A stretch of DNA of 61,867 nt, the filler included. It is 4 parts of 4 records of this genome, joined end to end, with 100 filler letters (N's around TTAATTAATTAA, not from the genome) between each part and the next. Parts side by side here need not be neighbours in the genome. Positions count along the whole stretch, not along the records: positions 28,799 to 51,868 come from DRR723986_12814; 3 more parts are not named here. One strand, written 5' to 3'. Every line of letters begins with the position of its first letter. The stretch's first letter is position 1. The translations under genes and the position numbers were made by a program. The notes below the pieces were generated by a model. It saw nothing but the letters and a program-made list of their open reading frames with translations, had not been told where the DNA came from and did not search any database. Shown here piece by piece: positions 1 through 61,867 of this stretch.

Positions 1-874
1 CCACAACCGCCTCGTGATAGATGACGATGATGCTGGCGAGAACCAATGCGATACCCGCATAGAGCCGCGGCTGCGGATCGCTCAGCATCGGCTTGATCCG
101 GCCTTGCAGCAGAAGCATGGCCAGAAGGCTGAATGGCAGGCCGGCAACGAACATGAAGAAGGTCGCTGCATAGGCCGCCGGCGTATCGTCGAAATAGCCG
201 AACGAGGCGTCGTGCGTGGAATAACCGCCCGCCGACATGGTGGTCATGGCGTGGCAGATCGCATCGAACCAGCTCATGCCGCAGAGATAATAGACCAGCG
301 CGCAGGTCAGCGATATGATGAGGTAGGTCAGGCCCAGATAAGTCGCAATGTCGGTGACGCGCGGCAGGAACTTGCCCGACCGGTCAGAATTTTCCAGCTG
401 GAACAGCTGCATCCCGCCGACGCGCAGCTGCGGCAGGATGGCGATGGCGGTCACGATGATGCCGATGCCGCCGAACCACTGGATGATCGAACGCCACAGC
501 AACAGGCCGCGCGGCTGGGAGTCGAGCCCTGTCATCACGGTTGCGCCGGTCGTGGTCAGGCCGGACACGCTTTCGAACATGGCGTCTGTGAAGCTCATGC
601 CTGACGCAATGAATGGAATGGCGGCAACCGCCGGCAGCGCGGTCCAGACGAGGACCGTTAGCAGGAAGCCTTCACGCTGTCCGGTCCGCTCCACCTCCCC
701 GCGCGCCAGCACCCACAGGCATGTACCGATGAACACGGCGCCAAAGGAGGAGACCGAGAACACATAGGCTTCCGGGCGCTTGTCGGCCCAGTCGATCAGC
801 GCGCACGGAAGCATGGCCACGCCCAGGAGCACGGTCATAATGCCGATGGCAAGGAGTAGCGGGCGCAGCTGCAT
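1..874 (-). CDS. trkH: TrkH family potassium uptake membrane protein (partial, runs off the left end)
   Basis: Manual translation from ATG 874: MQLRPLLLAIG...REGFLLTVLVW...FTDAMFESVSGLTTTGATV, the TrkH P-loop signature; hydrophobic throughout. Confidence 0.9.
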   Translation of the reverse strand, partial: MQLRPLLLAIGIMTVLLGVAMLPCALIDWADKRPEAYVFSVSSFGAVFIGTCLWVLARGEVERTGQREGFLLTVLVWTALPAVAAIPFIASGMSFTDAMFESVSGLTTTGATVMTGLDSQPRGLLLWRSIIQWFGGIGIIVTAIAILPQLRVGGMQLFQLENSDRSGKFLPRVTDIATYLGLTYLIISLTCALVYYLCGMSWFDAICHAMTTMSAGGYSTHDASFGYFDDTPAAYAATFFMFVAGLPFSLLAMLLLQGRIKPMLSDPQPRLYAGIALVLASIIVIYHEAVV

Positions 875-1154
875 GTCAGGCGGTAACCATAGCCGGGAAA
901 AGCTGCGAAGACGTCAACACGGCGCCCCGGCGGGTGCCGGGCACGCTGCGAGCGGCAGATTCGTCAGGATCGATCGGGTCATCAGCCATATGTCCGGTCA
1001 GCAGGCAAATCCTACGTTGCCTGCATTAACTGCGCCAGAGCGGACTGCATCTGCCGGATTCGGGTGGACCCTGCGATTGACCGAAGGGAAAGCGGTCTCT
1101 AAAGCCGGGCCACTTCGTTACATTTGTATCTAATTGCAGCCACCCGGAAGCGTC

Positions 1155-2195
1155 ATGTTTGATCATCCCTCCTACGATGCCCATGAAGGCGTCCACCTGT
1201 TTCATGATGCAGACAGCGGCCTGAAGGCCATCATTGCGGTCCATTCCACGGCGCGCGGCCCGGCAGCCGGCGGTTGCCGGATGTGGAACTACGACACCGG
1301 CGAGGCCATGCTGAAGGATGCCCTGCGCCTTTCCCAGGGCATGAGCTACAAGAATGCCATGGCGGACATTCCGCTAGGCGGTGGCAAGGCCGTGATCTGG
1401 GGCAATGCCCGCACCGACAAATCCCCGGAACTGTTCCGCGCTTTCGGCCGGGCCGTGAACAGCCTGCAGGGCCTGTACACCACCGCCGAAGATGTCGGCG
1501 TCAGCGTGGCGGACATGGCAATCGTGCGGGAGGAAACGCCCTATGTTGCGGGGCTGGATCAGGGGAAAGCCGCCTCCGGCGACCCGTCCCCTGTCACCGC
1601 CAAGGGTATATTCCTCGGCCTCATCGAAACCGCGAAACGGGCGCTCGGCACAGATGACCTCACCGGCAAGACGGTCGCGGTTCAGGGCGTCGGCCATGTC
1701 GGCTCGTATCTTTGCGACCACCTGGCCAAGGCTGGCGCGACGCTGGTGATCACCGATATCGACAAAGCCGCATTGGATGCGGTCGCAAAACGGACCGGCG
1801 CACGGATCGTTGCACCGGACGCTATTTACGATGTCCGCGCCGACATCTTCGCACCTTGCGCCCTGGGCGCTGTCGTCAATGAGCAGACGCTGGAGCGCTT
1901 CCGGTTCAAGGCGATTGCCGGCGGTGCCAACAACCAGCTGGTCGTGCCGGAAATGGGCGAGTTGCTGCGCCGGAAAGGCATCCTCTACGCGCCGGACTAT
2001 GTCATCAATGGCGGCGGCATCATCAATGTCGCGGCAGAGATTTCCGGCAACTATTCCCGCGAGTGGGTGGACGCCAAGCTCGCCCGGCTGGTCGAGACAC
2101 TGGGGGAAGTCCTCGACGAGGCGCTCGCTCACGATACCCCGACCAATGAAGTGGCGGACCGGATCGCGCGCGAGCGGATCGCCGCGGCTAAGTAG
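1155..2195 (+). CDS. Glu/Leu/Phe/Val dehydrogenase (leucine dehydrogenase-like)
   Basis: GPAAGGCRM, MSYKNA, GGGKAVI, AEDVG, GDPSPVTA, QGVGHVG, GGANNQL motifs. Confidence 0.92.
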   Translation: MFDHPSYDAHEGVHLFHDADSGLKAIIAVHSTARGPAAGGCRMWNYDTGEAMLKDALRLSQGMSYKNAMADIPLGGGKAVIWGNARTDKSPELFRAFGRAVNSLQGLYTTAEDVGVSVADMAIVREETPYVAGLDQGKAASGDPSPVTAKGIFLGLIETAKRALGTDDLTGKTVAVQGVGHVGSYLCDHLAKAGATLVITDIDKAALDAVAKRTGARIVAPDAIYDVRADIFAPCALGAVVNEQTLERFRFKAIAGGANNQLVVPEMGELLRRKGILYAPDYVINGGGIINVAAEISGNYSREWVDAKLARLVETLGEVLDEALAHDTPTNEVADRIARERIAAAK

Positions 2196-2278
2196 ATTCC
2201 CTTGCACAATTGCACGTTCAGCGTGTTAGACGTGGTGTCCTGAAAGCCCGTTGCGGGTGAATTTACAGGGAGACGCAC

Positions 2279-3106
2279 ATGTCCGTTGTCGCCATGCTGG
2301 AAGGGTCGGAATCAGCTGACCGCGCTTCGACACTGACCGCTCTGGGAATTGCCCGGCGCCTGAACGTGCCGGTCAGTGGCGTATGCGCCCTGCCCGACCC
2401 CACCTCGACGCTGATCGTGATGTCGACCCCGGAAGCGACGGGCCTCGCGGCCAATGCGACGCGGGACATCTCCGCCCTGCAGGATGAAGTGATCGCCCGT
2501 GCGAAAGCGACCTTTGAGGCGGCAACCGACGGGGCGAACATATCTTGCGACTTTAGCCACATCGTCGATATAGCCGAACGGGCCGGGGCCAATGCGGCGA
2601 CGCTCGCCGATGCCGTTGTGTTTCCACACAGCGTCCAGAAAGCGGCAGATCCGCTGAGCCTGTCTTTCGAACATGTCCTGATGGAAGCACGCCTGCCAGT
2701 CGTCATGGCCGGGTCGGAGCCGCTGACAGATGGACCGGTGGTCGTCGCGTGGGACGGGTCCAATGGCGCCGCCCGCGCTGTGCGGTTCCACCTGCCAATC
2801 GTCAAGGCATTCGGCGAAGTCATCATCGCCCAGAACGAATCCGATCTCGGCAAGGACCAGCCCCGCGATGCCTCCAGCCCGGCAGCCCTCGAGGCCTGGC
2901 TCGACTCCCACAATGTGAAACACAAGCGCATGCCGATCGAAGGCCAGGTGGCCAGCGGTCTCCTGTCCCTCGCAAAAGGCAGTAATGCTTCAATAATTGT
3001 TGCGGGGGCCTATGGCCATTCCCGCATTGGCGAACGCCTGTTCGGCGGTACGACCCAGCGCCTGCTGGATGCCGACGAAGCCCCGGCGCTCGCTCTTGCC
3101 CGCTAA
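2279..3106 (+). CDS. Universal stress protein (tandem UspA domains)
   Basis: VVVAWDGSNGAARAV and IIVAGAYGHSRIGERLFGGTT motifs. Confidence 0.88.
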   Translation: MSVVAMLEGSESADRASTLTALGIARRLNVPVSGVCALPDPTSTLIVMSTPEATGLAANATRDISALQDEVIARAKATFEAATDGANISCDFSHIVDIAERAGANAATLADAVVFPHSVQKAADPLSLSFEHVLMEARLPVVMAGSEPLTDGPVVVAWDGSNGAARAVRFHLPIVKAFGEVIIAQNESDLGKDQPRDASSPAALEAWLDSHNVKHKRMPIEGQVASGLLSLAKGSNASIIVAGAYGHSRIGERLFGGTTQRLLDADEAPALALAR

Positions 3107-3133
3107 TTCTGGCCCGCTAAACCGGAGAGAAAA

Positions 3134-3502
3134 ATGACTCTGAAACGCATTACCCTGCAGCTCGCCCGCAATCCCGGCATCACCGAGGGCGACACCCGCA
3201 TCGGCTATTTCATCGTCGCGCCACTGACCGAGGATGGTCACCTGGATGTCGATGCCTGGCGGGAACACAAGAAGGAATGCCGGGTCACCCGCTTCCACCC
3301 CGACCCCGACGAGCATGCGACTGGCCTGCTGACCCATCGCGGCAATCAATGGAAATTCCACTATGACGAAGACGATGAGGGTGACGACGAAGCTGGCTAC
3401 CGGCTGGGCGACCATGTCTTCAAGGAAGGCGAATACATCACCGTGGCAAGCCATGGCGAGACCCCGCTGACCTACAAGATCACAGACATTTCGGCGGTCT
3501 GA
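3134..3502 (+). CDS. Conserved hypothetical protein
   Basis: GGAG RBS, strong codon bias, protein-like 122-aa ORF. Confidence 0.7.
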   Translation: MTLKRITLQLARNPGITEGDTRIGYFIVAPLTEDGHLDVDAWREHKKECRVTRFHPDPDEHATGLLTHRGNQWKFHYDEDDEGDDEAGYRLGDHVFKEGEYITVASHGETPLTYKITDISAV

Positions 3503-3597
3503 TACCCAAGTCCCTCCGTCAGGCTGGACACGCCTCCCAATTGCGCACAAACTGCAGTTGCAGTGCCAATTGCATATGGCACGTGAGGGAGGAAATC

Positions 3598-5511
3598 ATG
3601 TTGAAGCAAGCGACGGCTCTGGCCGTGATCATGACGTTTGCCGCATGCAGTGGTGACACTGGCACAGCGGCGGATGAGGCCAGCCCCCCTGCGGCGAAGA
3701 CGGCATCGGCAGTGGAGACCGGACGTACGGCCGGCTACAATCCCGACCGCAACGCCTATTTCGGCGACCTTCATATCCACACGCGGTCCAGCTTCGACGC
3801 GTACATCTTCAATGTCCGCCGCACCGCCGATGACGCCTACCGCTTCGCGCTCGGCGAAACCATCCAGCATCCGTCCGGTTTCGACATGACCATCGCGGGT
3901 GGCCCGCTCGACTTCTATACTGTGACCGACCATGCCGAGTATCTCGGTATCCTGCCGGCCATGGATACCCCAGGAACGAAACTGTCCGAACTGCCACGCG
4001 CGAAGGACATGTTCTCCACCGATCCGGAAAAGATCGTGGCTGCCTTCCAGGGCGTCGGTGCGTCTGTGCGCTCCGGCAATCCGATCGAAGACATGTATGA
4101 TCTCGATACGATCAATTCGGTCTGGCTTCAGAATGTCGCCGCAGCGGACAAATACAACCAGCCCGGCAAGTTCACGACCTTTGCGGCCTACGAGTTCACC
4201 TCTGTGACCACTGCGGAAGAAAATGGCGGCTTCGGCGGCGGCAACCTGCACCGCAACGTCTTCTTCAAGGGCAAGGCGCCTGTGCGGGCCTTCTCGACGC
4301 TCGACTCCACCAACCCGGAAGACCTGTGGGACTGGATGGATGCCCAGCGCGAAGCTGGCATGGAAGTCATCTCCATTCCGCACAACTCCAATGTGTCCGA
4401 TGGCCAGATGTTCCGTCTGGAAACTTATAAGGGCGAGCCGATGGATACCGCCTATGCCGAGCAGCGCATGCGCAATGAGCCGCTGGTCGAGGTGACGCAG
4501 GTGAAAGGCACCAGCGAGACTCATCCAGACCTTTCACCGAACGACGAATGGGCGAATTTCGAGATCTACGACCAGTTGCTGGGCTCCTATGATGTTGGCA
4601 CGACGAACGGATCCTATGTTCGCCAGGCCTATCGCAATGGGCTGAAGCTGCAGGAAGAAAAGGGATTCGACCCCTTCCACTTTGGCCTCGTCGCCGCATC
4701 TGACAGCCACGTGGCCGGCGGCGCCTATGCCGAGGAAGACTACTGGTCGAAGATCGGCATCGTCGATGGTACGCCGGTGGCGCGCGGATCCGTTCCCTTC
4801 CCCGGAACGACCAGCTGGGATGACCAGCCGGCGGACAACCCTGCCGTGATCAATGCCACCAACTGGTTCTCCCGCTGGAGCGCCAGCGGCCTGACGGGCG
4901 TCTGGGCGGAAGAAAACACGCGTGAAGCCATCTTCGATGCCTTCCGCCGCAAGGAAACCTTCGCGACCACTGGCCCGCGCATGAAAGTGCGATTCTTCGG
5001 CGGCTTCGGCTTTGACGAGGACATGCTGGCGTCCGCAGACCTCTCGCATGAAGCCTATGAGGGCGGCGTACCAATGGGCGGGGACCTGGTCGGCACCGGC
5101 GAAGCCCCGGCCTTCATTGCCTGGGCCCAGCGCGATCCAAATGGCGGCACGCTGCAGCGCCTGCAGGTAGTGAAGGTCACCAGCGATGGCGAGGAAGTCA
5201 TCGACGTCGCCTGTGACAATGGCACGCCTGATCCGTCCACCCGCCGCTGCACCGACAATGGCGCCTCGGTCGACATGTCGACCTGCACGCCGTCGAATGA
5301 GGGTGCCGGCGAGCTGAAAGTCCTTTGGACCGATCCGGACTTCGATCCGGCGCGCCGCGCCACCTATTATGTCCGTGTGCTGGAAAACCCGTCCTGCCGC
5401 TGGTCGACATGGGAAGCCATGCGCAATGGCACTCCGCCGCGGCCTGACGTACCGGAGACGATCCAGGAACGTGCCTACACGTCTCCGATCTGGTATATCC
5501 CCGGCGGCTGA
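3598..5511 (+). CDS. DUF3604 family lipoprotein (PHP-like putative metallohydrolase)
   Basis: Lipobox FAAC; FGDLHIHT, TDHAE, NLHRNV, IPHNSN, SDSH, YYVRVLENP..RW, QERAYTSPIWY motifs. Confidence 0.85.
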   Translation: MLKQATALAVIMTFAACSGDTGTAADEASPPAAKTASAVETGRTAGYNPDRNAYFGDLHIHTRSSFDAYIFNVRRTADDAYRFALGETIQHPSGFDMTIAGGPLDFYTVTDHAEYLGILPAMDTPGTKLSELPRAKDMFSTDPEKIVAAFQGVGASVRSGNPIEDMYDLDTINSVWLQNVAAADKYNQPGKFTTFAAYEFTSVTTAEENGGFGGGNLHRNVFFKGKAPVRAFSTLDSTNPEDLWDWMDAQREAGMEVISIPHNSNVSDGQMFRLETYKGEPMDTAYAEQRMRNEPLVEVTQVKGTSETHPDLSPNDEWANFEIYDQLLGSYDVGTTNGSYVRQAYRNGLKLQEEKGFDPFHFGLVAASDSHVAGGAYAEEDYWSKIGIVDGTPVARGSVPFPGTTSWDDQPADNPAVINATNWFSRWSASGLTGVWAEENTREAIFDAFRRKETFATTGPRMKVRFFGGFGFDEDMLASADLSHEAYEGGVPMGGDLVGTGEAPAFIAWAQRDPNGGTLQRLQVVKVTSDGEEVIDVACDNGTPDPSTRRCTDNGASVDMSTCTPSNEGAGELKVLWTDPDFDPARRATYYVRVLENPSCRWSTWEAMRNGTPPRPDVPETIQERAYTSPIWYIPGG

Positions 5512-5528
5512 CGCGACAGGAATACAAT

Positions 5529-6395
5529 TTGACCGACACAACCCAACAGGTGCGCCGCTGGTCCGTGCTGCTGCGCGAGCCGCTCGTACATTTCATTCTG
5601 GCTGCGCTGGCGGTGTTCATCGCGTGGAATGTCGTGGCATCCGGACGGGCGGATGAGGCCCGGACCATCCGCGTTTCCAGCGCGGACCTGGAACGCCTCG
5701 CCTCCATCTACACAGCGGAGGCCGGTGCCCTGCCCTCCGGTGAGGACATGGTGGCCATGGTCAATGACTATGTACGTGACGAGGCACTGGCGCGAGAAGC
5801 CAAGCGCCTCGGCCTCGATGAAGGCGACACAATTGTTACAAGGCGCCTGGCGCAGAAGATGACCTTCATGGTCGCCGACCTCGCCCGGACGGAAACGCCG
5901 GACGATGCCGTTCTGCGCGAATGGTACGAGACCCATGCAGACCGCTTCACGGATCCGCAGAAAGTCACCTTCCGGCACGTCTTTCTGAGTGAGAATATTC
6001 GAGGCGCTTCCGCAATGTCTGACGCGGAAGCCTTGCTCGGTGAGCTGAACGCCGGAAAAGACTGGCGTGAGGCAGGCGACCCGTTCATGCTGCAACGCGC
6101 CTACGGCGACCTGCCACTTCGCGAAGTTGTGCGCCTGTTCGGCGGCGAGTTTGCGCAATCAATCGCCGTGACACCGGCCTCGGACCTCTGGACCGGTCCC
6201 ACCCGCTCCGCCCTCGGCGTGCACCTCGTGCAGGTCAGCGCCAACACCCCGCCCCGGCTTGCCCCCTTCGACGACGTGAAAGATGCCGTCCTTGCCGACT
6301 GGCAGGATCAGACACGGCGCGAGGAAAACGAAAAAGCGATCCAGGAAATCATCGCCCGCTACAAGGTCGAGGTTGAAGGCATCAATGCCGAATAG
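5529..6395 (+). CDS. Parvulin-like peptidyl-prolyl isomerase (Rotamase_2)
   Basis: LREPLVHF N-terminus, EALAREAKRLGLDEGD.IV.RRL, WTGPTRSALGVHLV. Confidence 0.8.
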   Translation: MTDTTQQVRRWSVLLREPLVHFILAALAVFIAWNVVASGRADEARTIRVSSADLERLASIYTAEAGALPSGEDMVAMVNDYVRDEALAREAKRLGLDEGDTIVTRRLAQKMTFMVADLARTETPDDAVLREWYETHADRFTDPQKVTFRHVFLSENIRGASAMSDAEALLGELNAGKDWREAGDPFMLQRAYGDLPLREVVRLFGGEFAQSIAVTPASDLWTGPTRSALGVHLVQVSANTPPRLAPFDDVKDAVLADWQDQTRREENEKAIQEIIARYKVEVEGINAE

Positions 6396-7392
6396 CTCCG
6401 GTCTGGTCCGCTGGCTGGCGGCCTGCCTCGCAGGGTTCGCCGTCTGGCTGATGTCCGCGGCACCAGCGGCGGCGCATGAAGTGCGTCCGGCCTATCTGGA
6501 AGTGATCGAGACATCCCCGGGCGTATATGACGTCACATGGAAACAGCCGGTGCTGGATGGACGGCGCCTGAAGATCGATCCGGTCTTTCCAGACACCTGC
6601 GCCCGCGAAGGCGAATATGTCGCCTCTCCCGGCGGGACGCTGGTGCAGAGATGGACGACGCGCTGTGATCTCAATCAAGGCAAGATCCGGATCAATGGGC
6701 TGGAGCGAACCCTGACAGACGCATTCGTTCGCATCGACCGGCTGGAGGGCGATGATATTGGTGCCGTGTTGCGTCCATCCTCCCCCGTGCTGGACCTCAC
6801 CGTCCCCACCGGCGCACCTGTGGTCTCCTATTTCCGGATCGGCGTGGAGCACATCATCTTCGGCTGGGACCATCTCCTGTTCGTGCTGGGCATGGTCCTC
6901 CTGGTGCGCCCGAAACAGCTGCTGCTGACCCTCACTGCCTTCACCGTTGCGCACTCTATCACGCTGGCGGCAGCCACACTCGGCGGGGTCACCCTGCCCG
7001 GCCCGCCGGTGGAGATCACCATCGCGATGAGCATCGCCCTTCTCGGCGCCGAGGCCATGCACCGCATCAAGGGTTGGGACACGCTCAGCCAGCGCATTCC
7101 ATGGGCCATCGCCTTCGGGTTCGGGCTGATCCATGGCTTTGGGTTTGCCGGAGCGCTGGCGGAGATCGGCCTACCCAAAGGGGCAGAGGCGATGGCGCTG
7201 CTATTGTTCAATGTCGGCGTGGAGGCTGGGCAAGTGCTGTTTGTGAGCGCCCTGCTGGTGGCGGCCTTTGTCGTTCACAAATTGGCCGCCAAGCGCATGG
7301 TGCCGGTGCGCGTGGGGCTCGCCTATTTCATCGGCTTCATGGGCAGCTACTGGGCGATCGAACGGATCGCCGGGACCTTCTTCGGCGTCTGA
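6385..7392 (+). CDS. HupE/UreJ family membrane protein
   Basis: AHEVRPAYL, GVEHIIFGWDHLLF, TAFTVAHSITL, FGLIHGFGFA, FNVGVEAGQ. Confidence 0.88.
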   Translation: MPNSSGLVRWLAACLAGFAVWLMSAAPAAAHEVRPAYLEVIETSPGVYDVTWKQPVLDGRRLKIDPVFPDTCAREGEYVASPGGTLVQRWTTRCDLNQGKIRINGLERTLTDAFVRIDRLEGDDIGAVLRPSSPVLDLTVPTGAPVVSYFRIGVEHIIFGWDHLLFVLGMVLLVRPKQLLLTLTAFTVAHSITLAAATLGGVTLPGPPVEITIAMSIALLGAEAMHRIKGWDTLSQRIPWAIAFGFGLIHGFGFAGALAEIGLPKGAEAMALLLFNVGVEAGQVLFVSALLVAAFVVHKLAAKRMVPVRVGLAYFIGFMGSYWAIERIAGTFFGV

Positions 7393-7396
7393 ACTG

Positions 7397-8218
7397 TCAG
7401 AGTCCGAGCGCCTTCCACAACATGCGCGCAGCAACCACGGCGAGCAGGATGGCGAACATCCGGCGGAGTCGCGCCGCGTCGAGCTTGTGTGCCAGCGATG
7501 CCCCGACCGGCGCCATCGTGACAGTGAACAACGAGATCAGCGCGAAAGCCGCCAGGTTCACATGACCGAGCGAGAATGGCGGCAGGCCTTCCCGTCCCCA
7601 GCCGATATAGACTGCCATGATGGCAGACGGCAGACCAATAGCTACACCCCAACCGGCGGCGGTCGCCACAGCCTGGTGTATCGGCCGGCCGTAGAGCGTC
7701 ATCAGACTGACGCCGAATGTACCGCCACCGATCCCCATCAGGGCCGACAAGGCGCCAACCGCCATGCCCAATACCGCCCGCAGCGGTCCCTTGGGCATCT
7801 CATCGGCAAGGCGCCAGGTGGGTCGGCCGAAGAAAAGCTGTGCCGACAGCACGAACGCAAGCGAGCCGAATATGCCAAGCAGGGCCCGCTTGGACAGGAA
7901 CCCGGTCAGCGACATACCTGCCAGCGCACCCACCACGATCCATGGTGCCCACCCCTGAATGATCGACCAGTCGACGGCGCCATGGCTGTTGTGGGCGCTG
8001 ACGCTGCGCGCAGAGGTAAGGATGATCGTGGCAAGCGAGGTTGAGACCGCCACATGCATCGCCGCCTCGCCATAGCCCATGGCATCGAACAGGAAGTACA
8101 GGACCGGAACGATGATGGCGCCGCCTCCAATGCCGAACAGGCCGGCGGCCAGCCCTGCAGCTGCGCCTGCCAGGGCAAGCGCCACGAGTAGCGGGCCATA
8201 CTGAACGACCAGATCCAT
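7397..8218 (-). CDS. TauE/SafE (TSUP) family membrane transporter
   Basis: GLFGIGGGAIIVP and its internal repeat GIGGGTFGV; about 8 TM segments. Confidence 0.88.
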   Translation of the reverse strand: MDLVVQYGPLLVALALAGAAAGLAAGLFGIGGGAIIVPVLYFLFDAMGYGEAAMHVAVSTSLATIILTSARSVSAHNSHGAVDWSIIQGWAPWIVVGALAGMSLTGFLSKRALLGIFGSLAFVLSAQLFFGRPTWRLADEMPKGPLRAVLGMAVGALSALMGIGGGTFGVSLMTLYGRPIHQAVATAAGWGVAIGLPSAIMAVYIGWGREGLPPFSLGHVNLAAFALISLFTVTMAPVGASLAHKLDAARLRRMFAILLAVVAARMLWKALGL

Positions 8219-8499
8219 GTTTTCCTCCTTCCGCGATAGCCCGACAGGGTCAGTCTGGTATTTTACGGCTGCGGTTTGTTTATGCAGGCTGTTTGCACGA
8301 GCCAGCTCGCCATGGCCAGCATCAAACGCTGCGTTCTGTTGCAGTCCTTACGCAATCTGGCGTGTCTGCCCCCGCAGATGCCCATCAAATTCCTTGCCAG
8401 ATACTTGCACAGCGTAAGGAGTTTTCGCCCGCTTCTTAGTCCGGCGGAAACGTTAATCGCCCATAATCCATCCCGAATGTCTACAAGTGGGACAAGCGC

Positions 8500-9855
8500 A
8501 TGTTGAACACGATGACCAAATGGATCGAGAATCGCGACGGCAATGTCGCGATCATTCTGGCAATCGCGATCATCCCGATTCTGGCACTGGTCGGTATTGC
8601 AATCGATCTGCAGAACACCAATACGAGCCGTCAGTTCATCCAGTACACGATGGACAATGCCGTGATCGCCGGCTCGCGCGAAATGCAGGCGGGCAAATCC
8701 AAGGCCGAGATCAATACCTATATCAACAACTTCGTCGATGGCGTGGTGAAGGCCAAGAACTACGCCGTTGGCTGCAAGCCTGTTGAAGTCACCTATTCGG
8801 AAGGCTCACAGGACATCAACGCCACGATCAAGTGCCAACAGAAAACCACGCTGACCGAGTTGATCGGCTATCAATATCTGGATTTCACGATCACTTCCGG
8901 TTCCACATACGGGATCGGTAATGTCGACGTTTCGTTCGTGTTCGACATCTCCGGTTCCATGGGCTGGGATGGCAAGATGGGCGCCCTTAAGAATGCCGCT
9001 GAAGATGCGGTGGATGTCCTCCTTCCAACGGGCGATGCCGAAGACATGGGCGATGTCCGTATCTCGATGGTTTCCTATTCCAACTATGTGGATGCAGGTG
9101 ACTACTTCAAGAAAGTCACCAACCTGAACCCCACACGCACATTCACCAACACCTACACCACGACGGAGCAGGTGTGCGTACAATGGAGACGCAATGGCCG
9201 TTGCCGCCGTTACGAATATCAGGAGGTTGAACACACTTCTTCGGAAACCTTCACCAACACCTGTGTCGAGGAACGTCTCGGATCGGAAGCCTACACGGAT
9301 GAAAATCCCGGTCCCTTTGCCTGGATCGAGGCGATCGAACCGACATATGATTCCCGCCGTGATCGCTGGAGCATGGATACCTGCAACCCGATCGGACCTC
9401 TTCCGCTGACGGATGACCGGGACAAGCTCAAAGCCTATATCAAAAACCTGAATGCCAATGGCGGCACCGCCGGACATATCGGCATCGCCTGGGGTTGGTA
9501 TGCCCTTTCTCCTGAATGGGACAGTGTCTGGCCATCGGGTTCCGATCCGCTGGAATATGACGAGCCGGATTCTGCCAAAGCCATGATCATCATGACCGAT
9601 GGTGACTTCCTGAACTGGCACAACACCGGAGAAGGCTCATCCTTCGACCAGGCCAAGAAGCTCTGCGACAACATCAAGGAGGAAGGCGTGCGGGTCTATA
9701 CGGTCGCGTTCAAGGCTCCGTCACAGGGTAAGCAGATCCTTGAGTACTGCGCGTCGGGCACGGAGTTCGCCTTCAAGGCGGAGAGCGCCGACGAACTCAC
9801 CGACGCCTACACCAAGATCGCCCAGTCCATTTCGGACCTGCGCATCACCTACTGA
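8500..9855 (+). CDS. TadG-like pilus assembly protein with vWA domain
   Basis: G/NVAIILA pilin-like N-terminus, MIDAS DISGSM, MTDG, VYTVAF. Confidence 0.85.
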   Translation: MLNTMTKWIENRDGNVAIILAIAIIPILALVGIAIDLQNTNTSRQFIQYTMDNAVIAGSREMQAGKSKAEINTYINNFVDGVVKAKNYAVGCKPVEVTYSEGSQDINATIKCQQKTTLTELIGYQYLDFTITSGSTYGIGNVDVSFVFDISGSMGWDGKMGALKNAAEDAVDVLLPTGDAEDMGDVRISMVSYSNYVDAGDYFKKVTNLNPTRTFTNTYTTTEQVCVQWRRNGRCRRYEYQEVEHTSSETFTNTCVEERLGSEAYTDENPGPFAWIEAIEPTYDSRRDRWSMDTCNPIGPLPLTDDRDKLKAYIKNLNANGGTAGHIGIAWGWYALSPEWDSVWPSGSDPLEYDEPDSAKAMIIMTDGDFLNWHNTGEGSSFDQAKKLCDNIKEEGVRVYTVAFKAPSQGKQILEYCASGTEFAFKAESADELTDAYTKIAQSISDLRITY

Positions 9856-9864
9856 TCCGGCGAT

Positions 9865-9899
9865 TGGCGGGACCGCTCAACCGAGCGACAGTCCCGCCA
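9865..9899. terminator. Hairpin between convergent genes (possible terminator)
   Basis: TGGCGGGAC...GTCCCGCCA 9-bp inverted repeat with inner CGCTC/GAGCG; no clear U tract. Confidence 0.35.
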
Positions 9900-11673
9900 G
9901 TCCCCCTTCTTCCCGCCACTGTTTCAGAATGGCAAAATACGGATCGGGCCCGGCGCCATAGGAGAGATCCTGACGAGCGCGCTCGCTCGGCTTGCCTTCA
10001 TTATTGTAGTAACCCGGCGTGCATTCCTCCAGGAATTGCTGGCGGAGCATGGCCTTCTCGATGATCGTATCGACCCAGGCCTGTTCGGCCTCCTCCGTCA
10101 GTTCGAACCTTCCGGCCTGACGTGCTTTCGTTTCGGCCAGCGTGTAGCCGATCTGCACGGCCTGTTCCGCCAGCAGATGCGGGTAGTTCGCCGTAAAGCC
10201 AGCCTGCGCCGGCCCCATCACGAACAGGTTCGGAAATCCGTGCACGAACATGCCGTGCAGGCTTCGCATGCCACTCCCCCATGCCTGCGCCAGCGAAACG
10301 CCATCCTCGCCAACCGGATTGTAGCCGGCCCGGCGGGTGTAATCCGTGCCGACTTCGAAGCCGGTCGCATAGATCAGGCAGTCGACCTTGTACTCCTTGC
10401 CCTTTACGACCACGCCATGCTCGGTGATGGCATCGACACCCTGCCCTTCGGTATCGACCAGCGTGACATTGTCCCGGTTGAAGGCCGCGAGATAGTCGTC
10501 GTGGAAGCAGGGCCGTTTGCAGAACTGGCGGTACCAGGGCTTCAACGCCTCCGCTGTGGCAGGATCCTTGACGATCTCATCAACCCGGCCGCGCACTTGT
10601 TCCATCTTCTTGAAGTCGGCCAGTTCGGCCAATTCAGACAGTTTTTCCGGGGACAGGTCCTTGTTGCCTTCCTGTGTCGCGATGTGCAACAGGTTGCGGA
10701 TAATGTCCGTCCACCCATCCTGTACCATATCCACCGGAGCAAACCCGCCTGAAACGAGCGTATTGAAATTCTCCATCCGCGCTTTCTGCCAGCCAGGTTG
10801 AAGCGACTTCGCCCAGTCGGGGTCTGTCGGCCGGTCTCCCCGGTAGTCCACCGATGATGGTGTCCGCTGGAACACGTAAAGATGCTTGGCTCCGCGGGCG
10901 AGATGCGGAACGCACTGAACGGCGGTCGCGCCGGTACCAATTATCCCGACGACCTTGTCAGACAGCTTGTCGAGCCCGCCTGAACAATCGCCGCCGGTAT
11001 AGTCATAATCCCAGCGGCTGGTGTGGAAGGAGTGTCCCTTGAAGGTTTCCACACCCGGAATGCCCGGCAGTTTTGGCCGGTTCAACGGACCATTCGACAT
11101 GACCACGAATTGCGCGGTGAAATCGTCGCCGCGATTGGTCAGCACCTGCCAGGCGTTCTTTTCTGCGATCCAGTTGAGGCCTGTGATCTCTGTACCCAGA
11201 AGGGCATTTCGATAGAGATCGTAGTGCCGGGCGATACGGCGGGAATGCTCAAGGATTTCCGGCGCGCGGGAATATTTCTCCACCGGCATGTAGCCGGTCT
11301 CTTCCAGCAGCGGCAGGTAGATATAGCTTTCGATGTCACAGGCGGCGCCGGGATAGCGATTCCAGTACCAGGTCCCGCCAAAGTCACCGCCCTTCTCGAT
11401 CATGCGGATGTCATCGAACCCGGCCTCACGCAGCTTTCCGGCTGCCAGCAGGCCGCCAAAGCCGCCGCCGATGACGCAGACTTCCACATGGTCCGTGACC
11501 GGATCGCGCGGCTCGAATTCGCAATATGGATCGTCGATATAATGGGCAAAGTCGCCCACCATGTTCACATACTGCTCATTGCCTTCTGTGCGCAGGCGCT
11601 TGTCGCGTTCGGCGCGATACTTGTCGCGCAGGGCGTCGGGATCAAACGCCTCAGGCCGTGCATCATCTGCCAT
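9877..11673 (-). CDS. Baeyer-Villiger-type flavin monooxygenase
   Basis: GGGFGG, GGTWYWNRYPG, BVMO fingerprint FKGHSFHTSRWD, GTGATAVQ, ATGF. Confidence 0.92.
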   Translation of the reverse strand: MADDARPEAFDPDALRDKYRAERDKRLRTEGNEQYVNMVGDFAHYIDDPYCEFEPRDPVTDHVEVCVIGGGFGGLLAAGKLREAGFDDIRMIEKGGDFGGTWYWNRYPGAACDIESYIYLPLLEETGYMPVEKYSRAPEILEHSRRIARHYDLYRNALLGTEITGLNWIAEKNAWQVLTNRGDDFTAQFVVMSNGPLNRPKLPGIPGVETFKGHSFHTSRWDYDYTGGDCSGGLDKLSDKVVGIIGTGATAVQCVPHLARGAKHLYVFQRTPSSVDYRGDRPTDPDWAKSLQPGWQKARMENFNTLVSGGFAPVDMVQDGWTDIIRNLLHIATQEGNKDLSPEKLSELAELADFKKMEQVRGRVDEIVKDPATAEALKPWYRQFCKRPCFHDDYLAAFNRDNVTLVDTEGQGVDAITEHGVVVKGKEYKVDCLIYATGFEVGTDYTRRAGYNPVGEDGVSLAQAWGSGMRSLHGMFVHGFPNLFVMGPAQAGFTANYPHLLAEQAVQIGYTLAETKARQAGRFELTEEAEQAWVDTIIEKAMLRQQFLEECTPGYYNNEGKPSERARQDLSYGAGPDPYFAILKQWREEGGLAGLSLG

Positions 11674-11856
11674 GGCCGTATCCTCCTGATGTTTCCTCGT
11701 CCGGATCTTTTGCCCGTCTAAAGCCAGTTTACCGGAACCTGCTCGCCTGAAACAGGCTGACCCAACGCCAACCTGAAACAGAAATTGTTCCAGCCGCATA
11801 CTGCCGGCGATATCTCCGCTTGACGAAAAGCGGCGCGCCAGCGAAGGCTCCGCCGT

Positions 11857-12765
11857 ATGCGCCTGCCCCATCCCATCATTCTGGTCTGCATTGCCGTCCT
11901 GTGCGGCTGTACGCTCGACGCCACGATGAAGGGCGTCACCCTAGGCGGTACAGGCGTGATCACGGCGACGGCCTGGCGCTATATCCTCGCCTCCATGATC
12001 ATGGTCGTACTGTTCCTGGCTGCGCGTCGCCCCATGCCCGGACTGAAAGCCATCCGCTTTCACACATTGCGGTCGATTGCACAGGTGATTTCATCTCTCA
12101 CCTTCTTCTACGCCCTGACGCAGATCACGCTCGCAGAGGCCGTTGTGATGGGCTTCACCGCCGCCCTGATGATCGCGCCAATCGCGCGGGTCCTGCTAGG
12201 CGAGCGGATGAGCCCGGTCACGGTCGGCGCCTCACTGGTCGGATTTGCCGGCGCGGCCATTGCGATTTCGGGCGAACCGGCAAGCGCCCCGGCCGCGGGC
12301 GTTCGCGCTTACGGGATCGCGGCGATGCTGGTCTCTGCCGTTGGTTATGCCCTGAACATCGTGTTGCTGCGGATGCGCACGAGGGAGGAGGACGCGCTGA
12401 CGCTGGTGACCTTCATGAACGTGCTGCCCGCGCTGTTCCTGATCCCCTTCCTGCCCTTCAACGGCGTCCTGCCGGAGATAAACGCCTGGCCGAAGCTCGG
12501 CGGGGCTGCGGTGGCGGCGGTGGGCATCTGGTCTTTCATGACGTTTGCCTATGCCCGGGCGAAGGCGCAGACACTGGCGCCGTTCGAATATACGGGCCTG
12601 ATCTGGTCATCCCTGTTCGGATACGCCTTCTTCCAGGAAATCCCGAGCCTGCGCCTCTATGGCGGCGCAGCGATCATCATTTTCGCCTGCCTCGTCGTGG
12701 CGTTCGAAACGCATTTCACGGCCCGGCGGGAAGCCCGTGCCGCCGCGGCCGAAATCGCGCCCTAA
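11857..12765 (+). CDS. DMT/EamA family transporter
   Basis: About 10 TM segments, LLGER, LAPFEYTGLIW..LFG..FFQEIP. Confidence 0.88.
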   Translation: MRLPHPIILVCIAVLCGCTLDATMKGVTLGGTGVITATAWRYILASMIMVVLFLAARRPMPGLKAIRFHTLRSIAQVISSLTFFYALTQITLAEAVVMGFTAALMIAPIARVLLGERMSPVTVGASLVGFAGAAIAISGEPASAPAAGVRAYGIAAMLVSAVGYALNIVLLRMRTREEDALTLVTFMNVLPALFLIPFLPFNGVLPEINAWPKLGGAAVAAVGIWSFMTFAYARAKAQTLAPFEYTGLIWSSLFGYAFFQEIPSLRLYGGAAIIIFACLVVAFETHFTARREARAAAAEIAP

Positions 12766-13889
12766 TTTCCGAGCAGCAACAGGGTGCGTCCGTCGCCCTG
12801 ATCGCTCAGACCCGCCTGCAGAGCATAGAGATGCCCGACAAGGTCGATTGTCGACTTGGAACTGCGGCAGGTGTCGGCGACATAGAACCAGACACCCCGA
12901 TAAGGCACAGCGATCGCCGCCCCTTCGGGCTGTTCACGCGACCAGCGCACGGCGAAATAGTCCCCCATCACCTCGTGCCAGGGATCAGCCGGGGCGCAGG
13001 CGGACGGTGCGGCCGCACCGGCGCCGCCGCGCGTATGCCCCACCAGCGCCATATGCTCCGGCGGCACGTCCACGGTCTGGGACAGGGCCGACAGGATGCC
13101 CAGCAGGCTGCGTCCACGGGCCGGGGCCGTGCCCGCCACGCGCCCGACGGCGCTGATTTCGGCAAGGAAGATATCACCCTCAGTCAGGGTCTCCACGGAG
13201 ATCCGGTGCGCCTCCATCATGGCGGCCAGCCGGTTGCCGGCATCGTTTCCGGCGCGCCAGGTGACCACGACACGTTTGGGCTGTTCAGGCACCTCGCCGT
13301 CCAGGACCTGCACCAGCAGGCCGCCCGACACCTGCAACTGGCGCATCAGGTGGGCAAGCTCGCGGAAGCCTGAATTATCGGGTACCGTATCGGGCGTCGG
13401 CCCGGCCGCGGCGCGGGCATTGTCGAGATCGCCGATCCGGGCAATGCAGCAGAGCAGCAGGCGCTCCACGCTCCAGCCCGACTGGCTGAGCAGGAAGATC
13501 GATTCCGGCGCCACCGGCTGCAGCAGCTGCTCCGCATAGGCACCGCCCCGCAGATTGCTATAAACCACGGTTGGCGTGACCGAACGGGTCGCCGTGCCCG
13601 CCGGATTAAGCATGTCCACCATCTCGCCCGGACTGACACCAAAGGCCCCGGCAAGGCCGCCGGAGATTTCCCCCGTGTCTTCGGTAGAGAGGGTCTCGAT
13701 CTCCACGAAGCTGACGGGGTCGTTGTAGCGCAGGCGCACGATGTTCAGCAGCAATTGCTGCTGCTGCGCGCGGGCAAGTTCCGTGGAATAGGCCATGGTA
13801 TCGCGCGCCACCGGCGCCATGGTGCGCTGGCTGGCACAGCCCGCCAATGCCAGGACAGCCGTCAGCGCGACGGCGGAAAGGCGTATCAT
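12762..13889 (-). CDS. Hypothetical lipoprotein
   Basis: Lipobox LAGC; LLLNIVRLRYND and VPYRGVWFYVAD segments look like a conserved family. Confidence 0.7.
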   Translation of the reverse strand: MIRLSAVALTAVLALAGCASQRTMAPVARDTMAYSTELARAQQQQLLLNIVRLRYNDPVSFVEIETLSTEDTGEISGGLAGAFGVSPGEMVDMLNPAGTATRSVTPTVVYSNLRGGAYAEQLLQPVAPESIFLLSQSGWSVERLLLCCIARIGDLDNARAAAGPTPDTVPDNSGFRELAHLMRQLQVSGGLLVQVLDGEVPEQPKRVVVTWRAGNDAGNRLAAMMEAHRISVETLTEGDIFLAEISAVGRVAGTAPARGRSLLGILSALSQTVDVPPEHMALVGHTRGGAGAAAPSACAPADPWHEVMGDYFAVRWSREQPEGAAIAVPYRGVWFYVADTCRSSKSTIDLVGHLYALQAGLSDQGDGRTLLLLGN

Positions 13890-13963
13890 TTCAAAGGTCC
13901 CCGCCTCGATTTCATCCAGCCTCGCAGGCTAGACGGGCCGGGCGCCGGGTCAACCGGATTCGC

Positions 13964-14380
13964 CTACCAGACGCCCGCATTCTTGAGCGCGGTGTCGAGG
14001 TCCGGCGGAATGTCCAGCGCCGCCTCTCCGGATTTCAGGTCGCGGGGGGCATCCTCAGGTTTCAGGTAGCGCCAGCCCTGAAAGGGGCGCTTTGCCTGCG
14101 CATAAGTGCGCACCAGTTCCGGATCGAAGATCAGGGCGCACATATCCCGGCCCTCGGAGTCCTTTTCCTGACGGATATCGACGATGCGCTGGCGTACGCG
14201 GATCGCGCCCTTGACCACCCAATAGATCGACCCGCCGCGCAGGATTTCCTCTGCGCGTTTCGGGAACATGCGGGTGTAGTGCGCCGGATTGGGCGATGCC
14301 TCCAGGTATCGGGCCTGCCACCGGGCGATGTCGTCGACATCTTCGGAACCGACGCTGAGTTTCACCATGTGAATCGTCAT
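13964..14380 (-). CDS. DUF1489 family protein
   Basis: HMVKLSVG, TRMFPKRAEEIL.GGSIYWVVKG, RPFQGWRYL. Confidence 0.85.
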   Translation of the reverse strand: MTIHMVKLSVGSEDVDDIARWQARYLEASPNPAHYTRMFPKRAEEILRGGSIYWVVKGAIRVRQRIVDIRQEKDSEGRDMCALIFDPELVRTYAQAKRPFQGWRYLKPEDAPRDLKSGEAALDIPPDLDTALKNAGVW

Positions 14381-14420
14381 GGCGTCAGTCTAACGCGCGC
14401 GGGCCCGGAGGCCAGAGCGG

Positions 14421-15122
14421 CTACTGTATCAGCTGGGCCGACTCGAATTCCTGCTGGGCCTCGTTGCTGGCGAAGAAGAATTCCGCCTGCACGATGTTGG
14501 CCGAATAACGCCGGTCGATGGTGCGGAAGGCCGCACGGGCCTGCAGGTCTATGGAAAAACCGGACACGTAGCTCATGCCCCAGCGAGGCTCCGTCCGGAT
14601 GAAATAGGACTGGTCGTAACGGGTCAGCGTGCCGCCTTCGGGACCGGAAACCGGATGCGGCAGCGTGTAGTCGATCCGCAGGAAACGTTCGCCCACAGGG
14701 TCCAGCCAGGCCGTCGCGGCGAGGCGCTGGGCGGCCCAGACATCAAACTCCCCGTCATTGCTGGAAGGACGGTGGTGGAAAGAGACTTTCCAGGCAGCGC
14801 CCTTGTCGTCCACCATCACCTGCGGCCCGAGGCTGGCGCGCAGATCGTCCGGGAACAGGCGCCCATCCGGGGCGGCCTCATTGGCCCATTCGGCGGCGAC
14901 ATTGTCGAGTTCCTCGTCCTCGCCTTCCCAGGCCAGCGCCGTCCAGCGGTCCCTTCCCTTCTCGCGCGGGTCAAAGCGGTAGACGCGCCGTGCGTGCGAC
15001 GATTGCAGCTCCACCGTGAAGGCCGCGCGCAGGGTGGTCGGGGCTTCCGTCGCCTCCAGCGCGGAATTCATCGGACCCGATCCGGTCGCCAGGGAGAAGG
15101 TGAGCAGCCAGGCTAGAAACAT
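14421..15122 (-). CDS. Hypothetical exported protein
   Basis: 233-aa ORF with signal-like N-terminus and host-like codon usage. Confidence 0.6.
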   Translation of the reverse strand: MFLAWLLTFSLATGSGPMNSALEATEAPTTLRAAFTVELQSSHARRVYRFDPREKGRDRWTALAWEGEDEELDNVAAEWANEAAPDGRLFPDDLRASLGPQVMVDDKGAAWKVSFHHRPSSNDGEFDVWAAQRLAATAWLDPVGERFLRIDYTLPHPVSGPEGGTLTRYDQSYFIRTEPRWGMSYVSGFSIDLQARAAFRTIDRRYSANIVQAEFFFASNEAQQEFESAQLIQ

Positions 15123-15276
15123 GACGGTGATGCAATCCTCCGGGCAGGGTTAGGCCCGGATTGCGGCATCACTACGGCGGATCACGCCGGACTTAGCCAT
15201 GACCAGGACGGATCATAGCATGCGCCATCAATGATTTACGTGAGTTGAACAGGACTGCCCCCGAAGGCGCAGGCCG

Positions 15277-15696
15277 TCACTCCTTGTCGGCATCCTTGAG
15301 CGGTACGCCATAGAGTTCCAGACGGTGGTCGACCAGCCGGAAGCCCAACTTCTTGGCGATCAGCTCCTGAAGCTCCTCGATTTCCTCAGAATGGAATTCA
15401 ACGACTTCGCCGGTGCGTACATTGATCAGGTGATCGTGATGCTCGTCCGGCACTTCCTCGTAGCGGGCGCGGCCATCGCGGAAGTCGTGGGCCTGAATGA
15501 TCCCGGCATCCTCGAACAGTTTCACGGTGCGATACACCGTGGCCAGCGAGATGGAGGCATCCTGGGCGTTGGCCCGGCGGTGCAGTTCTTCGGCGTCGGG
15601 GTGATCCGTCGAGGTCGAGAGCACACGTGCGATCACGCGCCGGGGCTCCGTCATGCGGAGGCCCTTCTCAACGCAGAGTTTTTCGAGTCGATCCAT
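15277..15696 (-). CDS. fur: Fur family transcriptional regulator (Fur/Mur)
   Basis: GLRMTEPRRVI, DHPDAEEL, SLATVYRT, HHDHLI. Confidence 0.9.
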   Translation of the reverse strand: MDRLEKLCVEKGLRMTEPRRVIARVLSTSTDHPDAEELHRRANAQDASISLATVYRTVKLFEDAGIIQAHDFRDGRARYEEVPDEHHDHLINVRTGEVVEFHSEEIEELQELIAKKLGFRLVDHRLELYGVPLKDADKE

Positions 15697-15711
15697 GATA
15701 CGTATTTGCCC

Positions 15712-16908
15712 TTAGCGCGACGGTAAGTCCAGTTTCTGATGTTGGCTGCGGTCAATGCTGTCAACTCCGGCGAGCCGTGTGAAGCGTGCCAGTTCCGCGT
15801 CCAGCCGGCCCTCCCGGGCGGCGGTCCAGGCAATGCCGGCTTCCGGCCAGAGGCGCTCCACGCTCAGCGTTCCGGCGGCCCGGTCAGCTTTTACCTCCAC
15901 CCGGCCAACCATGCGGTCCCCTTCCAGCAGCGGATAGACATAATAGCCCCAGCGGCGTTTGGCCGCCGGGACGAAGATCTCGATCCTGTAGTCGAAACCA
16001 AACAGACGCTGCAGCCGGGCCCGGTCGCGGATCACCGGATCAAACGGATTCAGGATACGCAGGCGCGAGGTCGGCGCCGGGGCAGCCTCCAGACGGGCTT
16101 CGATGTCTTCCGGGGCGAGCGCGCTCGTCCATTTGCCGTCGGCGCATTCGATTCGCACCGGTACGAGGCATTTCTGCCCTGCGGCCCAATCCTTTACCTC
16201 AGCCAGATCCGCGGCGTCCCAGAAACGCTGGATGTCCCCTTCAGAGCCGAAGGCAATGCGCGAGAGCGCTTCGCGGCAGAGCCAGTCTACCTGTTCATGA
16301 TCGGGCGGTTCGTCTTCCCGGTGATGGCCGGGAATCACCCGCTCTGTCAGATCGTAGAATTTTGTGAAATTCTCCCGGTGCGAGGTCGAGAGTGCCCCGG
16401 CATACCACATGTAATCCAGCGCCAGCTTGTGCGGCGGGCGGCGCCACATCTCGCGCGGGCCCTCGACCTTCGTGTCGAAAGCCTTGGTGCTAAGCGGGCC
16501 TTCCTGCCGGATGCGGTCCACAATCCATGCCCGGCCATCCTCGTCGAGCATGCCGCGATGCCATTCCCAGCCGCGTACTTTCTTCTCCAGCCGCCGGAAC
16601 TGGCGCCGCCAATTGGGATAGAACTCCATCGGGATCACGGAGGCGTCGTGCGTGAAATGCTCGAAGACGCCGCGTTCCTTGCGCATGAGCTTGTCGAGCA
16701 TGGGCTCGCGATAGTTCTGGTTGCGGGACCAGAGGATGTGGTGATGCGCCCGCGAGACGACGCGAATGGAGTCGAGCTGGACGAAGCCCAGGTCGTGGAT
16801 GAGCGCCGCCAGGTCCAATGGCCCTGTCGGGGTGGCCGACAGGCCCTGTGCGTGCAGCCAGAGCCGGCGGGCATCCCGGTTGCGGATTTCGAGCGGTGCC
16901 GTGGTCAT
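15712..16908 (-). CDS. ycaQ: YcaQ/AlkZ-family winged-helix DNA crosslink repair glycosylase
   Basis: GFVQLDSI..V.RAHHHIL.SR, FEHFTHDAS, LNPFDPVIRDR, FDYRIEIFVPAAKRRWGYY. Confidence 0.85.
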   Translation of the reverse strand: MTTAPLEIRNRDARRLWLHAQGLSATPTGPLDLAALIHDLGFVQLDSIRVVSRAHHHILWSRNQNYREPMLDKLMRKERGVFEHFTHDASVIPMEFYPNWRRQFRRLEKKVRGWEWHRGMLDEDGRAWIVDRIRQEGPLSTKAFDTKVEGPREMWRRPPHKLALDYMWYAGALSTSHRENFTKFYDLTERVIPGHHREDEPPDHEQVDWLCREALSRIAFGSEGDIQRFWDAADLAEVKDWAAGQKCLVPVRIECADGKWTSALAPEDIEARLEAAPAPTSRLRILNPFDPVIRDRARLQRLFGFDYRIEIFVPAAKRRWGYYVYPLLEGDRMVGRVEVKADRAAGTLSVERLWPEAGIAWTAAREGRLDAELARFTRLAGVDSIDRSQHQKLDLPSR

Positions 16909-16915
16909 CAACTCA

Positions 16916-17464
16916 TCACTCGAACAGTGTCAGCTGGCCGCCGTCGGGATAGACGCCTTCGCGGGCGAGCAGCGCTTTCTTGGTCAGCAGGCCGCCCGGT
17001 GCGGAGAAGCCGCCCAGCCAGCCATTCGAGCCCAGCACCCGGTGGCACGGCACGATCACCGGCCAGGAATTGCGCCCCATGGCCATGCCGATGGCCTGTG
17101 CGCCGTTCGGCCGGCCAATAGTGGCGGCCAGTTCGCCATAGGTGACCGTCTTACCCCAGCCGACCTTGCGCAGCGCGTCATAGGCGGCCCGCTCGAAGGC
17201 GGAATGCCGATCCATGTCGAGCCGGAGACCGTCAAAGCTGGTCGGCTCGCCCGACAGGAAGGTCTTCAGGGCTGTTATCACTTCGGCAATCTCCGGCGGC
17301 ACGTCCGCTTCCTTCACCAGTTCGGCGCCGTGGCGTGTGATGCGCGCGACGGTCAGTTCCGGATCGGATTCCGGCAGTTGCACACCGGCCACCCCTGCCT
17401 CTGTCCAGGCAAGGCCGCACCGGCCAATAGGTGTGTCAAAATGGGACGCCCACTCCTTGAACAT
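16916..17464 (-). CDS. ogt: Methylated-DNA-protein-cysteine methyltransferase
   Basis: TYGELA, AIGMAMGRN, active-site PCHRV. Confidence 0.9.
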   Translation of the reverse strand: MFKEWASHFDTPIGRCGLAWTEAGVAGVQLPESDPELTVARITRHGAELVKEADVPPEIAEVITALKTFLSGEPTSFDGLRLDMDRHSAFERAAYDALRKVGWGKTVTYGELAATIGRPNGAQAIGMAMGRNSWPVIVPCHRVLGSNGWLGGFSAPGGLLTKKALLAREGVYPDGGQLTLFE

Positions 17465-17473
17465 AGAGAGAAC
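17459..17473 (-). promoter_or_regulatory. Alphaproteobacterial LexA (SOS) box
   Basis: GTTC-tctctat-GTTC (GTTC-N7-GTTC) overlapping the ogt start codon, with a third GTTC 8 nt further upstream. Confidence 0.65.
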
Positions 17474-17522
17474 ATTTCTCAGAACGAGATATGAGTCCAT
17501 CCCTTCTGGGAACAAATGGCGA

Positions 17523-18407
17523 TCAGGCGAGGTGTTTTGCGAAGAAATCGAGCGTCCGGCTCCAGGCAAGCGTCGCCGCGGCCTCGTCGTAGCGGGACGT
17601 CGTGTCATTATGGAACCCGTGATTCACGCCTTCATAGAGGTACACTTCGTACGGTTTACCCGCCGCGTTGAGCGCATCCTGGTAATTCGGCCAGCCGGCA
17701 TTCACCCGATCGTCCAGCCCGGCGAGATGGATCTGCAGCGGCACTTCCAGCCTGGCTGCATCCTCCGCGCTCGGCCAGCCGCCGTAATACGGCACCGAAC
17801 AGGACAGCCAGGGCTGCTTGACTGCCATCAGATTGGTGATCGCCCCGCCGAAGCAGAATCCGGTGATGCCCACCTTGCCATTAGTCGCTTCATGATCGCG
17901 CAGGAATTCCGCCCCGGCCATGAAGTCCGCCAGCATTTTCGCGCTGTCACGCTGCGCCTGAAGGGTGCGGCCGTCATCGTCATTGCCGGGATAACCGCCG
18001 AGCGGATAGAGCGCGTCGGGCGCGAAGGCGACATAGCCGGCCTTTGCCGCGCGCCGGGCGACATCCTTGATATGCGGGTTCAGGCCCCGGTTTTCGTGCA
18101 CGACCAGAACGCCTGGCAGCACGGTGCCGCCTGCGGGCCGCACGAGATAGCCGGCCATTTCCCCTGCCCCTTCGGACGAATTGTAGGTGACCATTTCGGC
18201 ATCAAGCTCGCCATCGCTCTCAGACGTCTGCTGTTTCGAATAGTCGGGCATGACGCAAGCGGCGAGCGAGGCGACACTTAGTCCGCCTACCGCATACTTG
18301 CCCAATCCTTCGAAGAAGCCGCGGCGCGACAGGTGGCCATGGCAATATTCGTCGTAAAGATCGAATACGCCCTGTGGGATTTCCGCGGTCTTGATGTCGT
18401 CTGCCAT
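17523..18407 (-). CDS. Dienelactone hydrolase family protein (YghX-like)
   Basis: LYDEYCHG.LSRR, VVHENRGLNPHI, GFCFGG, HGFHND. Confidence 0.9.
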   Translation of the reverse strand: MADDIKTAEIPQGVFDLYDEYCHGHLSRRGFFEGLGKYAVGGLSVASLAACVMPDYSKQQTSESDGELDAEMVTYNSSEGAGEMAGYLVRPAGGTVLPGVLVVHENRGLNPHIKDVARRAAKAGYVAFAPDALYPLGGYPGNDDDGRTLQAQRDSAKMLADFMAGAEFLRDHEATNGKVGITGFCFGGAITNLMAVKQPWLSCSVPYYGGWPSAEDAARLEVPLQIHLAGLDDRVNAGWPNYQDALNAAGKPYEVYLYEGVNHGFHNDTTSRYDEAAATLAWSRTLDFFAKHLA

Positions 18408-18500
18408 TGTATGTCCTCCTGCTGCTGCGGGGATGGTAGCGCAGATGCAGGATTTGGATAGGGCGAAGCGATCACTTCTGTGTGGGGTCGCCCTATGGTG

Positions 18501-18956
18501 TCAGAGGCCCATCTTGCGGGACATCAGCACGGCATCGACCGGCACATCACGCCCGGCGGTGTAGTAGCGGGGCCGCCGGCCATCCTCCGTGAAGCCGAAC
18601 CCGCGATAAAGCGCGCGGGCGGGCGCATTGTCCTCAGCCACATCCAGCGTGATGCGGGAGACACCGCGCTCGCCCAGCCGGTTGATGAGCGCACCGATCA
18701 ATGTGGCACCAAGGCCCTTGCGGCGGTGCTCCGGCGCGGTGGCCACGGTGAGAATGTCACTCTCCCCGGCAATCGTCTGAGCCATGGCGAAGGCAACAAG
18801 CTCCCCATTCAGTTCCACGCCCAGCGTCAGGATGGATGTGTCCAGCAGCAGGCCGCGGAACGATATGGCGCTCCAAGGGTCGTCGAAGCAACGCATGTGC
18901 AGCTGGCTCATGCGCCCCGCATCTTCCGCACGCAGGGCGAGCAAAGGGTGGGTCAC
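18501..18956 (-). CDS. rimI: RimI-like GNAT acetyltransferase
   Basis: RRKGLG, LDVAEDN.PA.ALY..FGF...GRRPRYY; downstream of tsaB. Confidence 0.8.
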   Translation of the reverse strand: MTHPLLALRAEDAGRMSQLHMRCFDDPWSAISFRGLLLDTSILTLGVELNGELVAFAMAQTIAGESDILTVATAPEHRRKGLGATLIGALINRLGERGVSRITLDVAEDNAPARALYRGFGFTEDGRRPRYYTAGRDVPVDAVLMSRKMGL

Positions 18957-19597
18957 TTGCGCGGCTCCGGCAGGGTCGCGTCGGGATCGCGCGCATAGAC
19001 CGGGGACGGAGGATGTGCCGCCGGATCGAACTGCCCGCCCTTGATGGCAGCGGTGATCGCAGACGGCACCAGCGGACGCAGGTCCAGCTTGTCTTTCAGG
19101 GCTCCGAGAGCATCGGCATTGTCCATGAATACGGGCGCGTGGAAGCCCTCCAGCATAGGCAGCAGCTGTTCAAGGCGCAGTTCCAGCACGTCGGCAATGC
19201 CCTGCCCCTCGCTGACACCCTGGATCCACCAGGTCTGATCCGGTGGGCGTTTCTGCCCGGCCAAGCAGCCCATCACCGTGCCTTCCATGCCGGAAGGCAC
19301 AGCGGCTTCGAGGCTGGTCACGCCGACGCAATCGGCCCCCGTCACCAGTGCCAGGCCGCGCGCATAGGCAACGCCGATGCGGATGCCGGTGAAACTGCCG
19401 GGGCCGGTGACGACGGCGATGCGATCAACCTGTTCGAGGGTCACGCCCTCATCGTCGAGCAGGCGCTGGACGAGAGCCGGCAAATGCTTGTCCTGGCCGC
19501 GCGCCATCACCTCGCGCGCATCGGCAAGGATCTCGCCATCGCGCACAAGTGCTACTTCCATGGCAGTAAAAGCGGTGTTCAGCCCCAGGACCAGCAT
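18953..19597 (-). CDS. tsaB: tRNA threonylcarbamoyladenosine biosynthesis protein TsaB
   Basis: IAVVTGPGSFTGIRIGVA motif. Confidence 0.92.
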   Translation of the reverse strand: MLVLGLNTAFTAMEVALVRDGEILADAREVMARGQDKHLPALVQRLLDDEGVTLEQVDRIAVVTGPGSFTGIRIGVAYARGLALVTGADCVGVTSLEAAVPSGMEGTVMGCLAGQKRPPDQTWWIQGVSEGQGIADVLELRLEQLLPMLEGFHAPVFMDNADALGALKDKLDLRPLVPSAITAAIKGGQFDPAAHPPSPVYARDPDATLPEPRK

Positions 19598-19609
19598 CGT
19601 CTCGCCCGC

Positions 19610-20209
19610 CTAGAGGATGCGGCAGGCCTCGTCGAATGCCAGGCGCGGCGAGCGGTCGAAGATTGTCGTGCGGTCGCCATGGCCGATATTGCAGATGAAG
19701 TTTGCCTTCCAGTTCTTCATCTCGCCGTCCTGGCTTTCGAAGAACTCCTTGTTGACGCCCGCCGCGTCAAAGCCGGACATCGGACCGCAATCGAGGCCGA
19801 GCGAGCGCGCCGCCAGCATCAGGTAGGCACCCTGCAGCGTCCCGTTCCGGAAGGCAGTCTCTTCCTTGATGTGGTGGAACCAGTCTTTCGCTTCCGGGGC
19901 ATGCGGGAAGAGTTTCGGGATCTTCTCGTGGAACTCCATGTCATGGGCGACGATCACCGTCCACGGAGCTTTCTGTGTCTTCTCGCGATTGCCTTCTGAC
20001 ATCAGCGGCACCAGGCGCGCTTTGCCCTCCTCAGAGCTGACGAAAACGAACCGTGCCGGCGAATTGTTGGCGCTGGTCGGACCGAGCTTCGCCAGATCAT
20101 AGACCGCACGGATCAGGACTTCCGGGACATCTTCCTCGCGCCAGCCATTATAGGAGCGCGCGTCGCGGAAAATCACGTCCAGGGCATGGTCGTTCACAGG
20201 GTGGGCCAT
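19610..20209 (-). CDS. Nitroreductase family malonic semialdehyde reductase (RutE-like)
   Basis: GPTSANNSPARFVFV, RNGTLQGAYLMLAARSLGLDCGPMSGFD. Confidence 0.88.
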   Translation of the reverse strand: MAHPVNDHALDVIFRDARSYNGWREEDVPEVLIRAVYDLAKLGPTSANNSPARFVFVSSEEGKARLVPLMSEGNREKTQKAPWTVIVAHDMEFHEKIPKLFPHAPEAKDWFHHIKEETAFRNGTLQGAYLMLAARSLGLDCGPMSGFDAAGVNKEFFESQDGEMKNWKANFICNIGHGDRTTIFDRSPRLAFDEACRIL

Positions 20210-20279
20210 CAGGTCAGTCCTTTTGCTTTATGGGTATGCGGCCCGTCTTCGCGCAGGCCGCCAAGAGGGCAGATTGCGC

Positions 20280-20858
20280 CTAGAGAACGGCTTCAACCGC
20301 CGTCACTTCCGGAACGTAAGTTTTCAGCATGTTCTCGATGCCCTGCTTCAACGTCATCGTCGATGACGGGCAGCCGGCGCAGGCGCCGCGCATGGAGAGA
20401 TGCACAATGCCGGTATCCGGCTCGAACCGGTGGAAGATGATATCGCCACCATCCTGGGCCACGGCCGGACGGACGCGGGTCTCGATCAGCTCACGGATTT
20501 CCTCGACGATCTCGGCCGCCTCGCCTTCATAGGTCACATCGGCTTCGGCGGAGGCTGACGGCTCGGCACCGTCTTCCACGACCGGCAGGCCGGCCATGTA
20601 ATGGTCCATGATCGCAGCCAGCACCATCGGCTTCACGTGCCGCCAGTCCTTGTCTTCGGCCTTGTTGATCGACACGAAATCGCTGCCAAGGAAGACACGC
20701 TCGACCCCGTCGACCTGGAACAGGGCGCGGGCCAGCAGGCTGATGCGCGCGCTGGTCACGTCCGGAAAATCGAACGGGCCGCGGTCGCCTGCCACTTCGT
20801 GTCCCGGCAGGAACTTGATCGTATCGGGGTTGGGAGTCGGTTCGGTCTGGATGAACAT
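20280..20858 (-). CDS. NifU/NfuA family Fe-S carrier
   Basis: MFIQTEPTPNP, RVRPAVAQDGGD, GACAGCPSS. Confidence 0.92.
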   Translation of the reverse strand: MFIQTEPTPNPDTIKFLPGHEVAGDRGPFDFPDVTSARISLLARALFQVDGVERVFLGSDFVSINKAEDKDWRHVKPMVLAAIMDHYMAGLPVVEDGAEPSASAEADVTYEGEAAEIVEEIRELIETRVRPAVAQDGGDIIFHRFEPDTGIVHLSMRGACAGCPSSTMTLKQGIENMLKTYVPEVTAVEAVL

Positions 20859-20951
20859 CGCCGCCTGCCCTTTCTGTCAAAAGCTTCACCTGGGCAACAG
20901 ATGGCGCGGACAAGCAGTCGTATCAAGGGCCGAACGGTTAAGCGGCTGGTC

Positions 20952-22013
20952 TTACTGGGCCGTTCCGGTCACAGCCGGGTCGAGCTGGGCCACTTCTTCC
21001 TCTGCCGGGGGAAGTGGCTGCTCGAGGCGTTCGGCCAGTTCTTCGGACGTGCGCTGGGCATCGCGCAGGAAGAAGCCAAGGCTGGCGAGATGGTTCGCCA
21101 TGATGGCACCATCGCCTTTCTGGTTGGACACGACCAGCGGACGGATCTGGGCGGCGCGGGTCCAGGCCGCTTCGGCCTTGTCATAGGCGGCCATCGTGTC
21201 GGCATCGGTGAGGCTATCGCGATCGGCACGGCGGGCCGCTTTCAGCATCTGCAGGGCGATATGCGCGCGGGCCTTCGCAGCATAGAAAACGCGAATATCC
21301 TGCTTGGAAGCCGGCCAACCTGTCGATTCCTGGTAGATCTGGGTGGAAAGGTCGTCCTGATCGGCGATCGCCCAGCCTGCAAACATGCGGGCTTCATCGG
21401 CGGCCAGCACCCGGCGGTCGGCCACAGTGACGAGGCCGCGGCTTGCGCGGGAGTCGAACCGGTTCAGGGCTTCGGCCGCAGCGGTCATGCGCGGACGCAT
21501 GTCTTCGCCGGGAATGCCCTTCAGCAGGCGCGAGGCCGCGATGAGATCCGCATCCGGTTCGCCGTTTTCGTCCGGCACGGCGGCGGCCGCCATGCGGGTA
21601 AATTCAGAGAGGCCATCGGCGGTGGCTTCCTGCCAGGCAGGCATGGCCGTCAGACGGGCCTGCGGGTGCCAGTTCGGCTTGTCGTCAGCCCAGCCCTTCC
21701 CTTCCAGCTCGCGTGCGATCTTGGTGATGGCGATTCCGGATTCCGGGAAGGCCCATTTCTGGCCGTCTGCGAACACGATGTCCGAGTCGTCGATCTTGTG
21801 GGACATGACCGCCGAGAACGGATAGGCCCCTACCAATGCGAGAAAGAGGCTGAGCTTGAACAGGAAAATGGTTCGCCGCCAGAGACTGCGGAAGAAGTCC
21901 ATGATCGGATGCGGCTCTGCCTCATCCAGTTCTCGCAGGTCTTCTGCTGTCACCTCGTTCGGGTCCGGTCCCTCTTCGAGATAGGCAGCGTGCAAACGGC
22001 TGTCGAAGGCCAT
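20952..22013 (-). CDS. Membrane-anchored hypothetical protein (DUF2333-like)
   Basis: Single N-terminal TM; MPAWQ, VFYAAK.., PLVVSN..G.....NHL segments. Confidence 0.55.
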   Translation of the reverse strand: MAFDSRLHAAYLEEGPDPNEVTAEDLRELDEAEPHPIMDFFRSLWRRTIFLFKLSLFLALVGAYPFSAVMSHKIDDSDIVFADGQKWAFPESGIAITKIARELEGKGWADDKPNWHPQARLTAMPAWQEATADGLSEFTRMAAAAVPDENGEPDADLIAASRLLKGIPGEDMRPRMTAAAEALNRFDSRASRGLVTVADRRVLAADEARMFAGWAIADQDDLSTQIYQESTGWPASKQDIRVFYAAKARAHIALQMLKAARRADRDSLTDADTMAAYDKAEAAWTRAAQIRPLVVSNQKGDGAIMANHLASLGFFLRDAQRTSEELAERLEQPLPPAEEEVAQLDPAVTGTAQ

Positions 22014-22203
22014 ACTCTACGTTTCCCCGGCTCTGGCGCGGTGTTGCATTCACAACACTATGCGTTCAATTGTGGCATTTTAACAGCTCATTAACTGTTA
22101 AATGTCCGCAACCTGCAGCTGTGCACGCAAATGCTGCGCCAGACGGGCCGGAGATGTCAGATTTGAAGGCACACAGGAGCTGTCCGCCATCGGATCAAGC
22201 GAC

Positions 22204-22662
22204 TCAGTCCCCAAGTCCCTTGACTTCAGCGCTGGTGACAAGCGTCTGCGACGTGCCATCCGAATCGCGGAACTCCAGAGAGATATCGACCGTGTCGCCC
22301 ACGGCGATGGCCGGATCGACACCGAACAGCATGAGGTGGTTTCCGCCCCGCTGAAGCACGACAGGCTCGCCTTCGGAGACCGTGAAGCTCTCGACCTGGC
22401 GCATCTGCATGACATTGTCTTCCATGGTCATGGTGTGCAGCTCCACCCGGTCAGCCACATCGGTGGAGGCGCCGACCAGTTCCACCGGCGAACCGGTGAC
22501 ATAGGCCATCAGGCCGCCGGCGGCGACGTCGCGTCCTTCCGCGGGTTTCACGATGAAGGCGTCCTTGACCTCGATCACGGACTCACCTGCCGGTGCATCG
22601 GCCGGACCGGAACAGGCCGCCAGCATGAAGGCCGCGGCGGGAATCAGGGTGCGAAGCAGCAT
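22204..22662 (-). CDS. Copper chaperone PCu(A)C lipoprotein
   Basis: Lipobox LAAC; VELHTM....VMQMR, GGNHLML. Confidence 0.88.
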   Translation of the reverse strand: MLLRTLIPAAAFMLAACSGPADAPAGESVIEVKDAFIVKPAEGRDVAAGGLMAYVTGSPVELVGASTDVADRVELHTMTMEDNVMQMRQVESFTVSEGEPVVLQRGGNHLMLFGVDPAIAVGDTVDISLEFRDSDGTSQTLVTSAEVKGLGD

Positions 22663-22757
22663 GTAGCTCATCCTTTCAGAACTGATGCGCCAAGTCGTAG
22701 CCATCAGGCCGGACGGGTCAATGTGCCGGAATGGCACGCTTGCCCGCCAGGCAGATG

Positions 22758-23340
22758 TCAGGGCCGCCAGTAACCGACGGCCCGGCGCACATCTTCCATG
22801 ATTGGCGCGGCGATGGCGTCCGCCCGTTCCGCGCCGTCCTTGAGGATGGCGTCGATGCCGGACTGGTCCGCGAGGATGTCGCGATAGCGCTGCGTGATCG
22901 GCGCAAGATGAGCGACCATGACGTCGGCCAAGGCCGGCTTGAACACGCCGAAGCCCTTGCCGCCATATTCGGCCAGAACCTCTTCCACGCTCTGCCCGCT
23001 CACGGCGGAGTAGATGCCGACAAGGTTCTCGACTTCCGGGCGGCCTTCGAGGCCTTTCGGTTCGGATGGCATGTCGCCTTCAAGGTCGGTCTTCGCCTTC
23101 TTGATCTTCTTGGCGATCAGGTCGGCATCGTCGACCAGGTTGATGCGCGAGAGGTCCGACGGGTCGGACTTCGACATCTTCTTCGTGCCGTCCTTCAGGC
23201 TCATGATCCGCGCGCCCGGGCCCTTGATCAGCGGTTCCGGCAGCGGGAAGAAGCCTGGCACATCGTATTCGCGGTTGAAGCGGTCGGCGATGTCGCGGCT
23301 GAGTTCGAGGTGCTGCTTCTGGTCCTCGCCCACCGGCACA
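22758..23340 (-). CDS. trpS: Tryptophan-tRNA ligase (partial, 5' end cut by the contig boundary)
   Basis: VPVGEDQKQHLEL and KMSKS motifs. Confidence 0.95.
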
Positions 23341-23440
23341 NNNNNNNNNNNNNNNNNNNNNNNNNNNNNNNNNNNNNNNNNNNNTTAATTAATTAANNNN
23401 NNNNNNNNNNNNNNNNNNNNNNNNNNNNNNNNNNNNNNNN
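23341..23440. other. Artificial contig linker
   Basis: N-run flanking TTAATTAATTAA (stops in all frames). Confidence 0.99.
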
Positions 23441-25196
<1,756 letters not shown>

Positions 25197-25211
25197 GGCG
25201 GCAACCGGGCC

Positions 25212-25263
25212 CTTGCAACAGGCAATTTGCAAAGGCATCATGGGGCATACGCAAATTTGCAAA
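25212..25263. promoter_or_regulatory. Candidate ScfR/PccR operator sites
   Basis: TTTGCAAA palindromes at 25226-33 and 25256-63, plus degenerate CTTGCAAC and TACGCAAA, upstream of the regulator. Confidence 0.55.
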
Positions 25264-25271
25264 GGCGCCCC

Positions 25272-26669
25272 ATGGCCAACCGTAAACTTTATGCTGGCGC
25301 CAAGCTGCGCGAAACCCGCCAGCGGCTGGGCCTGACCCAAAAAGATTTCGCCACGAAACTGGGTGTTTCGCTGCCCTATCTGAACCAGATGGAAAACAAT
25401 AACCGCCCGGTTTCCACCACGGTTGTGCTGTCGCTGGCCCAAGAGTTTGGCTTTGACGTAACCGAGCTATCCACCGGCGATAGCGAAAGGCTGGTGTCAG
25501 ACATGCGCGAGGCCATGGCCGACCCTGTGTTTGCAGATGCCACCCCGCCTTTGGCCGATCTGCGGCTGACCGCCTCGAACGCACCGGCCCTGGCACGCGC
25601 CTTTTTGGAATTGCACCGCGCCTATCGCCAAACCCACGAACGCCTGGCCAGCCTAGACGAGGCCCTGGGCCGCGAAGAGGCCCGCCTGCAGCCCAGCCCA
25701 TGGGACGAGGTGCGCGATTTCTTTCATTATTGCGACAACTATATCGATGCGGTCGATCGCGCGGCAGAACATATGGTGGCCGAGGCCGGCACCCGGCCAT
25801 TGGCGCCCTATCTGGCCAGCTTGCTCGACCGGATGGGCATATCGCTGCGCCGCGCCGATGCCGCGCAATTGCGCCATTTCGATACCGCCACCCGCACGCT
25901 GACGCTGTCCAGCCGGGCCGCCCCTGAAACCCAAACCTTTCAGATCTTGCTGCAAATTGCGCTGTTGAAACAAGACAAGCTGTTCGAGGCCACGCTGGAT
26001 CTGGCACGTTTTCGATCTGACGAGGCGCGCGCCATCGCCAAAATCGGGCTGGCCAATTATTTCGCCGGCGCAGCCCTGATGCCCTATACCCGCTTCCTCG
26101 AAGCCGCCCAAGCCGAGCGGCACGATCTCGAGCGCCTGTCGACCCGGTTTTCGGCCTCGATCGAACAGGTGGCGCATCGCCTGTCTACCCTGCAACGCCC
26201 CGGCGCCAAGGGCATTCCGTTTTTCTTTGTGCGCGTCGATCAGGCGGGCACGATCACCAAACGCCATTCCGCCACGCGCCTGCAATTTGCCCGCTTTGGC
26301 GGCGCCTGCCCTTTGTGGAATGTGCACCGGGCCTTTGAAACGCCGGGGCGGTTTTTGCGGCAATTGGCCGAAACCCCCGATGGCGTGCGCTATATCAGCC
26401 TGGCGCGCGATGTCTCGAAACCCGGGGGCGCATATGGCGCGCCCACGCGCCGCTTTGCCATCGCTTTGGGCTGCGAGGTGCGCCACGCCGACACCCTTGT
26501 CTATGCCGATAACCTCGATCTGACAAACCCCCGCGCTTTCGAGCCGATCGGCATCTCGTGCCGCATCTGCGAGCGCACAAATTGCCACCAACGTTCGGTG
26601 CCGCCCCTGGAACGCAAGCTTAGCATCGAGCCAAACGCCCGCGGCATCCTGCCCTATCAGGTGGGCTAA
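25272..26669 (+). CDS. Short-chain fatty acyl-CoA regulator (ScfR/PccR/RamB family)
   Basis: N-terminal XRE HTH, HRLSTLQRPG, FGGACPLW, C-terminal CRICER.NCHQR. Confidence 0.9.
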   Translation: MANRKLYAGAKLRETRQRLGLTQKDFATKLGVSLPYLNQMENNNRPVSTTVVLSLAQEFGFDVTELSTGDSERLVSDMREAMADPVFADATPPLADLRLTASNAPALARAFLELHRAYRQTHERLASLDEALGREEARLQPSPWDEVRDFFHYCDNYIDAVDRAAEHMVAEAGTRPLAPYLASLLDRMGISLRRADAAQLRHFDTATRTLTLSSRAAPETQTFQILLQIALLKQDKLFEATLDLARFRSDEARAIAKIGLANYFAGAALMPYTRFLEAAQAERHDLERLSTRFSASIEQVAHRLSTLQRPGAKGIPFFFVRVDQAGTITKRHSATRLQFARFGGACPLWNVHRAFETPGRFLRQLAETPDGVRYISLARDVSKPGGAYGAPTRRFAIALGCEVRHADTLVYADNLDLTNPRAFEPIGISCRICERTNCHQRSVPPLERKLSIEPNARGILPYQVG

Positions 26670-26693
26670 AAAAACGGGCGGCCAAAGCCGCCC
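26668..26693 (-). terminator. Rho-independent terminator
   Basis: GGGCGGC-caaa-GCCGCCC hairpin with a U tract on the minus strand, between convergent genes. Confidence 0.7.
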
Positions 26694-26721
26694 AACACCC
26701 ACATAAAACAATCAAGCGCCC

Positions 26722-26961
26722 TTAGGCCGCGCTAAGCATCCGGTAGATTTCATCTTTCAGCGCCGCGCGCTTTTTGCGCATGTCTACCATATGCGCATCA
26801 TCGGTTGGCTCTACATCGGTTTCGGCGCGGTGCACCGCGCGGTTGATCGTGTGATATTCATCCGACAATTTGGCAAAATGCGCGTTGGATGTTTTCAGCT
26901 GGCTGATCTTTTCTGCATGTTCGGGGAATTCTTCGTGCAGTTCATGGGGGGTGTTTGACAT
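26722..26961 (-). CDS. YdcH/DUF465 family small protein
   Basis: HELHEEFPE, HFAKL..EY, RKKRAALKDEI. Confidence 0.85.
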   Translation of the reverse strand: MSNTPHELHEEFPEHAEKISQLKTSNAHFAKLSDEYHTINRAVHRAETDVEPTDDAHMVDMRKKRAALKDEIYRMLSAA

Positions 26962-27065
26962 GGCGCGCTCTCCTTTATGTGTCTTGCCATGGCCACCCTA
27001 GCCGGCCGCCATGGCGCGCGCTTTGACACGGATCAAAAGCGCCTCGCGCGGCGCGAAAAACGCCC

Positions 27066-27632
27066 CTAGCCGATATCGGGGGCGTATTCCAACACCAGCG
27101 GCACAATCACCTCTTCCTCGTCGCATAAATGGCGGTCAAGAAAGCGGGTGAACCCCTCTTGGCAGGCCAAAAGCTGGGCCGCGCTGTCGCGGCTGGGCTG
27201 GCCTGCTTGCAAGGCGCGCAGCACCGCATTGGTCGCCTCGGCCAAATGGTGCAAATGCCCATCCAGCGCGTGATGATCCCCATCAAGCAGGTCAAAAGCG
27301 CGGGAAACCCGTACATCAAGCGGTTTGAACTGCGGGAAATAATGGTGATCTTCGATGCCGTGATGGCTGTGCAGTTGATCCAGAAAAAACCCGGTGTAGC
27401 GGCTTAGCTCGGCGCCATAGCGCGGGCCTGATTTGCCATCCAAATGCAGCTGCGTATCGTCCACCAGCTTTGTCAGCACCTGGCGAAACATCACATGGCG
27501 ATCCAGCCAAAAGGCTGTCAGCTGTGAAAAATTCGGATGCCCCTGCCACGTGGTGCGGGGGAATTTATCGGCCAACACCCGCAGATGCGGGGGCAGGCCT
27601 TGGCGCAGGTTCAGATCGAATTCGGTTTCCAT
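27066..27632 (-). CDS. Hemerythrin-domain protein
   Basis: WLDRH, LHSHHGIEDHHYFP, DHHAL, HLCDEEE. Confidence 0.85.
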   Translation of the reverse strand: METEFDLNLRQGLPPHLRVLADKFPRTTWQGHPNFSQLTAFWLDRHVMFRQVLTKLVDDTQLHLDGKSGPRYGAELSRYTGFFLDQLHSHHGIEDHHYFPQFKPLDVRVSRAFDLLDGDHHALDGHLHHLAEATNAVLRALQAGQPSRDSAAQLLACQEGFTRFLDRHLCDEEEVIVPLVLEYAPDIG

Positions 27633-27683
27633 GGCGCGAAGATAGCGGCTGGCCCGCCAAAGACCAGCGCAAAGACCGCCCCG

Positions 27684-28361
27684 CTAACGCCGCGCGGCCC
27701 GCCAGCCCGCCGCGCGCGCCTCGGCCGCGGTGCAAAACCAGCGCTCGCCCTTTTCCGGGCTGATCACCGTGCGCGCATAATCGGCCTGGCCGGGGCTGTG
27801 AAAAATCCGCCTGCCCTGGGCCGAGATATTGCCCTTGATCGCGCAGGCCCGGCCTGTGGGGGCGGTGCCCGCAGAATTGGCCCGGGCTTGGGCACGATAG
27901 GTGGCAGGCGAGATCATATCATGGGCGTGCAAGCCCCGCCCCTGCCTGCGCGCGGCCCGCTCGGCCTGGGCATAATCATCGCCAAAGCGCAGATAGGCAA
28001 AGGCCAGCCCGGCGCCAACAAGGGTGGCGCCCATATCCTGGCCCGCCACGCTGCAGCGCGCCACAACGCGGCCATAGCGATCATGGCCGCTGGCCTGGCA
28101 GCTGGCCCGCTGCCCCTGAAACAACGCCCGTGCCTGCGCCGCAACCCAAGCGCCACAGGCCCAAACCCGCCTTTGCCCCGATTTCTCGGTGCAGGTTTGC
28201 GCCATTTCGGGCGCATCAACGGCCTGCAGGCGCACCTTTTGCCCGCCAATCACAAATGTATCGCCATCCACCACGCGCACCACCCCCTGCGGCGCCGCAG
28301 CAGCGGGCGGGGGGGCAATGGCCAGCACGGCGAGAACGAATGCAGCACAAATCCTTAACAT
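27684..28361 (-). CDS. Thermonuclease (SNase) family protein, ExoI-like
   Basis: VVDGDT, RL.AVDAPE, DRYGR, C-terminal CAIKGNIS...GERWFC..AEARAAGWR. Confidence 0.88.
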   Translation of the reverse strand: MLRICAAFVLAVLAIAPPPAAAAPQGVVRVVDGDTFVIGGQKVRLQAVDAPEMAQTCTEKSGQRRVWACGAWVAAQARALFQGQRASCQASGHDRYGRVVARCSVAGQDMGATLVGAGLAFAYLRFGDDYAQAERAARRQGRGLHAHDMISPATYRAQARANSAGTAPTGRACAIKGNISAQGRRIFHSPGQADYARTVISPEKGERWFCTAAEARAAGWRAARR

Positions 28362-28442
28362 TTGGTTAATTTCGGATCCTGTGACCCGAAAATCAACCAA
28401 GCTTTGCCGCGGTGGTTAAAATTTCTTAACTCGCTTTACGCC

Positions 28443-28698
28443 CTAGCGCTGCGACACTTGCCAGTTTGGGTTGATCCAAGGTTGCGCATTATCAGGCGCC
28501 AGCGGATCGCGGCCCAGCAACAAATCGCTGACCTTTTCGCCCACCATAATCGATGGCGCATTCAAATTGCCATTGGTGATACGTGGAAAAATCGAACTAT
28601 CCGCCACCCGCAGCCCCTGCACGCCAATCACCCGCGCCTGCGGGTCAACAACCGCTGTGGGGTCATCGGCGCGCCCCATGCGGCAGGTGCCGCAGGGG
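28443..28698 (-). CDS. betA: Choline dehydrogenase C-terminus (partial)
   Basis: [36 protein letters not shown]. Confidence 0.85.
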
Positions 28699-28798
28699 NN
28701 NNNNNNNNNNNNNNNNNNNNNNNNNNNNNNNNNNNNNNNNNNTTAATTAATTAANNNNNNNNNNNNNNNNNNNNNNNNNNNNNNNNNNNNNNNNNNNN
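28699..28798. other. Artificial contig linker
   Basis: N-run flanking TTAATTAATTAA. Confidence 0.99.
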
Positions 28799-28854
28799 CG
28801 GTTTTTTCTGCTTGCAAGATTATCGTCCCGGCTCGGTGATCCCGGACGTTATTT
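28799..28854 (+). repeat. attC site (partial, right half)
   Basis: CGGCTCGGTGATCCCGGAC-GTTATTT, same pattern as the other attC right ends. Confidence 0.75.
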
Positions 28855-28877
28855 CTCAGAACGATTCGCCCATCGAC

Positions 28878-29297
28878 GTGACATCAGAACTGAACATCAG
28901 CGTGATTGCGGAGGAACTTGATTCGATGCATGCTTCGGCGCGTCAGGCGTTCTGCGCCAGAGACATCGACGCTTACAAACGATTTTTTACCGAAGACCTT
29001 CGCTACGTACAGCCTGATGGAAAGCAAATAGGCCGCGATGAGTTGATGCGTGATGTCGGGAAACAACTGGCACAGTTCAAGACCGTTGATTCTGAAATGA
29101 CACGCGAGACCATTGCGATGAATGATAACGGAACCGTCACTCAGATTCTGAACCAGACCGGGATCTATTCGGTATCGGTTTTTCTGATCTTCACAAAAAC
29201 GTGGAACATCATGCGTCGCGGAGAATACACTTATCGAAGGACTGACGATGGATGGCGAATCTCCAACGTCGAAGTCCTTGCCGAAACGGTAAAATGA
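28878..29297 (+). CDS. Cassette gene: NTF2-like/DUF4440 protein
   Basis: [25 protein letters not shown]...RRTDDGWRI. Confidence 0.75.
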
Positions 29298-29318
29298 ACG
29301 CCGACCGAAAAAGACAAG

Positions 29319-29408
29319 AAATAACCATGCGGTGAACGGCAGCCGCCGATGACGCGGGTTTTGAATTCATAGTTTTTGGCGGCGGCCCCGTTACCGCTAT
29401 CGTTGGCC
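29319..29408 (+). repeat. attC site
   Basis: R'' AGAAATAAC is the exact complement of upstream GTTATTTCT; stem GCGGTGAACGG..GCCGCC/GGCGGC..CCGTTACCGC; R' GTTGGCC. Confidence 0.88.
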
Positions 29409-29622
29409 TGACGGCCCCTTCGCGGCTACGCCGCTGCAGGTCCTTGGCCAACTTGCTTAACCCTAACTACTAGCCAGTTGAAGTCAGTTGCGCCGTGAGG
29501 CTCTTGCCGTCAGGCCAACGCCGCGCGGGACCCCGCAGGCCTACAAGCGGGTGCATCCGACTTCGTTACAATATCAACTAGCCCCGCGAGTCTTACGTCC
29601 AAAGCGGATGACCCGCGCGGCG
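29403..29622 (+). other. ORF-less gene cassette (220 bp)
   Basis: Only about 110 bp between R' (29402) and the next R'' (29513); no credible ORF; 14-bp terminal inverted repeat. Confidence 0.75.
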
Positions 29623-29628
29623 TTATCC
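29513..29628 (+). repeat. attC site (atypical, fully paired outer stem)
   Basis: GGCCAAC-GCCGCGCGGG...CCCGCGCGGC-GTTATCC. Confidence 0.75.
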
Positions 29629-29654
29629 GCTGACCGTACCGCAACGGTGACTAC

Positions 29655-30101
29655 ATGACGAATCCTTACGCACCATCGGACCCGGACACAACGACGTCCG
29701 CCAACACTCATGACGACGTCAGGGCTCGGGTGTCACGCCCTGCGACTGCGTTGATCATCATGGCGTCAATCCAATCCGTATTTGTCGCGATCTACCTTGT
29801 CTCCGCCGCCGCTGTCGTTTCGCGTGGTGGTTCCGTTTCGCATGACTACATCGGGCTATCCATCGGCTGCCTGCAATTTACCTGTCTGATCCTCATCGCC
29901 ATCGGTGCTGCGAAACTTGGGTTCCTCGAATCGCATTTCATGGCTCGGCTTGGCTCTTGTCTTGCTTGCATTCCGTTCATCACACCGTTTATGGTCGTTG
30001 GCATCCCCTTTGGCGTCTGGTCGCTTCGCCTATTGGCCGACCCGGCGGTCCGTGCTTCATTCCCTAACGGTGCTCCAGCATCGAGACCAGAAGGCGAATA
30101 A
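29655..30101 (+). CDS. Cassette gene: membrane protein
   Basis: NPYAPS N-terminus, 3-4 TM segments, GIPFGVWSL.LL.DP.VRA.F; stop codon lies in the attC R''. Confidence 0.75.
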   Translation: MTNPYAPSDPDTTTSANTHDDVRARVSRPATALIIMASIQSVFVAIYLVSAAAVVSRGGSVSHDYIGLSIGCLQFTCLILIAIGAAKLGFLESHFMARLGSCLACIPFITPFMVVGIPFGVWSLRLLADPAVRASFPNGAPASRPEGE

Positions 30102-30187
30102 CAAAAACATTGCACCCGAGTCGCGAAGTCGGGGCGTTTTCAACTGGACAATCACTTGTCGCGACCGGGTAAATGTAGACGTTATCC
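30096..30187 (+). repeat. attC site
   Basis: GAATAAC...ACCCGAGTCGCGA/TCGCGACCGGGT...GTTATCC. Confidence 0.88.
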
Positions 30188-30278
30188 GGCTAAATTCAGC
30201 CAATCTCTGAGAATTGCGACAAGATGCAGAAATCCGCAACGAAAACGCCCTGATGGATCACCTTTCCGAGGAGAAACG

Positions 30279-30518
30279 ATGCAAAAACAACAAACAATCG
30301 GTGCTTGGACCTTGGGTTTGGGGCAGCTACTTCTTTTTGCGATACTCGTGCTTTGTGTCGTAGACATATCGGAATTGGCGGCGCGTGGCGGACTGATGGT
30401 CCCGCTTGCTGGATACCTCACCGGAATTTGGATTGGGGTATTCATGCAATTTCTGGGCTCGGCAATACCCAACATGCGATTTGCCAACGTGGACTACGAG
30501 AACAAGGCCACCAAATAG
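30279..30518 (+). CDS. Cassette gene: small 2-TM membrane protein
   Basis: GAGGAG RBS then ATG 30279; two hydrophobic helices. Confidence 0.65.
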   Translation: MQKQQTIGAWTLGLGQLLLFAILVLCVVDISELAARGGLMVPLAGYLTGIWIGVFMQFLGSAIPNMRFANVDYENKATK

Positions 30519-30547
30519 CTGAGTTTGCAACGGCAATTCGCATCGCC

Positions 30548-30647
30548 GGACAACAATACTTTGCACCCAAGGCGCGAAGTCGGGCGTCTTGGCAATGGAG
30601 AATCTCTCGTCGCGACCGTCGCGACCGGGTGATTTTGGACGTTATCT
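30548..30647 (+). repeat. attC site
   Basis: GGACAAC...GTTATCT; similar to the attC at 30096, with a GTCGCGACC tandem duplication. Confidence 0.85.
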
Positions 30648-30658
30648 GGCTTGAACAA

Positions 30659-31177
30659 ATGGAAACCACGCTTCCTAAATTCGCACTCGTGCTTCTCGTT
30701 TGCTCTTGCGGCTGCACTGCGGAACGTGACTCTGCCAGTCAGGCGAACACCGCGTACAGTGTAGAAAACCAAACCAAAGCGATTCAATCTGATGCGACGC
30801 CCGTTGAACACGTTGCTCCCGACGTGCAGCCGGGCTTCTATCGCGATGGCGCTGAATTTGATCGTGTCTCAACCGTAATTGCTGGATCAGACGCCAATAT
30901 TCTGCTGGACTATCATTCCAGAATTGAATGGTATGACAAGAAATCAAAAACGCGATCAACATTGGGCGACATCAACGACGTCAAGCCATTGCTGGCGTCA
31001 ATCGAAAACAAGCACTTGGTGACAGTCTCGACCGGCAAGGCTGCGTGGGATAAGTACGATGAATACACTGCCAAGGTTGCCGAATTCGCTAATGAACTGG
31101 GCTTTGATATGACAATTGTGACTGACGACAATGCTCAAGGATTGGTGATTTCAAAAGTGATTCAACACAAAAAGTGA
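30659..31177 (+). CDS. Cassette gene: hypothetical lipoprotein
   Basis: METTLPKFALVLLVCSCGC signal/lipobox right after R'. Confidence 0.7.
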   Translation: METTLPKFALVLLVCSCGCTAERDSASQANTAYSVENQTKAIQSDATPVEHVAPDVQPGFYRDGAEFDRVSTVIAGSDANILLDYHSRIEWYDKKSKTRSTLGDINDVKPLLASIENKHLVTVSTGKAAWDKYDEYTAKVAEFANELGFDMTIVTDDNAQGLVISKVIQHKK

Positions 31178-31184
31178 GATCGTC

Positions 31185-31274
31185 ATATAACAAGCTGATG
31201 CACGCGAAGCCGCCGATCTCGCGTATTTTGAAGCAATGCTCATCGCGGCGGCTCGGTGATCACTACCGTTACGC
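31185..31274 (+). repeat. attC site
   Basis: ATATAAC...AGCCGCCGAT/ATCGCGGCGGCT...GTTACGC. Confidence 0.88.
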
Positions 31275-31283
31275 CACAAAAAA

Positions 31284-31853
31284 TTGACATTCTCTCTACT
31301 ACCACCCGAACTCGAAAAGCGAGCATTCAAAATCCTTCGCGGTTGCCAGTCTGTTCTCGACGACATCATTGGACCACCTCGACTTCGGTTTGATGCTGTA
31401 TCCATTCGACAGGCGAACTACGGCCCAACGATTGCGATTGACGGTGACAACGCAACTCTCTTGGTTGGCCCAAACGCAACGCATTGCGAATCATCGCTCG
31501 TGTCGAACATCGCACATGAATGCGTGCACTTACACATGACCGACGGTTGTTACGGGAACGCAAGCGGACTTGAAGAGGGTTTCGCCGTTCATTTCGAGCT
31601 ATCAACCGTCTGTCAACACCACGGGGCCGACGAACGCGAACGGCACATCAATGATTTGCCCGCTACCTAAGTAACTGCTCTACGGGACTACGAGCATCTA
31701 TTGACGATTGAGAGCAATCCTGCTCGCCTCGTGCGACAACGTCATGGTATGCTGTCGGGCGTGTCGCGACGCAACTTGCGACGGATCTTCCCCGATATTG
31801 GCTGGTGGGCGGCCTATCGTTTGGCGCGTTGTCGGCGGATGCGACTGGGGTAA
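31284..31853 (+). pseudogene. Cassette gene: HEXXH zincin-like protein interrupted by an in-frame TAA at 31668-70
   Basis: AHECVHLH...LEEGFA motif; the frame stays open 60 codons past the stop to a TAA inside the attC R''. Confidence 0.7.
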
Positions 31854-31936
31854 CTATGCCGTGCAACGGAGGGTGGCACAGCGCGTTTACAAATGGAAAC
31901 TCAACACGCCGTCCCCGGTAAATGCCACCGTTACCC
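31848..31936 (+). repeat. attC site
   Basis: GGGTAAC...CCGGTAAATGCCACC-GTTACCC. Confidence 0.8.
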
Positions 31937-31962
31937 GACTGGGATACTCGAACTTTGACACG

Positions 31963-32370
31963 ATGAGTGATTCCGACACAATCGAGTTGTTCCACGAACT
32001 CAATTCCCGCTACCCGATGGCTGCTGCGGGAATGATTGACCAACTGTGCTCCGGTCTTGGATGTTTGCTGCAACAGGACTCCGGTGATCACGAGACCATT
32101 GCCGAATTGTGCGATACCCTCGCTCAGTGTTTTCGCCCCTTGGATGCAACCACTCCTGGTAGTTCCTATCCTTGGGACGCGGCAAACGGGAACTTTGGAC
32201 GCTGGCTCATGCGTGACTCACCGCGGTATAGAACTGCGGTGACCGCGATCACGGGATGGACCGATGATCAACTGGCTCAGTGCAAATCGTTTTTTATTGA
32301 CATGGTCCGCATCACGCGCGATGATTGGGTTCGTGCGGCCAACGAACTGGACGCAAATGACGGCGGGTAA
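31963..32370 (+). CDS. Cassette gene: hypothetical protein
   Basis: ATG 33 nt after R'; stop codon within R'' (CGGGTAAC, exact complement of GTTACCCG). Confidence 0.7.
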   Translation: MSDSDTIELFHELNSRYPMAAAGMIDQLCSGLGCLLQQDSGDHETIAELCDTLAQCFRPLDATTPGSSYPWDAANGNFGRWLMRDSPRYRTAVTAITGWTDDQLAQCKSFFIDMVRITRDDWVRAANELDANDGG

Positions 32371-32454
32371 CCATCGGATGCAACGAAGGTCCGGTGGTTA
32401 GTTTCAACGAGTGGTGACTCGTCCGCCGGACCTCGCTGATCCGTAACGCTTTGT
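32365..32454 (+). repeat. attC site with degenerate R' (GCT instead of GTT)
   Basis: GGGTAAC..CGGAT..AGGTCCGGTGG/CCGCCGGACCT..ATCCG..GCTTTGT. Confidence 0.75.
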
Positions 32455-32544
32455 TGATGTTCGAGTTCGGAAACCTAATTACTACACTAAATACTCTTCA
32501 AGTATCGCGATCCAAGGAGCGCTACGCTTCCGGTTTATTGCCAA

Positions 32545-32997
32545 ATGAAACACCTGTACCCAACACGGCCGGCTGATTACGACGAGTGGATTAACGCCGA
32601 ATCACAAACGAACGACAAACCACTGATGTTGCGCATCAGACCTGACCTAGAAAAATTTGAAGGCAAACACGCATTCCAAGAAAAGCTTGTCTTCACTTGG
32701 GAGTTTGGTGATTCCAAAGAGTTCGCTGGTTTGCCGAGTGACGAGCAGTATGACCAGATGCAGCCGTTCGAGGACGCACTTGTCGATGCACTTGAATGCG
32801 GACGCTCAGCAATTCTTGCGTATACACATACCGGGCACGGTATGTGTGAATGGCATTTCCACATCACATCATTGGATGCGATCAAACTTGAACTAGACCC
32901 TGTTTTGAATCGCTTTCCGGGACTTCCGCTCAGAATTGAGAGGCGTGACGATGCCGACTGGTCTGAATACATGACGTTGATTCAACGCCTTCAATGA
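32545..32997 (+). CDS. Cassette gene: DUF695-like protein
   Basis: GLPSDEQYDQMQPFEDAL, TG.G.CEWHF, DADWSEY pattern. Confidence 0.7.
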   Translation: MKHLYPTRPADYDEWINAESQTNDKPLMLRIRPDLEKFEGKHAFQEKLVFTWEFGDSKEFAGLPSDEQYDQMQPFEDALVDALECGRSAILAYTHTGHGMCEWHFHITSLDAIKLELDPVLNRFPGLPLRIERRDDADWSEYMTLIQRLQ

Positions 32998-33023
32998 CAC
33001 AAGGCGAACGGAACGGGTATACA

Positions 33024-33112
33024 ACATAACCATGTCGTGAACCGAAGGACCGCATGCCGCGTTTACAAATGGAAACCACCTTGGCGGTCCTCGGTTACGA
33101 CTGACGTTCGTC
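33024..33112 (+). repeat. attC site
   Basis: ACATAAC..GTCGTGAACCGAAGGACCGC/GCGGTCCTCGGTTACGAC..GTTCGTC. Confidence 0.9.
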
Positions 33113-33173
33113 CTCAGATGATCAGCGTCACAGTCAAACGTGCGTTCCGCCTTGAATTCAAAGCGTTATTACA

Positions 33174-34775
33174 ATGCCCAATGTAGCCTTGTCGAAAGTC
33201 TGGTCTCCCCGTTTGGTCCAAGCATGCTCTATAACCGCATTGTGCTCATGCGCCGCGTTTGGACAGGGAAATGTCGTGAATATGATTCAAGGCACTGTAT
33301 CGAACGAAAAAGAAGAGCCGATTCCTAATGCCCGAGTCGACATTTCCACGGCCGCCCCAATGTCGGGTCCAGCGATCTTTTGCCCAAGTTGTTATCTGGA
33401 TTGCCAAAAATGGACGACGACCAACGAAGCGGGACATTTCAAAATCGCTGATCTTGATCCTGGGCTTAAGTTTCGGATCGTCGTTTCAGCGACTGGGTAC
33501 AAGACAGCACAAACGGAACTCATTGCACCCCGCGGAACGAATCGCGATTTGACTCTGCGCGAACGGCCTACCACCGTGGATCCCCAGCGAGTCGTTTCCG
33601 GAACGGTCCAGAATGAAACCGGAATCCCTATCCAGGGTGCTCTTGTGACCCCTGCAAACACGATTGACAAGCAAGGTCTTCGATCATCCTCATCGCAAGG
33701 CGTCAGTCCTGCCATTACCGACATGAATGGACACTTCGAGATTGACCTCGTCGACGGTGTGTTTGGCGTCGATGTCGAGATATCAGCGGAGGGATTGTCG
33801 AGCAGGAGATTCATCGATCTCCAACCCGACTCGGATCGAAGCTTTTTCGAACTTTTGGAGGGCGCCCACGTCACCGGTCGCGTCACAAGCAACGCTAAGT
33901 TCGTTCAGGGAATGACCGTCTCCGTGGCACAGACTGACCAGAGTTACAGAGGCGAAAAGTTTTTTCAGAAAGCAATACCCGTGACCACTGATGCGGAAGG
34001 AAGATTCGAATTCAAAAATCTATTTGCCGAACAAGAGTACTGCGTCTACACGGTTGTTGGCGACGGGGACCGATCAGACTCCGATAAAATGATCATGACT
34101 CAGAAGTTCTTTACGCCGCCCAATGGCAAGGCATTGCACATCGGCTACTTGACCACCGTTGCCCCAGTTTCGATTAGCGGTCGACTGGAGACGAGCGATC
34201 AACATTCGCTTGGGGATTTAGTCCTTTCTCTCCGGCGGGATCCTGCTTGGGACCTGATTCGAGTTCCAGTCTCAAGCGATGGCACCTTTCGTGTCGACGG
34301 CCTCCCGCCTGAGGTCTATGAAATACGAATCGCGTCTAATCGATTTGAGTTGGATGCTGACAAGATTGACACGCTATTGTGGACGGAAAAGTCAATTAAG
34401 CTGTTGGTCGAAAAAACGATCGACGATTTCCTGCTGCCAGTAACCGCCATCGAAAGTGGAAACCGGAACACGAAACAGAACGGCACGCAAGTGCTTAACG
34501 GTCGCGTAACGTTAAATTGCGGCAAAGGCGCATCAGGAATCATCGTATCGGCCAACAACGGCAATTCCCCCAAAACCACCACTTCCGACGATGGTTGCTT
34601 CACGCTCGAATTCCTTGTAGGTACCGACTGGATCAAGCTCTACAGGCCAGATTCTGATGGAATGCGATTCTCGTATTTGGGTAGGTTCAAGCCGAAGTTT
34701 GTCGACAACGACATCAACATTCAACTTGGCCCGGAAACGACGTATGAGCCCAACATGTTGTCAGTCAAACATTAA
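33174..34775 (+). CDS. Cassette gene: secreted protein with repeated carboxypeptidase-regulatory-like beta-sandwich domains
   Basis: Repeated G.V.NE.G.PI..A.V and TD..G.F units; CPSCYLDC motif. Confidence 0.75.
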   Translation: MPNVALSKVWSPRLVQACSITALCSCAAFGQGNVVNMIQGTVSNEKEEPIPNARVDISTAAPMSGPAIFCPSCYLDCQKWTTTNEAGHFKIADLDPGLKFRIVVSATGYKTAQTELIAPRGTNRDLTLRERPTTVDPQRVVSGTVQNETGIPIQGALVTPANTIDKQGLRSSSSQGVSPAITDMNGHFEIDLVDGVFGVDVEISAEGLSSRRFIDLQPDSDRSFFELLEGAHVTGRVTSNAKFVQGMTVSVAQTDQSYRGEKFFQKAIPVTTDAEGRFEFKNLFAEQEYCVYTVVGDGDRSDSDKMIMTQKFFTPPNGKALHIGYLTTVAPVSISGRLETSDQHSLGDLVLSLRRDPAWDLIRVPVSSDGTFRVDGLPPEVYEIRIASNRFELDADKIDTLLWTEKSIKLLVEKTIDDFLLPVTAIESGNRNTKQNGTQVLNGRVTLNCGKGASGIIVSANNGNSPKTTTSDDGCFTLEFLVGTDWIKLYRPDSDGMRFSYLGRFKPKFVDNDINIQLGPETTYEPNMLSVKH

Positions 34776-34803
34776 TGCATAGCGGATTGCCAGAAAGACA
34801 ACG

Positions 34804-34933
34804 GACGAACCATCGGTTGCACTGGAGCGGCAGTGGTTGCCGTTTTCGCGATGGCAGAATCGTTCGCCGCCCCTTCGCGGCTCCGCCACTACCGGCTCCG
34901 CGACGATCCACCCGGTTATCCTGGGCGTTAGCG
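34804..34933 (+). repeat. Terminal attC site
   Basis: R'' GGACGAAC is the exact complement of GTTCGTCC (33106); GAGCGGCAGTGG/CCACTACCGGCTC stem; CGGTTATCCTGGGC-GTTAGCG. Confidence 0.75.
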
Positions 34934-35190
34934 TCAGTCGTACAGTCCCTCGACCGCTTCATCAAACTCCTTCTCCCCCGGCTCAGTGTACCGCCAGATG
35001 TACTTGGTGCTCGAGTGGCCAGAGAGCTTCATCGCATAGCGAATGTCTTTCTCGGCAGCCTTCCGCAAAGCGGTGTGTCTGAGCATGTGTGCAGTTAGGC
35101 GGATGTGCTCGGACTTCGGTAAAGTCGAATTCGCCTGGGCAGCGATCGCTGACAATGCATCGTTTAGATTAGATCCCGCTAGCTCCTGGC
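34934..35190 (-). pseudogene. Tyrosine recombinase C-terminal remnant
   Basis: HMLRHT...LSGHSS...IWRY catalytic motifs; no N-terminal domain or first catalytic Arg; 5' boundary approximate. Confidence 0.75.
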
Positions 35191-35387
35191 CATTCTTGGT
35201 TCCGCAGTCAATTGAGTAAGGTTTGGCCATCCGACTTGTTGAAGATCGCTTTGCCGACTTGCGTCGGCGACCGTGGGGCCGTCTAGACAAAGAAACATCG
35301 ATCGCAGACCGATCTTGTATGGTCCTGCTCGCGGCTATCGACGTGATAGCCGCGAGCCGAACTCGGTTTTATTTAGAAGTCCGGCGT

Positions 35388-36977
35388 TCATGCGGCCCGG
35401 CGGCCCGCAGATTGTTTCGGCAAGTTTACATGGCGATGTTCAGCACAACGAAGTCTCGACTTCCTGGTGCTAAACCCTGGCAACCAAGCGTAGGGTTGCA
35501 ACTTGCAGTCGCGAACGCGAATTGGCCGGCGATCCAGCCTTGAAAACCAAATGTTCCTACCCTTCGCGCTCTGCAAATAACGGCTATCGGAGGGAATAAG
35601 TCGCTCGAGATAGGGTTCCATCAAATCGGCCGCAACTTCGTCCAAACCACCGCGTCGCGCGTGCCTTACCCAGTACGATTCGTGGCTGTAGCGGTGAAAG
35701 TAGTGCGATTTCGGTAAGACTTTGATCTTACAATCCGCAGCAAGCTTCCGGAGTAAGAATCCCCACGTGTCGAGGGCTCCAGCATCTGGATACCCGCCTG
35801 CTCTATCCCAAGCCTCTTTCGTGAACAAATAGTTTCCGCTCGACGATGGTGCCCGATTGGTCTGCAGGAAGGCTGACAGGTCCATAATCGCATCGTCGAA
35901 CGACCAGGTGTGAGTCGGTTTGTCTTTACCGAGCTCGGTTGTGAAGTATCGCATCTGTTCGAAAGCCACAGTATCGACTTCGTTGGCGATAAGATGCTCA
36001 CGAAGTGCATGGATTGAATTCGCTGCAAGGACGTTGTCGGAATCCAAGCAAAAACAAAGGGAGTTGCGTGAAGCTTCCACTGCGGTATTCCGGGCAGCCC
36101 CGCCACCGCGGTTAGACTCATGCCTGATGGCTCGAACCCCGTCTGTCGTCTTAACTAATTGTTCTACCAGCTGATGGGTCCCGTCGCTTGAACAGTCATC
36201 AACGATAATTAGTTCGTCGCCCTCATGTGGTTGGAAATTTGTCTCCAGAATCGAGTTAACTGATTCCATAATCCAGTCTTCGCAATTGTAAGCTGGAATA
36301 AAGAAGCTAATTGGCAGAGACTTCTTTTGAACCCACCAGACTCCAGACGGCATGGATCTGATTTCCCAACCCAACCTACCGAAGAAATCGTCCACGGCTG
36401 CCTTAACTCCGGGGAAACACTCGTGTCCATAATCGTGTCCGGCAATGATGCCACCATCACGTACGGCAAAGAACCAAGACGCAATATCTTGCCAAACACC
36501 AGCTCTGCTATGATCCGCATCCAAGTAAACGAAATCGACGGATTCTGGAGCGAAGCTCGTCGCTGCGGCTTGAGAGTCTTTTCTGATTAATCGAAAGCGT
36601 TCATCGAACCGGCCCAGCCGATGCAGAGTTTGGCTATGCAATTGATCGAAATCAGCTTGTGGCAGATTCATCGGATCAGCGTAGTTTTTGCGATGCAAAT
36701 AATTGTCTACACCGACGAGCTGCCTGACTCGCGTGCGTTCAAGGATAGCCTCGCAATGGCCTCCAAACGCAACACCGATTTCCACGCCGCAATCTAGATC
36801 ATACTCCTGGATTACGCTGCGAAAATCTTCGTAGCCGTCCTTCCACGACCGTTCATGCCGTGTTCGCAAAAGATCCAAGTCGACTTTAGTTCGAAACAAC
36901 CTGCCATCTCCCCTGCGATGAACCTTGCGACGAAGCACACTTTCGTCATTATCGGCACCTCTGGAGCTGGCAGACAA
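35388..36977 (-). CDS. Fusion of class I SAM methyltransferase (Methyltransf_24-like) and GT2 glycosyltransferase
   Basis: VEIGVAFG, DFVYLDADH, GGIIAGHDY; then FIPAYN, IVDDCSSD, ARN, CLDSD; start codon uncertain. Confidence 0.8.
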   Translation of the reverse strand: MSASSRGADNDESVLRRKVHRRGDGRLFRTKVDLDLLRTRHERSWKDGYEDFRSVIQEYDLDCGVEIGVAFGGHCEAILERTRVRQLVGVDNYLHRKNYADPMNLPQADFDQLHSQTLHRLGRFDERFRLIRKDSQAAATSFAPESVDFVYLDADHSRAGVWQDIASWFFAVRDGGIIAGHDYGHECFPGVKAAVDDFFGRLGWEIRSMPSGVWWVQKKSLPISFFIPAYNCEDWIMESVNSILETNFQPHEGDELIIVDDCSSDGTHQLVEQLVKTTDGVRAIRHESNRGGGAARNTAVEASRNSLCFCLDSDNVLAANSIHALREHLIANEVDTVAFEQMRYFTTELGKDKPTHTWSFDDAIMDLSAFLQTNRAPSSSGNYLFTKEAWDRAGGYPDAGALDTWGFLLRKLAADCKIKVLPKSHYFHRYSHESYWVRHARRGGLDEVAADLMEPYLERLIPSDSRYLQSAKGRNIWFSRLDRRPIRVRDCKLQPYAWLPGFSTRKSRLRCAEHRHVNLPKQSAGRRAA

Positions 36978-36999
36978 ACAAAATAGGTCACTTTATTCG

Positions 37000-37719
37000 C
37001 TATCGTTCAAGTTCTCGGGGCACAACTTTTTCACGCCAGAAATGCTTGAACAGAACCTCGCCTTTTGCATCCAAGATTCGGTCATAACCACTGTTGGTGT
37101 CTCGCTCCTCGCGGAGGAGAATACCGGCACTCTTGGCTGTGCTTGAGTGGTAAAACTCATACAACTGCCTGCATAAGTGGTGATAGTCCTGCCTCAATAT
37201 TCTGTTGTCCGTTTGGTACGCATCTTGCAAAGCGCTAAGGATGATCGGATTTCTTGGGCAAGCAGCGAGTATTCCTTGGAAAATGGCGCCCGGGTAGGCC
37301 GCTGAGTTTACCGATAAGAAACTGCACTCTTCTAAGAGACTGGCAACATTCCCACACACCATTGCATCGCTATCAACGAACAGTCCCCCGTTCAAAAAGA
37401 GGTAGTAGTAGCGAAAGAGGTCTGCCTTGTGCGCCCCACACTTCAGCAAACGAAACTGTTTTGTGATTTTCGGAAACGCCGCGTGCGGATGGTTCTTAAA
37501 GAATTCGATGATCTCCGAATCAGTGAAGTGCTTGTAACGCCACTCTGCTGGCAACCGCTCATTGAACATTTCTAGCACATAGCTCGGAGGCTGCCGCCGA
37601 TCACATTGAAAAATGGTCTTCGATATTCTCCCGGAACTACTGAGTTCACCGAACTCAAAAACCTTAGGGTGCTCAACACTCCTAAAGCGTTTTAGGAGCG
37701 ACTCGACTAACCTTGACAT
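37000..37719 (-). CDS. GT32/OCH1-like DXD glycosyltransferase
   Basis: ISKTIFQ, AHKADLFRYYYLFLNGGLFVDSD. Confidence 0.82.
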   Translation of the reverse strand: MSRLVESLLKRFRSVEHPKVFEFGELSSSGRISKTIFQCDRRQPPSYVLEMFNERLPAEWRYKHFTDSEIIEFFKNHPHAAFPKITKQFRLLKCGAHKADLFRYYYLFLNGGLFVDSDAMVCGNVASLLEECSFLSVNSAAYPGAIFQGILAACPRNPIILSALQDAYQTDNRILRQDYHHLCRQLYEFYHSSTAKSAGILLREERDTNSGYDRILDAKGEVLFKHFWREKVVPRELER

Positions 37720-37769
37720 GAAATATCCAGGGCTTCTTGTGAAGTTTGGTTGACAACATAAATAAGGCG

Positions 37770-37982
37770 TTCGATCCCGGATTTGCGCTGCGCTGGGAAC
37801 AGGGAAGATCTCGTGCAGTTCCCACTTGAAAGAACCGCTCGAGTACTTTCACTCGAGAGCAAACGGAAGCTCAACACCACCGACGCCTTCATTCATGACG
37901 TGCTCGTGGGCGGTACGAGCGCCTTGGAGATGAAGCCTCAGTCCCCCCGCCGCACAATCATATCGCCTTAACGCAGGCGATC
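37770..37982 (-). pseudogene. Decayed integron integrase fragment
   Basis: Manual translation 37941 to 37801: LRLHLQGARTAHEHVMNEGVGGVELPFALE*KYSSGSFKWELHEIFP, matching the IntI-specific insertion. Confidence 0.65.
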
Positions 37983-38307
37983 GCGGACAGGTTGTCTGAT
38001 ATCTTGCAGACTTCACCGTTCCAGAAGGTTTCGGGGAGATATTTTAGGATCTTCGGCATGACAAAGCTGTCCAGTTCTTGCATCGGCTTATTCCGTTCAG
38101 ACAGAGGTTCCACAATAATCTCGTGGAGGTTCGGCAATCCGACTTGTTGGAGATCGCTTTGCCAACTTGCATCGGTACGAGGTGGACCGGAGCGCCGAAA
38201 ACGGGACACTAACGTTCCGCCCCATTCGCTGCGCGTTCAGCTAGCCCAGCTACAATCGCTGCCTCGGAGAACTCTTGGCAATCCCTCGAAGCGTGACATT
38301 GATCGTC

Positions 38308-41300
38308 CTAAGCGCCCGGGTTCATCCATCGATCTCGTGATATTTGGAAACCCTCAGGTGTGGGCTTAAAAGGGTCATTGGGACTCTCATGATGACTCTG
38401 GAATCTGCGAAGTTCCGAATACTCGATCTGTGTGATTACAAAGTAGTCTTCGAGGCCGCCTTTAATTCGAATGAGGTCGCGCTTCCAGCTGTCAGAATAT
38501 GGTGCACGCACCCTGCCATCTCCATATTTTCGATTGTTTGCAAGACCAATGAAGCAGTGAATATCCAGTGCTGAAGAATCAACCAGAGCGGCAAATGAAT
38601 CCAAGTCCCTGTTCCAGGACAGTACGAACAATGCATCTACTGCACCGCGCAACCTAGCTCGCTGTTGGATGTCCGTAAGTTCACTACAAACGAGGACGCC
38701 GAATTGAAATCCAAAATGCTTGAACAATCTCTTTTGAGCATACTGCGACTCGGGACCGAACGTTAGCCCAAACATCTTCCAAAGGTTGTCGCGTTCGCCA
38801 TGAGCTGGCACGATTTTCTGTTGCGTGATTACCGACTGGTGACGATACCCCAAGCGATAGTCCTGCAGATAGATTTTCGCCTCGTTGAACACGTGCTTCG
38901 AATCTTCGTGCCTATATTCAGCTCCGGCAATCACGGAGATTCCGTACTGCCCGAAGTGTGATGCAAGAGTGGGTAGCCAACGTCTTGGAATCGAAAGCTC
39001 TGGAAACAACACGTAGTGAGGTCGACTCCGCTTCGGGACTCTTACAATTTGATTCGTGAGCTCTGTCAGGCGTTGATACCGGTCCAGCGAAAGATCCGGT
39101 TTTGCTCCCGCTGCCTTTGCCCAACTTTCATCCGACACAAGCAGGCTAACGACCGAAAGGCGAATTGAGGAATCCTTACGTGGGCCACCTATCACAAGCG
39201 CCTCATCGTCGCCTGAGACACTATTCGCCCTGACATAAGTACCTCTTAGTGCTCGGACGTACTTTGCTAGCAGGGCAGGGTTCGAGCTAGTCGAAGGCAA
39301 CACTTCAGTTACTTCAGAAGGAGATAGTGGGCGCGTCGGAAGCAAAAATGCTTGGCAAAGAACAGACTCTGAAAAAGGGGCTTCAACTCTAGCCTTCGAG
39401 AGAAACTCTGAGACCAGCTCTCGGGCATCTTCGTATGCCGGGAAGATCTGAAGTGTGCCTTGATCGTCGATGTTGTGTGGTAGTTCATGGACCGCGTCAA
39501 GAAATCTCTTGCGATATTCGCAATCGTATTCAAGAAGTGCCTCTTTCAACGGCCGCTTAGCCAGATCTTTGAGCCAAATATCCTGCGCATTGAGCCGAAA
39601 ATTTCCATCAAACGACAATTCGATCCATTCACTGATGTCTTCACCGGGCTGTAGCTTGTTTATCGCCTCAAAAAGCTTTTCGACAGCAACTAATCCAGCT
39701 TTGTCAGGGCTGACCGCACGCAATACAGCAAGTCTCAATTGTCGCCTAAGATATCTACGGAAACCCAACCAGACTTTCTGGGCTTCCTCCGCTCCAAGGG
39801 AACAAACTTCTTGCAACGAATCAACGGCTTGGCTCAGCCTTCGAACAAACCTTGTAGCGATCTTCCAGTCACAGCATTCAACGGCCAGTGATAGCATTCT
39901 GGGGAGGTAGCCTTCAAAGTCGAATATCCTGAACGGCGTAAGGAGGTGTCGCTCTGCAAAATCAAAGAACTCCGCCCTTGGCTCTCTCCATTGTTTGCCT
40001 GGTAGATCACGAGCGGCAGCCTCAAACTGCCTTAGCAACGATGCCAAACTTAGACGCTTAACTGAAAGTGAATCCGCTTTTCTAAGTGCATCTGCATCTT
40101 CGTTTGGAGCCTTGTTAGCTGTTAGCACCCGGGCTGCCGGGGATTTGGTAAATCCTTGCAGGTCAGGCATGAGCCGCCATTCACTCGAAACTTCATCAAT
40201 TCGAGCGCGAATGGTGTCTACGAAGTCTTGCCCAATGCTCCCATTTAGTAGAAAGACCTGCTGCTTTTCCGCCCCAAAGACCAACCTCGATTGTTCCGCG
40301 TAAGTAGGCGTATACTCTAGCCCTTCGCTATTCTTCCCAGACACGTTGAGATGCGGAATACTGTTACTCAGGAACTGCAGAAGATCTTTCTGGGTTTTGC
40401 AATGAGAGTTTTCGCGAATGACAAGAAAAATGTCATCGACGTATCGAGCGTAAAAGACGGGAGCGAGCTGCTTTTCAATGAGAATATCAAACTCACTGAG
40501 TAGTACATTTGCAATTACAGGGGAGCACGAGAGGCCCACAGGAATTCCGACGGGCTCTTGCGGATCAAATGTCGGCAGGCTTTCTGCCCACGTGCGAAAG
40601 GAACAAGTCAGTTGGGCTGTAAAGAGTTGCTCTGCCCCAGATAGGTCACTTCCGTTCGCTTCCCTGAAATTTGATGCGTCCAGGAATCCCGGATTTGTTA
40701 AAAAATCCGAGTCAATATTGTGATAGAAACGAGATAAATCCATCGTCATCGCGACTACTCGATTGCCAGATTCAAGCTCTCGGGTGATCGCTCTCAAGCC
40801 CTCGTCACGCCAATTGCGATAGGCATCAAAGTACGGGTAGAAGGATCCGATTGCTGTAGTATGGAACCTGCTTTCCTTGGACTTTGGCGTGTCCGAAGTC
40901 GTTAGTATGCGGCGCAAACGCGTACCCCGACTGGCACTCGTCAAACATGCGTCGAACTTGTGGCCAATCAAGTTTACCCATAGAGCACTGACGACGTGCA
41001 TCGCGACCGTAGGCTGCGCGACTGGACGGAAGGTCGCACGAATGTCACTGTTGAGTTTGGCCTGCTCCCATTCGTCCCACGGGTCTGAACAAATTACTGA
41101 GCGTGAGTCTTTGCCCTCCCAAGCGATAGTCTTGGGAATATAAGCATAGCGTCCGAAAAAACTGATATTGCGAAACCACCAGCTTTCTTCGTCCTCGGGT
41201 TGAGCCACCAGCTTTGTTCGAAGCGATGTCAGGTTCTCACTCAGGCTGGCTTCGAACTGCGCAAAGCCCAACCCAATTGCCTGGGAACGGTCGTAGAAGG

Positions 41301-41382
41301 TGTCCACTTTCGCCTTTTTATAGGCCTCGTACATCCGATCCATCGATATGAAGTCTTCTGGTAGCGGTGTATCTGGCTTCAT
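38308..41382 (-). CDS. Reverse transcriptase fused to C-terminal nitrilase/C-N hydrolase domain (UG1/UG5, DRT1-like defence RT)
   Basis: RT: MDLSRFYHNID, GIPVGLSCSPVIAN, YARYVDD. Nitrilase-like: LFPELSIP, QQKIVP, GVLVCSEL. Confidence 0.88.
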   Translation of the reverse strand: MKPDTPLPEDFISMDRMYEAYKKAKVDTFYDRSQAIGLGFAQFEASLSENLTSLRTKLVAQPEDEESWWFRNISFFGRYAYIPKTIAWEGKDSRSVICSDPWDEWEQAKLNSDIRATFRPVAQPTVAMHVVSALWVNLIGHKFDACLTSASRGTRLRRILTTSDTPKSKESRFHTTAIGSFYPYFDAYRNWRDEGLRAITRELESGNRVVAMTMDLSRFYHNIDSDFLTNPGFLDASNFREANGSDLSGAEQLFTAQLTCSFRTWAESLPTFDPQEPVGIPVGLSCSPVIANVLLSEFDILIEKQLAPVFYARYVDDIFLVIRENSHCKTQKDLLQFLSNSIPHLNVSGKNSEGLEYTPTYAEQSRLVFGAEKQQVFLLNGSIGQDFVDTIRARIDEVSSEWRLMPDLQGFTKSPAARVLTANKAPNEDADALRKADSLSVKRLSLASLLRQFEAAARDLPGKQWREPRAEFFDFAERHLLTPFRIFDFEGYLPRMLSLAVECCDWKIATRFVRRLSQAVDSLQEVCSLGAEEAQKVWLGFRRYLRRQLRLAVLRAVSPDKAGLVAVEKLFEAINKLQPGEDISEWIELSFDGNFRLNAQDIWLKDLAKRPLKEALLEYDCEYRKRFLDAVHELPHNIDDQGTLQIFPAYEDARELVSEFLSKARVEAPFSESVLCQAFLLPTRPLSPSEVTEVLPSTSSNPALLAKYVRALRGTYVRANSVSGDDEALVIGGPRKDSSIRLSVVSLLVSDESWAKAAGAKPDLSLDRYQRLTELTNQIVRVPKRSRPHYVLFPELSIPRRWLPTLASHFGQYGISVIAGAEYRHEDSKHVFNEAKIYLQDYRLGYRHQSVITQQKIVPAHGERDNLWKMFGLTFGPESQYAQKRLFKHFGFQFGVLVCSELTDIQQRARLRGAVDALFVLSWNRDLDSFAALVDSSALDIHCFIGLANNRKYGDGRVRAPYSDSWKRDLIRIKGGLEDYFVITQIEYSELRRFQSHHESPNDPFKPTPEGFQISRDRWMNPGA

Positions 41383-41406
41383 GTTTTTGTTTTAGTCTCG
41401 TGCTGT

Positions 41407-41535
41407 ATGTAGAGCCTGGATCTGTTACGACCTCGCGTTAAACACCTACCGCGGTGCGAAGCGATGAGCGAAACACGCAACGTACAATTTGCATAGCTTC
41501 TCAAGTTGTCGAGAGGTTCGGTGAATCACCTACAT
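41407..41535 (-). ncRNA. Candidate structured RNA upstream of the RT
   Basis: Closing stem AUGUAG/CUACAU enclosing hairpins at 41442-57, 41475-94, 41499-514 and 41520-30; folded by eye only. Confidence 0.35.
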
Positions 41536-41823
41536 TACTCACTGAATGGCGCTAGTTCATGGCTCGAAGCCAAAAACTTTGTATGCGAATTAGAAAGCTT
41601 TGCTCTGGCCGAGTAGCTGAATAATCAATCGATGACTCGCCACCACCTTTGTGACGATGAGAGTCGGCCCGATGCCGAAAAGCAACCATCAATATGCGGA
41701 GGGCGTCAGCACCGAGCGGGAAATGGCAATTGGGCACTCACCTGCGAACTCGGAACCCAGTACTATTGATGACCATGCACATACGTGCCGTCCCAAGGCG
41801 ACCGGATCATCACAATTGCTGTG

Positions 41824-43797
41824 CTAAGCTCTGTCATCATCCGGTTGCTCAGATTCTGATTCTTCCGACTCTCCGTACCACGCTTCTGGGATAAGTTTGT
41901 CGGGGCCTCTCCAGCGGAGCACAACAGCATCTTGATACCACTGATCTTTCAAGTCGGCGTGTTCGGTAATGATGACCTGGAATTTGCCCTTGAGTGATTC
42001 AACAGTATCGAAGATGAATTTAAACATGCGATTGACCGCTTCACGATCCTCGTCTCCGAGTTGCTCAATGTCTGACTCGCTACGAATTTCTGAGGGGAAG
42101 TAGTACTGAGCCGGTTGGTCGAGCATAAGGAAGCTGGGGACAGGTCGCTGTTTTGACACGAACCACTTGTGTAGAGCCAACAGGCAAGTCAGGTGATATC
42201 CGACCCAGTTTTCACCACTTCCCATTTGCGACAATGGAATCGGTCCTGTATCTCGATGGGAAACAACGGTCAGCTTCTTAATGTCGAAAACGAGTGGGTT
42301 TTCAGAGTGCTCCAAATTAAGGCGGCGTGACCATTGAGTAATGTCGTCGCCAATGATCTTCAGTGCAGATTCAAGCTTTTCATCTGTCTGGTTTTTCGAA
42401 AGGCTCTTCTCAAGCTCATCAACCTGATCTCGAAGTGCATCTCGCTTGTCAAACAATTCCGTAGACCCTGCGATGGTCTCGATGCTCTCCAAAAACAAAC
42501 TGATCCTTCCGACCACTCTAGCTTGGTTTGCCTCTTCACTACGCATTGTTGCCAGAGCTTCCTGCTGTGCAACAATGGATTCGATCGCAGTCTTGACTTC
42601 GGTAATCTGCCGACGAATTCCTGTCGCCTCAGCTTCCTTATTGTTGATGTATTCATCAAGTCGGGGCCGTTGCCTTGTCACTGTTTGAAGCTGGCGTTCA
42701 AGGTCAGCGAGCGAGCGATTCACTTCTTCGGCACTAGGCGTCGGTTTCTCAAGTTGCGAACTACACAGAGGACAAGCCTGCTCGCCATCCTCTTGCTGAA
42801 ATAGACCAATTGATACGAGTCGATTCCGCTGCTCCGTTGCTTCAATTGAGTACCCGTCCTGATCTCGACTGAACGCTTTAGCGGCCTCAATGTCTTTCTT
42901 TACGGAACGAAGTTCTTCTTGAAGCGAGTCTCGTTGTTCGCCGAGTCTCCCGAACTCACCATCGGCGTCAAATTCTACGGATTGCGGTATCCAATTGAGG
43001 CAATTGCGTAAGACCTCAGTTGTTGTGTCAAAATCAACAGGGGGATTAGAGTTGGCGATCACACCAGCTTGACTAGCCTCTGCGAACAAGGCGAGCGCCC
43101 GTGAATTGTCTCGCCCCTTGATTGCCTCCTCATCCTCGATTTTTCGTTCGACTAACTTCAGTTCACGGCGAGCACGTTGGAGGCGAAGTTGCCGGTCGAG
43201 TTGGTTGTCACCTACTGAGCCAAGAAAGTATGGCAGCGTGTCTTGAATCGTTCTTGGTGCCCAGCTTTCCTCCTGCCGGTAAAAGAGTAGCTTCTTATCT
43301 GATACACGGTTTTGATCTTGGTAGAGATAGAAGCGTGTGTGATCAATCGTCGCTCGAACAGGATCTCTGGAGTGTCCCTTAGGCGGGACATTCTCGTTGG
43401 GTGTGATCCGGGCGATTTCAGTGAGAAATGCGTTAAGAGCTTTCACGTTCGAGTTTGATTCCATATCACTCAGTTCAGGAATGACGTCCTCCGCTACAGG
43501 AGAGAAAAAGACATCTGAACCGGTTTGCTGATCTTCTGGCGGTATTGGTCGAGCGATCAAGACCAATCCAGTGTCTGTCCGAAGCAGCAAAGCATAAGCC
43601 ACCGCGGTATCACGAATGACGCCGTGAGCGACCTCGTAATCAGTCTTACCAAGGCAATAGTCAACGATGTCGATCAGTGCTGACTTGCCAGCCTTTGAAC
43701 CACCGGTAATCACATTGACTACACCAGGCTTCAGCCGAACGGAACTACGTTCACCGGCAGCATTGAACACTGCAATTTCGATAATCTGAAAACTCAT
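41824..43797 (-). CDS. lmuB: Lamassu/ABC-three-component SMC-like ATPase (DUF3732)
   Basis: Walker A ITGGSKAGKS, coiled coils with CPLC hook, signature MGSGENW, Walker B FLMLDQP, ITEH. Confidence 0.85.
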   Translation of the reverse strand: MSFQIIEIAVFNAAGERSSVRLKPGVVNVITGGSKAGKSALIDIVDYCLGKTDYEVAHGVIRDTAVAYALLLRTDTGLVLIARPIPPEDQQTGSDVFFSPVAEDVIPELSDMESNSNVKALNAFLTEIARITPNENVPPKGHSRDPVRATIDHTRFYLYQDQNRVSDKKLLFYRQEESWAPRTIQDTLPYFLGSVGDNQLDRQLRLQRARRELKLVERKIEDEEAIKGRDNSRALALFAEASQAGVIANSNPPVDFDTTTEVLRNCLNWIPQSVEFDADGEFGRLGEQRDSLQEELRSVKKDIEAAKAFSRDQDGYSIEATEQRNRLVSIGLFQQEDGEQACPLCSSQLEKPTPSAEEVNRSLADLERQLQTVTRQRPRLDEYINNKEAEATGIRRQITEVKTAIESIVAQQEALATMRSEEANQARVVGRISLFLESIETIAGSTELFDKRDALRDQVDELEKSLSKNQTDEKLESALKIIGDDITQWSRRLNLEHSENPLVFDIKKLTVVSHRDTGPIPLSQMGSGENWVGYHLTCLLALHKWFVSKQRPVPSFLMLDQPAQYYFPSEIRSESDIEQLGDEDREAVNRMFKFIFDTVESLKGKFQVIITEHADLKDQWYQDAVVLRWRGPDKLIPEAWYGESEESESEQPDDDRA

Positions 43798-44294
43798 GGT
43801 GAAATCCCCAGTAAGGCATAGACTGTTTCGACTGACCCTGCGTCAGCAAGCCAACGACCGACAAACTCGCTTCGACGCCAGCACTCACCAATTTCAGGTG
43901 ACAACTGAGGAAACTTCGTTTTCCCCTTCATCTTGGCGGTTCCCTCGTGCAAGAAGTTCAACTCATCAAGTACGATTGCACTTCGATGAACAGAAAAGAT
44001 GATCGATTCTTTCGTGTACGGGATCAACTCCTTGATCCTTTCGGGAAAATCAATGAGTAGCTCACGGCGTTCCTGCAACCAAGTTGGAAAGGTTGTTCTG
44101 ATATTGGCAGGCAGTGCTTTGCGAGTACCGGGGTGTAAAACCAACGGAAGCACGAGTGGAGCTAACGCAAAGGGCATTCCTTTCGGGTGGACCGATTCAT
44201 ACCCGCCAACCGCACGCCTTATCATCAGTCCCGAGAAGGCTGGGTTTAGTAAATTCGCTACGATCTGTGACCGCTCGTTCCACGAATCAAGCAT
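43794..44294 (-). CDS. lmuC: Lamassu/ABC-3C middle component
   Basis: ANLLNPAF, LVLPLVLH..TR..LP, GRWLA....VYALLGI; overlaps both neighbours (translational coupling). Confidence 0.8.
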   Translation of the reverse strand: MLDSWNERSQIVANLLNPAFSGLMIRRAVGGYESVHPKGMPFALAPLVLPLVLHPGTRKALPANIRTTFPTWLQERRELLIDFPERIKELIPYTKESIIFSVHRSAIVLDELNFLHEGTAKMKGKTKFPQLSPEIGECWRRSEFVGRWLADAGSVETVYALLGISP

Positions 44295-45507
44295 TATCAG
44301 CGGTCTCCAACAACTTATCGAGGACACTTCCAATGTCATCGGGGTGCCAAATAATCCGAGCTTTGTCTACGAGCATGTGGAACGACCCTCGTGCCATATA
44401 AGCCGAGACGAATTCTGGGCGAATAAAGAACGATGGGCGTACGCCTGCGGATTCCTGCACCCATTCGTAGATTCGCTTCCCAAGCTCAGCTCTTGCTGCG
44501 CCATCTAATTTCTCAATTCCGTCGAGAGCGATTGCAACCTTGCTGGCCCACTCGTTGAGCAGTCGATCTTCATACGCTTCCTCTTCATCAATCCTGAGCA
44601 GCGTTTCACGGACCCATCGAGAACGCTGCTCGTATGCTCGGTAATGGTCGTCCTGTGCAACCCGAATCACACGTCGATTGTCGAAGACTCGCCGCAATTC
44701 AGCAACGAACGTCCGATCATCGTCAGTGAGCGTTTGATCCACTGGGACAATCGCATCCAAGAGGTCATCTGGAAGGTTATCCCTTTTGAACTGGTCCAGT
44801 AGATCACGGATCTGACGGTGAATTAAACTTACCTGGATCCCTTTGTTCGTATTCTGCGAAAGGTGTTCAACTGCTACACGGAACCACCACCCCTCCAGTC
44901 GGTCAGCAAATCCTCTCAAGTGCTTTTCTGGTTCTTCAACCGAGAAACGAAGCTCACGCTCAATGAGCAGTCGGGTATCCAGGATGTCAGGTGAGGCATC
45001 GATCAGGAACATGTTCTTGAAAAGCAACTTGCGTTCGCTGACCTTCAATTTCGTCAGTTCCTTGAACGCTGGAATGACCGTTTTGTTACTCGACTCTGCA
45101 CCAGCCGTTTCAATTTTGTTGCGAGCCTCCTCTACTTTCCGATTCTCACTGCGCAACAATGCCACTGCAGTGCCGGAACTCGCAGTTGCTGTTGCGACCA
45201 GTGAGAAAATCGTGTGCTCTGGATCGAGTTCCCCCTTGCGAATTTTCTCGGACCAAACACGTAATGTCTTCCACAGGTCCACCGACTTGTCTGTAACGCT
45301 GGCAGTTTTAGTAAGTGAGTGCTTGTACTGGAGTACTTCAGCAGCCGTCGAAGGTCCATTTGTCGGGGCGAATGAAACGTCGTCGACGACTTCTAGCGAC
45401 AGCAGATCCGACGACTCATCATGTTGCATGCCGAGCAAGAGCGCGCTGCGCACTTGGTGCAGATAGCCTATGGCTTGCCCAGAGGCATCGAACTTACCGT
45501 TTTGCAT
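44287..45507 (-). CDS. lmuA: Lamassu effector: N-terminal PD-(D/E)xK (Cap4-like) nuclease plus ABC-3C C-terminal domain
   Basis: GYLHQ, LEVVDDV, LQYKHS, DLWKTL; C-terminal QRSRWVRE, RGSFHML..K..I.WHP. Confidence 0.78.
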   Translation of the reverse strand: MQNGKFDASGQAIGYLHQVRSALLLGMQHDESSDLLSLEVVDDVSFAPTNGPSTAAEVLQYKHSLTKTASVTDKSVDLWKTLRVWSEKIRKGELDPEHTIFSLVATATASSGTAVALLRSENRKVEEARNKIETAGAESSNKTVIPAFKELTKLKVSERKLLFKNMFLIDASPDILDTRLLIERELRFSVEEPEKHLRGFADRLEGWWFRVAVEHLSQNTNKGIQVSLIHRQIRDLLDQFKRDNLPDDLLDAIVPVDQTLTDDDRTFVAELRRVFDNRRVIRVAQDDHYRAYEQRSRWVRETLLRIDEEEAYEDRLLNEWASKVAIALDGIEKLDGAARAELGKRIYEWVQESAGVRPSFFIRPEFVSAYMARGSFHMLVDKARIIWHPDDIGSVLDKLLETADNA

Positions 45508-45737
45508 GTGTTCCCTGTCTGAATCAAGAGCCGCTTGGAAATCTTCGACGAGTTAATTGCCCCCGCCGTCAGGATGTCGCCGGCACCCGCACATTAACTA
45601 GCTCCCAGCAAGTTTAAGAAAGACGCAGAATGCCAGCAAGCGGCGCGGCGCTCTTGATCGGACGACGAAATCAACCCCGGTGTAGAGCCGCGCTCCGGTA
45701 GCAGGCACTCCGGAGCGTCTTTGCAGCAGAACATTTG

Positions 45738-45983
45738 CTACTTTGCCAACCGCTTCTCCAACGCCCTAATGAACTTTGGTAGGGATGTGCCAAGAGCGTG
45801 GCAGAGAATCCGCAATTGGATTACGTCAAGCACTCGCTCGCCGCGTTCGAGTTTGCTGACGAAAGACTGCGTTACGCCAAGTTGAGAAGCCAAGTCGACT
45901 TGGGTGAGACCGGCTTTGCTGCGGTGTTCTCTCAGTAAATCAACGACATGCCGGTATTCACTGCTAAAGATGGTCTTTTCCAC
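45738..45983 (-). CDS. XRE-family HTH transcriptional regulator
   Basis: GLTQVDLASQLGVTQSFVSKLERGER; AAGGA RBS before GTG. Confidence 0.88.
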   Translation of the reverse strand: MEKTIFSSEYRHVVDLLREHRSKAGLTQVDLASQLGVTQSFVSKLERGERVLDVIQLRILCHALGTSLPKFIRALEKRLAK

Positions 45984-46027
45984 GGTGTCGGTCCTTTTTG
46001 AAAAAAGAACCTAAAGTCCATTCCGGA

Positions 46028-46046
46028 ATAGTCCAAAACGGACTAT
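46028..46046. promoter_or_regulatory. Candidate operator inverted repeat between divergent genes
   Basis: ATAGTCC-aaaac-GGACTAT, plus an extra AGTCC at 46015 and the TTCCGGAA palindrome. Confidence 0.45.
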
Positions 46047-46097
46047 CTTGTGTGTTGTTCCTCGTATGGTGGGACTTTCAATGCACAGGAGAGACGG

Positions 46098-46865
46098 ATG
46101 TTATCGAACGAGAGATTTTGGCGATTTTGGATCTATTTTCTTGGGGTCTGCTTGCTAGTGCCGGGGGCGGAGACGCAATCAGCGATCGTGCTCAACATGG
46201 CTTTGCGGACTGTTGAGGGACCCGGCGGCAACAACAGTTTTGAGACGTTCCTTGGATTTCAGTCAGCCTTTGATCCTCAAGTTCAGATCCGCATGCCTGA
46301 TGGCGAAGTCTATTCTGGCGGTGTCAATCGCAGCCACAGTTCTCTGGCAGCTTTGCAGGCCGCAACGATTGGGCGCTGGCAGGTGACTACACCTACCAAA
46401 AGCGGTGCTTTCACATTGGGAAGTTTCTCAGCCGCAAATTTTCCGGCTCAACCACGAGTTCGGAATTCTGATCCAGTGTCATCATCGTTCATATTGGACC
46501 TTAACAGTGAAGATTTCAGTGATGCTGGCGAACCCGCCGTCCTCGTGGACGATATCAGCAACACGATAGACACTTCCTTTCTGTTTTCGATTTATGGAGA
46601 CGGTGATAGCGTTGATGTTCCGTTGCTGCCTGGAGAGACCATGGGATCCTTCAATTTGTTTTCGATAGGGACTGAACGGCAGAATCCATCACAATTCTTA
46701 AGCAGTCTTACAGGTGATATGGACATGCTATCAAGCCATCAGGTTTCGTTTCAAGCTATCAGTCCATCTCGTCGTCTGACAGTCAACGCTGTACCTGAAC
46801 CAAGTGCCTTAGCGTTCTGCATGATCATCACTGGTCTAGCTACACACAGGCGACGCCAGTCTTGA
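46098..46865 (+). CDS. PEP-CTERM sorting domain protein
   Basis: Signal peptide; C-terminal VPEPS-TM-RRR. Confidence 0.85.
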   Translation: MLSNERFWRFWIYFLGVCLLVPGAETQSAIVLNMALRTVEGPGGNNSFETFLGFQSAFDPQVQIRMPDGEVYSGGVNRSHSSLAALQAATIGRWQVTTPTKSGAFTLGSFSAANFPAQPRVRNSDPVSSSFILDLNSEDFSDAGEPAVLVDDISNTIDTSFLFSIYGDGDSVDVPLLPGETMGSFNLFSIGTERQNPSQFLSSLTGDMDMLSSHQVSFQAISPSRRLTVNAVPEPSALAFCMIITGLATHRRRQS

Positions 46866-47105
46866 AGTGCCGTGCAAGGAAGACACGGAAGTGCGTCGGT
46901 GTCGATCCGGATCGCAGCGATAAAGTTTCGTGCGACTAAGCGATGTCTCACGTTAAATCACGTGCATCACATGGGAGGGGACGCACTCCTGCGTCCCGTA
47001 TGACAGCTTAGAGTGATAATTTTCATTACGGAAAATAGTGGCCGCGATGGGTATCACGTCGACAACGACCGCAGTTTGCAGCCATTGGCGGGAAATCAGT
47101 TGCTG

Positions 47106-47351
47106 TCACTCATGAATCGCCTTGTCAGGTGCACTGGATAGCTTTGCTGTGCCCGGGCTTAAAGTCAATAGATGGCACTGCATCGAAAGTTGCAGCAATT
47201 CGTCCTGGGGCAATCTACTTGAAAATGCGACACGGTCCTCGTGGCTTGCCGTGCGTTGCATATGTCTGCAGATTGACTCTAGTTTACGTAGATCAGCTCG
47301 CAGCAATCGGCCTAGCTCTATGACGTTTTGTAGCTCTCGTGTCATGGTCAC
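47106..47351 (-). CDS. Hypothetical small protein
   Basis: GAGGTG RBS-like sequence; helical 81-aa ORF. Confidence 0.35.
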   Translation of the reverse strand: MTMTRELQNVIELGRLLRADLRKLESICRHMQRTASHEDRVAFSSRLPQDELLQLSMQCHLLTLSPGTAKLSSAPDKAIHE

Positions 47352-47761
47352 CTCGGGCAGCTGGTGGCCGGATGCTAGAACGCCTCAAGACAAGGCACCG
47401 CGTATTAAGCTCAGAGAGCCCTATTTCGCGGTCATCCGACCGCTACGCCGAATGTCTTGCCGGGTTCTAATCCGAGTCAGAGAACGCCTCTGACAATCAG
47501 ACCTTACCACCGTTCAGCATGACTCTCAAGGAAATTGTGGCTTACTGCCACTGTGTGACGTCTTGGTGACGAGGCATCGCCGACCTCACGCTGTATGCGT
47601 TCAGGTCCAGCAGTTTGCGTAGCAAAACATCACCTGCATCTGAGACCACAGATTCGATTCCAAACTGTGAAAGCTTACGTCAATAGAAGTTGTCGCGAAG
47701 CATTTCAATTAACGTGACTTCAAGGCTTGAAATCGATAATTAGCCGTGGCAGTTTCGCCGT

Positions 47762-48337
47762 ATGGAAGGAAAAAGCGATAAAGAGCTCTTATCTCTATTA
47801 CTGCGCGAGCAGTTTACGCGTGTGGCAGACCAGTCTCTGGAAGAACTAGCCCGCGCTGGTCCCCACGAACTGTCGCTCACAGCCGTCGCCTACGAACGAT
47901 TGATGGCCGGAATTGAGCTTGGTCGTCGTGTCAATGAACAAAAAACAAACTACAACCAGAGAATTACATCAAGCAGCATCGCGATCAACTTTTGCCGGAC
48001 TCATTTCCATCGCCTAATAGCGGACGGCCTACAGGAGGAGTTTCACGTCGTAACGCTCGACACGAAGCATCGAATGATTGCCTCACATCAGATTACTGTC
48101 GGTACTCTCGACGCATCCCTGGTGCATCCGCGAGAAGTCTTTCGCACAGCCATCCGAGATTCATCAAGTTCGGTCCTGCTTGCGCACAACCATCCCTCCG
48201 GGGACCCTACTCCGAGTCAGGAAGATATCGTAGTGACCAATAGATTGACAGAAGCAGGTAAACTCATCGGGATCACGGTGTTGGATCATATCGTTCTCGC
48301 TCGCGAAAGCTGCACAAGCATCCGCGAGTTCGTTTAG
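47762..48337 (+). CDS. radC: RadC family JAB-domain protein
   Basis: VHPREVF, AHNHPSGDPTPSQED, LDHIV. Confidence 0.93.
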   Translation: MEGKSDKELLSLLLREQFTRVADQSLEELARAGPHELSLTAVAYERLMAGIELGRRVNEQKTNYNQRITSSSIAINFCRTHFHRLIADGLQEEFHVVTLDTKHRMIASHQITVGTLDASLVHPREVFRTAIRDSSSSVLLAHNHPSGDPTPSQEDIVVTNRLTEAGKLIGITVLDHIVLARESCTSIREFV

Positions 48338-48354
48338 GCTCCCTTACAAAAGCC

Positions 48355-48981
48355 TCAGTCCTCGGTGGGCGTTTCAGCCTGCACTCTGCGGACGAGCTCA
48401 TCTAGGTCTGCTTCGTGTTGATCTACTCGACGTGTCACAGCCTTCAAGCCTTCGTCCATAAAGAGCTGTATCAGCTCGGCGTATTCGTTCCCACAGGCCT
48501 GGAAGTTCGCTGGAGACGGCAACGCGTCGCCACCCAACCAAGACCAAAGTGCAGCGTCTGCTGGCAGCACTCGATGTCGAACTATGGCATGCGTAGGAAC
48601 TGACGAACAACAAACCGTTCCGAAGTGTTCAAGGCTCGATCGCCAAAGCCACTGGAACTGCGTCGGATCCGAACCAGGCAATGCCGCTTCAACACTTCCG
48701 TGCGTGGAAGGAGCGGAGACTATACGTGCTATGAACTCATCATCCGGGTACAGTCTGCCAACCTTCGTGTAGTCGACTTCGATGATAGCCATTTCACCAC
48801 CACCAACAGTGGCCTCTGACGCGTAGTAGACTGGATAAACTGTACTGAGATAGACGAACTCAGGCTTTGATTGCCAGCCACCTTTCCAATTGCCCTCTTC
48901 CCCTGTCGAGGTGCGTGGGAGGATCCCATCGCGGATAATTGCGTCTAGATGTATCGAACTTGTTCCATGGTAGAGACGCAT
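48355..48981 (-). CDS. Hypothetical protein with ADP-ribosyltransferase-like motifs
   Basis: LYHGTS...I..DGILP, VYLS, YA, IIEVD pattern. Confidence 0.5.
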   Translation of the reverse strand: MRLYHGTSSIHLDAIIRDGILPRTSTGEEGNWKGGWQSKPEFVYLSTVYPVYYASEATVGGGEMAIIEVDYTKVGRLYPDDEFIARIVSAPSTHGSVEAALPGSDPTQFQWLWRSSLEHFGTVCCSSVPTHAIVRHRVLPADAALWSWLGGDALPSPANFQACGNEYAELIQLFMDEGLKAVTRRVDQHEADLDELVRRVQAETPTED

Positions 48982-49034
48982 TGCAGTCTCAAAGAACTAT
49001 TTGGCGATTGGAAAGAAAGAGCGGCATAAGCAAT

Positions 49035-49295
49035 CTAAGGAGCGGGCTCCAGTTTCTCTCGCTGATCCGCCTGTTGCTGGGCGTGGATCCAGCTGTGAGC
49101 TAGATCGGCAACTTTCGCGACCAACAACAGATCATCACGGCCGAAGCTCTTGGAGTGTTTCCATTGTTCACCGTCCTTGTAACCTCGTTCGATTGCGACA
49201 TTGTAGTACTTGCCGTCCTTGACTTCGTTTGCGAAGACGGACGCCGCAACGGCGCCCAATCTGATCCGGTGGATTGGTTTGCTAGAATCTGACAT
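49035..49295 (-). CDS. Small putative ssDNA-binding (PC4/SpoVG-like fold) protein
   Basis: AAAGGAG RBS; KP.H.IRLGAV.ASVF.N...YNV..ER.YKDGEQWK.S.SF..DDL. Confidence 0.55.
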   Translation of the reverse strand: MSDSSKPIHRIRLGAVAASVFANEVKDGKYYNVAIERGYKDGEQWKHSKSFGRDDLLLVAKVADLAHSWIHAQQQADQREKLEPAP

Positions 49296-49951
49296 GTTAG
49301 CTCCTTTCGATTTGCTACATGGCCCTGAGTAACACGAAAAGATCAACAAAGCAACTAGTTGCGTCGCACCGCTGATGCAAGCGAAGCTATGCATCTGCAA
49401 TGAGTCCACTCAATACATAGTGTCGCCACAAAGAATGCAAGCAATCGTGCACTGAAAGGTCATCCTGGGGAGGCCACTTGGGTGAATTCAGGCACGTGGG
49501 AAAATCGACCTATGCGGTAGCAATCGCAGAGGTCGTTGGGGCCAGAAACTTGATACTTGCAGGCGACCGAGGGCTCCTCGGCCGCCAGGCGTTGTCAAAT
49601 CCGATAGAGTTCGAAGGGCCTTTTCTGTTTAACCGTCGACGTATCGCAGGCCGATTTAGATCGGTGCGAACAGCAGTTGAAAAGTGCGTTGCCAGAGACA
49701 GGAACACGGAGCAAGCATACGGAGCTCCGGTGCAATGTCTTGCGCTTCAAGCTTCTGGATATCGCCGATGAGCTGATCGAGATCGCTAGCACGAAACACG
49801 TCCGCCGCGAGTAATACGAAGAACGTTTTCATCGACAAGCAGTTTCGCAGATACCTTGAACAGCCACTGGATCTTGATGGCGTTTACTACCAAATAGCGT
49901 GGTGGATCATCTTGAAATACAAACGACGCTTGCATGAGCCCTGGCTTGTCG

Positions 49952-51559
49952 TTAGCAGGCAGACGTTGTTTTCGAACATGCAATTCCGTTGACTCTCGAC
50001 GAGGCAAGCTGGCGTTGGTTTTGTCGATAATTAGACCAGTTTTTTAACAAGTTCCACCAACGAGGCTTAGAGTAACGAGGCGTAGAGACTTGCATGCTCG
50101 ACGCCATAGGGGGTGAAGGGGTTTGTGGTGCGTCCGCCGGAACCGCCGTATTGCGAACTTCAACCTGTTTCGACGCCGCTTGAGCAAGTTGCGACGCACA
50201 TTCCACAGATCCTTGTCCCTTTAACATCGCATCGAGGGGGCTTTGAATGTGAGTATCCCTTTGCAGGACGTGTGTGTAGATCATTGTCGTTCGAACATCC
50301 GCGTGTCCCAAGAGCTCTTGAATTGATCGGATATCGGTACCCGCTGCCAGCAAGTGAGTTGCAAAGGAGTGACGAAACGTGTGGCAGTTGATGTGCTTGG
50401 CAACACCAGACTGTGACACGGCCTTTCTCAAGTTAGCCGAAATGGTTTCGCGATGGATGTGATGTCGATGTGTCCGGCCCGAACGTGGATCCCGACTCAG
50501 TTTGCCAGACGCAAACAAATACTGCCACTTGAGCTCACGTTCCGCCCCAGGGAACTTCTTTGCCAAGGCATGCGGAAGCCAGACAGTTCCTTCGCCACTT
50601 GCAAGGTCCATTTCGTGCAATTGCTCGCGAGCGATCATCAGTTTTTCTAGCCGTCCGCCCAGGCTTCTAGGCAGTGGTACGAGTCGGCTCTTGTTTCCCT
50701 TACTCTTGAAGACTCGGATGAGGCTACGTTCAAAATCGAAATCCATCATTCTTAAGCGCAAGCATTCGCTGATCCGCATACCAGTGCCATACAACAGCTG
50801 GGCGATCAATTTGTAATCGCCTCTCAGACCATCGAACACGGTTTGGACTTCTTCGCGGCTCATAACAGTTGGCACAAGCGTTGGCTTGTCCGCTCGAATT
50901 GCACAAATTTTTTCTAGCGGACGCTCTAGCGTATCCTTATAGAGCAGCAACAGGGCAAAGAACGCTTGCTCTTGCGTGGACCCGGCCACACCGCCATCAA
51001 CAGCTAGGTCGGTCAAGAAGCTTTGGACTTCAGATTCCCCGATACTTTCAAAGTCCATTTTGCATTTCAATCCATATTCACGCATGAATCGTTTGGCCCA
51101 CTTTACATACGCACGCTCCGTATTGGGCGACTTTCCCTCCAGTCGCATGTTGCGGCGAAATTCCTGAACCACGTCAGGCTCGTCTGGGTTAATCTTTCCC
51201 ACGATTTCATCGATGGATCGATCCTCGCCAGCGGGGCGTTCTGAGCGTTGTAGTTTTCGCAGCTTGACCAAAATGCCATTTAGTTGTGCGATATCGCCTC
51301 CCCACTGTAGCCTGCTATAGGCCAATAGTGACTCGACAATCTTAATCCTCTTCCATGTCGGTACATTGCCCTTCCGCTTGGCAATTAAGAAGTTGATCAC
51401 ATCAGCTTGAGTGAATCTCCATGATCGAGCATCCTGAACCTTACAGAAGCCCGCGAGCTTTCTAAACCAGATGTCCGCCCACTGCCTTTGAGTTGGTTTA
51501 GTGGACTTCGCATGTTCGGCTCGGTCATCTGCAAGAACTACCATTTCGCATCTCCGCAT
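49952..51559 (-). CDS. intI: Integron integrase (with N- and C-terminal extensions)
   Basis: YGTGMRISE, KGNKSR, IntI patch VWLPHALAKKFP..ERELKWQYLF, HTFRHSFATH, LLGHAD, TTMIYTH. Confidence 0.93.
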   Translation of the reverse strand: MRRCEMVVLADDRAEHAKSTKPTQRQWADIWFRKLAGFCKVQDARSWRFTQADVINFLIAKRKGNVPTWKRIKIVESLLAYSRLQWGGDIAQLNGILVKLRKLQRSERPAGEDRSIDEIVGKINPDEPDVVQEFRRNMRLEGKSPNTERAYVKWAKRFMREYGLKCKMDFESIGESEVQSFLTDLAVDGGVAGSTQEQAFFALLLLYKDTLERPLEKICAIRADKPTLVPTVMSREEVQTVFDGLRGDYKLIAQLLYGTGMRISECLRLRMMDFDFERSLIRVFKSKGNKSRLVPLPRSLGGRLEKLMIAREQLHEMDLASGEGTVWLPHALAKKFPGAERELKWQYLFASGKLSRDPRSGRTHRHHIHRETISANLRKAVSQSGVAKHINCHTFRHSFATHLLAAGTDIRSIQELLGHADVRTTMIYTHVLQRDTHIQSPLDAMLKGQGSVECASQLAQAASKQVEVRNTAVPADAPQTPSPPMASSMQVSTPRYSKPRWWNLLKNWSNYRQNQRQLASSRVNGIACSKTTSAC

Positions 51560-51694
51560 CCAACTGGTGATTCACTGTCTCAAGTTTACAAACTGGCGCA
51601 ATACTGTCTACAAAGAACGATGTTGTCGTGATCGCCCCCGGGCGGCATCCGGGGTACGGACTGGCGTTTTCTCTCTATTCGGATTCAAATTTTC

Positions 51695-51723
51695 TTGACA
51701 TGCCGCAGGCGAGTTGCTCAAAT
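51695..51723 (+). promoter_or_regulatory. Candidate Pc cassette promoter
   Basis: TTGACA-17 nt-TCAAAT (TG extension), pointing towards attI. Confidence 0.4.
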
Positions 51724-51733
51724 TCTGAGTGGC

Positions 51734-51846
51734 GATAAGTGCTTATCCCCAGAATCCCAACTGGTGATAAGTGAGTGAAATACCTCGGGATAAGTCCACC
51801 ATTCCAGCCCTAGTTCAAATGACCTGGGATAATAAGATCGTTATCC
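51734..51846 (+). other. Candidate attI site
   Basis: Upstream of divergent intI; GATAAGT direct repeats at 51734, 51766 and 51789; ends with ...ATAAGATC-GTTATCC core at 51840. Confidence 0.6.
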
Positions 51847-51868
51847 GCTGCAGTGATGATCAATCCAT

Positions 51869-51968
51869 NNNNNNNNNNNNNNNNNNNNNNNNNNNNNNNN
51901 NNNNNNNNNNNNTTAATTAATTAANNNNNNNNNNNNNNNNNNNNNNNNNNNNNNNNNNNNNNNNNNNN
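51869..51968. other. Artificial contig linker
   Basis: N-run flanking TTAATTAATTAA. Confidence 0.99.
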
Positions 51969-52401
51969 GGCCTATTCCAAGGACATGCAGGAAGACAAAG
52001 AACAGGTCTTTGATGCTGCCGACAACTGGATGCTGGCGCTCGCGGCGATGGAGGGGATGGTCAAAGACATGACCGCCAACCGCGACAGCCTTGCCGCTGC
52101 TGCCGGCTCTGGGTTTTCAACCGCGACCGATCTGGCCGACTGGTTGGTGCGGGTTCTGGGTCTGCCGTTCCGCGATGCCCACCACATCACCGGGTCGCTG
52201 GTTGCGATGGCCGAATCCAAGGACTGCGATCTGCCCGACCTGACCCTTGCCGACATGCAGTCCGTGCATGGCGACATTACCGAGGACGTCTTTGGTGTCC
52301 TTGGGGTTGATAATTCGGTAAACTCACGCATGTCTTATGGTGGCACCGCCCCGAAACAGGTCCGTGCCCAAGTTGAACGTTGGAAAGCGACCCTGTCATG
52401 A
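51969..52401 (+). CDS. argH: Argininosuccinate lyase C-terminus (partial)
   Basis: [37 protein letters not shown]. Confidence 0.93.
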
Positions 52402-52577
52402 CCCCAATCCGCGCCCTTACTTTGTTGGCCTTTACCGCCCTAGCGGCCTGTGGCGCGGATGGCGAACCAGTGCAGCCCTCATTGAATGCCAATGTAGGGC
52501 TGTCCAGCAACGGACCTAATGTCGGCGGTGCTGTTGGCCTGCACAAAGGCCCGTTCAACCTGTACCTTGGGTTCTGA
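52398..52577 (+). CDS. Small lipoprotein
   Basis: [10 protein letters not shown] lipobox; start overlaps the argH stop. Confidence 0.75.
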
Positions 52578-52721
52578 GCCATAAGCTATGGCTAACCGTT
52601 ACAGATTCGGGCTTGAAACACTAAAGGTTCGCTTTGAACCCTACTTAACTTTCAACTTTGTCGGCGCGCTGCCATTGTCCAAAATAACAAGTACGTTCTG
52701 AGTAATGTTGAAGTAAGCGCC

Positions 52722-53165
52722 ATGTTGTCGACCAAACTTTCCAGAGTATTGATTGCTTTTTTCCTGTGCGGCACCGTCTATTTTATTGTTGATAGCTTTT
52801 CGGAGGAAAAACGGTTCCTAAGGTTTACCCGAGAAGCAGGCACATCAGTGGAAGATCGTCCATTCACTTCAAGTTTTGTCACCAAAGACCAAATCCAAAG
52901 GTTCATTTCAACACGGGGTTATGACAATGCTTTCGTGTATTTCGAAGATGGGCTCGGGCTAAGCCCCTCAACTCAACGGCCTGAGGACAAGGGTTTATCG
53001 ACAAATGCCAAAAGCCGCATTCTAGATAAGGGTGCCAACGCAGTTACGGTTTATTCTATAGTTAGGTATTTCGGGATTGGTTCGGTCGAGACCCGAATTA
53101 TCCTTTTTCACAAGGATGGCGACGTGCTCGACATGACCTCGCGCGAATTCAGTACGGCTCTATGA
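52722..53165 (+). CDS. Hypothetical membrane-anchored protein (AT-rich insertion)
   Basis: 147-aa ORF with an N-terminal TM; visibly more AT-rich than its flanks. Confidence 0.55.
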   Translation: MLSTKLSRVLIAFFLCGTVYFIVDSFSEEKRFLRFTREAGTSVEDRPFTSSFVTKDQIQRFISTRGYDNAFVYFEDGLGLSPSTQRPEDKGLSTNAKSRILDKGANAVTVYSIVRYFGIGSVETRIILFHKDGDVLDMTSREFSTAL

Positions 53166-53346
53166 TCAGTGTTGAGTAGAATTAGAGCAGGATCTTAAAT
53201 AGTCGCTTCGTTCGCTTAGCTGTCTTTGAGAAAAAAGACGAGCGCATGTAGGTTTTGCACGTTCCCACCAGCCAAGCCTCTGAGAAACGGCTGCCACGAA
53301 CGTTTGTAATTGATTACAAACCCCGTTTTGGTCTACTCGCGGTCTT

Positions 53347-54612
53347 ATGGATCACTTTCTCTATCGCGACGGCGCGCTCTACGCCGAGGATGTCCCTGTT
53401 TCCGAGATCGCCGCGGCGGTGGGTACTCCGTTTTATGCTTATTCCACCGCGACGCTACAGCGGCACTTCAAGCTGTTTGATGATGCGCTGGAGGGAATGG
53501 ATCACCTTGTCTGTTACGCGATGAAAGCGGCCAGCAATCAGGCCATTTTACGCACATTGGCGCAGGTCGGAGCCGGGATGGATGTCGTCTCCGAAGGCGA
53601 ATATCTGCGGGCCAAGGCCGCAGGCGTTCTGGGCGAGAAAATCGTATTCTCTGGCGTTGGTAAAACCGCCCGAGAAATTCGCACAGCACTGACCGGCGGC
53701 ATTCGCCAATTCAACGTCGAATCTGAACCCGAGATGGAAGTGATCAACGCCGTCGCTCTGGATCTGGGCGTCGTAGCACCGATCACCGTGCGGGTGAACC
53801 CGGATGTGGACGCCAAGACCCATGCCAAAATCGCCACCGGAAAATCCGAAAACAAATTCGGCATCCCAATCGCGCGCGCCTCCGAGGTTTACGCCCGCGC
53901 CGCGGCGCTGCCGGGGCTCGATGTTATTGGCATTGACGTACATATCGGATCCCAATTGACTGAGCTTGAGCCGTTCGAGCTGGCCTACCAAAAGGTTGCG
54001 GAACTGACGGAGCAGTTGCGTAGCGAGGGCCATAATATCCGTCGCCTTGATCTGGGCGGCGGTCTGGGTATTCCCTACACCCGCTCGAACGACGCGCCAC
54101 CACTGCCGGTGGAATATGGCGCGCTGATCAAAAAGACGCTTGGCCATCTGGGTTGCGAAATCGAAATAGAACCCGGTCGTCTGATCGCAGGAAACGCCGG
54201 CATTCTGGTTTCGGACGTGATCTATGTGAAATCAGGCGAAGGTCGTGATTTCTTAATCGTAGATGCGGCGATGAATGACCTGATCCGCCCCGCGATGTAT
54301 GAAGCACATCATGACATCGTGGCGGTGAACGAACCGGCACCGGGGACAGAAATGCAGCCTTATGACATCGTTGGCCCGGTTTGCGAATCTGGCGATACCT
54401 TTGCCAAGCAACGCAACATGCCACCGCTGGCGTCGGGTGATTTGATCGCCTTCCGCAGTGCGGGGGCTTATGGCGCGGTCATGTCTAGCGAATACAACAC
54501 CCGCCCCCTGATCCCCGAAGTTCTGGTCAATGGGGATCAATTTGCGGTTATTCGCCCACGTCCAACCTTTGACGAAATGATAAACCGCGATACCATACCC
54601 GAGTGGCTCTGA
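53347..54612 (+). CDS. lysA: Diaminopimelate decarboxylase
   Basis: YAMKA, HIGSQ, DLGGG, EPGR, GPVCESGD, AGAYG. Confidence 0.96.
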   Translation: MDHFLYRDGALYAEDVPVSEIAAAVGTPFYAYSTATLQRHFKLFDDALEGMDHLVCYAMKAASNQAILRTLAQVGAGMDVVSEGEYLRAKAAGVLGEKIVFSGVGKTAREIRTALTGGIRQFNVESEPEMEVINAVALDLGVVAPITVRVNPDVDAKTHAKIATGKSENKFGIPIARASEVYARAAALPGLDVIGIDVHIGSQLTELEPFELAYQKVAELTEQLRSEGHNIRRLDLGGGLGIPYTRSNDAPPLPVEYGALIKKTLGHLGCEIEIEPGRLIAGNAGILVSDVIYVKSGEGRDFLIVDAAMNDLIRPAMYEAHHDIVAVNEPAPGTEMQPYDIVGPVCESGDTFAKQRNMPPLASGDLIAFRSAGAYGAVMSSEYNTRPLIPEVLVNGDQFAVIRPRPTFDEMINRDTIPEWL

Positions 54613-54648
54613 CGCGATCCCCGCGTCGGACCAACCCGGAGTGACGCT

Positions 54649-57180
54649 TTGACCGCAAAACCACCCGTGCCTTCGCAAATTCCGCGCCTGTCTTATTGGC
54701 TGACCGGCGTGGGTATTTTCGCTGAACGGGCGTTGCGCTGTTTCTGGCCGTTTTTTTCCGTTGTGATGCTGGTGCTTGCAGCCCTGATGCTGGGCTTGCA
54801 GGATCTCATCACCGTTGAATTTGTCTGGGGCTTTGCCGGTCTTAGCCTGCTCGCCGGGCTGGCAACGCTGGCCTTTGGCGCGCGCAACATGCGCTTTCCA
54901 ACACGCACTGATGTTCTGATCCGCTTGGATGCATCACTGCCGGGGCGCCCCATTCAGGCGTTGATCGATACGCAATCCCTGGGGGCTCAGGATGCCGCAT
55001 CAGTGGCGCTGTGGCAGGCGCATCTGGCACGGATGGCGCAGCGGGTGGCCGATGCTACACCGGTTGAACCCGACCTGAAACTGTCCGCGCGCGATCCATA
55101 TGCCCTGCGCTATATGGCCCTTCTGGCCTTTGTTGTGGCAATAGTGTTTGGCTCGCTCTCGCGCGTCGAAACCGTCGCAGATCTGGCACCGGGCGCAGGC
55201 ACAGGCGCTGCAGGCCCAACTTGGGAGGGGTGGATCGAGCCCCCCCGATACACTCGCCTGCCGACACTCTATCTGAATGATCAATCTGTCGAGACGCTGA
55301 CCTTGCCTGTAAATAGCCGCATTTCGTTGCGGTTTTATGGCGAAGTGGGCGCGCTGAAACTGGACGAAACGATCTCGGGACAGCTTGCCCCCGATCCAAC
55401 CGCACCAGAACAGTCGCTTGTGGTCACCCAAGCCGGAACATTGACCATCGCAGGGTTAAACGGTCAGGCGTGGGCTGTGCAAATCCAAAAGGACATGCCC
55501 CCGCAAATCGCGGTCAGCGGGCTAGCAGAAACACGGGCTGAGGGGCGCATGGCCCTGCCTTTTACCGCACAGGATGACTATGGCATTTCTGGCGGGCAGG
55601 CGACGGTTGAATTGGATCTTCTTGCCGTCGATCGCACCCATGGCTTGACCACAGCCCCCGACCCACGTGCGGCGATTGTTTTGGATTTGCCCATTCCGAT
55701 TGTCGGGGATCGCAGCGATTTTGTCGAAACCCTGATCGAAGATTTTTTCCAACATCCATGGGCGCATTTGCCGGTCAAGATTACGCTGACGGCAAAGGAT
55801 GCCGCTGGTCAATCAGGGGAAACCGCCCCCTTTGGCACCGCCTTGCCCGCGCGTAATTTTTTTGATCCCTTGGCAGCAGCGATTGTCGAACAACGCCGTG
55901 ATCTGTTGTGGGCCAAAGCCAATGCGCCGCGCGTCGCTCAGTTGCTGCGTGCCATCTCTCACCGACCCGAGGACCTGTTCCGCACGTCGACAGGGTACCT
56001 GCGCTACAGGGTCATTTTGCGCCGTCTTGAGGTCTACACACGGGCAGGGATGACGCCAGAATGGCAGACCGAAGTTGCCGCGGCCCTCTGGGATCTGGCG
56101 GTTCTGCTCGAAGACGGAAATTTGGGTGACGCCTTGGAACGGTTGCGCCGGGCGCAGGAACGTTTGAGCGAGGCGATGAAAAACGGCGCGACGGACGAAG
56201 AAATCGCTGAGCTGATGCAAGACCTTCGCGAAGCGACCGAGGATTATTTACGCCAACTGTCCCGCCAAGCCCAACAAGAGGGTGGCGATCAGCCCCAAGG
56301 GCAAAATGGCGAGTCGATGCAGATGACTCAGGATGATCTGCAAAAGATGATGGATAAAATCCAAGAGCTGATGGAACAAGGCCGAATGGCCGAGGCCCAG
56401 CAAGCGTTGGAAGAGCTCCAGCAGATGATGGAAAACATGCGCGTGACCCAAGGCCAACAGGGCCAATCCGAAGGGCAGCGCGCGATGGAAGGATTGGCAG
56501 ATACGCTGCGCAATCAACAAGGTCTTTCGGATCAGGCGTTCCGGGACTTGCAGGAACAATTCAACCCTGGCGCACAAGCTGGGGAAAGTCAGGAAAACCA
56601 AGGGCGTGATGGTGGCCAAGGTCGTGGTCAAAGCCACAGTGGCCAAGGTGGCACCGGTGCCGGCGATGGCGAAGAAGGTCAGCAAGGGGCGGGATCGCTG
56701 GCGGACCAGCAGCAAGCACTGCGCGACGAACTCCGTCGCCAACAACAGAACATGCCCGGTGCAGGCACGCCCGAAGGGGACGCAACGCGCGAATCTCTAG
56801 ACCGGGCAGGCCGCGCGATGGAGGGGGCGGAACAGGCGCTTCGCGAAAACGATATGGCCGAGGCGCTAGACCAGCAATCTTCGGCGATGGAGGCGTTGCG
56901 CGAAGGTATGCGCGCCTTGGGTGAGGCGATGGCTCAAGAGCAGCAGAACCAACCGGGCCAAGGTTCGCAAGAGGGCGACGCACAGGCGCAGAACCGTGAT
57001 CCGTTGGGTCGTCAGCCCGGATCACAGGGTTCGATCGGAACGGACGAGGACCTGTTGCAGGGGCAAGATGTCTATCGCCGGGCGCGGGAATTGCTAGATG
57101 AAATCCGCCGCCGCTCTGGCGAGGGAGAGCGCCCAGAGATCGAGCTGGAGTATTTGAAACGCCTGCTCGACCGGTTTTAA
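54649..57180 (+). CDS. TIGR02302/DUF4175 family protein
   Basis: RDPYALR, WIEPPRYT, DDYG, Q-rich coiled coils, RDPLGR, ELEYLKRLLDRF; follows lysA. Confidence 0.85.
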   Translation: MTAKPPVPSQIPRLSYWLTGVGIFAERALRCFWPFFSVVMLVLAALMLGLQDLITVEFVWGFAGLSLLAGLATLAFGARNMRFPTRTDVLIRLDASLPGRPIQALIDTQSLGAQDAASVALWQAHLARMAQRVADATPVEPDLKLSARDPYALRYMALLAFVVAIVFGSLSRVETVADLAPGAGTGAAGPTWEGWIEPPRYTRLPTLYLNDQSVETLTLPVNSRISLRFYGEVGALKLDETISGQLAPDPTAPEQSLVVTQAGTLTIAGLNGQAWAVQIQKDMPPQIAVSGLAETRAEGRMALPFTAQDDYGISGGQATVELDLLAVDRTHGLTTAPDPRAAIVLDLPIPIVGDRSDFVETLIEDFFQHPWAHLPVKITLTAKDAAGQSGETAPFGTALPARNFFDPLAAAIVEQRRDLLWAKANAPRVAQLLRAISHRPEDLFRTSTGYLRYRVILRRLEVYTRAGMTPEWQTEVAAALWDLAVLLEDGNLGDALERLRRAQERLSEAMKNGATDEEIAELMQDLREATEDYLRQLSRQAQQEGGDQPQGQNGESMQMTQDDLQKMMDKIQELMEQGRMAEAQQALEELQQMMENMRVTQGQQGQSEGQRAMEGLADTLRNQQGLSDQAFRDLQEQFNPGAQAGESQENQGRDGGQGRGQSHSGQGGTGAGDGEEGQQGAGSLADQQQALRDELRRQQQNMPGAGTPEGDATRESLDRAGRAMEGAEQALRENDMAEALDQQSSAMEALREGMRALGEAMAQEQQNQPGQGSQEGDAQAQNRDPLGRQPGSQGSIGTDEDLLQGQDVYRRARELLDEIRRRSGEGERPEIELEYLKRLLDRF

Positions 57181-57202
57181 GGCAAATAGGCCTGGAAAGG
57201 GT

Positions 57203-58033
57203 CTATTGCCCCATCAAGCCCGTGGCCTGCGCATCCAGCCATAACCGGGCCTGATCGACCAACGCCACATAGGCGCTGAGCAACGGATCCGCTTGCGGCA
57301 GGCTTATGGCGATGGTCGGCGCATTGATATACAGGCCTGCCAAGATCACCCCAACAATCACAATCACGGAAAAGCCCCGCAGGAATCCTCCTGATGCAGG
57401 GCGCTTTGCGGGTCCCGGTTGCGGCAGATTGGCCCCCTGATCGACGGCTTTGTCCGTTGAACTGCGCAGGGTGGAATTGATCTCTTCGATATCGGGCAAC
57501 AACCCCCGACGTGACCCGGCATCCTGTGTGGCCACTTCGGCAGATGGGGCTTCGCCACGAATGCGCGCCATACGATTTTGGGCTTCGCGGGCGCGCCGCT
57601 CCGGCTCTTCATTGCCATGCGCTTCCAAACCCAGATCAGGCTGGCTTTCCAAGCTCTGAGTTTCAGTGGCGCGCAATTCCGCTTCGCGAGAGGCTTCTTC
57701 GCGCAGGATTTCCGACACATCCGGGGCCAGATCACGGCGCGCGGGTTCGGGGTCTGTGGGCTCTTCTGGCGTGTCAGGCACGGTCTCTTGCGGGGCGGGA
57801 TCGGTTTCAGCCGGGGAAACATCCTGTCCCGTGACAGCTGCCCGCAACCCATCATCAAGCGCGGATGCAACGGGGTCCGGCGTGTCGTGCGCCTCTTCCG
57901 AGATCACTTTATCTGGATGCTCCTGAAACCACGTGTCACCGCAGTTGGAACACTGAACGTCCCGACCATCTTGCGGGATCACTTCTATTGGCACTTCGTA
58001 TTGAGCACCGCAATTAGGACATGTCAGACGCAT
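57203..58033 (-). CDS. MJ0042-type zinc-ribbon domain membrane protein
   Basis: MRLTCPNCGAQY...VQCSNCGDTWFQ; C-terminal TM; divergent from ftsE. Confidence 0.85.
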   Translation of the reverse strand: MRLTCPNCGAQYEVPIEVIPQDGRDVQCSNCGDTWFQEHPDKVISEEAHDTPDPVASALDDGLRAAVTGQDVSPAETDPAPQETVPDTPEEPTDPEPARRDLAPDVSEILREEASREAELRATETQSLESQPDLGLEAHGNEEPERRAREAQNRMARIRGEAPSAEVATQDAGSRRGLLPDIEEINSTLRSSTDKAVDQGANLPQPGPAKRPASGGFLRGFSVIVIVGVILAGLYINAPTIAISLPQADPLLSAYVALVDQARLWLDAQATGLMGQ

Positions 58034-58217
58034 TCTGCCTCCCGCTGTTTTGTTCTGCCTGAATATTATTTTTTAATGACCATAGGCTGTTAAGCCCCAC
58101 ACGAAAAGAGAGTTTTATCTGACCCAGCGATAAGTGGTGTATCAGGATCGTCTGGGGGCATTGAAACTATATCCCTGCTGAGGCAAGAAGACAGTCAAAG
58201 CGACAGGGGACACAAGT

Positions 58218-58895
58218 GTGATCGAGCTGGATAACGTGGGCTATAGCTATGGCGGCGGGGAATTGCTGAGCAATTTGTCAGTGCGCCTGACGCCTGGTTC
58301 CTTTCATTTCCTGACTGGCCCGTCCGGGGCAGGTAAGACAACGTTGCTGAAACTGTGCTACGGGGCCCTGCATCCGACGGCGGGGCAGGTGCGTGCCTTT
58401 GAAACGGACATGCGCCAACTGGACCGGGATCAAACCGCGCTGTTGCGGCGCCGGATTGGTGTGGTGCATCAGGATTGCCGGTTCCTGGATCATTTGACTT
58501 TAACCGAAAACGTTGCCCTGCCTTTGTTGGTTTCGGGGCGCGACCTGTCCTCTGAGACGGACAACCTGAATGAATTGATGCAATGGGTTGGCCTGTCTGG
58601 TCGGGCCGATGCGCGGCCACCAGAGCTATCGGGGGGCGAAAGGCAACGCGCGGCTTTGGCCCGTGCTGTTATCATGTCACCTGATGTCGTCATCGCGGAC
58701 GAGCCAACCGGCAACGTGGATTGGGAAATGTCACAGCGCCTGCTGCAACTGTTGGTCGAATTGAACCGCATGGGAAAAACAGTGCTGATCGCCACGCATG
58801 ATCTTAGCCTGATCCGCGCCGCCAAAAGTCAGGTGCAGGCGCGCGTGCTGCGCATTGCAAACCGCCAACTGCAAACAGCGGGGGCGGACCTATGA
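58218..58895 (+). CDS. ftsE: Cell division ATP-binding protein FtsE
   Basis: GPSGAGKT, LSGGERQR, ADEPTGNVD, ATHD. Confidence 0.92.
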   Translation: MIELDNVGYSYGGGELLSNLSVRLTPGSFHFLTGPSGAGKTTLLKLCYGALHPTAGQVRAFETDMRQLDRDQTALLRRRIGVVHQDCRFLDHLTLTENVALPLLVSGRDLSSETDNLNELMQWVGLSGRADARPPELSGGERQRAALARAVIMSPDVVIADEPTGNVDWEMSQRLLQLLVELNRMGKTVLIATHDLSLIRAAKSQVQARVLRIANRQLQTAGADL

Positions 58896-59791
58896 ATACA
58901 GCCAACCTGCGCACCCTGCTGATGGGCGACAAACAAGCCGATCGTGTTGTCCCACCCACTGGGTTTACCGCCCAGCTGACGCTGTTTGTTTCTGGCGCCA
59001 TGGGGTTTCTGGCCGTGTTTGCCTTGGCTTTGTCTTTGGCATCCGGACGCTTGGCGGATCGCTGGGCAGATGAACTGGCACGCTCGGCGACCTTGCGGAT
59101 CAATGCGCCAACAGATCAACGCGCGGACCAGACCAAAGCGGCCTTGGATATTCTGGCACAAACGCCCGGCGTTGCCTCTGCGCGCGCTCTATCTGTCGAG
59201 GAACAGGTTGCTTTGCTGACCCCATGGTTTGGCCCGGATCTGCCCTTGGACGCCTTGCCAATCCCCCAGTTGATCGAAGTCACCGCGGGCGAACCCGGTT
59301 ACGATTTGGCCGGGTTGCGCCTGCGTCTGGTGGCCGAGGTTCCCGGCGCGGTGTTCGATGACCATACGCGCTGGCGTGAGCCGCTTGTTGATGCGGCCAA
59401 TTCGCTGCGTCGGCTGGCGCTGGTTTCGACCCTTTTGATCGGCGGTGCACTTGCTGGCATGATCACACTGGCCGCCAACGCGGCCTTGGCCGCAAATGCA
59501 CAGGTGATCGAGGTTTTGCGGCTGGTTGGGGCGCGGGATCGTTATATCGCTGGCGCGTTTGTGCGCCGCTTTACCATGCGGGCGCTGATCGGGTCGGCCA
59601 TTGGTGTGGTCATCGGCATGGGCGGTGTCCTCCTGCTCCCCGAGGCCTCAAACGAGGGGGGCTTTTTAACCGGCCTTGGCTTTCAGGGCCTTGGCTGGGG
59701 CGTACCCCTTTTGCTACCACTGCTCAGCGGTGTCGTCGCCTTTTTTGCCACCTGGAACGCCGCGCGGCGCACCCTAAAGGAACTCACGTAA
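58892..59791 (+). CDS. ftsX: Cell division permease FtsX
   Basis: Four-TM FtsX layout, IEVLRLVGARD.YIA..F; coupled to ftsE. Confidence 0.9.
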   Translation: MNTANLRTLLMGDKQADRVVPPTGFTAQLTLFVSGAMGFLAVFALALSLASGRLADRWADELARSATLRINAPTDQRADQTKAALDILAQTPGVASARALSVEEQVALLTPWFGPDLPLDALPIPQLIEVTAGEPGYDLAGLRLRLVAEVPGAVFDDHTRWREPLVDAANSLRRLALVSTLLIGGALAGMITLAANAALAANAQVIEVLRLVGARDRYIAGAFVRRFTMRALIGSAIGVVIGMGGVLLLPEASNEGGFLTGLGFQGLGWGVPLLLPLLSGVVAFFATWNAARRTLKELT

Positions 59792-60522
59792 TGGCCCACG
59801 CAATTCAATGGTTCCGTTCACTGGTGTTTGTGATTGTCATCTACGCTTGGATGGCTGTCCTTGGTATTTTGTTCTTCCCCTATGCTTTGTTGACGAAACG
59901 CGGCGCCCTCAGCGCGTGTAAGCTTTATGCCCGGTCGGTGATCTGGATGGCTGGCTGGATGGTCGGCATCAAAGGTGAAGTGCGCGGCATCGTCCCCAAA
60001 GATGAGGTGATGATCGCGGCCAAGCATCAGTCCTTTTTCGATATTCTGCTGATCTTTAATGCCATTCCCCATGGTAAGTTCATCATGAAACGAGAGCTGC
60101 TGTGGACGCCCGTTATTGGTCTTTACGCCAAACGCCTTGGTTGTATTCCGGTGGATCGTGGCAGAAAGGGAACCGCGATTGCCAAAATGGTCAAAGACGT
60201 CGCGACTGAATTTTCAGAACCCGGGCAGTTGGTGATTTATCCGCAAGGCACGCGGGTCGCCCCGGGGGCCAAGAAACCCTACAAGGTTGGCAGCGCCATT
60301 TTGTATGATGGTTTGGGCATGCCCTGTGTCCCGGTTGCCGCGAACGTCGGCGTGTTCTGGCCCCGCACCGGCATTATGCGCAAGCCCGGGCGGGCTGTGG
60401 TCGAATTCCTTGACCCGATTGCCCCCGGGGTGCCCCGTGCAGACTTCATGGCCCAACTCGAAAGCGCGGTTGAAACCCAATCTGATCTGTTGATGAAAGA
60501 GGCGGGGTTTAATCCCAACTAA
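59791..60522 (+). CDS. plsC: 1-acyl-sn-glycerol-3-phosphate acyltransferase
   Basis: KHQSFFD and IYPQGTR motifs. Confidence 0.88.
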   Translation: MAHAIQWFRSLVFVIVIYAWMAVLGILFFPYALLTKRGALSACKLYARSVIWMAGWMVGIKGEVRGIVPKDEVMIAAKHQSFFDILLIFNAIPHGKFIMKRELLWTPVIGLYAKRLGCIPVDRGRKGTAIAKMVKDVATEFSEPGQLVIYPQGTRVAPGAKKPYKVGSAILYDGLGMPCVPVAANVGVFWPRTGIMRKPGRAVVEFLDPIAPGVPRADFMAQLESAVETQSDLLMKEAGFNPN

Positions 60523-60554
60523 CCCAACAAAACTAACAAACACGCAAGCTAACG

Positions 60555-61256
60555 CTATTCGTTCAGATCTGCATCTTTCCAATACTTTGTGCCAGTGGCG
60601 TTTGCATTCACGCGCCACCCTTTCTTGTCGAGCACAAAGAACGACCGGCCATCGATGAACTGAACGGCTTCGGTGGTGCGATCGTCCCCTGTCATCGCCC
60701 CAGCGTTGGCCGAAGCATCATAGCCATATTCGGTGAACGTATCAAAATCGGCTTGGGTTTCGAACATGATAACAAATTGGCTTTCAAACCCGCCAATCCC
60801 AAACGCGGCCCCAACGCCACCGGTACCCATCTGCATATAGGTTCGCGCGCCCGTCTCAGCGGAAATGGCGACACCACGACCATACCCAGCAGACAGCGGG
60901 AAAATGGTCAGGCTGCGGGTGTCAAAGGCAGCGTATCCCGCGCTGATGTCATAAATGTTGTTGGCGTCCGGGTTTTCCGCCCGCAGGCGCGATATAGCCC
61001 CATCGGCCATCGCATCCAGTTTGGCCCGCGTCGCCTCGGGGGTTTCTTCCTCGCGCAGCAGCTCGTTGGTGGATTTAATCGACTGGTCCACCGCATCCAC
61101 GCCCTTGCCAACGGCATCGCCCACATTGGTCGCCCCGCGTTCAGCGGCGCTGACAGCACTATCCGCACCGCGCTTCACCTTGTCGAGCAACCCCTCGGCA
61201 AGGGTTGGGCTGGCAAAACAAACGACCGACGTCAGCAGGATAAGGATGCGTTTCAA
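60555..61256 (-). CDS. Ysc84/SYLF-like exported protein
   Basis: Signal peptide from TTG 61256; GYGRGVA, YMQMGTGGVG...VIMFET, GTKYWKD. Confidence 0.65.
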   Translation of the reverse strand: MKRILILLTSVVCFASPTLAEGLLDKVKRGADSAVSAAERGATNVGDAVGKGVDAVDQSIKSTNELLREEETPEATRAKLDAMADGAISRLRAENPDANNIYDISAGYAAFDTRSLTIFPLSAGYGRGVAISAETGARTYMQMGTGGVGAAFGIGGFESQFVIMFETQADFDTFTEYGYDASANAGAMTGDDRTTEAVQFIDGRSFFVLDKKGWRVNANATGTKYWKDADLNE

Positions 61257-61373
61257 TTCTCTGGCTCCCAAAGGTGTAAACCGTGTCTTGCGCATTGATG
61301 AGGCACTGCATTGGCGCAGGGTATTCACCCCTAAAGTGCGAAGTCCCTGAACAAGTCATAGCAATCTTTGCAC

Positions 61374-61406
61374 AAAAAAGAAGAGGCGACCATTTGGCCG
61401 CCCCTC
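61374..61406 (-). terminator. Rho-independent terminator after lpdA
   Basis: GGGGCGGCC-aaat-GGTCGCCTC hairpin then TTCTTTTTT on the minus strand. Confidence 0.65.
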
Positions 61407-61431
61407 AGGAACCTGCAAATGCAAGAACGCT

Positions 61432-61867
<436 letters not shown>

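What the first reader, a model, noticed from the sequence alone, without database searches (positions are those of the whole stretch)
38308..41823. RT-nitrilase fusion preceded by a compact multi-hairpin candidate ncRNA and lacking a small membrane partner
Seen: a 1024-aa protein with an intact RT core (YVDD) and a C-terminal nitrilase-like domain (PELSIP, QQK, VCSEL). It is preceded by a 440-bp spacer with no convincing ORF. On the sense strand, 41535 to 41407 folds by eye into a 129-nt unit with a closing helix AUGUAG/CUACAU, a possible inner helix ACCUC/GAGGU and four hairpins, ending 24 nt before the ATG. Known: RT-nitrilase fusions are the UG1/UG5-type (DRT1-like) defence RTs, and DRT1 was described with a small membrane protein; an upstream template ncRNA is the hallmark of retrons and DRT2/3/9. 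No hydrophobic partner ORF is visible here. Inference: this may be an ncRNA-associated variant in which the cDNA product gates the nitrilase effector.
Basis: partly seen in the sequence, partly recalled or inferred. Interest (0 to 1): 0.8.

Follow-up and report, generated by a model that had tools for sequence, protein, structure and literature searches.

The report
UG5-large RT-nitrilase defence gene, no ncRNA
This is an intact but ordinary member of a known family of anti-phage enzymes (a reverse transcriptase fused to a nitrilase), and the small RNA suspected in front of it is not supported by any test run here.

Summary
The 1024-aa ORF (38308-41382, minus strand) is real and intact. It is a full-length UG5-large RT-nitrilase (PADLOC RT_UG5-nitrilase, E 1e-265). 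It aligns end to end with the validated S. meliloti DRT11 (33% identity, E 6e-167). All catalytic residues are invariant in 137 of 137 homologues. It follows a Lamassu operon.

The 441-nt spacer exists and holds no convincing ORF. The 129-nt "multi-hairpin unit" folds no better than shuffled sequence (z -0.42; 69 of 200 shuffles fold as well). It has no Rfam match. I found no counterpart by blastn or nhmmer in 80 homologous loci, or by covariance model in 99 loci plus the DRT11 locus. RNAalifold found no consensus structure in its own clade. In 56 of 127 homologous loci the upstream ORF lies 60 nt away or less.

[quoted passage not shown] In this sampled set, lacking the Drt1b-type membrane partner is the usual state (3 of 160 loci have it). 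Mestre et al. report it in 31 of 299.

Verdict: a new member of a known kind; the ncRNA reading is not supported. Earlier agents of this scan filed UG5-large genes on other DNA the same way.

The parts
38308..41382 (-). UG5-large reverse transcriptase-nitrilase gene, 1024 aa (P0001)
   Evidence: ORF. PADLOC RT_UG5-nitrilase E 1.1e-265, protein 12-1020 on profile 21-898/907. 33% identity end to end with DRT11. AF2 model pLDDT 84.3, pTM 0.86.
40363..40836 (-). RT core (residues 183-340), including motif A D215 and YVDD 314-317 (40432-40443)
   Evidence: Pfam RVT_1 E 1.1e-09 on residues 183-340. D215, Y314, D316 and D317 are invariant in 137/137 and V315 in 136/137. D316/D317 align with the essential DD296-297 of DRT11 (paper passage).
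40183..40185 (-). Codon of Ser400 (motif SSEWR), candidate protein-priming residue (inference)
   Evidence: S400 and E401 are invariant in 137/137 full-length homologues including DRT11. They lie at the start of a low-confidence loop, with residues 400-402 at pLDDT below 50. In DRT1 the priming S402 lies in an unresolved loop 382-478 (PMC13275509 passages). The two were not aligned by sequence.
39223..40071 (-). Alpha-helical linker region (about residues 438-720)
   Evidence: Helices H438-713 in the AF2 model. This is the most variable part of alignments A1 and A2.
38344..39165 (-). C-terminal nitrilase (C-N hydrolase) domain, about residues 740-1013, with E795, K856, C899 and a conserved C-terminal tail FKPxPxGF...R
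   Evidence: PADLOC RTasNitrilase E 5e-46 on residues 774-1013. Foldseek top hits are nitrilase-superfamily enzymes, E 7e-09. E795, K856 and C899 are invariant in 137/137. C899 aligns with the essential C876 of DRT11. A1 profile match to the DRT1 nitrilase domain of 9yfd (whole-sequence E 3e-20; this stretch i-Evalue 1.7e-09).
41383..41823 (-). 441-nt intergenic spacer; probably the promoter and 5' UTR of the RT gene (inferred, not shown)
   Evidence: No ORF above 61 aa. Fold z -0.08. No Rfam hit. No similarity to any of 80 homologous loci. No sigma-70-like promoter or terminator was called here.
41407..41535 (-).
   Evidence: z -0.42, with 69/200 shuffles as stable. The covariance model R1 finds only itself in the window plus 99 loci. 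With filters off it finds nothing upstream of the RT in 9 clade loci or in the DRT11 locus.
41824..43797 (-). LmuB (DUF3732, SMC-like ATPase) of a neighbouring Lamassu system
   Evidence: Pfam DUF3732 E 3e-56. PADLOC LmuB E 1.8e-137.
43794..44339 (-). LmuC (ABC-3C middle component MC3)
   Evidence: Pfam MC3 E 1.2e-48. PADLOC LmuC E 1e-15.
44287..45507 (-). LmuA (ABC-3C effector component with CTD7)
   Evidence: Pfam CTD7 E 2.8e-33. PADLOC LmuA E 8.5e-49.

Best explanation
The gene is a stand-alone UG5-large (class 3 UG/Abi, DRT11-like) anti-phage reverse transcriptase-nitrilase. It belongs to a Planctomycetota-centred branch of the family and sits in a defence island directly after a Lamassu operon.

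Most likely mechanism, inferred from the family and not shown here:
- The RT domain makes short DNA without any RNA template. It is primed on one of its own residues, so the DNA stays covalently attached. The invariant Ser400, at the start of a flexible loop, is my candidate for that residue.
- The DNA adduct drives oligomerisation. This both assembles the nitrilase domain and keeps it locked, with the conserved C-terminal tail acting as a lid.
- A phage cue releases the nitrilase activity and the infection aborts.

The 441-nt spacer is an ordinary intergenic region that probably carries the promoter and 5' UTR. The 129-nt 'unit' is not an ncRNA. No membrane partner is needed.
For: Membership:
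- Full-length match to the UG5-nitrilase model, E 1.1e-265.
- End-to-end alignment with DRT11 at 33% identity, E 6e-167. D316/D317 align with DD296-297 and C899 with C876, the residues whose mutation abolished defence (paper passages).
- D215, Y314, D316, D317, E795, K856 and C899 are invariant in 137/137 and V315 in 136/137.
- Confident model (pLDDT 84.3) with a nitrilase-fold C-terminus.
- Profile match to the DRT1 structure 9yfd, E 3e-20.
- In the tree the window groups with L001 (Fuerstiella MAG) at support 0.998, and with L002, L003 (Pirellulaceae MAGs) and L132 at 1.0.

No ncRNA. The median upstream gap is 105 nt, and 56/127 loci have 60 nt or less.

Literature:
- PMC13275509 (sections 4 and 5 read): purified DRT1, DRT5S and DRT5L synthesise DNA with dNTPs, without added RNA and with RNase A. 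The DNA is covalently bound. S402 primes in DRT1. Adducts drive a tetramer and a dormant filament, with a C-terminal lid.
- PMC13436386 (abstract and passages read): DRT11 lacks the TM protein, needs only RT and nitrilase activity, and showed no ncRNA in RNA-seq.

Defence context: Lamassu LmuA, LmuC and LmuB lie immediately upstream.
Against: - Nothing about the function of this particular gene was tested. Its closest relative is only 50% identical, so a lineage-specific upstream element could escape every comparison.
- The DRT11 deletion removed positions 109,019-109,193, which is -325 to -151 from the ATG at 109,344.
- 'DRT5S/DRT5L' are not defined in the passages I read. That they are UG5-small and UG5-large is my reading, and supplements were closed.
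- The authors state that DRT1's S402 is not conserved in other class 3 DRTs, and my profile alignment to 9yfd does not cover that loop. Ser400 as the priming site is therefore only a positional analogy.
- The E. coli E101 UG5-large system is reported to need its TM protein (Mestre et al. passage), so partner independence is not universal in the family.
- The upstream gaps rest on a crude ORF finder (ORFs of 100 aa or more).
Confidence: 0.85

Rival explanations
1. A lineage-specific non-coding RNA encoded in the spacer (the 129-nt unit or another part) serves as template or scaffold for the RT, as in class 2 DRTs and retrons.
For: The spacer is long: 441 nt against a family median of 105 nt, and only 18/127 loci have 400 nt or more. 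Three other clade members also have spacers of 228-434 nt. With the closest homologue at 50% identity, absence of similarity is weak evidence.
Against: - Fold z -0.42, and antisense z -0.56.
- No Rfam hit.
- The covariance model finds nothing in 99 loci, in 9 clade loci with filters off, or in the DRT11 locus.
- RNAalifold predicts 0 pairs on 6 clade upstream regions.
- The equivalent -153..-25 windows of 5 homologues and DRT11 have z from -1.92 to +1.77, with no trend.
- L096 and L146 have an ORF overlapping the RT start.
- Biochemistry and DRT11 RNA-seq for class 3 argue against a template RNA.
Confidence: 0.04
2. The spacer holds a structured 5' UTR that regulates expression of the RT-nitrilase in cis (attenuator or thermosensor-like), without being a template.
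For: The unit ends 24 nt before the ATG, where a 5' UTR would lie. L002 and L003 share a TATAAT-containing motif about 100 nt upstream of their ATG, so transcription may start within this kind of spacer.
Against: No excess folding energy. No conservation in the clade. No promoter or terminator pattern was called in the region.
Confidence: 0.05
3. The RT-nitrilase works together with the upstream Lamassu genes as one composite system, rather than as two neighbours in a defence island.
For: All four genes are on the same strand and no terminator was called after LmuB. An LmuB-like ATPase also lies directly upstream of the RT in L001 and L053.
Against: - The L001 ATPase is not an orthologue of the window's LmuB (best BLASTP E 0.007).
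- tblastn of the window's LmuA, LmuB and LmuC found none in 160 loci.
- Neighbours in the clade vary: HmaC, BrxA, integrase, decarboxylase, epimerase.
- DRT11 works alone.
Confidence: 0.04
4. The gene is an inactive relic.
For: No expression data are available. No RNA run is listed (not counted as evidence).
Against: The ORF is uninterrupted at 1024 aa. All catalytic residues and the conserved C-terminal tail are intact. The structure model is confident.
Confidence: 0.02

Closest known systems
DRT11, the UG5-large RT-nitrilase of Sinorhizobium meliloti RMO17 pSymA (PMC13436386)
   Same: Same architecture and length (1005 vs 1024 aa). The alignment is end to end (33% identity, E 6e-167), with the essential DD and Cys residues aligned. 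Neither has a TM partner. Both lie beside other defence genes.
   Different: Only 33% identical and in a different phylum-level branch: the window groups with Planctomycetota MAG sequences. This gene is untested.
UG5-large + TM system of E. coli E101 (known to me only through passages of Mestre et al. and the DRT11 paper)
   Same: RT-nitrilase fusion of the UG5-large group.
   Different: That system has a downstream Drt1b/RTasTM-type membrane protein that is reported as necessary. The window has none. Such partners were found in only 3 of 160 related loci, and two of those were confirmed by PADLOC.
DRT1 (UG1), PDB 9yfd (PMC13275509)
   Same: Class 3 RT-nitrilase fusion. The profile match covers the RT palm and the nitrilase domain (E 3e-20). 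Both have a conserved C-terminal tail and a flexible loop after the RT domain. This is the likely mechanistic model: template-free, protein-primed DNA adducts that regulate the nitrilase.
   Different: A different family. The Drt1a model scores 93 bits, on the nitrilase part only, against 882 bits for the UG5 model. DRT1 is about 1229 aa against 1024 aa here. The priming loop could not be aligned.
Class 2 ncRNA-dependent DRTs (DRT2, DRT3, DRT9, DRT10) and retrons
   Same: All have an RT palm with YxDD and are defence-associated.
   Different: There are only weak partial RT hits (Drt3a 57 bits, Drt2 42 bits, Drt9 36 bits). No conserved structured upstream RNA was found. The fused nitrilase effector places the gene in class 3.

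Membership tests
UG5-large (class 3 UG/Abi RT; DRT11-like) | Full-length match to the family profile | tested here: met
   PADLOC RT_UG5-nitrilase E 1.1e-265, 882 bits, protein 12-1020 on profile 21-898/907. The next RT family scores far lower.
UG5-large (class 3 UG/Abi RT; DRT11-like) | RT domain with intact catalytic aspartates (motif A D, motif C YVDD) | tested here: met
   RVT_1. D215, Y314, D316 and D317 are invariant in 137/137 and V315 in 136/137. D316/D317 align with DRT11 DD296-297.
UG5-large (class 3 UG/Abi RT; DRT11-like) | C-terminally fused C-N hydrolase (nitrilase) domain with the Glu-Lys-Cys triad | tested here: met
   RTasNitrilase E 5e-46. Nitrilase fold by Foldseek, E 7e-09. 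E795, K856 and C899 are invariant. C899 aligns with DRT11 C876.
UG5-large (class 3 UG/Abi RT; DRT11-like) | Protein of about 1000 aa with a helical region between RT and nitrilase | tested here: met
   1024 aa. Helices 438-713 in the AF2 model.
UG5-large (class 3 UG/Abi RT; DRT11-like) | Downstream Drt1b/RTasTM membrane protein (optional: 31 of 299 members per Mestre et al.) | tested here: not met
   No hydrophobic ORF. tblastn of three partners against the window gave a best E of 0.44. No PADLOC hit for 4 small ORFs. This feature is not defining: DRT11 lacks it too.
UG5-large (class 3 UG/Abi RT; DRT11-like) | Anti-phage activity that depends on both RT and nitrilase catalysis | not testable with these tools
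   Shown for DRT11 only (paper passages).
UG5-large (class 3 UG/Abi RT; DRT11-like) | [quoted passage not shown] | not testable with these tools
   Reported for DRT1, DRT5S and DRT5L (PMC13275509 section 5). That DRT5L is UG5-large is my reading.
DRT1 (UG1) | Full-length match to the Drt1a profile; length about 1200-1300 aa | tested here: not met
   Drt1a E 2.5e-27 (93 bits), best stretch on residues 784-1011. The protein is 1024 aa.
Class 2 ncRNA-associated DRTs / retrons | Conserved structured ncRNA next to the RT gene | tested here: not met
   Fold z -0.42. Rfam 0 hits. The covariance model found only itself. RNAalifold found 0 pairs. No upstream similarity.
Lamassu (neighbouring genes) | LmuA effector, LmuC middle component and LmuB SMC-like ATPase in one operon | tested here: met
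   PADLOC LmuA 8.5e-49, LmuC 1e-15, LmuB 1.8e-137. Pfam CTD7, MC3, DUF3732.

The most novel reading that the evidence does not exclude
The Planctomycetota branch of UG5-large, which tends to have long upstream spacers (228-441 nt in 4 of its full-length members), uses a fast-evolving, lineage-specific upstream RNA as template or regulator. That would make it the first ncRNA-linked class 3 DRT.
Probability: 0.04. Interest if true: 0.7.

Novelty: new member of a known kind. Interest (0 to 1): 0.15.

Why it matters
The finding adds an intact, divergent member to a family whose mechanism has only just been worked out. It is at most 50% identical to any sequence found and comes from a Planctomycetota-centred branch. 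It extends the record of UG5-large genes that stand alone, without the membrane partner.

Its practical value is a negative one: the attractive "RT + upstream ncRNA" reading should not be applied to class 3 RT-nitrilases on the strength of hairpins seen by eye.

One small positive lead came out of the comparison. Ser400-Glu401 is invariant in all 137 full-length UG5-large proteins examined and lies at the start of a flexible loop. This gives a directly testable candidate for the protein-priming residue of this family.

Tried and rejected
- Whole-genome look-up: no genome is held for this window.
- The first locus search with the single protein found no relatives. The alignment-based searches worked.
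- RNA evidence: no RNA holder is listed. The two DNA runs, when laid, gave only six short contigs (151-215 nt) on parts of the CDS and of LmuB, and none over the spacer. Nothing can be said about expression or about near relatives of the spacer.
- Rfam gave nothing at E of 1 or less.
- The promoter/terminator scan called no promoter in 37700-42000, and all three terminator-like sites lie outside the 441-nt spacer.
- The repeat search found only short chance-like pairs.
- Foldseek against the PDB returned nitrilase-superfamily enzymes. DRT1 (9yfd) was not among the rows listed. The link to DRT1 rests on the sequence profile.
- A roughly 95-nt stretch conserved just downstream of the RT in one subclade looked like a possible RNA. 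It proved to be the conserved N-terminus of a coding gene.
- The equal length (657 aa) of the upstream ATPases in the window and in L001 suggested synteny, but they are not orthologues.
- The CM search with default filters covered 99 of the 160 loci. The other 61 were not searched with the model.
- blastn and nhmmer of the spacer were run against the first 80 loci only.
- L017's RT start was probably misplaced.
- Supplements of the papers were closed. They may define DRT5S/DRT5L and list UG5-associated clusters.
Full report
**What is there.** The minus-strand ORF 38308..41382 encodes 1024 residues. Pfam sees only the RT core, RVT_1 on residues 183-340. PADLOC's RT_UG5-nitrilase model matches residues 12-1020 at E 1.1e-265 (882 bits). 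The Drt1a model matches only the nitrilase end, at 93 bits, and the class 2 models (Drt3a, Drt2, Drt9) give 57, 42 and 36 bits on the palm. The protein is therefore UG5-large, not DRT1.

An AlphaFold2 model built on 28 homologues is confident (pLDDT 84.3, pTM 0.86). It shows an RT domain, a low-confidence loop from residue 400, a helical region at about 438-713 and a C-terminal alpha/beta domain. Foldseek assigns that last domain to the nitrilase superfamily, with a best E of 7e-09. A profile of the family matches the solved DRT1 structure 9yfd at E 3e-20, over the RT palm and the nitrilase domain.

**Context.** Directly upstream on the same strand is a complete Lamassu operon: LmuA 44287-45507, LmuC 43794-44339 and LmuB 41824-43797. 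Downstream are glycosyltransferase genes. GC content is flat across the region, at 0.49-0.54 over 30000-50999.

**The spacer and the 129-nt unit.** The spacer 41383-41823 is 441 nt. Its longest ORF is 61 aa. Ten small ORFs in and around it have no counterpart in 160 homologous loci (best E 0.046). Four of them have no PADLOC hit.

However, the energy is -34.5 kcal/mol against -33.06 +/- 3.46 for dinucleotide shuffles (z -0.42), and 69 of 200 shuffles fold at least as well. The antisense strand gives z -0.56 and the whole spacer z -0.08. Rfam has no match at E of 1 or less in 37500-42500.

**Comparison with homologues.** The closest proteins in a 5.8-billion-protein collection are 50% identical. 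I collected 80 loci from genomes and 80 from metagenomes. In a FastTree of 137 full-length proteins the window pairs with L001 (a Fuerstiella MAG) at support 0.998. It then joins L002 and L003 (Pirellulaceae MAGs) and L132 at support 1.0. Loci with an RT ORF under 950 aa were left out of the tree.

The tests on the upstream region gave these results:
- The spacer has no blastn hit better than E 3 in the upstream 600 nt of the first 80 loci (those with at least 100 nt upstream), and no nhmmer hit there or anywhere in those loci.
- All-against-all blastn of 450 nt upstream in seven clade members gave only five matches of 11-21 nt, with E 0.13-0.47.
- A covariance model of the unit with its MFE structure found only itself in the window plus 99 loci. 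The one other match (L054, E 4.1) lies downstream of that RT.
- With filters off, the model found nothing upstream of the RT in nine clade loci (best E 0.98, on the opposite strand 1.8 kb away), and nothing upstream in the DRT11 locus.
- RNAalifold on 180 nt upstream of six clade members predicted no pair at all.
- The equivalent -153..-25 windows of five homologues and of DRT11 have z-scores of 0.24, -0.51, -1.92, 1.43, 0.09 and 1.77.

Among 127 loci with enough flank, the median distance to the nearest upstream ORF of 100 aa or more is 105 nt. In 56 loci it is 60 nt or less, and in only 18 it is 400 nt or more. This is a crude ORF-based count, and the window itself is included. About half of the family simply has no room for such an element.

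**The membrane partner.** Three loci (L061, L114, L133) carry a 161-172-aa ORF with an N-terminal hydrophobic helix right after the RT. Two of these ORFs match PADLOC Drt1b|RTasTM at E 5e-56 and 1e-57. By tblastn this protein occurs in 3 of 160 loci and not in the window, where the best E is 0.44. Mestre et al. report a TM partner in 31 of 299 UG5-large members (passage). Absence of the partner is therefore the usual state.

**What is known.**
- PMC13436386 (abstract, section 23 and passages read) characterises DRT11, a UG5-large system of S. meliloti RMO17 that lacks the TM protein. RT (DD296-297AA) and nitrilase (C876A) mutants lose defence. RNA-seq shows no read accumulation flanking the gene. 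A 179-bp upstream deletion has no effect.
- The window protein aligns with DRT11 from end to end (33% identity, E 6e-167). D316/D317 align with DD296-297, and C899 with C876.
- One caveat applies.
[quoted passage not shown] The DNA is covalently bound to the protein. DRT1 primes on S402, in an unresolved loop (382-478). The adducts drive tetramers and dormant filaments, in which swapped C-termini close the nitrilase site. I read DRT5S/DRT5L as UG5-small and UG5-large, but the passages seen do not define them and supplements were closed.
- Two preprints summarise class 3 in the same way (passages only).

**Mechanism proposed.** By membership, the gene most likely works as DRT11 and DRT1 do. [quoted passage not shown]

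What is shown here is family membership, intact catalytic residues and the fold. Everything mechanistic is inferred.

A modest new lead concerns the priming residue. Ser400 and Glu401 are invariant in 137 of 137 full-length sequences, including DRT11. They sit exactly where the model's confidence collapses, with residues 400-402 at pLDDT below 50. This is the same relative position as DRT1's priming loop. The C-terminal tail (F/Y1005-K-P-x-P-x-G-F/Y ... R1018) is almost invariant too, which fits a lid role.

**Verdict.** This is a new member of a known kind. Earlier agents of this scan reached the same classification for UG5-large genes on other DNA. I did not use those notes as evidence.

**Seen on the way, outside the window.** In one UG5-large subclade the RT-nitrilase gene sits exactly between the two halves of a type IIG restriction-methyltransferase/PglX-like gene.
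- In L118 the upstream ORF matches profile positions 1-633 of 1205 (E 4e-275). The downstream ORF matches positions 638-1199 (E 4e-223).
- The same clean arrangement occurs in L150, L106, L108 and L122, with abutting or overlapping stop and start codons. L078, L124 and L142 have further disruptions.
- L113 has the unsplit gene directly before the RT.
- The RT proteins of these loci are mostly 55-66% identical to each other, so the arrangement is old.
- One literature search (PglX + nitrilase + reverse transcriptase) listed two papers. Neither is about this by title or abstract, and I did not read them.

Noticed in passing
L118:1057-7799 (also L150, L106, L108, L122; L078, L124, L142 with disruptions; L113 unsplit): In one UG5-large subclade the RT-nitrilase gene lies exactly between the N-half (profile positions 1-633/1205) and the C-half (638-1199) of a type IIG RM/PglX-like gene, with abutting or overlapping stop and start codons. 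L113 has the intact gene directly upstream of the RT. The RT proteins involved are mostly 55-66% identical, so this is an old, conserved nesting. One literature search showed no paper on it by title.
   Followed up: partly
window 40183-40185 (Ser400 codon): Ser400-Glu401 is invariant in 137/137 full-length UG5-large proteins, including DRT11. It sits at the start of a low-confidence loop. It is a candidate protein-priming residue, by positional analogy with DRT1 S402.
   Followed up: partly
window 41824-45507 (-): Complete Lamassu (ABC-3C type) operon LmuA-LmuC-LmuB directly upstream of the RT gene. For LmuA, Pfam names only its C-terminal CTD7 domain (residues 267-391).
   Followed up: partly
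L001:760-2733 and L053:1011-2984: A distant LmuB-like SMC ATPase of 657/658 aa lies directly upstream of the UG5-large gene, on the same strand, in a Fuerstiella MAG and an Opitutaceae MAG (PADLOC E about 1e-10; 27.5% identical to each other). A fragment also occurs in L044. It is not an orthologue of the window's LmuB.
   Followed up: partly
L006, L028, L037, L042 (e.g. L028:306-1139): A 277-278-aa ORF lies 12-19 nt upstream of the RT in four gammaproteobacterial-type loci. The two copies scanned (L028, L037) match KwaB (DUF4868) models weakly (E 1e-12 to 3e-12) and have no Pfam family.
   Followed up: partly
L001:6172-7752: A 526-aa ORF starts 7 nt after the RT stop in the closest homologous locus. 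It has no Pfam or PADLOC family and is followed by an HNH-domain protein.
   Followed up: no
L002:2245-2424 and L003:2821-3000: The two Pirellulaceae loci share a short upstream motif containing CTATAATGGA and CTGATATCTC about 100 nt before the ATG. It is probably a promoter region. The window shows no clear match to it.
   Followed up: no
window 35388-37719 (-): Two glycosyltransferase genes lie downstream of the RT. One is a methyltransferase-GT2 fusion of 529 aa and the other a DXD-motif sugar-binding type of 239 aa.
   Followed up: no
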